Both the position numbers and the translations under genes were made by a program. From Orbicella franksi (taxonomy: Eukaryota): 64,000 nucleotides of DNA. Positions 1 through 64,000 of the stretch are shown piece after piece. The notes under the pieces were generated by a model. That model saw only the letters and a program-made list of their open reading frames with translations, did no database searches and was not told where the DNA came from. Within the stretch, counting starts at the first letter, position 1. Each line of letters begins with the position of its first letter. The stretch is taken from positions 24,986,001 to 25,050,000 of the forward strand of contig OZ116699.1 of NCBI GenBank assembly GCA_964199315.1, given 5' to 3'.

Positions 1-248
1 ATGTCTGTATTTTGGTAAAAGAAAACCATTGCTTGAAACAGGCTTAGTGGAAATCAAATTCATTCATCGTGTTATACATGCACGCATTGAGCTTAACCTC
101 GGCTTATTAAACTCAAAACTACTAATACGTTTAAATGTCAGCAAGAAATCTTTTCCCTGCTTTTCAACAACCCAAAGTGGTTAGTCTAGCCCAGCTGTAG
201 TCAGAAATACATCCTCCACAGGCCGTGGAAAGCATCGAAAGCACTGTA

Positions 249-513
249 AGCCCCGGCCAAACGATGGCAACATTTCAAGGGTCTTTCAATGCAATTTAAC
301 GCAACATTGTTGGGTGCAACATATTGCGCGCGTTTGTCCACCCTGTTGCGACGTGTTGCAGCATTTATGGTGCTGACCATTTTCAAACTTGAGCCAACAA
401 CACACAACATGTCCAACACGCCGCAACAGGGTGGACAATCGCGCGAAACATGTTGCGCCCAACAATGTTGCAAAAAAGTGCGTTGAAATGTTGCGATCGT
501 TTGGCCGGGACTA
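249..513. mobile_element. Palindromic non-autonomous DNA transposon (MITE)
   Basis: Long imperfect inverted arms: ccccggccaaacgatggcaacatttcaa at the left end, ttgaaatgttgcgatcgtttggccggga at the right end. Explains spurious ORFs 201..617 and 289..486. Confidence 0.8.
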
Positions 514-1043
514 AACTCAAGGGTAAACGGAATCGGCGTAAAATTGTTTGCAACGGAAAAAAGGTTTAAATCTAGACCAACTTCTGGTCCTGTTTTTCTT
601 TGTAAACTTCCATGCACATGTTTGGTCGAAAAGATATTCGTCTAATTGATATCTCAGCGAGTGAAAGCCGAAACTGTTAAGTCTGTTTATTACATTTGTT
701 ATCGTTAGTGTTCTGAGTTCTCTCGTTCCCGCGTAGAACTGTGAAAATCTTAGTTCGCTTTCGACCACGGCAAATCGTGTGATTTGGTTTATTGTGAATT
801 TGATTTTCACCTTCTGACCTTTCCACACCAAAACCCGACATAAGGTCAACGTTGGGGAAATGTTCGTAACTCTCTTCGTCCATAACGGGAACGGTGACGT
901 AACCACTTTTCTATGTGTCAATCAGGACAATGGATTTAGGCTTAGCAACGCTATTGACCAAATCTCAATACAAAAATGGCATTAAACAACATGGCTTTCC
1001 CGTGGTATTTTAGCTTGGCTCAGTAGTCCGACATTTTACTCAC

Positions 1044-1500
1044 GTGGTATGGTGACATCGACTTTGTCCCGTCTCCTGAGAGAAGTGCCGGGTGGGGGAG
1101 AATAGACCTTTTTTTTGTTGATAAAGAGTTGTTTCCCGGAATCGAAGTCTCTTGCAACCCAGTTATGTGATGTGAAGGTATCTATGCTCCGCCCTTCTCC
1201 TTCTTTCAAGATTTGGAAAAATGATTCCTTTCCGCCGTTGACATAGTAAAGCTGATTTCAAAGAAATTAGAATGCATGTTATATAAGTGTGACGTTATTG
1301 CTAGTACCAACACTGACTGATAGAAGATTGATAATAAATACAGTTATTACAGTAAAGTGGGTTGACATCTGTGATCACTGATCAATCTTCTTCTATTGTG
1401 AACGATTACAGAAACATCCACGTACTTAAAGGTTCTTCTCGATTGTAAATTTTTGACTTTTACATGTAATGGATTTTCCAACATTGCGTTTGTTTTAAAT
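1044..1500 (-). CDS. Two exons encoding a VHL beta-domain-like module (partial; gene continues beyond or towards the left edge)
   Basis: Exon 1044-1251 (acceptor tttgaaatcag, donor gtgagt) reads LYYVNGGKESFFQILKEGEGRSIDTFTSHNWVARDFDSGKQLFINKKKVYSPPPGTSLRRRDKVDVTIP. By eye it aligns to VHL [53 protein letters not shown]...ANITLP. Upstream exon 1410-1500 (acceptor ctttacag, donor gtaatc) reads FKTNAMLENPLHVKVKNLQSRRTFKYVDVS and joins in phase 0. Not in the ORF track. Confidence 0.7.
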
Positions 1501-1528
1501 CTGTAAAGTGGCTATTGCATCAGTACAC

Positions 1529-1738
1529 NNNNNNNNNNNNNNNNNNNNNNNNNNNNNNNNNNNNNNNNNNNNNNNNNNNNNNNNNNNNNNNNNNNNNNNN
1601 NNNNNNNNNNNNNNNNNNNNNNNNNNNNNNNNNNNNNNNNNNNNNNNNNNNNNNNNNNNNNNNNNNNNNNNNNNNNNNNNNNNNNNNNNNNNNNNNNNNN
1701 NNNNNNNNNNNNNNNNNNNNNNNNNNNNNNNNNNNNNN
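1529..1738. other. Assembly gap (N run)
   Basis: Run of N. Confidence 1.
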
Positions 1739-1815
1739 CGATCGATCGATTGATTGATTGACTGACTGACCGACTGACTGACTGATTGACTGGTTGATTG
1801 ATTGATTGATTGATT
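1739..1815. repeat. Compound tetranucleotide microsatellite (GATC/GATT/GACT)n
   Basis: Directly visible; abuts the gap. Confidence 0.95.
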
Positions 1816-2121
1816 ACAAGCACTCACATACAACTTACCCGCTTGATCATTAAATACAATAAAACTGGATACAAAATGAAAGATTGATAAAACAATCAAC
1901 AAGGAACATAATTCAACAAAACAAGACGTAAGCAACATTTAATAATGTCAAGGAAAGTAAACATTCACCTTTATCGCCCGATTTGCTTTGTTAGAGATTG
2001 TAATGTAAGAGCTTTCCGTACGAGCAGCTGCAGCGTGACTCGATCCTCCGTCAACTATAAAAGAGTGTAGTAATATGCGTAGATATCAACAGTATGTGTT
2101 CATGTACCCATCAAGAATATT

Positions 2122-2202
2122 CAGAAACTCTTTGGGCTCGTCACGCAGTCCTTCTTCGAAGATTGCGTGATGAACCCAAATAGCATCTGCGAAGGAGGCT
2201 GG
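2122..2202. mobile_element. Short hairpin MITE-like repeat
   Basis: Arms cagaaactctttgggctcgtcacgcagtccttc and gaagattgcgtgatgaacccaaatagcatctgcg are imperfect inverted repeats. Confidence 0.6.
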
Positions 2203-2344
2203 TCACCAACCGAAAGGAACATCAGTTCCATAAATAGATTTAACAGAATTCTGCCAAATAATATGCTTCTGCTCTAATATGCTTTGGGGTAATATGTTTG
2301 TGAATGGACACCAACAAGAAACATTTTTGTTGACACGGTCATAA

Positions 2345-2715
2345 ATTATATATTATATGGCTTGCTCCGTGAGCTGGCAAGATGACCGAATCCTGCGCCG
2401 TGATTGGCTACCCGAGCGGGCAAGGTGGCGCTATCTTGCCCGTTCGGAATTACCCGCTGTCTTCCACAAGAAAACAGTGTTCTTTTTCCATTAGGAGCCA
2501 TAATCGTTCCCCGATTATGGCTCCTGTTTTCCATATAATAAGTCCTTTATTGACCAAGCTAATGTTCGGTCAAGATGGCTGGATATTGGCCTCTTCTTTT
2601 TTTTCGCGAGTTCATGGACCTCGAATCTATCTCGGTCCATAAACACGCAAAAAAAGAACGAGGCCAATATCCAGCCGTCTTGGCCTTACACTTGGTCAAT
2701 AACCCATATATTGCT
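2345..2715. repeat. Dispersed repeat (probable non-autonomous TE); related partial copy at about 42604-42720
   Basis: tattatatggcttgctccgtgagctggcaagatgaccgaatcctgcgccgtgattggctac is matched by tattatatggctagctcggtgaacaggcaagatgaaccagatcctgtggtgtgattggctac in a SIRT1 intron. Confidence 0.7.
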
Positions 2716-2949
2716 CATGGTTGATAATGATGACGGCTTCGGGAGGATTCTAAACTTAAACCGTGAAAAGGGGTGTCATTGATTCTGCCTGCTGGTTTTC
2801 GTTTTAAGGAGGCAAGCAATAATTGTTTCAACTGGAGAGAATTGCAACTTGAAGTCAACCCAATGGCAACGACTCTCCGTTGGCTGATCATTAAAGCGAA
2901 TCACAGTAACATACGGTAGTGATTGACTGTGGGCAAAGCATACTTGTCC

Positions 2950-3078
2950 TTTAATTTGAAGCTGACTTCCACTCATTTTGTCGGAACGTCAGTCACCGTC
3001 TACAGTTCTTTTCAGGACTACCTTCGCCCGGACGATCACGCAAGACGAATTACTGATACTCCTGAGTTCAAACCATCA
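2950..3078 (+). mobile_element. Degenerate Penelope-like terminal-repeat fragment (inverted relative to the 50707-50910 copy)
   Basis: Its reverse complement aligns with 50707-50830 (ggtttgaac.caggagtatcagta.ttcg...tgaaaagaactgt...ggtgactgacgtt.cgacaa...gag.ggaagtca.cttca). PLE assignment is from recognition of the motif. Confidence 0.6.
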
Positions 3079-3498
3079 CTTCATTACAAATTGATCTGAG
3101 CCCGCCGTGCATGCAGGATGTAAATAGGCCTTATAGTTTACGAGTACAGCTGTAGTATCTTATTTTGCTGTTTTTATCCAACTTGATACACTTAGTTAGT
3201 AGTCGAAGTGGCGGGTGTCGATACCTCAAGTTTTACGGGTAATTTCTGAATACACCCAGGTAATATCCGAGAATTATCTTGCCCATTGAACATTACTTGA
3301 TTTTGTTTTAATCCAAACTGCAAGCATTTTTGTATTGCCAGTTCTTTTGTCGTACAAAAATTCTCAAAGTATTAAATACTGCTATAATTTACAAAGGTCT
3401 AGAATCGTCGGTTTTACACCGTCTCGCCGGATCATTTGTATGGTAATCATGTCTGGTATGAATTTTGTTTTTAGACAAATAATGAGACGTAAGGCCAA

Positions 3499-3606
3499 GT
3501 TCAGACGCCGTGCTTCACATGAGCCGAATCGAATGCAAATGAGAAAAATCCTTTGTTCTCCCTCATTAGCATTCGATTCGGCTCATGTGAAGTACGGCGT
3601 CTGAAC
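3499..3606. mobile_element. Hairpin MITE (about 108 bp)
   Basis: gttcagacgccgtgcttcacatgagccgaatcgaatgc.aatgag is inverted against ctcattagcattcgattcggctcatgtgaagtacggcgtctgaac. Confidence 0.85.
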
Positions 3607-4241
3607 CGGGCATAATCCACCTGGGTAAATAACATGCATGCCGCGAGGGAAAACTGCACGACGAACCGACTTTAGATCAGAAGATCGGATTTTGCCTCAA
3701 TTGATTAATCGCTTTAGACCTGAGTTTATAAAAGACCGTAACTAAAGATAGTCATCCGCCATTTGTCGGTCTCAGACGGCTTATCCGCTTGAGACAGATG
3801 GATTATTTTTAAACTCTAGTGTAAATAATTATGTTGGACCAAATTTGCGCAAAATGACCAAAACAGAAACAACAAATAAATTCTTCTCCGTGAAAAATTA
3901 TCTTTCGATACGATGTCACTTCCGCTAAATAGGCCATGCCTTGGTAACAATTTCAAGAGGACGTAAGCCCGATTTTATTTTCACCGAAACATTAATTGCT
4001 TTAGAGGTGAATGTGTTAGAAGGAGAAGCATACTTCCATCATTCCTCATCATCGCAATAAAAGCTGGGGCGAAAAGGATTAATCGTGTTCTGCTATCGGA
4101 TTTGCCAGGAAGAATATTACAGGCCAACCTTTTTTAATAATCATTCAGGGCACCTGATTTTAGCTTTATTTTTCTTGTTAAATAAGAATTTATTTAGTTA
4201 TTTTATTGCTCAGACTTCTAAACCAGAAAGGTTTAACAAAC

Positions 4242-7200
4242 CTTTCAGTCCGGTAGGGAAATTCTCCATTTTAAGTTCATCATACTGCAGGTTATGCTGG
4301 TCTTTGCGTTCCAGGACGGATTTTCTATACAAGAGATGTGGTCTACCAGGTCTCGTCCAACCGCGATGAAGTACAAGGCTTGAGTTTAACACGGGCTCGA
4401 TGTAAATCGTGTCATTTCCTAAATCTATGATTCCAACCTTAGAACAAAAAGAAAACAATTTCATTCTAGGATAAAAAAACTTCTTGTATGTATTTCGGCA
4501 CTGTCAATCTGCGATACGGAGCGTGACTTGAACGGCGGAAGCGGGTGGGAGGGGGAGGGGGGGGGGGCAGGGTGCGCTACAGCGGAAGATCTTAGCAGAG
4601 TGATTCGTACTTTAGAAAGTCGGCGATGGAAATGTAGATAGGTTAACTTTTAGCTAAATCACGTTATAAAAGACTTGACATAGCTGTTGATCGGAACCAG
4701 ACATAGCGGGAAAAAAATTTCTGACATCCAAGATAGATTGATTCACTTGACTTGTACAATACTAATGAGCCTGCGGTACTAGCTTCCAGAGGAGTTATGA
4801 TGTAACGCGCACGCGTAAAACAGAGTAAGCAACACTTACCAGTCCATCACAGTCACTTATGGCCACGCTGGTATGAAACGATTCTGTCTCGCCCACAAGG
4901 TAACAGTGAACGTCTGTGGAGACAGTTCTCTCAATTGTTCCATCCTCTTTATACCGCTCGATTGTAAAGTCCGATCCGAAAAGCTTCGTGTTTACTCTTA
5001 GTATCATTTTGATGGTCTTTCCTTTGAATTGGACCTGTTAAAAATAGAAAAGAGATTTACACAGAATGTTAAATAGAACGCTTTCCAGTTTCACTAGCGC
5101 TGTAAAAGAACATCAGAAAGAGTGATCTCGACGTAAATAACGCTACGGATAGCATTCCATTTCTAGTTCCTTCTGCTCCAGTATTTCTGCTACTCACATT
5201 TGGTGGTCGAACTAGAGTTCGTGCAAACTTATATATATATTGTTTTTCAATTGAATCTGAACATTACATGATTGCTCTCCTTCAATGTTGACCCTTCAGA
5301 GAGGCATTTTTGTGATACTTGCTGAAGGCAAACTGCACAGGAACAAGTTTTCCTTCACAAGTTTTAAAAAAGACACGTTATATTTACTCGTACGTACCGC
5401 TTGTACTGACGACGAAAGTAGGACACGTCATAAGTCACAAAACTTAGGAGGAGCTACAAGTTTTTCAGAATCTTCGTTTTGTGATATTCCGCTGCATATA
5501 GAGTATTTCAGCATCAACGAGACTTATTAATGGAATTTTTTAAATTTACGCAAAGAAGCAACAGTAACCCAAACCTTAGTGAAGATAACTTGCTGCTCGT
5601 TCCCAGAGAAAATATATTCTTTAACAAGGGAATCTGCAAGGGGGTTCTTGTTATTTCGGGTATCAGTTAAATTTTCGGCGAGTTCTCAGCAGTCAGTGAA
5701 TTTTGCTGATCTCAGATTTGAACTATCAATTGAAAATTTCATTCATGTCATTTCTCAGCTGAAAGTTACAATAATTATGACCAGTTCTCAGCTAGCGGTT
5801 AATAAGTCCATCCAGACTCCCTAAAACATTGTAATACCTCATAGATTATTGGCCCAGCCTCCTCAGTTACGCTCCGCCGACGACGCCGATGACTGGAAAG
5901 GGTAGTCACGTGGTCGGTCACCTGACCACGGTGATCTAACTCAGTCGGGTAAGTAATATCAAACTCCCCTAGAGAGTTGATCAGATGTTCTGTGAAATAA
6001 ATCAAAACATTATTGGGAAAGACCTCAAAGGTGCAGACTTATTCCAAATTAGTGTAGCACCAAGGACCCGGTTGTTTGTAAGCCGATTAATTTTACCTTG
6101 GGATCAAATACAATTTAGATTAGACTTAAAATACAGATATCTTCAAAAAATGTAGAACCGTCAGGAAGATGCCGAAATCAGTGTTGTTAGAAATTGAATT
6201 CAAGCGAATATGATTCTGGAATGGACTTTGAAATGTATGGTACTCGATCGTTGATCACTTCAACGTATTAAGAACTTTTTTTTTCACACAATTCAACTGA
6301 GTCTGATACGTGCCTGAGAGGGAGGATTTCCCTGGGACACGGGGTTAGTGGTAATGAAAAAGGGCCCTCATCCCCAGTCGATCGAGTAAGCATATTTGCC
6401 TCTGATTCGTCTCTCGTCTTCTCTCATCAAATCCTTGTAAGACGCGGGGTGAGATGGGAAGAATCCCCTCGTCAAAATAATTCAGTTGGATCTTCGATTA
6501 TTCCAACTCCTCAACCCCACTCCTCTTGTATTTGCCCATGTTTTGATAGTCATGTACTTCGAACTCGTTTCTTTAGAGCTCCTCGCTATTTCGAACTGTT
6601 TTATTCTAAATTCCATCGCGATTAACATCATCATGACATCAGACCAAGTGAGAATTATCACTGCTGGAACTTTACAATTTGGCTTTTTGGAACCTCATAA
6701 TTAACCTCGTCCTTGGGTGTTATATTCCGGCCCTTCCATTATGTTGATAACGTATAACACTAAAAGTAATTGTTATTTCCGCTATTTCGAAGCATTTTCC
6801 TTGCCCCCTTAGAGTTTGAAATTGTGGGGTTCAAATGAAGCGACATTGTGGAAGGTCGTCTGTGTACACAGGCTACCCAGTTGAAGGTTTTTATCATTTT
6901 TCGCAACATATTATTAAAGTGTATCTCACGTGTGAATAGTTCTTTAATGGTGATATCAAAGAAGGATAGTCCAAGAAGGCGGGGGTGCGCAGGTGGGGAG
7001 GGAGCGTGGGTGGGAAGGGTGCGCGGGTGGCGAGGGTGCGTGGGTGGCGAGGGAGCGTAGGTGGGGAAGGTGCGTGGGTGGGGAAGGTAGGTAGGTGGGG
7101 AGAGAGTGTGGGTTAGGAAGGCGAGGAAAGGCGTGTACTCGTGTTGACAATGATCACGTAATCTAAAACACCAGAAGACGTGAAATTTGCGTTCGAGTTT

Positions 7201-10200
7201 GCACGATGAGCTAGAATACTTAACTACATCAAGAAGGGAGGTAATAAATACTTAACACTAGGTAATAACTGGATTTACTAATAATCAAACACGTACAATG
7301 ATCCGGATTTTTCAGGAACATTGGAAGTACTTATTCTTGCTCTGGATTCCTCAGGACATATTTTGCAAGTGGCGAAAATTAAATTAGCTTTGACCCGGAA
7401 ATGGTGTACTTAAATAGTAATCAACTGAATTGGTCGTCTGGGTTCATGGCCCGCTCCATTAATATATAACAGCTGAACGTAAACGATGAGTGACAACTTC
7501 CTGAGACACGCGAATATCTCTGTAATCGGAGAAATACAGATTTCCTCTACGATAATAATTAGCATGGGGTCCTTTAAAGGGTCAAATTTGTTCTCAATCC
7601 CAGGTACCGGAGAATTTTATGAACGAGGAAAATTAAACGTTGCTTCTGTCAAATACACTTTGTACACTGAAGTGAGAGTACTAGATTTCTGATACCTTCT
7701 GTTGTGTTAAACTGATTTAAGGAAGAGAGCACAAGGCACAAAATCAGTGGCAAGTTTTTCCGTTCTCCGTGATTTTTCTGGAATCTGCAGCGTCATTGCA
7801 AGCGTAAGCACACTGAAAAATGTTAATGTGAGCGGGGATGACCCACTCAAGCATAGCCAAATTATCATTGAGAATTCACGTAAATTTTAGTGGTCTTTAG
7901 TTCTGCTATCACCTTGATCGGCGGCGATGCAAATGAATCTGGATGCAGATCTTAACATCTAGCAGGACAGACAATGAGTTTTTCGTACTTAACAGTAAAT
8001 CTTTGTCCTATCTCAGAGCTAAAAATCAAACAAAGCCTCGCTCGATTTGGTGATATCGCAGCCATTGGATTAAACTCAGGAGTCGTACAACTATCTACAT
8101 GCAATTTCTGCATACAAAATTAAGATAAAAAGCATATTACATATTTTTTTCTTTGTTTAGATAGCACTGTATGTTAATGTAAAGCCAAATATGTAGCAAA
8201 GTAATGATAGTTAACGTCAAGCATGATACGATATCATAAATAAGTAATTCGAACTCGGTTATTTTCGGAAATCCCTGTTATTTCGAACTCTGAACTATTT
8301 CCCTTGGATTTTCCTTCAGTCATTTAGGGTATGGACCACCCTAATTAACTTAGTGTTAGCTTGGTGATATCCTCTGTAAATATTGTTTTTATTATTATTG
8401 TTTATCTAGTAAGTTGTGCTAATATAGTGGAACCCCTCCATACGGACCGCCCCGTTAAAACGACCACCCCTTTATTACGACCACTTTCTTTATGGCCCGA
8501 GCAAAAGCCCACACATTCTCCTATCTGAAAACCCCGTTAATCCGACCATCCCGTTATTACGACCACTTTCTTTATGGCCCGAGCAAAAGCCCACACATTC
8601 TCCTATCTGAAAACCCCGTTAATCCGACCATCCCGTTATTACGACCAACGACCACCTTTTGGAGTGCGCAGTCTTTATTTTCTTTATAAAAGTATCCCGT
8701 TAGTACGACCGGTTAAATTGACTGGTGAGGAAGCTGAATGACGACAGACACAATCTGGCAAATAACGGCTCTAACGGACACTTCACAAGAGGCCATATCC
8801 TGTTGAGAAACTGAAAGACGTCATTGTTTTTTCGCATTACATGTACTAGGTTTTGTCCAGTTGCAATGAATTGCTGTTGTAAGGTTAAAGAATAATTGTA
8901 AAAAGGTTGATTTATAGCGGAATTAAAGGTATTCATGTGCGTGTTGCACCATAATGCCGTGACCCTACCTCGTTAACACGACCACCCCGTAATACGACAA
9001 ATTTTTCATAGCCCGAAGGTGGTCACATTAACGGGGTTCCACTGTACTGTTAAATTGTGAACTGTGTTTACTTAGTTCTGTAAGTAGAGTAAGTATCACA
9101 AGCAATGTGTTTTTAGAAGCTATTCCATTATTGCAAGTAATGTTGCTAATGAAGGTAATATTTGTATTGCAAGCAACGTTACTGTTGCATTTAAACAAAA
9201 AATCTTTGAACTGATATCCCAAACCAGACTAGTATCGACTACTGTTTGTTAATACCTTGAGCTTGTGCCAAGATATGATTGTGCCTATGACAGCGCTCTA
9301 ATCTTTGGTTCTACCTATTCGTCTATCAATTTATCTTTCGATCTGTTTATTTATTTATTCATTTATTTCTTTGTTTATTTATTTATTTATTTATTTATCT
9401 ACTTATTTCCTCGCATCATTAACAGTACATGCAAGAACAAGCCTAATGTAAAAGCGAAGGGTAAATAGGTTATCTATCTCTGAGGCGGGTCTTATCTTGC
9501 TACTTTGATAATAATGACAGTGAGGATTATAAACCTGACTTGTATAACTCCACGATCAACTTATGCCTTTTATATGGCGATCTAACCCTGCACGGCACAG
9601 TGAACACTTAGAAAGCAAAGTCAAAGCGGCGACCTGACCAAGAACAAAAGACTAACAGCTGTCGCCCACAGTCGCTGTCCACAGTCAGAAAAAAGGTTAT
9701 AGTTTTTACAGTCCAGCCAGAGAAAGACAAATTTATCTATATCATCTATCAAATCAATCTATAGCTTTCCATCTAACCTCAACCTGACAGCTTGCCACCA
9801 AACTCCGATAAATTACACATGTAAAGTTGATTTCTAATGGTTTCTAAACGACTGAACCACGAAAATACACGCACACCCGAGCTAACGCCAAGCCCGGGAA
9901 AACGAGCCCGAATATTGAGTCGATGGTGCGAGCTTTTACATGTAAACTGAATCACAGTGCACAGTCAAGCAAAACTCATATGCAAAACCAAAGGAATCAG
10001 TGAACTAATACAATGAATCAATCAGAACTCGCAGCGACGTAGCTAGGGGGTCCTGCGATTCCCGTGACCCCCCCCCCCTTATGTAGTTTTTTTTTTTTAA
10101 GCAAACAACTGAAAACGCGGGAAAACGCGCAGAGCCACGACTGATTGAAAAAAAAGCATGTTAGCTCTGATTGGCCAAGGGAAGTTGAGGAATTTTTAAA

Positions 10201-12864
10201 CGATTAATGGTCGAGTTCATTTAATTTAAGGCAAAAGTTCTTATTATAGAGCCTAAACTCTCTAAAAAGATGATAGGTGGTTATAAGTTGAGCTACAAGC
10301 AAAGCTTGCGTGCAGACCGTCAATTTCCTCTCTTACTCTGATAAGAAACAAACAAACAAAAAAAAACCTTGTGACAAAGAGGGTCAATGAGGCTCACTGT
10401 GAGTTAGCCGCGATTTGCCCACCTCACCGCCGGAAATGGTAATACAAACTAGACTATACTCAGGCTGTGTCACGGTTTCCGCATCTTGAAAAGTTACGTT
10501 TAGCCTAAATTCTTCAAGTTCGTCGTTTGTAATCCGTGTCAGTCTTTTCCATCCTTAACCATCCTCGTTCCTTTATGGTTTATTATTATCTCTTTGGTGT
10601 TCTTCTATCTTACTGTAAACTATTATTTTCAGCTACGTTTCCTCCAATCAGTTTAAATGTAATTTTTGCGTGGCCAAAACTGATACGGTAAATGAAGGAG
10701 TTCCTTTAATGTTAACCATGGAAACGAGGGATATCATGTTCAGTCTCCTGACATCTTGCAAAATTGCGGGAAGATCACCACAGAGCGGAAATATCTTCAA
10801 GTAACACTAAGGAGAGATGGTTTAAAAATCGTCCTGGAGGGGCGAACCTTCTTTGAAGATCTCAGATTGAGTCTTGCACGATTTTAGACTTGGAAAACTA
10901 ATGAAACACAGAAAAATGAGATTCGTCGAAGAGGCTTCCGAGATCTCGAAATCAAATCAAACGTTTCTGAGACCCAAGAAGTTCCAGGTTCCAATCGCCA
11001 ACTCCATGGTAGCCTGTCAAAGTAGGTGGTATCGGAAAGGAAATTTGCCTTGATGAAAACAGGCAGGTAACATCTTGTCCAGCAACTCCCGGCGATAATT
11101 TTTTTCATGCAATCTCCAACGCAACACTTCGTTTACAGACGAATTGTAAGAAAACATTAACACGCTTCCACTGGGATTGGACATGTAACCGTGACTGCAA
11201 AATTTTGAAAAGTGCAAGATTGTTTTTCTCAGCTCGTCTCGCAACGCACAAGCTGAGAGTTTGCTGACCTCGAAGGGTCAAGAGACCCAAAGGGACGGAT
11301 AAATTATGAGAGTCTGGCTTTTTTATTGATCTTGGTGGAAGATTCAAACGAGTTGGATTCGTGGAGAGCCGAACTCCCATTCCAAATACGCACACCGTTT
11401 TTAAGGCGTTAAATTTCATTGAACATAAAAGGTAATTTCTACTCGTATTATCTCATCGATATTATGTAACCATGACCTTGAAAAAGAGCAAATTTAATTT
11501 TTCTCTTTTTGTTAACTTGATATGGAACTTCGCCAAAAAGGAAAGGCAACCCGTTTCACATGGTTCTAGTTCAACATCTTTCAGCTGCAACTTTTGCGAA
11601 CAGGCTGAGATTTCAAACTGACAAGGGCAACTCTTTAAATTGCGACCTTTGCTATCAGAATGTATAGAACGCACATGCACTTAGAAATAAATTGACCAAG
11701 GTATCCGTTGCTTTGCGTGTTTCCAAAAAATTCCAAAATTTAGCTGTCGACGCTAATTAGGAACGGCTATGGTATACTAGGTAGTCTGCCTCAGTAACAA
11801 ATATAATGGACGAGGAAAATCAGCAACACTCCCTCAGTGTTACCGGATTGGTTTCTTGAAAGAAATTTACGTGCCTCAGCGTCGTTCGAATACACCTACA
11901 TTACGTAAAGAAATTCGTGTTGTAGTTGTAATATCAATTAATATGATCGTCACAAAATAACCCATCTTTGACCTTTCGTACTACTGCTTTCAAGAAAGTG
12001 ACAGAATGCCTTGATTCCATGTCATTATCCCAGCATTGTCAATACTGGCCGTGTTATTGACGAGATGAAATTTAATGTTCAACCACTTAGCTAAAGTAGC
12101 GAAAGACAAACCGACAATAAACAGTTCCTCTTTGTTTCTCAGTGGAACCGTAACGTGATTTCCGTGAAGCGCATCGAGTGATACGAGGCGTGCTATCCAA
12201 AAACTGATGGTTGATTTCAGTCTGCCAACTTGTAATGTTATGTTTGCTAAATTAATAGTTTGCGACCTGAATCGACCACCGTCCTAACTTCCTACAACTG
12301 CGACACTTGGGGTGAGGTTTCCTGAGTGCTGTAATCAATGAGTGTAGCGAAGGATCTGGTTGACAGCGACATCTTCTAGTTTGCCGTGTTTGCTGCTGCA
12401 GCGTTTTTGCAACAAATACAGCAGAAATAATTGTTAATACGGTATTTGCACTAATCGGATTCTATGAAGATTCCAGACCTTCCAGATTATTGTTGTATAC
12501 CTTGGGCTAACGTGAATCCGATCGGGAAGATTTGTGACGGCTTGATAAAATTTTAGTGACCGACTTGAATAACCTTACCTTGCTTTTCTTCTGCGCTGCG
12601 ATGATTCATTTTGCCCTGGGAATTATAGAAAAAACACGACGTTAAAAAGGGTCGCCAAATTGCTGACCGACCCAACGGTAGGAGAAAATTGCACGCACCT
12701 TCTTTGCGCTGAAAAATGTTTATCGTAAGGTAGGATGAATTAGTACTTACCGTCTTATAGTAGCCTGCTTCGGTCCATGTACACAAACAGAGGAGTGACC
12801 AAATCACGATGAAGTCCCACGTACTACAAGATATCATCGCTACGGAGCTTCCTCTAGAGCTCAT
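4242..12864 (-). CDS. ADAMTS/ADAM (M12B reprolysin) family secreted metalloprotease, signal peptide and prodomain exons (5' part)
   Basis: Exon 12751-12864: MSSRGSSVAMISCSTWDFIVIWSLLCLCTWTEAGYYKT (signal peptide-like). Exon 5838-5989: HLINSLGEFDITYPTELDHRG...HRRRRRSV...PIIYE. Exon 4840-5034: VQFKGKTIKMILRVNTKLFG...HCYLVGE...VAISDCDGL. Exon 4242-4437: VGIIDLGNDTIYIEP...PHLLYRKS. All have GT-AG boundaries; these are Pep_M12B_propep hallmarks (CxYxG, SxCxGLxG, YxIEP, HxxYR). Phases agree from exon 2 to exon 4, but exon 1 (ends phase 0) and exon 2 (starts phase 1) disagree. No catalytic HExxH motif was seen in the window. Confidence 0.85.
6978..7130 (+). repeat. G-rich degenerate minisatellite (about 18-19 bp unit)
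   Basis: Repeated gggtgcgtgggtggcga / ggtggggaagg variants. Confidence 0.8.
8425..9044. mobile_element. Tc1/mariner-type MITE with internal 82-bp tandem duplication
   Basis: Ends (t/c)agtggaacccc and ggggttccactg flanked by TA. Internal ttattacgacc unit starts at 8472, 8554 and 8636. Related short copy at 37171-37326. Confidence 0.8.
9345..9408. repeat. (TTTA)n microsatellite
   Basis: Directly visible. Confidence 0.9.
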
Positions 12865-13730
12865 AAAACCAGTCTCACGAGAATTTGCCGAGATTTCGAG
12901 CAATTATCTGTGACTCGCCGTCGGTCTGCCAAATCTGTATTTAAACAACGCTGAAGGCCACTGAATGACGTCACATCCGCCGTTCTCCATCCGTTGTGGC
13001 ACGTAATTGGTTAATATGTCGTGATGAAATAAAAATCTGTCAGCAGATGCGGCATAGCTAGTCGAGGCCAAAAAAAATCATCACTCAACATGTGTGAAAC
13101 GGTGCTCGTTGGTTACTTTATTTGATTTGATCACGTTTATTGGAGAAAAACGGATGTAACCAAGAAAACAGGCTTTGGGTCTCCATAGAATTATCTGTGT
13201 ATGGTGAGTGGGAAGTGTTGAATCTTACAGAGCAGGAGATATAAAGTGGATAGAGTTTGCTTGTTTAGGTCAAGAACATTGGAGAATTTTCCGGTAGACT
13301 TTGCCAATGTGTAAAGAGCAAACTGAAATGGGGTTTTATACCATATTAGATGGCTTTTAGGCCAAAGCGTTGAAGCACATACCGTTTATGGGAATTTAGG
13401 CGGTGACTCAAAAGAAGGAGTGGATCAGTCGCCCAGAGGGCAAGTGGCTGAGTCGGAAGGAGCTGAAAGGGTCTGCAGTCGGCCTCCGTTGGATGTGGAA
13501 AGGAGGCGTGTTAAGAGGATTTAGAAACTGACTGTAGGTTGGGAATGCCTCCGGTAGGCCAACGAGCCGGAATTCTGCCATGGCAACACAGCACAGCATC
13601 AAGAAAGGATGAGGTCATCCTGGTTCTCTTGACAGCATAGCATAGCTTTCATACAATGTACTGGGTTATGGTTGTAGGGTATTGACAGGGCCCGTCTGCA
13701 GTTAACTGAAAAATAACATTTTTTTTCATA

Positions 13731-13906
13731 ATAGGCCACGTTCGATATATCAATATTCTAACATGGCTCCGAGGCTTTCAGGACAAAATTGCGATTTTTC
13801 TAAGTTTCTTTTGTCCCTCATTTACCAAACACAACCAAATATAGAAGAGTTTGTCCTGAAAGCCTCGGTGCCATGTTAGAATATTGATATATTGAACGTA
13901 GTCTAT
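13731..13906. mobile_element. Palindromic MITE
   Basis: ataggccacgttcgatatatcaatattctaacatggctccgaggctttcaggacaa is inverted against ttgtcctgaaagcctcggtgccatgttagaatattgatatattgaacgtagtctat. Confidence 0.85.
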
Positions 13907-15583
13907 AGTGAAAGAAGGAAAATCCCTCCCTCCCTCGGCCGGGGTACACTTTGGTCATAGGGTCACTAACCAAAAAATATTCCTTGTTCCTTTAAAAAAA
14001 AATTGATGACGTCCCGTAATTGCTCCCCTAGCCCTCTGGGAGGCCCTTATTCTTTGAAAAGCACATGACAAGCAATATATCCCCTCTGCTACTAAGCAGA
14101 ACAACAAGGATTTTTAGGTTAGAAATAAACGAAAAAAATAGGTTTGTTCAATTAAATAATATTGAAAAACGTTCTTTGAAACAAAGTTCAATTAAGTACA
14201 TCAGAGCAAGCTAACTTATTTGTGAGCGGCAACAATGAGATATGGTGAAAGTTTATTAACCCCAGATGATAACTCGGATAATAACTCTTTCACTCTACGT
14301 GTAGGCTACCTCATGTAAACTTCTGATTTGCATCGGAGGAAGTTATAGATGAGGCTCTCATGATCATTGTAAGGGGCAAAATTTTAACGGAAGCTCGGCA
14401 TGTCGCTGTCCGAATTTCGTCTCAAAGACTGACCGTAACTAAGGGCAGGCATTTCTCAGTCATTAAGCTAAAAGTGTTTTATTTCAGTCGCCAATTCTCG
14501 CCCTTCGCTGACATAACATTCTCAGCTAACGAAACTGATTCCCAAACGAAAAAGAATTTACAACCTCTACAGGCAATAATTTTTCGGGTTTTGGATCGCT
14601 GCAGTGTACAGCGCATCGTCAGTTTTGAAAGGTTACTATGCACTGATCTTGTTAACTCATGACGTCTGGGCTTATCATAAAAGTCATAAAAGTATACCTT
14701 GCAAACAATTTTGACAACGTACTTTCTTCGGACGGCTTTCCATTTTCTTGCTACAGTATATGTCACTGTGCTTGATCAGAATGCGAGGATATGGACAGAG
14801 GCTCTGCATGGAATCAAATGCAAATCTCAGATCTCGGCTATCAGTTCATTATAAAAAAATGTAGTTTCTCTGGTGAAAGTAACTAGGCTGCCAGTTATAA
14901 ACTCAGGCGGTTTGAACAATTCTCAGCAATGATAGTTTCACGACTCGCGGCGCACGAGTGAGATGTAACTTTAGCCCATTTGGTTCCATTGTTTATGAAA
15001 CAATCCAAACAGAAGCGATCAGTCGCAAAAAGGTTGAGATAGAGGTGATTTTTGCATGTACCGACTCCCAAGCACAACTCAGTTCCATTGCTTATACCAA
15101 ACAGATTCGACTAGATATCTCGTGCGTGTGTCCAGAATAAATCCTTTGGCCCGAGTAACAATTTCGATATTCAATACCAAATTCGACAGTTTCTATGTAA
15201 ATCCGTAGATTTCTTCATCGAAATTTGAGCATTAGTCATTCTGCTTACCCAAATTATAGTCTGTGCAGTTAGTGAACAACATGTGCTTGAGTAAGACAGT
15301 CAGTTAGTTCAACACCTGTATAGAGCGAGGACTGAAGAGACATTTTAGGGAATGGGACATGAACAAAGAAGTAATTTATGTAAACTACTTCCTTTTGTCA
15401 AATAATTTAGATATTGAAGGAATGAGTTGTAGAGCAACTAAACTGAAATTTATTTCTTCATCTTTAGTTTCTTTATTCAACCCATTTTGAAGTCACTGGC
15501 GATCAGTTGCAACATGATTGGCTCTCAGCAGTGCCATTTATTCACGAATCGCACTTTTTTCGCATATTTTCCCCAGCGAATGA

Positions 15584-15767
15584 AATAGGCCATTTCCGAG
15601 ATACCTTGTGCCTCTGTTTCAGAACAAGTCCTCGTGCAAAACTTGGCATACGAAAACGAGTTTGATTTACATAAAATGAACCTGTAGGTGGAACACATTC
15701 TCTTGATGGTTTCGCACCAATACTCGTTTTGACACAGAGGCAAAAGGCATTTCGGAAATGGCCCGTT
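15584..15767. mobile_element. MITE family; related copies at about 25715-25830 and 25890-26065
   Basis: Ends aataggccatttccga and tcggaaatggcccgtt. The internal ctcgtgcaaaac...gagtttgattt.cat.aaaat segment is shared among the copies. Confidence 0.75.
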
Positions 15768-16178
15768 GCATTGGAACGCTAAAAGAAGAAGGAGAACACC
15801 GCTCCAATATTTCTGGAGATATTCTTTATTCATTGCATTACTGTTTTAGTTGAACTACTTATGACGTCATCACTTTCCTAATTTGCATAACGTAAAAACT
15901 TCAATATCTCTAAAAAGAAAGAAGATATTCCAAAAAGGAAAACGCCATTCTTCTTTATTTTGAAAAATCTTTAAATAAGCAGTAATTATTTTTCATTCCA
16001 TAGGCCCTTCAAGTAGCCAATCAAATTGCAGAAAACCCAATGCGATTTATTTTTGAATCGCACTATTTTTTGCTCCACATAGCATATTTTTTTCTGTTTT
16101 GCATTCATAATGAGATGTAAAAGCGCGTTCACTTGTGCTTTTTAACAAACAGGCTACTGGGTCAATAAAATACTGGTA

Positions 16179-16626
16179 CCGTAAATCTTCGAATCAGCGC
16201 CCGGGGCGCCTATTTCAAATTTAGGAGGAGACGAGGGACGCTTATTCGAGGGGGGCGCTTAATCGAGGGGGGGGGGGGGACGCTTAATTAATTTTTCCCA
16301 ATTTCGTGACCTAACATGATCATTTTTGTAATACATCATCTGCGCGTAAACAGCAACATAAGCTGTTTTTCGACATAAAAAGCTGATCCTAAAGTTTAAA
16401 TCGCGGCACCGTTAGTACACACAAACCGAAACAATGTACTAATCTAATACTACACGACGAAAACTATACATCCTTTGTTGTCTCATTACTCGTCCACAAA
16501 ATGGGGGAGGGGAGGGGAGGCGCTTATTCGAGGAGGGGCGCTTATTTTAATTTTTGGCCAACTGGAGGAGCGCTTATTCGAAGGGGGCGCTTATTCGAGG
16601 GGGGGCGCTAATTCGAGGATTTACGG
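16179..16626. mobile_element. Tc1/mariner/pogo-type MITE
   Basis: TIR ccgtaaatcttcgaatcagcgccc vs gggcgctaattcgaggatttacgg, TA on both flanks, subterminal gcgcttattcgaggggg repeats. Confidence 0.85.
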
Positions 16627-17715
16627 TACTCACTAAAATCCTGCATGTGGGCAGTTAAACTGTGAGATTTCAAAGTGGATTTAATAAAGTGATAATTGAT
16701 CTTTGTGTCGTGCAATTTTGGTCTGAAATCATAATTGTTATTCCAAAATCGAATCGAACTCGCGCTGCGCGCTTGTTCGATTTTGAATTCATGCATATGA
16801 TTTCAGAATAAATTGCGCTTCCGGCTCAGTTCAGTTATCATTATTCATCGATTGTAAACAAACAACAACAACAGCAAAACACTTATAATTAACCAAATTC
16901 AGTACTGCACAACACTTCTACATGACGCTGTGGATTTTAAATACCCAAGAGATAAATAAATACCCTCATTTTCTCTTGAAATACCGGTACCTCAGATAGG
17001 CTTTTGTGCGTTATGCTATTATTTCCCCACTAATATGCTCTACCTTAATGCTCTATTTTTCCACTAAAATGCTCGGTTTCCCCCCAAAAAGTCACTAAAA
17101 TGCTTTTTTAAATTTTAATAATTTTAACTGTTTCAACACAATTAACAGTTCAGAGTGCTTAACAAAAACGTGTACTTAGTATAACAAGTTGGCAACAATG
17201 TATGTAATAGTTTTAATACACCAAAAGATAATTCTCCAAATGATCTGTTGTTCTGTTAATCCTTTGTCCCCTTTCAGTGATACTTAATCTTCATTTTCTC
17301 GTAAAAAATAAATTTTATTTCTATTTTCTGTGGAAAAAATGTGAATTTTCTAAGAAAATGCCACTAAAATGCTTGAATAATGCTTAATGCGTTTGCCTCA
17401 CTATAATGCTCGAAAAAAATGCTAGCATAATGTACAAAAGTCTAACCTCAGAAACCTAGAGAAAGGCGTGGCAATCATATTTCTTTCCTTCGCTGCTGCA
17501 ATTTTTGCACCAGTCTAGTTCTTGTTAAATTTAGTATTTCACTTCATCTGCAACACCGCGTCACTTCTTGGAACAGGACCTCAGAACTGCATAAACAGAC
17601 AAGAAGAGCGCGCATATCCTTCACTTCACCGGTGGTACCAATATTTCTATTATTTCCTGATCCTGGAACTAGCGCGGTTAACTCAGCGCGGCTGGCCGCG
17701 CGGCTGCAAATTTGA

Positions 17716-17778
17716 TCATGTGACCACGTTCTAGCCAATGAAATTGATGGTTTTCCTTAGTCGCCATTAACAGGAAGT
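17716..17778 (+). promoter_or_regulatory. Proximal promoter module of UBE2D paralog A
   Basis: TCATGTGAC (17716), GCCAATG (about 17734), CCATTAACAGGAAGT (17764-17778). The same ordered motifs lie upstream of paralog B. Confidence 0.55.
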
Positions 17779-17858
17779 GTGCCAATTCTTCGTACACGGG
17801 CACAGAAAAATTGCCTGTTCTAAGAGTTTCTCGCATCGTATAATATATTCTGAAGGGG

Positions 17859-23933
<6,075 letters not shown>

Positions 23934-24751
23934 CTCTGAAAGGCACTTTCTAACATTATTTTGTCTCTGGCAAGAAGTCTTGTTGTAATGTACATTTTAT
24001 AATGTTATGTTCCAATGCTCTTTCTCTGCTAAGCTTGAATGATTTCCTAGTTATTTTCTTCTCTGAAGAAAGGCTATCAGCTATAAGATGCACTCAGCTG
24101 CTTAGACAGAAAACATCTAAATATTATCTGTGAACCAGGTACTCACATGTATTAAATTCAGATTTTAAATATTACATATGACACGGATTTAGGGTACTGA
24201 AGGTTTGTATATGTTTCTGTTGCTACTGGAAATGTTGCTTAAATTAAGTACTGTTGTATATATACATATGAACTAACCATAAATAATATCTGAATGATGC
24301 CAACACTTTCAACCGAAGCTTCAGTATAGAAATTATCCTTCCCAACAACAGCCTTGCATTTGTGCTTAGTTTATCTGAGAGCCAGAATTTCATTTGTAGG
24401 AGATGCATGTAATGTACAGGTACCATCAGCTCTCTTTAATAGCTTGGTTGCTCATTTCTGTTAACCTACAAGTAGAAATAAATGTCAGTTTCTTGTGGTA
24501 TTGATAGAAGGAGTTAAAATCTACTATTTTACTATCACTGTTTTGTAAATTAGTTTAACCGAGTCCAGCCATCCGAACTTTAGCAATGGTACAGTTGGAG
24601 ATTAGCACTGATTTAATTAAAAACCACCCACTCCCTCCTCCCCCTTTACACGTTTATTAATAATAAATAATTGTATAGATAACTATAACTGTAAAGTAAG
24701 AACTGTAGACATTGTCACTAGATTGTGTTTTTGTCACCTATAGAGGTCTTG

Positions 24752-24757
24752 AATAAA
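24752..24757 (+). terminator. Probable polyadenylation signal of UBE2D-A
   Basis: AATAAA inside a block conserved with the paralog B 3' UTR (36161-36166), followed by U/GU-rich sequence. Confidence 0.55.
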
Positions 24758-27700
24758 TAGACAATTTAGCAGTTGACATTTGGTTTGTGGTTTTCTTTGT
24801 TGTTCTACACCTTCTATTTTTATACCTCCCTACTCAAATATGTTGTCCTATCGGAGGAGAACGTGTCACGTGTCGTGGGTCAAAACTCACTAACTCCCTA
24901 GGGCGAACAAAACTCACTAACTCCCGAGGGAAACAACATCTTGAACTTTCGACTCGCACTTGATCAGGTCATGCTCCTTGAAACCGCGGCAAATTTGTGA
25001 GCCAGCCAGCGTCAAGCAAACGATTTCTTCGCAGTTTTTTTCTATTTTTGAGTTGGAAGGTATAACAAAACACTTAATGACTGGTCCCGCGGGAAGCAGT
25101 GAGTTTTGTTTCCCCGAGACCTCAATTTTCAATGTTGAGGGTCTCGGGGAAACAAAACTCACTGTCTCTCTTGGGGCCAGTCATTAAGTGCTTATTATTG
25201 CCCTTCACTTCAGGTATGTTAGTCTTGTGCAGTTGTTTTCTTAGTGTGAAAAGAACTCTAGCGAACATATTTTGTCCATCAATGACTTGGCCGGTTTAAT
25301 GAGCGACGGTGGTGATCACCATATGAAGGCAATGAAGTCTCTAGCTGAAACCCTTTTCGAGCACCCCCCCTCTCAGTGAAGCCAACAGATTTTGGCGCCA
25401 GGTGGCAGGATAGAAAGACACCTGGTCCAGTTGTTCGAGAGGTGGTAAACGCTATCCACAGGATAAATCCCTTTCCAGTGGCTAAGTGAACAAACCAAAC
25501 CACGCTATCCACTAGCTAGCCATTTATCCGGTGGATAGTTCTTACCACACCATTTGGACCGTTCGGTCGTCTTTTTAAAGACGAAGTCGTAAAGAGTCTG
25601 CAATTCTTGAAAAGGCTAGAGATCTCTGGACTGGCCTGGATAAAGTATGGAAAATAATGATTAAATCTGGAAAAAATGGGAAGGAAATCTAGTTATTTTT
25701 CCAAACTGCAACGATAGGCCACTTCCTTGCTGTCGTTTACCCCTCCTTCAGAACGAGTTCTCGTGCAAAACGTTTTGTGTGAAAATGAGTTTGATTTGCA
25801 TGAAAATAAACATCCAGGTGGAACTTTTTTACTCAATAAAAATTGAAGTCTTACGCCGGAAAGCCTAGTTATTTTTCCAAGCCGCAAAGATAGGCCACTT
25901 CTGAGCTGTCGTTTGTCTCTGTTTCAGAACGAGTCCGTGCAAAACTTTTCTTATGCATAAAACATATGATGAAAAGGAACAATCCTGTGGAACATTTATT
26001 GAATGTTTTCTCACGAAGACTCGTTTTGACACAGGCAATAGTAAACTCGGAAATGACCTATTGCTTGGATTGCTTAGTGAATTCGCTGTCAGCCAGTCAA
26101 ATTTCAGTGCATGTACATCGACCGGATTTTCATGGTCCACACTCTTGTGACACCCTTATTGATCAAATAAATGACGTCATGAGATGTGGTTCGGACGTTT
26201 TATGACAATTTCTATGGTAGATTTGTTTGCGTTTTTTTTTTTCGATTATACCAAAAATTCAGCGAATTTATCGGGCCGATCCCCAGAAAATGTTTTTTGT
26301 CTTTTGTTTAGACAAACTGGCGAGTGCCCTACGGCTGGGAAAAACTAGTTGTTCAAATATCCCGGGGTAGTGGCTCAAAAATGTTTGTTTTCTTCGTTTA
26401 TTGTCTTACCTTCAAGTCCTAAGCTTGTAGGTCTTATTTCCCGTACTGGTGGAAAAAAATATGTCGTTCTGCAGGTCTAGCGTCTCATTTATGTCCTACT
26501 GGATTTATTCAGTAGGAAACTTATCGTATTTGTCGATGAACTTGGTCAATAGAAGAAGCGACAATTACTGTAAGGTGAAAAAGTGAGATGGTCAAATTAA
26601 CAAATTGATGTCAGCTTTTTATGCGTCTGTCCTGATACTGATCATGAATTTCGTCATAGCATTATCAAACGAGCTGTGGATCCAGAGTAGCCTAGTGGAT
26701 TCGCTGACTACTTTGACAATGTTATGACGAAATTCATTGTCAATAACAGGACAGACGCATGAAAAACTGAAGTCAATTTGTTTTCTATAGTAACAATTTG
26801 CCAAATTGTCCGCTCTCGCTCGTTGACGCATCGCGTAAGTTATAAATTTATGTGTCTGTCCGGTTATTGACAATGAAACTTAGCCAATGAGCGCGCGAGA
26901 ATTTCTTCAATTATTGTAAAATGCCTCGGAGCATGAGACGTTAGTACGCGTCCGAATACAGACTAGAATTAACGTTAACGACGTCCCTCGTCCTTTCTCG
27001 AGGTGAACATCAGTCCCGCTTTTTGCTCATTTATAATCTTCTACGATAATCTTTGTCAGTGCCGCCAAGAACCACTAACACATGTTTGGTAGAGCTCCAT
27101 GGTGTTGATTTGGCTGAACACTGTCAAAGAGAGCTTCTATCCTATACGTTCTTGGGCTTCACTTCCGGGTGGCTTCGGGCAGGGCTCTCCATATGAGCAC
27201 AGTCAACCCAGCTGTTCCGGTTTCGGAGATCTAATTTCAGTACCACTACTTGTTTCTTTCTAAAAGTTTCAATGGGTTCAAGGCCGGTCTCGCAGCCAGT
27301 CTACACCCCTGCCCTGGTTTAACACTAGGGGTGCACGACCCGGTATGGTAAATATTTAGGCTTCTAAAATCGGTATGTAGGATGGCTCGGTATATGTCAC
27401 AAAAGTTTACAAAAAAATTACGCAGCAGTGCTAAAAATCTTAAGCTTTCCTGCTGGCGCAGCTGCAACTAGGCAGTCCACTCATCTCCTTGTCGACCCCT
27501 GTGTAGCTCTTAATTTGTTGCGCTATTTTCCGGCTCTTTTTCGGCGTCCGTTTGTCGCCCGTATTGCCAATTTTACATCTCCATTTGATTTTAACCAACA
27601 AAACTGAGCGCCTGAAAGAGAAGAATGCTACAAGCTCTTCTTTAGTCCTGCAGTTTCGCTTCAGTACTTTAACTTAATGCATAAATACTTTGAATTAATT

Positions 27701-27805
27701 ATCAACGAGTCATAAAATAGGAGCGTGACTTTGCAATGACGCCATACGTCATACCACGAGAAACAACACCCATAAAAAAGACTGAAAACTAGCCCGGCTT
27801 GTGCA

Positions 27806-27886
27806 GGTCATGTGATCAACTTTTGGCCAATGGCACAAGGCAAAACTAGCTCACACGTTTCGTCTTGGTCTCCATTAACAGGAAGT
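27806..27886 (+). promoter_or_regulatory. Proximal promoter module of UBE2D paralog B
   Basis: GTCATGTGATC, GGCCAATG, CCATTAACAGGAAGT (27872-27886); the start codon sits in a YY1-like AAGATGGCG context. Confidence 0.55.
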
Positions 27887-27958
27887 TTGGGATCTAAATC
27901 GCACCATAGAATTTGGCTTTTCGTTCAATTTTCGACAGCATAATAGCTTTCAAAGAAG

Positions 27959-34808
<6,850 letters not shown>

Positions 34809-36160
34809 ACTTTGAAGGACCTGACTTTCTCCTGTCATGCAAGAAGTTTGGCTGTGTGCTCTAAACTTATTGTTATGTGTAAGGTTATTTTAAGTCCTGT
34901 GTCCTGTAAGTTATGTCAAATACTTTGTTTGTGCATATTGTCGTAATTCTGTAGTAATTTTTCATTGATGCCATCAATTTGATGACATGTCGCTCAATGA
35001 TGTTGGGATTGAGTTTGAACACCTGGTGCAAAAACATGACCTAAGTGGTTATCAGAACATGAAGTGATTAACACTAATTACCAAGATAATCCAGTGAACC
35101 AATGAAGACTAAAAGCAAATACATTCAACTTTCACAAAACATGAGAAAACACAACTGAACCGGTCATGATTGGGTTTGGTTTTTCTTCTGATTGGAAGAC
35201 AAAGTGGCACGAGTGTTTTTAAGTGTAATTTGCAAAACCAAAGGAAATACATATTACTTTTGACACTTAAGTGGAAATGGCTCTGAAGGTTGAAGGTATT
35301 AATTCTTGAAGTGAGTCAGTTAGTACTCAAGTTCCATGAAACCATATGCCATCATGGCTGAGAGTTTGAGTAAATCTAAATCCTTTCAGGCCATATTTGT
35401 AAACCAGAGTCATTGCTGTTGACGGTGATGGGACCAAATGTTGGCCTAATGCACCGTACAGGTTAAAATTTGTTAACCAGTCATGACATGTTTGATGCCC
35501 ATTGAGGCCATCGTTTTTTGTACCTCATGTTCACACAGTTAATAATGAAAACAGGAATAGTACCGTAACCATTTTGATTACTGTTTGAAATGGGCCTGTT
35601 TTCTGGTGTAGTGGTTCATGTGTCCATTTATCAAATTCAGATCTTGATTAATGCACATATAGTGCAGTAAATGTTTGTTAGTGGTGACGCTTTTTGTGAG
35701 TGTTCTTGTACGTGTACATATGCAGTGATTGTTAATAATATCAACACTTTCAGCCTCACATTCAACATCTAAATTCTCCTTAAAATGTTGTGAATTATTT
35801 TACACTGTTTTTTTTCTGAGGATTAAGTAGCAGGTAGTGTACAGAATGATGTATTTTGTTAACTGTAATAGTTTCTTTGGTTTCAAGTTATCTCTAAGAA
35901 GAAGTTAGGTGTTGCTTGCTTGTGACATTGAAAGTGTTAAAACCTACTTTTTTACTATCACAGTTTTGTATTAGTTGTAAATCCAGTTTACGTCTGTAAA
36001 TTGGCAACAGTATAGCTTGTAACTGACAGTGAATGGGTTAGATGCCAAGGAACCCCCTGCTTATATTTTATTGCTAAGGATAATTAAGATTACCACAAGT
36101 GCAATAACTTTAAGCTTGAGCAGTTACTAAGTTGTCTTTTTGTCGCCTATGGATGTTGTG

Positions 36161-36166
36161 AATAAA
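36161..36166 (+). terminator. Probable polyadenylation signal of UBE2D-B
   Basis: AATAAA in the block conserved with paralog A. Confidence 0.55.
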
Positions 36167-37170
36167 CAGATAATTTAGCAATTGACTCAATACCTGTGAC
36201 TTGGTTTCTTGCACTACACCTCAGATTTTCCTTCTATTTTGCCTATTTGTTGTTTGCTTTTCCTTTGTCTAAAAACGCTTGCTTATTGCAAGCACTTTAT
36301 GAAATAACTATAGAATTAGGAAATAGAGTACATTTTCTCCTTGTTTAGTTATAAAAGTGTGATGGACTTTTTTAAGACCTTACATGCATGTTTTCACAGA
36401 TGTTTCAAGTTCATCTAGACTTCTGCTCAGAAAGAAGTATCGTAATGTTTTCTACTTCTGAAATCGAACATGGTTGTATTGTCTTGTTAGAAATCTTACC
36501 CTTATTTTATAATTTAAGAGATTGAAAACAATGTTTCCTTTACATAAACTGGTGCAAACACTGGAAGAACATAAAAGTTTCAAGATTTTGATTAATTCCT
36601 TGGCTTTGTATGGTTACATTTGTAGGTTCACTCAGTCACCTGTTCAGTGTTCTCTTCATGAGTTAAGAAAACCAGAGGCTTTTCTATCGTTCTGCCCAGA
36701 TTCTCTTTGTGATCATCCTCCAATCTTTCTTCCCCCTAAATGGATAGTCTCCCTTGCAGCTTTCATTGGGATCACAAAATGCTTCTCCCCTTCAACACTT
36801 CTCTGCTTGTGAAAAGCATTTCCTGACAACCCAAAAGAGCTGCACAAGAGACTTGTCAATGGTAGAAGTGTAGGATGAGCTTGGAGAAAGTCTGCCTATA
36901 ATGCTAGGTCTTTTCTGGTTTATATGAGATATTTGATCTTTCAACATTAGCACATTTTTTAAGGGTTGGAATTTTTCTGTTATGTCTTGAAAAACCCTGA
37001 GGCCTGATAACTGTTCAGTGCTGATCAACTTTCAAGAATGATTGAACCCAGACACTTGCACCATGCTGTGTAGACACGGCTGTGCGCATTTTCTGTTTCT
37101 TAATGATTGACAAGAAGCTTACCAAGCATCATATTTAAGCCCAAGATTTCCTCTGCAGTGTAGTAATATA

Positions 37171-37326
37171 CAGTGGAACCCTGCCTTACGGCCACGCCAT
37201 TAATACTGCCACCTTATTCTGGCCCGAACAAAAGCTCAATCATTTTCTTATTTAGAAAACGGCCATCCTGTTAATACAGCCAGATTTTTGTGGCCTGTCG
37301 GTGACCAGATTAACGGGGCTCCACTG
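37171..37326. mobile_element. Short Tc1/mariner-type MITE
   Basis: cagtggaaccc ... ggggctccactg with TA on both sides; related to 8425-9044. Confidence 0.75.
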
Positions 37327-38720
37327 TACAACCATTTAGCAACACTTAATACTGAGATTTAGGTGCAGCTTAGTGCACAGTGCTCCCTGGCTGTTCATGT
37401 AGTTAATAGGGAGGGTAGTTAATATTTTTTGCAGTTGATGGTTAGCAAATAATAGTGTAGCTGTACTGGAATCAGCTTTCGCCTGATAAACTTGAAAGAA
37501 AAAATGTCTGTCTGTGCATTGGTGAAAAAATATAGAGCACAAATAATGACAAATATTGTAAATGACTCCTGAATATGGCCAAGCACTTTAGCTACATACA
37601 CAGCTTCATGTATAATCATGACGAGTGCCAATAAATTTGAACTTTTAGAGAATTTAAGTCACGCACTGGATGTTAGTAGCCCATTATTACTGATTAGGCC
37701 GACTGAAGTGAAAATATGATCATGATTTTAAGCTGTGTTTGGCCTGTCCAGAATGCCTCCTTTTTCACGCTCCCCACTTGGGATAATAACCTTCGCCGAG
37801 TCACGCAGTGATTCTCCCCAGAAGAAGCGTTGCGTGAGGCGTTGGCAGACGCATTGCGCGCACGGGCAGATACAGGGTTTTTTAGCGGGGGAAGCTAGGG
37901 TGGGGAGGGCGGTGGCTGGTACCTTGGGTTTGCAGAATCAATGGGGCATTCCTCCAAAATGTTGTAACTAAAGAATTGGAGCTCAATTTAAAACTGTTAC
38001 GCCAGAAATACTTGGAACGCCTGAAAGTGGAGATTACAATGAGGTAACTGCAAGACTTTTTGCCTTCGCTTCTACCATAATATTCACAATTTCCTTTTCT
38101 TTCTTTCTTTTCTGTTTTTTTTTTTTTTTTTTTTTTTTTTGCTTCTCCGAAAAGGGGTTGGCTTGCACTTGCCGGGTCTTGGACCTTTTGGGCGGTGCTT
38201 ATTCGAGGGCGGCGCTTACTTGATAACGGCGTTCTGCAAAAAAATCAGAACATTTCAGTTTTGTAAATAATAACAAGTAAAATGGGGGCCGGGAATCGGG
38301 GCGGCACTTAATTTAAGAAAATACAGCATGCTAGATCATGCTAGGGAAACCGGGACCTGACGTGACCTCTTACCTACGCACTGCGGGTGGCGTTTTGATC
38401 AATGGCATAGGCCTGGCAAGGCTAATGACGACAGTTATAAATTTTAGGGTTAGCTTTTTTTGTTGTTGTTGTTGCTGTGGATAAGGAAACTAATTTATAT
38501 CAAGATACAATCGCTCTTCGAAATCGGGTAATTTGCGCCTCATTTCAATTCCTGATCAATACATTGACGTCGACATCGAGAAGCCTTTTGCGGTTGCGTT
38601 TTACCGCCATTCAACTGTCTCGTGTGCGTGACACACGCGTGATACTGTACTGGTGTGACAACCTGTCTGAAGTAAATGAAAAGGAGCGTCAAGGGAGCCT
38701 GAAACTAGTCATAATCCAAG

Positions 38721-41700
38721 ATGGCGGATCGTGGCGAGCTAGAAGTCACTACAACGAAGCGAGCTCGTTTGTCGTTAGAGAGTTCTTTTGATCAAAAAGA
38801 TAGCTCTGTCGGTGATTCTGATAAGGTTGAACCGTACGTTAGTTCTATTTCGCGTCACAACGTAATTGAAGAGGGTGCTAGTGAGGAAAAGTTATCAACC
38901 GAAACGATGTCACGTGAACAATGTGTCGGACATGTTGGGCACGAAAGACTAGAAAGTGAAGACTTTCCGACATGTTACAGTGTCGAAGATGGTTTAAACA
39001 ATCAAGATGAACACCATTATCAACCAATAGCAGGTAAAAAGTAATATTTTATCTAAAAATCCTCCACAAAATTAAACGTTGTCAATTTTTTCATGCCCGC
39101 CATTTTGTTTTTGATGCTATTAAGTCAACGATCGCATTTAAATTGCATCAGTTAAACCAGAACTTATCCTTTTGACCAAAAATGACGGTTTCTAACTTTT
39201 AGAAGAGAAATTACGGTTTCTTGCAGAATACCTGGCCACTTCAAATTTGCATTTCATAGAGTAATTTGTACAAGAGCAAGGCATTTAAAGTTAACAATAG
39301 AAGCCATTACTGTTCACTGAAATGTTAATTAGTGGCCAGGTAGTTTGCATTTGACTCCTAAAAGATACCACTTAAAACAGAATAGATTCGATTACCAGCC
39401 ACTGTTCCATGCTAGTAGACCGGAGTCGAGAGACCATTAGAAATCGAGCCTAACAACAGAAATAAGAGCATTTTTTTATTCTTATTTCTTTGAATACACC
39501 CTTAAAGATACTTAGACAGCTTAAAGTAGTAGTATTTCATGAATGACCTAAGTGAGGCTAGAATCCTTTATATCCCTAAGCGAGACGACTAGCATCCCTG
39601 ACCTTTTCATATGGGAGTTAACCCCCCCCCCCCCAACCCCCAGACTCAATGAAAGAACAACAAGCTTGTGTCCTAAAGTTGACCTGTTAAACACAGAGTG
39701 ATACTATATAACGAGGCTGAGGTGTTCAGCCTGCTAATCACAAATCCCAACGGACAACCAATGCTCCCATTTGATTGGCTTTTTTATTCAGGTCTAATTT
39801 TAGCACATTGCCACAAAATTCTGTAGAGTGATCAGGTGTAATTTTCTGTTTTATTTTACAAGTAAACAATGCCTTTTGAACTAAATGAACAATAGCTTCA
39901 GGAGAACTGTTGACAAAGAAAATTGACTTTTTTAATTTCAAGTTCATAATTTTGTTCCTCCACTTGCAAAAGCCTATCGTATGAATTCGAGCTGTTCACC
40001 CAAATTTATAAAATGCTGTGTCTAGTTCTTTTGATGCCAGAGTGTCTTTGCTCCTTCGAGGATTAACATGGTTGTGAAATAAGTTTGGAAACTAAAACTC
40101 GTAAAAGATACAAGCAGACTGCGAAGGTAATGTATTATATCTACAGTAATATGGTTATTCTTCAGCCAGTTATCTAAAAGAGATTCCATGAGGTGAACAT
40201 TGGCTGCTGTTGTACCCTTGCTGCTAATATTCAGTTGGCCTTTTACGAACGCAATTTTTGTTTTTATTGCATTCAGCCATGTGTCTTCCTTCTTCTTTCT
40301 AACATCAATATTCAAGTGAAATCTCACTTTGACATTTTGCAAGTTTTCTTGTTTCTTCATAGTACTTTTTGTTTCCAATTTCTTTGCTCTGAATATAGTT
40401 TGAGGAATAACTCAGCATTGTTTAATTTGCATTTTGTTTGCACCATCATTACGCTCATAAATCTGAATAATTTTAAATATCCCACCAAAATCCATCTGTG
40501 TTCACTGGCTAACTAAAATCACCTCTTAGGAGATTTGTTTTCATTCTCGGCATGCTGAGATAAATGGAAACAGATAGCTCATTGTGTCCGTTGATCGCAG
40601 GCATCAGCTTTGTTATTTAGTTAGCGGCAAAATTTGAATGTTCCATGAAGTGACGAAGATAATTCATTGTTTTTTGTTCTTCAAAAGGCATCTTCTAAAG
40701 TGTTAATATAAGTTTTATTTTCACTGTATATTTACCATTTACCTTATACTACTCTACGTAAATGAGCCCATTGTTTTAACGAAAAAAAATGCTTTTTCTC
40801 CATGACTTCTATGTTATGCGACCGTTATTTCGGCTATCCACCATTGCACAAAAAAGCCAACAAAGTGCTTCAAAGGTGGCGTGTCCTTGTCTTTTACAGG
40901 ATCACTCCGTGTTTAAACAGATTTTATATAACATGTACAACAGTTTCAAATAGATCAAGACCAAGAATTTTGTCTTTGTTTTCCAAGGTCCTATGGGCTG
41001 GATTCAACGGCAGATGAATCTTGATGTTAATCCCGAAGATGTACTTGCCTATATGGTGCCCCATGCTCAGTTGGTAAGCCAGTATTATTACAAGCAGAAT
41101 GTTATGAGCTATCATTTAATTTTGTTGACACACAATTCCCTTTGGAAAACAACCTTGGTATCAGAACCCATCTTTTCAGGAAGTTTATTCATTTGACAGT
41201 GAAGGCTTTTTTTAACAGACCTTTCTTACCCCCTTCACAAAATTTCTTTGATTTTTCTGTGAGAGGTGGAGGTGTTTTCTGTAACCTGATGTATTAGCAA
41301 CTACATTGAATTTTTATGTGAATGAAGTCCCATTGTCATATGAAAGGATGATCACTGTGAGAAAGAGTTTAAAGGTACTGAATTCAGAAATGGCCTATTG
41401 AAATGCATGCTAATTTTTTCTCTCCTCAGCCTCCCAACTTAGATCGGGCAACTTTATGGAAAATCATTATTGATATCCTCACTGAGCCTACACCAAGACA
41501 AAAGCTTGACCATGTCAACTCTCTTGATGATGTTGTAGAACTTCTCAGAGGATCAAAGAACATCATTGTTTTAACAGGGGCTGGGGTATGTTAATTAATA
41601 AAAATTAGATTAAGTAAATAAAGGTATCAGTATTTTTTGTCTATCCTTGAAATTTGTAGACATGATTGGTATCACACTTTTTAAATCTTACTACAGTGTA

Positions 41701-44700
41701 AATGCTTGATTGGTTGGCCTGACCTAGTCAAGGAAAAAGTGTGAACTGTGTGGCTCTGACATGTCAGCAAGTCGTTGACATTCCACAAGTTTTCAATAAC
41801 ACTAATCATGCTTAGTTATAGTAGCATGATATTGATTAAATATTAAATTAGATCTGTCCAGAGGATTTAAAATAATTGATTCTTTGGTGATTTTACCCTG
41901 GGGGGGAAGGGGGAAGGGACTCCCGTATGAAAAGGGCGGGGGTGCTCATTGTACCTTTTGGGGGTTACAAAACCAGTTTTGGTATCTCTTAGGGTGGTCA
42001 GCCTCAAGAGGTCCACAGCAGAAGCTTCTGCTGTACCTTCTAGGGTATTGTTGTTTAGAATTGGTACCTCTTAGGGGTGAAAAAAATTTCAAGCCATGCC
42101 CACAAAACAGGTTCTTGGTACCTCTTAGGGGTTCTTGTCAAAATTTCTGACGAGCAGCCCCGTCCTTTCTATATGGGGGTCCTTTTTACACAGACTTTGT
42201 ACATACATTATTAATGATAATTTACGTAATTTTGTAGCAATTATTGTTAACAATATGTAGCTGGATTTACAGTACCATAAGTTTATTTTTTGTCTGAGAC
42301 CTTACTTCCAAGTATTTAATTCAGATACTGTCTTGATCACTATGTACCACTGACTGCAATATGAAGTTAGAGCATAGGTGTAGCAAGACTCCCTTTGTGG
42401 TCATTCATAATTCCGATTGCTTTGCAGGTGTCTGTATCTTGTGGTATCCCTGACTTTAGATCCCGAGATGGTGTATATGCCAAATTAAGTGTGGAGTATC
42501 CTGATCTACCAGATCCTCAAGCAATGTTTGACATCTCCTATTTCTACCAGAATCCAAGGCCATTCTTTAAGTTTGCAAAGGTAGGCATTCACTATACATG
42601 ACTGTATTATATGGCTAGCTCGGTGAACAGGCAAGATGAACCAGATCCTGTGGTGTGATTGGCTACTCGAAAAGGTAAGATTGCACTATCTTACCCGCTG
42701 CAGCTTCAATGGGATTACACGCTGTGTCCAATAAGAAAAGTTTTCCCCAATTCATCAGCGTTCTTTAGTAGTGTGCACATGCAGGCAACTTGATTAGCTG
42801 TCTATTTCTAGTTCTTGTTCACCTAGACTAGGGGCAATTTTATTAGGGGCCCTTTGACTTCCATGTATCTAGTCTTAATAAGGGTTGTACCATTGTAGAA
42901 AGATTTAAGATTGCCACATGTTTCATGAGAGCTGTAGTCTTCTGGCTAGACAAGGGGCTACAAGTAAGCTTCAATTTAGCCACATTGTAGTCATGGATGA
43001 AATAAATGCATCCAGTGTCAAAATGTTTCATAGAAACAGACCAGGTAACACCTATAGTAGGCAGTAAAGGCTAGATGGATTTGTTATATTTAGTTAGGAT
43101 TTACCGGTAGTGATAAGAACTGACAGTAACCAATGATGTACTGTAGCAAAATTGCTGGCTGCTGGCACATTAATTTTTGGCTGGGCTGTAAATGCATGCA
43201 TTCCTATAAATACTAACTGCAATAATCTGGTTGCTCTTTGGCCTCAGGAAATATACCCTGGACAATTCAAACCATCCCTTTGCCACAGATTCATAAAGCA
43301 GTTGGAATCAAATGGACAACTACTGAAGAACTATTCCCAGAATATTGACACTCTGGAACAGGTTGTGGGCATATCAAGGGTCATACAGTGCCATGGTTAG
43401 CCTTGATATTTTACTAATAAATACTGTACAATGTCATAGTGTATTTACTGTGCAGATCCATGGAACACTTCTTGTCAATGTTCATGAATGGAATGGCCAT
43501 TGAGTCATGACCATTGGAGATCTATCTTTGATAGACTTACTGTAGCATACATGTTGTTTCTGCCAATATTGAAGTCAAGTGTGATTTGCATAGTGATACT
43601 TTTCCGAGAAATTCTGCTTGCCGAAGCCAAGAAAGTTTTACTAAACATCATCTTAATTCGGAAAAACCTAATTTGCATACACTTTTGAAAGTGTATGCAA
43701 ATTAGGTTTTTCCAAACTAAGATGATGCATAGTGATACTGTTTGGAAGAAACACTTGTCAATGACCAACTTTTCAATTTCAATGGGTCTCCAAATACTGT
43801 ACATGCACCATCTTTAATGCATCAAAATGGGAATAGAATATGTGTAATTTACATGATAACAGATAAACAGTGTTATTGTATTCACCTGACAGCCCTCAGA
43901 CTTGGCAGATACTAACACCCTTGGCCTTGTAATGTTAACTATCATTCTCAGTCTCATCCAATAAGATATTTTAAAATATGATTGTATATTTTTTGTCAAT
44001 GCTAATAAAAACCTCACACTAAGTTTATCCACTCACAGAATTTATTCAGCCTCTAAAGTGCAGGTTTTTCTTATGAAATGTGTCTCCAAAGAAGCCCAAA
44101 ACTCGACATCGTTGCCGCTATTTTGAACATTACTCACTCAGCCAGGCCACATTTTCGTGACATCATTCCATCCAAGAGATTTTGGCTTCTGACAAGCCTT
44201 TTAACTGCCACTCTAGGTTATGGCTGCTCTTGAGCCATATTATTTTGAGCCAAACATGCCCCAAACTCCAAAATGAAAGTAGTGAAGACAGTGAAGAGCA
44301 TAATCACAAGGGAAAAAAAAATCATTTTGCTGACCTTGTGAAGGATGCAAAGTCAGTTGTAGGATTTTCTCCTTCCTGCCAATTTCGAGTCAGATGGAAT
44401 GACGTCACATAAACATTGCCTGGCTGCCAAGCAAGGTTTCAAAATGGTGGCCTCCGAAATTGAATTTGGGCTTCTTTTAAGACGAATTTCTTCAGGATAG
44501 TAGGTACTTAAGAGGCTGAAACTTTGGTGAGTGGAAAAGCTGATTGGTTACTTGCTATAGGTGAAGACCAAATAAGTAAGCTTTTTGGAGTAACCTTTAA
44601 AATAATGTATCAGCAATCAGTAGTTTATGATATTTAAAGGAGGATAAATATTTTTATTACAAAAAAAACAATGATTATTGATGTTTTTTTACATCACAGG

Positions 44701-47700
44701 CTCATTTTCCACTGCTTCATGCACAAGCTGCAAGTACCAAGTTTCTTGTGAGGCCATAAGAGAAGATATTTTTCAGCAAGTTAGTTGATTTTCGATTTGT
44801 AAAATAAAAATTCAATGTTCAATGAAATGTGTATACTAACTGCAGACTGCACAGATGTTGTTGGAAGCTTTAGGAATCTTCTCTTATAGCATGGTGAACA
44901 AAGTCTCAATTGTACAAAATATAATGCATTGTTCAGGAGAAATACATAACAACTCCTAAGTGCCGTTTGCTAATTTCTTAATGCCAACATCCACCTTCTA
45001 AGTAAAGCAACAATGAATTCTCACAGCAGTTTGTTACAACACCACCATAACTGGACCAAGATGACCACTGAGATTTCCTTTTCTACATCAAAGAAGCTTG
45101 CATTTTAGGAGTTGCACACCATCGATGAATAATAGCTTAAAAACCAGGCATTTTCTTCTGAGTATCACATTTGTTTCACTTTCACTTGTGAGCGGATTCT
45201 GCCAGTAACCATCCTGCATAGTATGCTTTATGTTCATGTGCATTTAACTTGTTTGGCTTTCTTCCCTCAGGTCATACCTCTTTGCCCAAAATGCCCACAA
45301 GATGGGAGCTGTTTTGCCATAATGAAACCTGGTATCCTTTGAATATTGTTGACATAAAAATAGTAGAAAGATGATAGACCTTTAGAATGAAACTTTAGAT
45401 GTCTGATGTCCATTTTGGAACTCTTGAACTTTTAGTCCAGCTTTAGGTTACTCAAGGACTGTATGTGAAGATTTTTATACAGTCAGCTTTGTTATGTCTG
45501 TGTGACCCATGAAACTTGATTTTGGGTGAAAGCGAGGTTTATCCATTGCTGCAAACTCACTCTCCTGTTGACTTTTTTTTGGCTAGATTGCCTCCAGTAC
45601 ATGTGCTGCTGTGCTCATTGACTGCAGCATGTACCCAACATACATCCTGATTGAATTTACAAGCTAAAAATTAATTGTACAGAGATACGCAGGTTAGGAC
45701 ATTATCAGTCCCTTTCCAGTCAAGTTGTTTCCTTTTCGATTGCTAATTTATGTACATGTACCTTGACTCTGTTGTTCTAGATATTGTATTCTTTGGTGAG
45801 AGTCTTCCATCTGAGTTTTATCACAACCTAGATGAAGATTCTGAAAAGGTATACCTTTATGATACTAGACAGTTTAGTTCTAATAATTTTGTAGAATCTT
45901 CACATAGTTGAGGGAATTTTTTTGGGTTTCATAGACCTGATGTGAGAGTGTAGGTGTACTTGACTTTTGACCAATAAACAATCTGTATTGATAAAATTTG
46001 TATGCAATTTTTGCATTATCCTTTTTATTTTAGCATCTGCTATCAAAAGTGCATGTGACAAAATTTTACAGACACTCTCTAAGTCAGCCTGTGTACAGCC
46101 GCCCCCTCCCCTCAAAAAAATTAGGGAGAGAGACTTTCTCCCCGATCTTTCTGAGGGGAGTGGTGGCTGTACACAGGCTATCTCTAAGGCAGTCCTTGCT
46201 AATCACTCCTTCTTTGTTCAGGTTGATCTTCTTATAGTTATTGGTTCTTCTTTGAAAGTCAGACCAGTGGCGTTAATTCCAAGTAAGTGTCTAAAGCAAA
46301 TGGTCACTTGTTTTCATAACTGTACAATTCATGTTGGAGGCGGCCTGCCTTACCTTCACTTACAATATTAAGGATCAGGTACTTCCACCTGTGACGTCCT
46401 GAAATATTTTTAAGTCCCCCTAATGGCATATGCAATTGCCGGATCGACATTTCTTCTTGTTGGATAGTGCAAGGTAACAATCTTTTGGTCGAATCAGTTC
46501 AATTAAAACACTTCCATTTGGGCACCAAAAGGTCGTGAAATATTTCTGAGTCACCCCAATGGCATGTAATTATCAGATAGACAACAACTCTACATGTCAG
46601 ATTCTCCATTCGATGAATAGAACGAATCGATGGAATCAAAGTCCCTGTTTTGTGGATAGGATCTATTCGACAGTATTGGACAACCCACTTACTTTATGGG
46701 CTCGGGCTACCTAGCTTGTTTTTACCGTAGTGGCATTGTTAGCTGCTTAGTCGTCAGCTAGACTGTGCAAGTGTCCGGTGGCTTCATTCACTACAGGTCA
46801 TGTGCCGCCTGAGGTGCCACAGGTGCTTATCAACAGAGAGCCGCTCAGACACATGACATTCGATGTCGAGTTACTGGGTGACTGTGACGTCATCATCTCT
46901 GAGCTATGCCAGCGACTGGGCGGGTCCTGGATCAGTTTGTTGGACGATTTTAAGATGCCTTATGTGGAGAGAGGTCTTTCATCACCTGACAAGGTTAACG
47001 TGACTCCAGAGGAGCGTCCAGAAGTCGTCGAGAGTAAAGTATCAGGAGCTCTTGATGGTGATCGGGTGAGATGCATCTGACTATATATGGCTTTTGAAAG
47101 TTGTAATAATGAGCAAAGTGAAAACTATACACCAAACCATTTTCTGACATCTAACAACCGATCCATTATTTAAAAACATCTTTTCAATTTCAGACTCAAC
47201 AAAGTGCACAAAGTGATGAAAGAAGTGTATTACACGATATAGAGAATACAAGTCAAGATGCTAGTCGAGGATATCCGCTGCCCCCTAAGGAAGGTCATGT
47301 GACTGTAGGTGAGAGCAGTGGCTGTGAAGAGACTGGTGACGAGCCATGCAGAGACCAGCCTAGAGCTTCTGCCGCTGGACAACAAAATGAGCACTCTACT
47401 AACAACGACACACCATGCCAAGAAGGTGGATGAAAACAAAATCTTTATCTGTTGTATTTCCTTCCCCTTAGCCACTTCTCCTCCACCCTCGCTATTTTCG
47501 CGCTTTACTTGTTTCAAACTGTACTGGAACATGTTAATCTCTAAATGGCGTCATAGTGAATGGTCGCACTTTCATAGCAGTTGTCGCAATTGACCCTGTA
47601 TGAAAATAGGGCTTTTGTGTCACCTAAATGCGTCGTTTCCATGTTGCTTTACACAACGATAAAATGAACAAAGCTGAACAGGTTATTAAGATCGTGCAGA

Positions 47701-49191
47701 CTAATCAGTCTGTGCTTTCAAGTATTTAGAACACATCCAAATAACGGTGTTGAGTAGAAAGAGAAGTTTCCAGGAGAAATTCTATAGCTGTGAAATTTTT
47801 CACACGGGGAATAGTTCAGGGTCTTTAAATGCGTAAGGCTGTTATAGGCCCGAGGAGGTACTCCCTTATATGGGTTATATAGGTATGTGCGGCCCCAAAG
47901 GCTATGGTTTTTTCAGCCATTCTGGTCATAAATAGGGTATCGATTTGGCCATTTTGCTCTTAAATTAGGTATGGTTTTTGTGCTCTAGACTTGGATTGGG
48001 TTTTTTAGAAGCAACTTTTTCATCATTATCGATAAGACCATAAACAACCGGACTTCAAAAATTATGTTTAGGGCAACTGTGTCAGCCGCAATGGTCATAA
48101 ATAGGGTATCGAATTTTTGGTCTGGTCATAATTAGGGTAGGGAGAATCGCAGATTTTGGCCATAAATAGGGTAAGGGTTTTCGGAAGCGGGCCGCACACC
48201 CCCAACAAATTTTTCTGCGAGTACCCCCCCCCCCCTCCGGAGTTATAGGCTGAGGGGTGAGGAACTCGCTTGATTGGTTATTGTTTTGATTAGTTTTTTT
48301 TTCGTTATCGTTAGGAACAAGGTAATATAAACTGACCTGGGCTGTAAGAAATATGTGTAAGTGTTAACTGCACTCATTGTGGCCACAGAATGGTACGTTC
48401 CACGCCAACAAACCCATTACTTTCATTTTTCATCTTTTGCAGATTTTCCTCGATTCCTCTTCATGCCTCCAAGTCGTTACATTTTCTATGGCGCTGAAGT
48501 TATGGACTCTCCTCTCCCCTCCCCCTCCCCCTCCCCCTCAAGAAACATCAGTGGCTACTTGGACAGTACTAGCGAGGGGAGTGACAGTGACAGTGTTGGA
48601 GAAATCGATGATAACGAAGCTGGCGGTGATCAGCTTGATGGCATTATTCAAGATCTGATGAGACATGAAAGAAGCGCTGACAGAAGCACTGAGAACAAGC
48701 TCCAAACAACAACAAACAATGGGCAACTGGTTACTCGCGGCAGCAGCGGCAGTGACAGTACCAGTGACGATGGCTTTGATGAAGGCGATGCAGATAAAGC
48801 CTCAGAGATCTACAATAGCGAAGTAAGTAAACAGGCGTTGTCTCTAATCCTGGGAGGTTTGAGCAGCTACACGTGCGCAAGCGAGGAGAACAGTCTGTTG
48901 TCGGCTGGCTCTGATGACCCAGTCACTCCGGGCTCGAGTGAGCCTTGCTGCCTGCCGTCAGTTGCTGCAGACACGCTGTTGACTGACCGACCATTCAGTG
49001 GTGTTACCATGGATAGACCGCCAACACAGCCAGATTATCCAGAGCCTGGAAATCAGGATCACATCGAAGATACAAAGAAAGGTGCTTCTGAATGCGGCCA
49101 ATCTGGTGACGACTGTGTGCCGTTGGGAACGAAAGATGATGTTAGCAGTGATGCGAGTGCTACCCTGAAATCCGATTCTTTGCATTCATGA
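38721..49191 (+). CDS. SIRT1: NAD-dependent protein deacetylase sirtuin-1
   Basis: Exons: 38721-39033, 40988-41073, 41430-41585, 42428-42580, 43248-43395, 44700-44779, 45271-45331, 45781-45848, 46222-46282, 46797-47065, 47194-47308 (or to 47425), 48443-49191; all phase-compatible. Motifs: IIVLTGAGVSVSCGIPDFRS, QNIDTLE, catalytic QCHG, Zn CTSC/CPKC, KPDIVFFGE, GSSLKVRP, INRE, LLGDCD, and the SIRT1-specific C-terminal FLFMPPSRYIFYGAEV. Confidence 0.96.
44045..44520. mobile_element. MITE with long imperfect inverted arms (SIRT1 intron 5)
   Basis: Perfect terminal ttcagcctct / agaggctgaa. Internal inverted blocks aagaagcccaaa / tttgggcttctt and gtgacatcattccatc / gatggaatgacgtcac. Confidence 0.7.
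45332..45780 (+). other. U12-type (minor spliceosome) GT-AG intron in SIRT1
   Basis: 5' site GTATCCTTTG; branch-point-like CCTTGAC at 45761-45767, 14 nt from the AG; weak pyrimidine tract. Confidence 0.85.
47850..48238. mobile_element. MITE-like dispersed repeat (gggtactc ... gagtacccc ends)
   Basis: Ends cccgaggaggtactc and gagtaccccccccccc; internal ggtcataaatagggta repeats. Confidence 0.55.
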
Positions 49192-49702
49192 CGTTAATGT
49201 TTATTTATTCTGTAAAGAACTATAGAAGCATTTTCTTCTTACATGTGTATTATGTATATTATATATTATATATTTTTTGGTATTATTTAGCCAAATGGGC
49301 ATAAAACAAATCTTGACTACACGGTCTGGAAAACCGCCATCTGCGACGCGACTGTAATACAGCTGTAACTTAACCCTCCTGTATAGTTCAATACCGTACT
49401 GCACTACAGTATTTACAATTTTGAGATTTGAATTAAGAGCTGGGTCTTAATATAGTCAATGTACAATATATTACAATATGCAGTATTTATCTTTATTATT
49501 TTTGATTGGTTCCCTGGGCTGCCCGAATTTATAGCTACCCACCGCCAAGTTCTACTTTCGTTCTGTTCTAAGTAAAACGACAATTTCCTAAGTCTAGCGG
49601 ACGTTTAATCGAAGTATATGCTGTTTATTTTTGGCGCACGCTTTTGTCAAAATAGCTCCATTAATTTATAGGCAAAATTTAAAAAAAAAACCACCATGAT
49701 AA

Positions 49703-49872
49703 TAGCCTCTTCCAAACGTTCAGTTAGTTGAGGTGAAGCGCCAAAATCAGCGAGCGAAAACACAGGGGAGAGGCGTGGTGCGGCGCAGCTCCTCCCACCA
49801 AGCCTCTCTCCTTTTTTCCCTCGGTCGTTTTTTCGCGCTGCGCCAGAACTAATTGAACGCCTGGAAGAGGCA
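49703..49872. mobile_element. Palindromic MITE
   Basis: tagcctcttccaaacgttcagttagtt vs aactaattgaacgcctggaagaggcaa. Accounts for much of spurious ORF 49647..50090. Confidence 0.75.
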
Positions 49873-50706
49873 ACCATGATGAAGGAAAAAAAAAAAAAAG
49901 GAAAAAAAAAAAAGAAATACTGATCGAGCTGTTTAATTTGCGAGTTTATGTGCCTTGGCACGACTAAGGCCATAAACTTACAAGAGAAGAAGGAGAAAAA
50001 AGAAAACTCGACCAGTATTTCCCCTACACGGACCGCGCGCTCATAATTAATAACATTCATGTTATTTTGCAACAGAAAGCATAAGAGCAACCTAAAGGTA
50101 TATTACATGACGTTTTTTGTGCTCCGTAAACAGTTCAAGCTGGACTAGGGTGGGGCGCACACCTTCAGTAGACTAACGAGTAAGAAATGACATATAAAAG
50201 AGTAGCTGTAAATAAACCATCTGAAATATAATTATGTGCTGCCTGTGCATTGAGAATTGAATTGTTGACAATCTAGATTATCGGCTTGTAACTTGGTTTG
50301 CTAGAAGCAAATTATAATGCTAGAAGTGCATATCTCGTATAACGACGCGCGCGTTCAGATTCCCCGCGAGTAGGTTATTTTTTAGCGCTAAACTTCGCGG
50401 GAAAAAAGAGGGAAGGATATACCGTAGTGTGTCAATTTGGAGGAAGCTTGAGAAAGCATAAGTATACCAATCGGCAGTGACGTTTTGCCAACTCTCTTCA
50501 GTTACACAATTCTCTGATTACGCGGAGTTCAGAAAGCTATTTTTGGATTTACGTTTGTCTTCTGCTTCCTGTTCAGTTTTGCTTTGGTTAAAAAACGCGC
50601 GTGCTAGTTACAGAATTGCTCACACAAATGACGAAATATAAATGAAACAATCTCACTGACCTAGTGCCCGACTTGGACTTTTGCAACAGTTTGTCAAGTT
50701 ATTAAA

Positions 50707-50910
50707 TGGTTTGAACCCAGGAGTATCAGTAGTTCGCGTAGTGTGATCGTCTGGCCGGTGAGTGTAGTTCTGAAAAGAACTGTTGTTGGTGACTGACGTT
50801 TCGACAACCTGAGCGGAAGTCATCTTCAGAGTTTAGTGAATAGTGTTTGTCAGTCGATGATGTTATAAGTCTGGTCCTTTGAACGTGATTGGTCAGTATA
50901 GCCATGATGG
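50707..50910 (-). mobile_element. Penelope-like element terminal-repeat fragment
   Basis: Shares sequence with 2950-3078 and contains a minimal hammerhead motif. PLE terminal repeats are known to carry such motifs. Confidence 0.6.
50792..50832 (-). ncRNA. Minimal type-I hammerhead ribozyme motif
   Basis: Minus strand ACT-CTGAAGA-T-GAC(ttccgctcaggtt)GTC-GAAAC-GTC^AGT: intact core, stem II GAC/GTC, palindromic ACGT as stem III, 3-bp stem I ACT/AGT. Confidence 0.65.
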
Positions 50911-51810
50911 CATCGCAACTTATAACTCGCGATCGCAACATATAACTCGCGATCGCAACTTATAATTCGCGATGGCAACTTATAACTCGCGATGGCAACT
51001 TATAACTCGCGATCGCAACTTATAACTTGCGATCGCAACTTATAACTCGGGATCGCAACTTATAAGTCGCGATCGCAACTTATAACTCGCGATCGCGACT
51101 TATAACTCGCGATCGCGACTTATAACTCGCGATCGCGACTTATAAGTCGCGATCGCAACTTATAACTCGCTATCGCAACTTATAACTGGCGATCGCAAAT
51201 TATAACTTTCGATCGCAACTTATAACTCGCGATCCAAACTTATAACTCGCGATCTCAACTTATAACTTTCGATCGCAACTTATAACTCCCGATCGCAACT
51301 TATAACTCGCAATGGCAACTTCTAACTCGCATCGCGAGTTATAAGTCGCGATCGCAACTTATAACTCGCGATCGCAACTTATAACTCGCGATCGCAACTT
51401 ATAACTAGCGATCGCAACTTTTAAGTCGCGATGGCAACTTATAACTTGCGATGGCAACTTATAACTCGCGATGGCAACTTATAACTCGCGATCGCAACTT
51501 ATAACTCGCGATCGCAACTTATAACCTTTGATCGTGACCGCGACTTATAACTCGCGATCGCCACTGATAACTCGCGATCGCAACTTATAACTCTCCGTAT
51601 AACTCTCGATCGCAAGTTATAACTGGCGACTGCGACTTATAACTCGCGATCGCAACTTATAACTCTCGATTGCGACTTATAATTTTCGATCGCGACTTAT
51701 AACTCTCGATTGCAACTTATAACTCGTAATCGCAACTTATAGCTCTCGATCGATATAGTCGATCGAGACTTATAGCTCTCCAGCGCGATTTAAAACTTTC
51801 GATCGTAACT
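50911..51810 (+). repeat. 20-bp CpG-rich satellite array (about 45 units, cgcgatcgcaacttataact)
   Basis: Regular 20-bp periodicity with a local inverted unit near 51330; no unique spacers. Confidence 0.95.
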
Positions 51811-52090
51811 TAATATATAGATTTAGGCCAGTCTAAAAGCGTAGCTCCTGCGCCGGGCTATTCAGAACCCGAGTAAGCTAACCCATGAAAAGTTAGAATT
51901 TTGATTTGAGTTTTCAACTTTGAGGTGAGGTTTTCTGTTTATTGTTTGGCCTTCTGTTTTAAATATTAATAATCACCATATACACAAAACAAAGCAGCAA
52001 AAAACGTTTGTATAGGAGAAGAAGTTATAATTCGGTTAACTTTTAATCCTTGGTTAGCGTTAACCGCCTTCCGAACAATCCTGCCCTGCT
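51811..52090 (+). repeat. Dispersed repeat, copy 1 (direct copy at 56602-56838)
   Basis: taatatatagatttaggccag.ctaaaag.gtagctcctg.gccggg...gttataattcggttaa is present at both loci. Confidence 0.85.
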
Positions 52091-52805
52091 TTCAACAAGT
52101 TAACCTGACATGAGCCCAGACAGACAGACATACTTTATGTTACCGCCATATCGCGAAGCCAATCTCGATCGGTCTCCAAACATCGTTTTAAAAAAGAACA
52201 AACGTTTAAGTTTATTCACGACGAGTTTGACTAAAAATAGAACAAAACTAAACAATTATTTACAACATTAAACGGCTGAACGGACAAACCCCGAAAAACA
52301 CAAACTTACAGCTTTTTCCCGAAATGAATGACTGACCTCTGGTAGACGATGATCGCGAAAAGGAAATTATAAGAACAGCGACAATGACTAGCTCTAATAT
52401 AACTCGAAGGATGTTAGTTTGACCGTTGCCACAGAATTTAAACTACTAGTCTTATTAACATATTGACCTCACGCGCGCGCGAAAATACCAGGTGTCCCGC
52501 GGGGCCTCTTGTAAGCATAATTAGCAAGAGTGTTACACTTTATTTAACGTGGACAAGTACACACACAGCCCGCAATCCAATTGAAAATCAGCACTTGGTC
52601 AGCACTTGGTCAGCGGTCAACTTGAACCTGCGATATGGTCTTACAATACTGGTCAGCGGATACCTTGTTTTGACAGGTGTCAACTGATCATAACATGGAT
52701 GTCCAATATCAAAGAAGTACACGGTAAAGCAAGGGTGCATATCTCCGTCAACCTATTATTTGGAGTATGGCCGCCATGTAATGTTGCGCGACTCCGTCGT
52801 CGTCG

Positions 52806-52848
<43 letters not shown>

Positions 52849-53250
52849 TATGATAACCATGAGAAAATCAACTCATTGGTTTTCTTTTCTTTCCCATATG
52901 AGTATGGGGCTCCGCTTGGCGGCCCTTCGGGCCGCCGGAGCTCCGCTATAACTCGCAACTTCCAATCTCGTTCCCATGCCCAGAGTCCACGTGTGTTTTG
53001 GTCAGCTCCAAGACACGGAGCTCTGGAATAATCAATTTCCAGACTCTAATATTTTAGGAGTTCCAGTTTCACGGCGCATGCGTGCCTTGGTTTAAAACAT
53101 GGCAATATCGTTCCCAGAGCCCACGTGTCTTTTGGTTGGCGCTGACCAAAAGACATGTGGGCTCTGGGAACGAGTTTGCTCGACTTCCAACTTGGCAACT
53201 TGATTTCCTCTGTGCAGTGCGCGTGAGCTTACTGCCCGAAACAATGTAAT

Positions 53251-55431
53251 ACGGCGACTGCAATCCGCAATTACAGTAGAACCCCGGTAACTTGAACTCT
53301 GAAGGGAAACGAAAAACAGTTCGAGTTAGCGGGGGTTCGAGTTATCGGGGTCGATTGAATATCCAACTGGCCACGTTGAAAATTGATAGTTTGCTGATTT
53401 TTTAGCACTTCAATATACAGTGACAGCCAATGCACCGCATCCAGTAAGACTCATAAGATCGGGAAATGACTGTCAAATATGTGAACGGTCGGTTGCACTG
53501 ATTAAAATCAAATTACTGTGGTGTTAGTTTTAAGTGTTTTTATCGATCACAGGACAGGAAAAGCTAATGGCATGACTTCCCTGGTGAGTTACAAGAACCA
53601 GAATTCGAGTTATCGGGCTAAATTTTTATCAAGAGAAACGAAATTTAGTTCAAGTTAGCGGGGAATTCGAGTTATCCGAGTTCGAGTTAACCGAGTTAAA
53701 ATGACTGAAAAGTGGGGTCAAATCCACGGAAAATGGGACTTGGTTCTAGTTAGCGGGGGAATTCGAGTTATTCGAGTTCGAGTTGACCGAGTTAAAATGA
53801 CTGAAAAGTGGGGTCAAATCCATGGAAAATGGGACTTGGTTCGAGTTAGCGGGGGAATTCGAGTTATCCGAGTTCGAGTTAACCGAGTTAAAATGACTGA
53901 AAAGTGGGGTCAAATCCACGGAAAATGGGACTTGGTTCTAGTTAGCGGGGGAATTCGAGTTATTCGAGTTCGAGTTAACCGAGTTAAAATGACTGAAAAG
54001 TGGGGTCAAATCCACGGAAAATGGGACTTGGTTCTAGTTAGCGGGGGAATTCGAGTTATTCGAGTTCGAGTTGACCGAGTTAAAATGACTGAAAAGTGGG
54101 GTCAAATCCATGGAAAATGGGACTTGGTTCGAGTTAGCGGGGGAATTCGAGTTATCCGAGTTCGAGTTACCGGGATTGTACTGTACTTCGCTGTGACTTT
54201 TCTTGCCGCCCTTTTCCGATTTCATGCCAACGGAGCTCTTCCAAATTACATTCCTAATTTACGAAGAGGGAATGGAGATCGAGAGACCTTGATAGAGGAT
54301 TACTTTTGTCTTGGTTTTAGCTACTGGGAGGTGCTCTCATTTCTGCTGGTATATCATGGCATTCGATTAAGTTTAAGGCACCTTAAAAGGATCTTCAGAA
54401 GTCGTGGACTACGCAGGAGAAATATCCATTCAAGTATCGAGAGAGTCGTGGATGCAGTAGAGTAAGAATTACAGTGGAGTGGGAGTACTATTGGATATCG
54501 GCAAATGCACCAGAGATTGTTAAGAGATCATGGACTTGTGATAGATCGAGAAACTGTTAGGCGTGCCATTAAACGGCTGGACCCAGAGGGTGTTGAGATG
54601 CGAACGAAGAGGCGGTTTAGGAGGAGATATGCAGCTCTTGGTCCTAACTTCATATGGCATCTCGACGGTTACGACAAACTAAAACCGTACTGGTTCTGCA
54701 TTCACGGTGCGATAGACGGTTATAGTCGACGCACATTGTGCCTTGAAGTTGGGCCTACAAATAACGACCCGATGATTACTGCTCAATACTTCATTGACTG
54801 TGTTCAGCAGTTACGTGGACTCCCGCGAGTTGTCAGAGGCGATTGCGGAACTGAAAACATACATATTGCTGCAGTTCAGCGGTTTATGAGAAGAAATGGT
54901 GGAGATAATATGGCTGGGGAAAAGAGCTTCCTGTATGGAAAATCTGTCGCAAACCAGAGAATTGAAGCTTGGTGGAGTTTTTTAAGGAAAAGTAACACCG
55001 ACTGTTGGATACGATTTTTTAAAGATTTTTCGGACCTGGGTCATTTTGATAACCGCAATATTATTCATGTAGAATGTTTAAGGTTTTGTTTTATGGGCTT
55101 AATTGAAGAGGAACTGTATAAGGTTGCGCAGAACTGGAACTTGCACAAGATACGGCCTTGTAATGCGGAGACACCACCTGGAAGACCTGATACACTGTTT
55201 TTTCCTCCAGGAGAAGCAGGAGCTACGGACTACAAGAAAGACGCGGACGAGAATGATCTGGAGGTAGCAGAGAATTTATGTGGTGAGCGGTGCCATCCTC
55301 TTGGTTGTTCACTAGCATTCGTATCATTAACAGAGCTCATTATGGAGGATAACAACTTGTATTTGCCACAAGACCCAAACGAAGCAGCGTCTCTGTATTT
55401 AGACCTGTTCCATCATATCAGCAATCTGTAA
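53251..55431 (+). pseudogene. Decayed IS3-like (IS3EU-type) DDE transposase/integrase, interrupted by a MITE
   Basis: N-terminal HTH-like LIEDYFCLGFSYWEVLSFLLVYHGIRLSLRHLKRIF; in-frame TAA at 54463-54465; then ELQWSGSTIGYRQMHQRL...GPNFIWHLDGYDKLKP..CIHGAIDGYSRR...VRGDCGTEN...SVANQRIEAWWSFLR with D, D and E present. Probable start ATG>ACG at 53251, upstream of the MITE. Confidence 0.85.
53274..54183. mobile_element. 910-bp Tc1/mariner-type MITE containing about five 96-bp tandem repeats
   Basis: TIR cagtagaaccccggtaacttgaactc vs gagttcgagttaccgggattgtactg; TA TSD (53272-53273, 54184-54185). Repeat units start at 53701, 53797, 53893, 53989 and 54085. Confidence 0.9.
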
Positions 55432-56107
55432 ATCACCAACCTCTCTTACTGAGCGAGAAATGCGAAGTTATTGGCAAGTGTGCACGACATTTCAAGTTTC
55501 CTTATGCGTTTTCGTTTTCTCGGTTCCTGAAGAAAAATCCGTATCGATGTTAAATGGTAGAAGAACTAGGCAAGTTCATCACTAAGAACACGGTGTAGTA
55601 GATTTAGCAATTATTACATTGTTTCTTTTCAGTGCTGTGAAGTATTTGTACTTTTGTTCAATTATACAGAAGCACGGCTTGTATCAAAATTTAATCCTTA
55701 AATACCAGGCCCTGGTTGTTCAAAGGATGAATAATGCTATCCATCGGATAAATTGCTCTTCAGTGGATCAGTGTTAGGAAAAACAACTGCGACATCTACT
55801 GGATATCCGTTGATAGGATTATCTCCAAAATAAACTGCTGGACAATAGTTTGTTCTAGAGCAGATATTTACAACAAAAAAAAAACAGTATTTAAAACAGT
55901 ATTTGGATGCCCCTGTTCAAGGAAAACGTGAACAAAACTATTGGGTTTATTTTAAATTTTTGTAGAGTTGCTATCTTGAAAATCTATCCAAACGCAATTT
56001 GTTGAAAAAAAACTCATCCGGAGCCACTTTTAACATTGACTAGTCAATTACAACGAACGTTAAAAAAGAAAGGAGTCGGCTGACTTAGGTAAATCGGTAG
56101 CTTATAA

Positions 56108-56342
56108 TAGAGAGATTAAGCATGACGTTTACGGCAAACGGCAAACGGCAAAATTGAAACTTTTGCCCTCTCTCTCCAGCTGTGTGTATAGTAGAGTGAA
56201 ATTATTTGTATTTGCAATGAATAGTAGGAGACGTTATTCCATTTTTGTGTGCTTTATTTACGGATTAGAAGAAAAGAACTCAAAATCAGAAGTTATCTTC
56301 GCCGTTTGCCGTCTGTCGTTAACGTCATGCTTAACCTCTCTA
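56108..56342. mobile_element. PIF/Harbinger-like MITE
   Basis: TIR tagagagattaagcatgacgttta / ttaacgtcatgcttaacctctcta with TAA and TTA flanks. Confidence 0.7.
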
Positions 56343-56601
56343 TTATCAAATAGGAGAAACTTCTTGTATTTTTTATTTTTGGGTGGCCCTGTTGAGTTCG
56401 TTGCACTGTAAGGTGTAAGGTGGTTTCAGTATTCCGGCGAGAAAAACAAAAAACAGAAAATTGACCCTTTTTTTCGGCCAAGACCGAAAGATAACACTCT
56501 AATTGAATATGGGAGCTTTCTTCCCCACCCCCCCCCTCCCCCCCAATCCCGGGCATGTATCACCTGTTCCTTCTCTCAACTATAAATCACAATAACGGCA
56601 A

Positions 56602-56986
56602 TAATATATAGATTTAGGCCAGCCTAAAAGGGTAGCTCCTGGGCCGGGTTGTTCAGAGCCCGACTAAGCTAACCCAGGAAAAGGTAGAATTTTGATTTGA
56701 GTTTAGTAACTTTGCGATGAGGTTTTCTGTATATTGTTTGGCCCTCTGTTTTGAGTTTTAATAATCACCATATGCACGAAACAAAGCAGCAAAAAATATT
56801 TGTACAGAAGAAAAAGTTATAATTCGGTTAATCTTGGGTGTTTTTAGGAGGTCATACTGTTGCTATGGTAACCTATTGCATCACAAAAATGATACCAACG
56901 TGTTCACCATACATACATACATTGTTCGGAAGCCAGTTAAGTTAACCCAAGATTAACCGAATTATAACTTTTTCTTCTGTACAAAT
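56602..56986 (+). repeat. Dispersed repeat, copy 2, with local inverted duplication
   Basis: Direct copy of 51811-52050; about 56940-56986 is the reverse complement of about 56795-56838. Confidence 0.8.
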
Positions 56987-57423
56987 AACAATTACGATGA
57001 TAATTTCACAGTTCACGTGAAAGCAAGGAAACATCAAATTTCCACACAGCAAAATTTAAAAGACGATTTGATAACGTTAACTGATCAAATATACCGAACA
57101 CTAAATAGTGCTCTTTTCTAAAACCAATTACTTTGTTAAGACTTGGAGTTTCTTCGCACCATAATATTAAGCGCAGACAATTTACTCCGGAGCTGTTTAC
57201 TTGTCCGGTTAACAGTATAGGGAATGAGAAATTCCTTCAGAATCCACGTATTTCGTCTGACACTGAGGAAACTAAGAAAAAACTATAGCAACGTACACCA
57301 ATAAGAAAGTACTCAGCCAATGCTGATTGGAAAAGGAATGACAAATTCTAATAAACTGACTATTCATAAAGGTTCTCTTGGCAGCGTCTTTCGTTAGGCT
57401 AGCTAGATAGTTAGCTATGATCT

Positions 57424-60060
57424 TTAAATTGATGTAAACGTCCATGCTTCTGGAGATTGCAGCGTATTATCGAGCTGGACTCTGAAATCTTGAAAGCCAG
57501 TGTATCCTCCACAAGGGAGATCAATAATTGCTGAGCAAGTGTGGATGTAAACAAGGGGAATGGCTCCCGCTTGCGGATGAAACAGAACGTTGATGTTATC
57601 CACCGCTGGTAGAGAACTGCCGGTGACATAACGCAAGAATGACTACAGCTCTTTTGACGATAGGCTTTTGATGCACTGCTTTAGGAGCTGGAGTACCTGA
57701 GACTGCGACTTACTCAGCGACATCTCATCCACGCATATCATCTGGAGAACCTTTGAGGTGGTGAGGCTCATTTTGTCGTACAGATAATCGACCTCTGCCT
57801 TGCGGAAATTTCGCCACAATTTGTGGAACTTGCCTCCAAACATTCCGGCCTTTATCTCGTTTATAGCAACAGAAGGCTTAGCAATTAGCTCCGTTTTAGC
57901 GACGCTTACCAAAATATCTTGAAGTGAGGAAGGAATTGGAGTTTGAACCACTCCGTATCCCGACAAGAACTCCAAGAGGAACTCGGCCATCTCCTCGGAA
58001 AAAACCCCCCTAGACTGCGATGTTTCAAGCGCACTCTTTAACTGCAAGGAATCGTATACTGACACATGATCCAAAAGGCCAGAAATGTAGTCCTCGGCAG
58101 ACAGAACATCTTTACCAACCAGCAAGGTGGCCACGAAAACTTTACTGATGGTAATTGGAAAAATACCCGTCAATAGGTAACTGTGGCTTATGGCCCTTCC
58201 GATGGCTTGGTAGTCGCTGTTTTGGATACTCATGTCAGGCCCAACTCTTGGGACAAGGGTGGTATGTCCCTCAAAAAACTTCGCAAATGCCATTTCCCAG
58301 AAAAGTGTGAACACCTCACGTTTCACACCGACCATGTCAAGTCCTTGCTCACCCTTCCAGAATAAAGGTCAGGATAGCAGAACAAATATCTGGGGAGGTC
58401 TTGTACGCTTGAAGTAACTTTTGTAGTATTTGTTCTCTTGGAACACGGATTTGTATTACCTCGCATGCACCACACAATTCCTCTCTAAGCTTTACGCGCC
58501 GTTCTGTTAGGGACTAATGATCACAGTAAACAATAATAAGAAGAATGATACGATATGTACATGGTAATGCATCAAAGAAATATTTCATTCCAAAAACTGT
58601 GAAGATTTGTAGAAAGAAAGAGTGCGTCCGCGTACATTTATGTACAGAAAGACCAAACAGCTGTCTTTGGCTGAGAAAAACTCACAGTAAATAGTGACCA
58701 GACTTAGTGATTTGAATCGGAAGTTTACTTTTGCTCAAGGTGTAAAGTAGCCGTCACTAACTACAGTTCTTCCAAGACTTGCGCTAGATTTGATTGACAC
58801 TTCCTAAAATTTCCGCTTCAAAAGAGGAGATCCCAAAAATAGTTCGGTCTTTTGGGCCTTCAAAATTTTTGTCCAGAGGGAATGGGCCTGGTCGCTATAG
58901 ATCCACTAAATAAGAGACAAGAAAAATAAATAACTCTTCCTCGAATGGTGAATTTTCAGCATGTAATGTAGAATTTGACGAAGTGCTGTAAAAGAGAATA
59001 AGAGGTTTATGTCAATTTAAACAAAACAATGGGTGTCATTTCTTTATGTTGAAATTCAACTACATAACAAGGCTACGCCTGTGACGGTACAACAAAAACG
59101 ATTAATAAGCAATCCAAGGACCATATTTGATATACCTCAAGGGGGAATTATTGGCATTTTGATGACTCCTCGTCAATAAACTGATAATTCAATTATCTAC
59201 AGTCTATTATACAATACATAATATCGTCTCATATATTCCTGGTTCCCTTGTATACCATTGTATATGTGTTTCAAACTTGGACAATTGAAGAAATGTTTAC
59301 TAATTTGGGTATCAACGCCAATTTTTTTCAACTTCACTAACCCATTTCAATGTTTCCATTCATCCTGCATGCTGTCTTCTACAGCCGCATAGCCCTTGAA
59401 ACTTACTTCAGGAGAGGTGAAGGACATTGGTAATGGTTGCTCCAAACTTTCTACGTAAATGACAACTCTTTAAAAATCAAGGACTTTATCTTGAGGTGAT
59501 ATTGCAACAGCAGGTTCTACATGCAGACTGAGATGTTCAGGATGGTGGTTCAAAGACCCTACCCAATCGTATACTGCCAACATTTTCTCTTTGGCTGAGA
59601 AAATGCGACTTATTCTTCCCAGAAAAAGGTGCTGCACAACACTAAGAACTTGCGCTGATGCACCAGCTTCATTATCTGGCTCTTTTGGAACTCTCGCTTC
59701 TCTTGCACGACGAACTTCTTCTAATCGTGACAACTCTCTTATTTCGTCCTCTAAAGTTTTTCTTTTCCTGGAATCAATTTCAAGAGATTCTTGATATTCC
59801 TTATCTTGCTCAGCTTTCAGCTTCCTCTCATCCCCAAGTTGAGAATTATGCCAACGGGACAAATTGCTGTCTAGTCCAGAAGCTGTGGAAGTAGCCGGCT
59901 GACGTTCCGGACCGTCACTCTTACTCTCAAGTTGCAGAGTTTGGCGCCATTTTCTTCCTTTGTCTGACGGGCTAAAAGCACTTTCCATGAGTTCTTCATC
60001 ATCAGAATGTTCTTCATCTACAAGATCTACAACACTTTCATTGGGGTATTTCTTCTACTT
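57424..60060 (-). pseudogene. Decayed HECT-type E3 ubiquitin ligase with N-terminal coiled-coil and UBX-like domain
   Basis: 5' exon: LKAEQDKEYQESLEIDSRKRK...VPKEPDNE...GRISRIFSAKEKMLAVYDWVGS (FAF1/2-like coiled coil + UBX). Putative intron 58504-59341. HECT: IRVPREQIL...GEQGLDMVGVKREVFTLFW...FLRYVTGSS...YIHTCSAIIDLP...AWTFTSI*, with catalytic Cys at 57535-57537 and Phe at -4. Lesions: TAG 57643-57645, frameshift near 58353, TAA 59470-59472, and probable frameshifts near 59350 and 60040. Confidence 0.8.
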
Positions 60061-60710
60061 TACTTTTGTAAGTAACTTGACTAGAAGTTTGTATCGAATC
60101 GACTTCACTTTGTATCGAATCGACGTGTGCATCGAAACGACTTCGATTTACATCGAAAAGACTTTGTATCAAAACGACCAAATACCAGACAGTTCAAGGA
60201 CATTCTATCCGCTTTAGGTGTTTAGTAGCTTTGTAAGATTTGTAAGAATCTTGACCGAGGTCGTGAGTGCAGACCGAACGCAGTGAGGTCTGTACACACG
60301 ACTGAGGTCAGCATTCTCCCATACAGACCGACTAAGCTCGGTTAATAAGATGTTTATTATATGGCAAACAAGAAAAATTTAATTCGTTTAATGTAACTGG
60401 TTTGTACTGGCAAACATTTTGTTAGCGACCACCCGAACTTAAATCTGCCATAGTTTGCACGTCCTCTTTACTTTTTTTTCTCTCATCAAGCTTTTTGGCA
60501 TTTCCGTAAATTATGGAGGAAAAAATAGTGGAAAATAGTCAATATTTTTGTAATATAGTTTGCAACTTTTTCACCGCAAAATGTAACAGGTCTAGATGCC
60601 GATCTAGATGGGCAAATCTAGACCGCGGTCAATATCTATTTTAGCCAATCAAATTCGTGAATTCGGTAGTTCCCAGTCCTTGTGAGATACAGCCATAAAA
60701 TAAAAGCTAA

Positions 60711-61105
60711 TAGAGTCCTAAAGTGATGATGTCACAAAAATAAAATTTTTGAAATTATAGGATATGATGTCATATTCTTATAGCGGATCCTAAAAGATAC
60801 CCTCATCCCAAAAATTAGCTCGGAATTGCAGTTCCCGATAGAGATATAAGGGATCAAAGTTTGATAGCATCCCATACAAACCCTTCAAAACTTGTTTCAG
60901 TTCCTTCAGTTTAGAACTGACTCAAAATTAGAGAGATTTATATGGGACAGTACCAAATTTTCATCCTTTATATTTCGGCTAGGAATTTACAATCAAGAGG
61001 TAATTCTTGGCAAGGACCCTTTTTTAAGGACGCTCCATTCGAAAATGGCGCCAAATCCCATAATTTCTCAAATTTATTTTTGTGACGTCACACTTTAGGA
61101 CTCTA
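60711..61105. mobile_element. PIF/Harbinger-like MITE
   Basis: TIR tagagtcctaaagtg.tga.gtcacaaaaataaa / tttatttttgtgacgtcacactttaggactcta; TAA on both flanks. Confidence 0.8.
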
Positions 61106-61110
61106 TAAAG

Positions 61111-61490
61111 CGAGTTATAAGTCGCGATCGAAAGTTATAACTCGCGATCGAGAGTTATAAGTCGCGATCGAGAGTTTAAAGTTGTGATCGAAAGTTATAA
61201 CTCGCGATCGCGAGATGTAAGTTGTGATCGCGAGTTGTAAGTCGCGATCGAGAGTTATAAGTTGCGATCGCGAGTTATAAATCGCGATCGCGAGTTGTAA
61301 GTCGCGATCGCGAGTTGTAAGTCGCGATCGAGAGTTATAAGTCGCAATAGCGAGTTATAAGTTGCGATCGCGAGTTGTAAGTCGCGATCGAGAGTTGTAA
61401 GTGGCGACCGAGAGTTGTAAGTCGCGATCGAGAGTTATAAGTCGCGATAGCGAGTTATAAGTTGCGATCGAAAGTTATGAGCTGCGATCG
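61111..61490 (-). repeat. 20-bp satellite array (about 19 units), inverted relative to 50911-51810
   Basis: Unit agttataagtcgcgatcgcg is the reverse complement of the first array's unit. Confidence 0.95.
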
Positions 61491-62408
61491 ACAATAACTC
61501 AAAGAGAAAAAAAAAGAAAGCTATGTTTATTTAATTAAGTTGCCAAAGCAAAATTTTATGTCGTGCTGAAAAATAACGAAATGTCTCCTACAGGCCACCG
61601 TAGTATCAGCTGAGGTTGATCTTTCTTAATTGCTCAGATGTGTAATGCCACATTACAAAAACATTGGACTTCGTCTGAGTTTCTCAACTATTATGCCCTT
61701 GCGAATACATAATTCTTTCAAACGAATGATCTCTCAAGTTTCTTTTTTTTTTGAACACTTGGTTGTTTCTCAAAAACGAAATTAGCGCTGTGTCGAATAA
61801 GCGTCCTGTCTCAAATAAGCGCCTCCCTATGCGTCAAGTGTGAAAATGGGACGACTGATCAGACGCAATAAGGTCACAAAGCCCTCAGTTCGTTGTTCCA
61901 GATTTAAAAAATTCACGTATAATTGTCTTCTACACCAAAACACTTTATGCACCTATGAAACCTGCCACTTGAAGATTTTTATGTAGTTTATGGCTTACTG
62001 AAGGTTGTTGAAATTTTCGAAAATTAAAGGTGGCTCTGAACCCCACGTACAGATTTTTTTAAACTTAGCTAAAAGTTGCATCTTATCCTGCTAATCAAAA
62101 TTTGAAATATAAAAGTTGGGGGTCAGTAGTTTCGTTTTTGAGTTACTAGCAGTTACAGCTATAACGAAGTGTTTTTGCAAACAGCTATAACCAACTGTGT
62201 CACAAGAAAAGATAAGCATTAACTGATTAAGAGTGGTTATAATGTTCCATCAAAATCTAAGTCTTTGAAAGTGCTGGGAACTGTTGCCAGCCATCTTAAA
62301 GCATTCTGTTTTCCTTTAGTTCCAACTTTCTTTTACATTTTTTAGGAAACTTCAGATGTAATCGCGAAGTCAGCTGTCAATTAGAGTTTACAGCATCTGT
62401 CCAGTCCG

Positions 62409-62604
62409 NNNNNNNNNNNNNNNNNNNNNNNNNNNNNNNNNNNNNNNNNNNNNNNNNNNNNNNNNNNNNNNNNNNNNNNNNNNNNNNNNNNNNNNNNNNN
62501 NNNNNNNNNNNNNNNNNNNNNNNNNNNNNNNNNNNNNNNNNNNNNNNNNNNNNNNNNNNNNNNNNNNNNNNNNNNNNNNNNNNNNNNNNNNNNNNNNNNN
62601 NNNN
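62409..62604. other. Assembly gap (N run)
   Basis: Run of N. Confidence 1.
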
Positions 62605-62826
62605 GCAGGTTGCTTTAGATGGTGCACATAAAAACAGGCAAGACTTAGGGAAATGTTTTCTCTAATACAAGACAACAGCAACAACGGGAATGACAAAAAT
62701 AACACACAAGAACGTACACAAGCCTTCTTTTTTAGTACAATTGTTTATTTGACAAGAGAATAACAACTAAACTAAATGTGATTTCTGATTGGTGTCCAGT
62801 GTGGCAAAGATCCTTGGTATTTTCTT

Positions 62827-63634
62827 TTAATAGACTTGCATGTAGCCCCTGAAAACAACAAGCATGTAAATTATTAGTAAAATTTCACATTATGAAACTA
62901 TAACTCCCTTAGCATTCAGTACATGCCCTTCTAGTCTGATGTAAAATTTATAATTATTATTAATATGATCTTAGATTAGAATACTCCCTAAATAAGTCAG
63001 AATTCATCCGCTGGGACATGGTGTCTGGCCTTTTACTGCTTCACAGTTTATTACAATGAAAGCCATAGCTACAAGTTGTTACAAAGTCATCTGCATCTAC
63101 GGTGGTTTCATTAATTAAGAGTTAGGTACAAGGCAAATTTACCGGTTGTGAGGACTATTTTTCCCACCTGGTCAGACAATCTAGAGGAAAGTTTTCGTTA
63201 CATTAGAAGTAAAAGTTTTGCCTGCCTGTGAAAACCAGTTGTCCTCCTGCTGAAAACTTAAAAGAAACCGCCATGCCTATCACACCTCTCACTTACTTTT
63301 TACATTTAGTGTTCTCTTTTCAGGAACTTGCTCCCCAGAGTAGTTGAGTAGCCATAAATTATAGCCAATTTCTGCTGTAAAAAGGATGGTCAAAACTACA
63401 ACGATGCAATACTTACGGCAGTTTCATCCTCATGAACACCCTGCATGTGAAGAACGAGACTAAGACGCACACAAAACCCAGGAATAGCAAGAGGAATCTG
63501 TTCAGTTTAGACATGCCAACAGCATTGGATTTATCCAAGATAATGAAGCCCAGTCCACCCATGGAGAATAGAAAACTTGATGCCAGACCCTCCATGATGT
63601 ACTGACCATTTACACGGTATGGCATGAAGGCAAC
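62827..63634 (-). CDS. OSTC: Oligosaccharyltransferase complex subunit OSTC/DC2, last two coding exons (5' exons beyond the window)
   Basis: Exon 63417-63634: [37 protein letters not shown]...[29 protein letters not shown](P). Exon 62827-62848: GYMQVY*. Phase 2 junction; AATAAA on - at 62744-62749. Confidence 0.93.
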
Positions 63635-64000
63635 CTGTGAGGAGCAACGAGACAAAATTTCATGTCTATGTTATAAGTAATGTTCTACAGGCAGCAGCTC
63701 TGATTGAAATTCAATTATGCCATGTTTTAAAACATTTGGTTTGTTTTACCAGATGAACTCAAGTAAATGTGCAACAACCTTTTGGCATCTAACGCTATGT
63801 TCACACTTGGTGCCCAATCATGGTGTCCAAGTATGATTCTTGTTGGTCACTAATGTGAACACACCCTTTACCAGGTACCCACGCCAGAATTCAAACATAG
63901 TGCCTGTGCCCTAGTACAAGGTCTCGACCTTGTACTCAAAGCAGCCTGGAAAAACTGCATTCACAGTGGATCAATTTGTCCGACATTCAAGGACCCTTCT

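Follow-up and report, generated by a model that had tools for sequence, protein, structure and literature searches.

The window analyzed here, a 64,000-nucleotide stretch of a reef coral genome, contains part of a single ADAMTS gene on the minus strand, which runs from position 12864 to approximately 27.5 kb left of the window start. Read from the 5' side, its mRNA encodes a prodomain, then two VHL-beta-like modules in tandem, then a reprolysin catalytic domain whose zinc site is complete, and we regard it as very nearly certain that prodomain, modules and catalytic domain all belong to one gene. Much is known about ADAMTS proteases and about pVHL separately; no description of the two joined in such an architecture was found in the literature or the databases searched. 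As our preferred explanation, held with modest confidence, the VHL modules of this ADAMTS would serve as an exosite for hydroxyproline-bearing collagen.

Gene structure and transcript evidence

The connection between the prodomain and the modules is documented by spliced RNA. The joint from 4242 to 2054 (5642/3454 of L008) is present in four RNA runs, each from a separate study (X1, X6, X9 and X13). The entire series of GT..AG joints, from prodomain exon 4 to the first exon of module 1 (V1a), onward to its second exon (V1b) and then through the two exons of module 2 (V2a and V2b), is found in X13, X6 and X9, and the first two of these four joints are also found in X1. A single poly(A) contig of 5625 nt covers the five exons from prodomain exon 4 to V2b, which are preceded in it by 538 nt and followed by 4307 nt. 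Left of the window, the RNA contigs run on through the second VHL-like exon pair and then into the first catalytic exon; the loose end at the V2b donor is the start of catalytic exon 1, save for two adjacent letters that are swapped (the contig has GA where the genome has AG). Splicing yields an open frame of 790 aa, with canonical splice sites at every junction. An assembly gap interrupts the intron between the two module 1 exons, and its continuity is irrelevant to the reading frame, because RNA contigs bridge it from 1969 to 1251. The sequence-only reading had argued that, if spliced together, the prodomain and VHL-like exons would specify an extracellular protease with a VHL-like insert. 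The GT..AG joints leading out of prodomain exon 4 in all four runs supply that splicing, and the insert stands, but as two modules rather than one, the second of which lies left of the window.

Each module consists of two exons that together form a phase 1-1 cassette, the exon at 2054-1969 being the parallel of the first exon of module 2, and an isoform that skips the modules, which may exist, would remain in frame. With two such cassettes placed within a phase-1 intron at the prodomain/catalytic boundary and kept in several corals, the gene is a clean example of exon shuffling. The pair of VHL exons originally proposed within the window, 1500-1425 and 1251-1044, is upheld for the latter by both PF01847 and RNA joints, but the true first half of the module is 2054-1969; the chain from 4242 to 1251 exists and passes through this exon, not through 1500. 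The open frame at 1500-1425 is touched by no RNA joint, and at the DNA level it resembles the true first-half exons no better than shuffled sequences do; it is probably a chance open frame.

The four minus-strand exons that had been read as a signal peptide and an M12B prodomain are all retained (Table 1), the signal-peptide-like one as the putative first exon, the Pep_M12B_propep (PF01562) matches on exons 2 and 3 being collinear and each under the cut-off of 23.7 bits. Positions 12751-12905, which include the signal-peptide-like exon, are wholly covered in 15 RNA runs, among which X13, X6 and X9 also carry the module exon. The phase 0 donor of exon 1 mismatches the strong acceptor at 5989, and that join runs into a stop codon; the donor phase would be matched by the weaker acceptor at 6023, where exon 2 may start instead. 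The end of exon 3 is read by the loose end of RNA contigs at the exon 4 acceptor, and the RRRRR/S site of exon 2 sits early in the prodomain.

Table 1. Features of the window that bear on the ADAMTS gene, with positions given in window coordinates.
Feature	Position	Strand	Description
TTTAAATA box	12948-12941		on the 5' side of the start codon
Exon 1, coding part	12751..12864	-	start codon and signal-peptide-like N-terminus, 38 aa, hydrophobic core FIVIWSLLCLCTW; read from sequence
Prodomain exon 2	5838..5989	-	EFDITYPTELDH..., with RRRRR/S; Pep_M12B_propep profile 1-32, 17.1 bits; from splice sites and frame
Prodomain exon 3	4840..5034	-	...VHCYLVGE...VAISDCDGL; Pep_M12B_propep profile 53-91, 20.9 bits
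Prodomain exon 4	4242..4437	-	GIIDLGNDTIYIEPV...PTGLK; phase-1 donor; RNA joint L008 5642/3454
Module 1 first exon (V1a)	1969..2054	-	beta-strand 1 SSYITISNKANRAIK; phase 1 in, phase 0 out; joined at both ends in RNA of 4 runs
Assembly gap (N)	1529..1738	.	within the intron between the two module 1 exons
Exon proposed earlier	1425..1500	-	absent from observed RNA joints; no in-frame GT donor; probably a chance open frame
Module 1 second exon (V1b)	1044..1251	-	VHL beta strands 2-7; phase 0 in, phase 1 out; joined at both ends in RNA

Catalytic and ancillary domains

Extending leftward in search of HExxHxxGxxH, as had been suggested, places the catalytic domain approximately 2.2 kb left of the window. 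Its zinc site HETGHTLGMEHD conforms to HExxHxxGxxHD, is split over two exons (5933-5828 and 5342-5199 of L004) and is followed downstream by the Met-turn IMAP. The Reprolysin Pfam match itself is weak, being confined to one exon at 17.8 bits. After the catalytic domain, disintegrin-like, TSP1 and Cys-rich exons continue in a single open frame, and further exons on the same strand are assigned by Pfam to a spacer, more TSP1 repeats, MAM and PLAC; these latter exons may be part of the mRNA of the ADAMTS gene. Matches above the Pfam cut-offs include ADAMTS_CR_2 (28.0 bits), TSP_1 (29.6 bits), ADAMTS_spacer1 (26.5 bits) and TSP1_ADAMTS (45.4 bits), while PLAC, at 24.1 bits, is slightly under its cut-off of 26.4 and ADAMTS_CR_3 is sub-threshold. 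An RX[KR]R convertase site is absent from the sequence just before the catalytic domain (...ITVPSTVSLPDMKFPAMLKTKPKYIEVMA) and is likewise absent there in L015 and L016.

The modules are VHL beta domains

Both modules exceed the cut-off of 21 bits for Pfam VHL (PF01847), module 1 with 31.2 bits for exon 1251-1044 (E = 2.2e-7) and module 2 with 29.9 bits. A profile search of the PDB returned VHL chains exclusively, with T25, H29 and W31 of the module aligned to S111, H115 and W117. The second exon of module 1, modeled alone with AF2, reached a pLDDT of 87, and the top 50 Foldseek matches of this model in the PDB were all pVHL (TM by query 0.76-0.84, rmsd ~2 Å); the top matches of the AFDB structure search were VHL-domain proteins as well. 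The initial view of 1251-1044 as VHL-beta-like is thus borne out by Pfam, PDB and fold searches alike. Where that view had treated the pVHL beta domain as intracellular, it is too narrow if meant exclusively, since signal-peptide proteins with VHL domains exist in databases.

In a HMMER alignment to human pVHL, both modules have Thr at Ser111, His at His115 and Trp at Trp117, together with Phe at Tyr98 and Tyr at Trp88. In pVHL-HIF structures these five positions make up the hydroxyproline pocket, where Ser/Thr111 and His115 form the hydrogen bonds to the hydroxyl group. The T, H and W of the module 1 pocket sit in DTFTSHNW; among 34 sequences T25 never varies and the conservation of H29 and W31 is 90% or higher, and equivalents of Ser/Thr111 and His115 are present in all coral modules examined. 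This conservation is not proof of ligand specificity, because the His and Trp are at the same time part of the fold's structural core. Each module ends in ...TIP or ...TVP, after which comes either a linker and the next module or the catalytic domain. The alpha domain and BC box are absent from the spliced sequence of both modules, which therefore cannot recruit Elongin C and Cullin-2. The VHL genes proper of this genome are located elsewhere, on contig C10 (L013 and L014), and they lack the intron that splits each module.

Conservation and database distribution

The order of module followed by catalytic domain was found in five contigs of other organisms. The coral scaffolds L016, L015 and L007 share the exon order of this gene and conserve its splice sites, a module exon precedes the catalytic exon in L017 and L018, and in L010 (P0045) a module is spliced straight onto the reprolysin domain. 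P0045 is from another organism, since it has no match in this genome. In a tree, the V1 and V2 types form separate groups that jointly stand apart from canonical VHL (support 98/98).

Among 1.84 billion representative proteins there was no full-length ADAMTS with VHL modules; the sole match bearing a reprolysin domain was the 264-aa spliced fragment P0045, and the others were single-exon ORFs of genomic contigs and unrelated VHL-repeat proteins. A word-index search started from P0045 returned nothing beyond P0045 itself, and a search of AlphaFold DB clusters returned VHL-domain proteins and no ADAMTS. Full-text literature searches likewise turned up no account of VHL modules in an ADAMTS or any other metalloprotease.

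Proposed function and alternative explanations

The modules retain the residues that grip 4-hydroxyproline in pVHL (Ser111 as Thr, His115, Trp117 and aromatics at 88 and 98), and, with no furin-type site between them and the catalytic domain, they would most likely remain on the enzyme. There, they would act as an exosite that docks the protease on hydroxyproline-bearing, non-helical collagen chains, much as MMP-2 and MMP-9 use their gelatin-binding inserts. Direct binding of pVHL to unfolded chains of collagen IV, dependent on 4Hyp, is described in PMC7619536. Native collagen may not be the ligand, because pVHL takes extended peptides and not triple helices. That the modules bind hydroxyproline or collagen, as the conserved pocket suggests, we would put a little short of an even chance, and the changes of Tyr98 to Phe and Trp88 to Tyr are a counterpoint to such a reading. 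More tentatively again, the VHL beta fold may be an extracellular reader of 4-hydroxyproline fixed to a matrix protease, by which corals would recognise and cut hydroxylated, unfolded collagen chains through the chemistry with which animals sense oxygen inside their cells. If true, this would suggest that collagen recognition by the VHL fold is ancient and no side activity of the human protein. If the modules do bind hydroxyproline, they would furthermore represent a natural secreted hydroxyproline-binding domain and a new means of aiming a matrix protease at collagen, and they would set the debated interaction of pVHL with collagen IV in an evolutionary context.

It is conceivable that the modules are instead an extension of the prodomain, serving in folding or latency; once the enzyme is activated, they would be cleaved off or inert and would not influence which substrate it takes. 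They do occupy the place where a prodomain normally ends, the usual prodomain-catalytic boundary has no cleavage site, and a basic loop preceding the final strand of module 1 (RRR here, RRKR in P0016) could be a convertase site. However, relatives do not uniformly keep this loop as RX[KR]R (P0009 has AKKPAN there), neither this genome nor L015 or L016 has a cleavage motif separating module 2 from the catalytic domain, and the pocket residues are conserved beyond what a spacer role needs, so that we consider this explanation unlikely. Quite unlikely, in our estimation, is a role as adaptors for a non-hydroxylated ligand (an inhibitor or some other matrix protein, for example), with the pocket kept just for fold stability. 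VHL beta domains do occur in many unrelated contexts without an evident hydroxyproline ligand (cystatin+VHL, VHL+ricin lectin and SAM-TIR-VHL among them), and Trp88 and Tyr98 are substituted here; against this, Ser/Thr111 and His115 are retained in every coral module examined, and the matrix that surrounds a secreted ADAMTS is rich in 4-hydroxyproline.

The interval of 6.4 kb between the prodomain and catalytic exons could accommodate a separate gene nested in an ADAMTS intron, or non-functional exonised sequence, and retention of the last intron gives a stop two codons after module 2. The sequence-only reading had itself named a separate gene as the alternative, but this is ruled out by the spliced RNA contigs, which tie the VHL-like exons to both the prodomain and the catalytic exon. 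Phases are moreover compatible along the whole chain, and several other corals conserve the open frames and splice sites of the module exons, with protein identities of 50-60%, all of which makes a nested or exonised origin extremely improbable.

Comparison with known systems

Three signal-peptide VHL proteins (P0028, P0030 and P0034) resemble the coral modules in being secreted-looking and in having a VHL beta domain with the T..H.W motif, but they have no protease domain and are probably microbial. With pVHL, the substrate receptor of a Cullin-2 E3, the modules share the beta-sandwich, the PF01847 match and the hydroxyproline pocket residues. They differ from it in the missing alpha domain and BC box, and hence in Elongin C binding, in their secreted rather than cytosolic context, in being two tandem copies, and in the intron that splits each of them, unlike the VHL genes L013 and L014 of the same genome.

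Like other ADAMTS genes, the coral gene encodes HExxHxxGxxHD, a Met-turn, and disintegrin-like, central TSP1 and Cys-rich regions, along with a prodomain whose M12B matches are sub-threshold, a candidate signal-peptide exon and Pfam-assigned exons for the spacer, further TSP1 repeats and a C-terminal PLAC. It departs from them in the two VHL-beta modules between prodomain and catalytic domain, in having no furin-type site at that boundary and in the MAM domain exons of its ancillary region. ADAMTS2, ADAMTS3 and ADAMTS14 are procollagen N-proteinases dedicated to collagen precursors; their PLAC domain is common to the coral gene (as a Pfam-assigned exon), whereas they have no VHL-like module. 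The gelatinases MMP-2 and MMP-9, of the M10 family, carry fibronectin type II inserts that bind denatured collagen, and the functional analogy that we propose is that of a metalloprotease with added modules for binding denatured collagen. In the gelatinases, which are of another protease family, these modules have another fold and are inserted inside the catalytic domain, whereas those of the coral enzyme are placed before it.

Splicing of VHL-like exons into an ADAMTS transcript

The locus, C2:24986001-25050000 within a 497-Mb coral genome, was extended by 30 kb to the left (L004, L005 and L006), and its ADAMTS gene lies on the minus strand, running out past the left end of the window. RNA runs carrying the window exons are labeled as coral or coral metagenomes. 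We mapped Logan contigs of four RNA runs from four studies (two poly(A) coral libraries and two coral metatranscriptomes) to C2:24984601-24990500 (L008), and the prodomain was found to be spliced to the VHL-like exons, as the sequence-only reading had suggested. All four joints have CT..AC ends, which correspond to GT..AG on the minus strand, and a single 5625-nt poly(A) contig contains prodomain exon 4 and the four module exons, flanked by 538 nt on the 5' side and 4307 nt on the 3' side. Where the last module exon has its donor, contigs from two runs continue into a loose end that, reverse-complemented, matches the opening of the first catalytic exon except for two adjacent letters in swapped order (genome AG, contig GA).

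The exon at 1500-1425, formerly taken as the first half of the VHL-like domain, had to be abandoned: it lacks an in-frame GT donor, is skipped in every RNA contig case, and its DNA resembles the true first exons no better than shuffled sequence does. An assembly gap falls inside an intron removed by the observed joints and thus leaves the reading frame unaffected; the adjoining (tcaa/tcag)n microsatellite (1739-1810) may be its cause.

Fifteen RNA runs contain the whole of exon 1, three of the four used for splicing among them. Its phase-0 donor misfits the strong acceptor at 5989, since joining the two creates a stop; a weaker candidate acceptor at 6023 restores the frame with exon 1 and agrees better with the 538 nt at the 5' end of the long contig. 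From prodomain exon 2 to the start of the Cys-rich domain, an open frame of 790 residues has canonical splice sites. The prodomain exons give collinear, below-threshold matches to Pep_M12B_propep, and the catalytic site sought by the leftward extension was indeed present there, reading HETGHTLGMEHD with an IMAP Met-turn. Further exons match ADAMTS_CR_2, TSP_1, ADAMTS_spacer1, TSP1_ADAMTS, MAM and PLAC (24.1 bits, slightly under its cut-off) before a stop. The two MAM domains (up to 67.6 bits) are encoded left of the window by candidate exons of the same gene, the first lying after one half of the Cys-rich domain and before the other; we know of no ADAMTS with MAM domains.

Coordinates and order of features (window positions unless a segment is named; L004 to L006 lie left of the window, L007 and L015 to L018 are scaffolds of other organisms; X numbers are RNA runs)
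Feature	Position or order	Strand	Basis or remark
Exon 1	12864-12751	minus	signal-peptide-like N-terminus
Joint	4242 -> 2054		RNA contigs, four of four runs
Joint	1969 -> 1251		RNA contigs, four of four runs
Joint	1044 -> L004 9628		RNA contigs, X13, X6, X9
Joint	L004 9543 -> 8945		RNA contigs, X13, X6, X9
N gap	1529-1738	.	intronic, inside 1969 -> 1251 joint
Module 2, second exon	L004 8945-8741	minus	PF01847 29.9 bits; 2.2 kb left of exon 1251-1044
MAM exons	L005 9850-7355; L005 969-356 with L006 9506-9303	minus	Pfam
L011 VHL-like frames	7839-8384; 9367-9858 (G000:C4:15111839-15113858)	minus	Pfam
Canonical-looking VHL first exons	L013 5036-5398; L014 5004-5405 (contig C10)		whole beta domain, intron-free
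Scaffold L016	module 1 exon 2, module 2 exons 1 and 2, catalytic exon 1		in this order
Scaffold L015	module 2 exon 2, then five catalytic exons
Scaffold L007	module 1 exon 2 and module 2 exon 1
Scaffolds L017, L018	third module type, upstream of catalytic exon

Repeats were also observed at the locus. A short palindromic repeat at 247-515, matching on both strands, receives most of the 93 genome matches listed (70-80% identity) and looks like a MITE. Inverted copies of a ggccaatatccagcc... motif flank the intronic stretch 2344-2737 (L008 3744-4137), where RNA contigs reach depths in the thousands and short joints are numerous; rather than belonging to the gene, this stretch is probably a transcribed repeat of dispersed type. 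The intron separating prodomain exon 4 from module 1 contains, at 3500-3605, an almost perfect inverted repeat whose arms span ~35 bases (…cacatgagccgaatcgaatgc… / …gcattcgattcggctcatgtg…).

Two VHL cassettes with a conserved pocket

Exon 1251-1044 is a 70-residue open frame whose proposed VHL-beta-like identity is confirmed by Pfam (PF01847, VHL beta domain, E 2.2e-7, 31.2 bits against a curated cut-off of 21). A profile scan of the whole genome found PF01847 in six places only, including this exon and the second exon of module 2. The predicted insert is present in the ADAMTS gene, but as two modules rather than one. Read from the DNA, each comprises a short first exon encoding strand 1 (…SYITISNKANRAIK and …SHITFINKSNRFVK) and a longer second exon beginning LYYVNGG or LYYIEEG. 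Each exon pair is phase 1 at both ends, and so are the prodomain exon 4 donor and the first catalytic exon acceptor; the modules are thus two symmetric cassettes inside an otherwise single phase-1 intron.

Structure prediction agreed with the Pfam assignment. The AlphaFold2 model of the module 1 second exon alone (pLDDT 87) has a pVHL fold: among its 50 best PDB hits, Foldseek retrieved nothing but pVHL (TM by query 0.76-0.84, rmsd about 2 A), and AlphaFold DB clusters gave the same verdict. When the two second exons were combined into a profile and searched against all PDB sequences, 24 distinct sequences matched, all pVHL (E 4e-5 to 2e-4), with the alignment placing Thr25, His29, Trp31 and Phe12 on Ser111, His115, Trp117 and Tyr98 of pVHL and, by extension of the alignment, Tyr2 on Trp88. 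Across 34 aligned relatives, Thr25 never varies, and conservation is 90% or higher for His29 and Trp31.

The loop before the last strand of module 1 contains a basic cluster, SLRRRD (1063-1080); the corresponding loop reads RRKR in the relative P0016, RNRHR or RERHR in others and AKKPAN in another. This may be a lineage-specific convertase site within module 1.

Conservation in other corals

Closest to the modules in the databases are ORFs of a single exon, of both module types, called on genomic contigs of other corals; splice sites are kept in L016, L015 and L007. The module also occurs with a protease in other organisms: L016, L015, L017 and L018 place it upstream of the catalytic part, as does P0045, a spliced RNA fragment from an organism other than this coral, in which the module runs straight into the reprolysin domain. 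In a tree, ADAMTS-type modules and canonical VHL are split with support of 98/98. The module 1 and module 2 types form separate groups, so their duplication is older than the sampled lineages.

Discussion

The current analysis establishes how the mRNA is built, which fold the coral modules have and that their pocket is conserved. We infer that the modules would stay on the enzyme and would bind 4-hydroxyproline in extended peptide chains, i.e. unfolded or non-helical collagen. According to a review, collagen IV chains, when unfolded, are bound directly by pVHL itself, in a way that depends on 4Hyp (PMC7619536). The main rivals are that the modules serve a prodomain or latency role or that they bind a non-hydroxylated ligand. 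No RX[KR]R site separates module 2 from the catalytic domain, either here or in the two orthologous scaffolds; the early prodomain has an RRRRR|S site.

Fold and pocket are common to pVHL and the coral modules, whereas the alpha domain and BC box belong to pVHL only; neither follows module 1 or module 2, and the modules therefore cannot act as E3 receptors. They also differ from the ordinary VHL genes of this coral, which seems to have two VHL paralogues, since those encode the beta domain in one exon and the ADAMTS modules use two each. VHL-like domains also turn up on contig C4 (L011), encoded by two adjacent open frames, 181 aa and 163 aa long (25.7 and 35.2 bits in Pfam); in one of them, Phe replaces the pocket Trp.

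Neither the literature searched nor the proteins matched, aside from the coral exons and P0045, contained a VHL beta domain in an ADAMTS or any other metalloprotease. Elsewhere, VHL beta domains occur in secreted-looking or multi-domain proteins (cystatin+VHL, VHL+ricin lectin, SAM-TIR-VHL and ten-repeat arrays), and the fold is thus not confined to E3 ligases. Among P0001, P0003 and P0013, from other organisms, are ~2000-aa proteins with nine or ten VHL beta domains in tandem as well as a SAM-SAM-TIR protein with three C-terminal ones. The VHL fold has been put to use in far more settings than the literature on E3 ligases implies.
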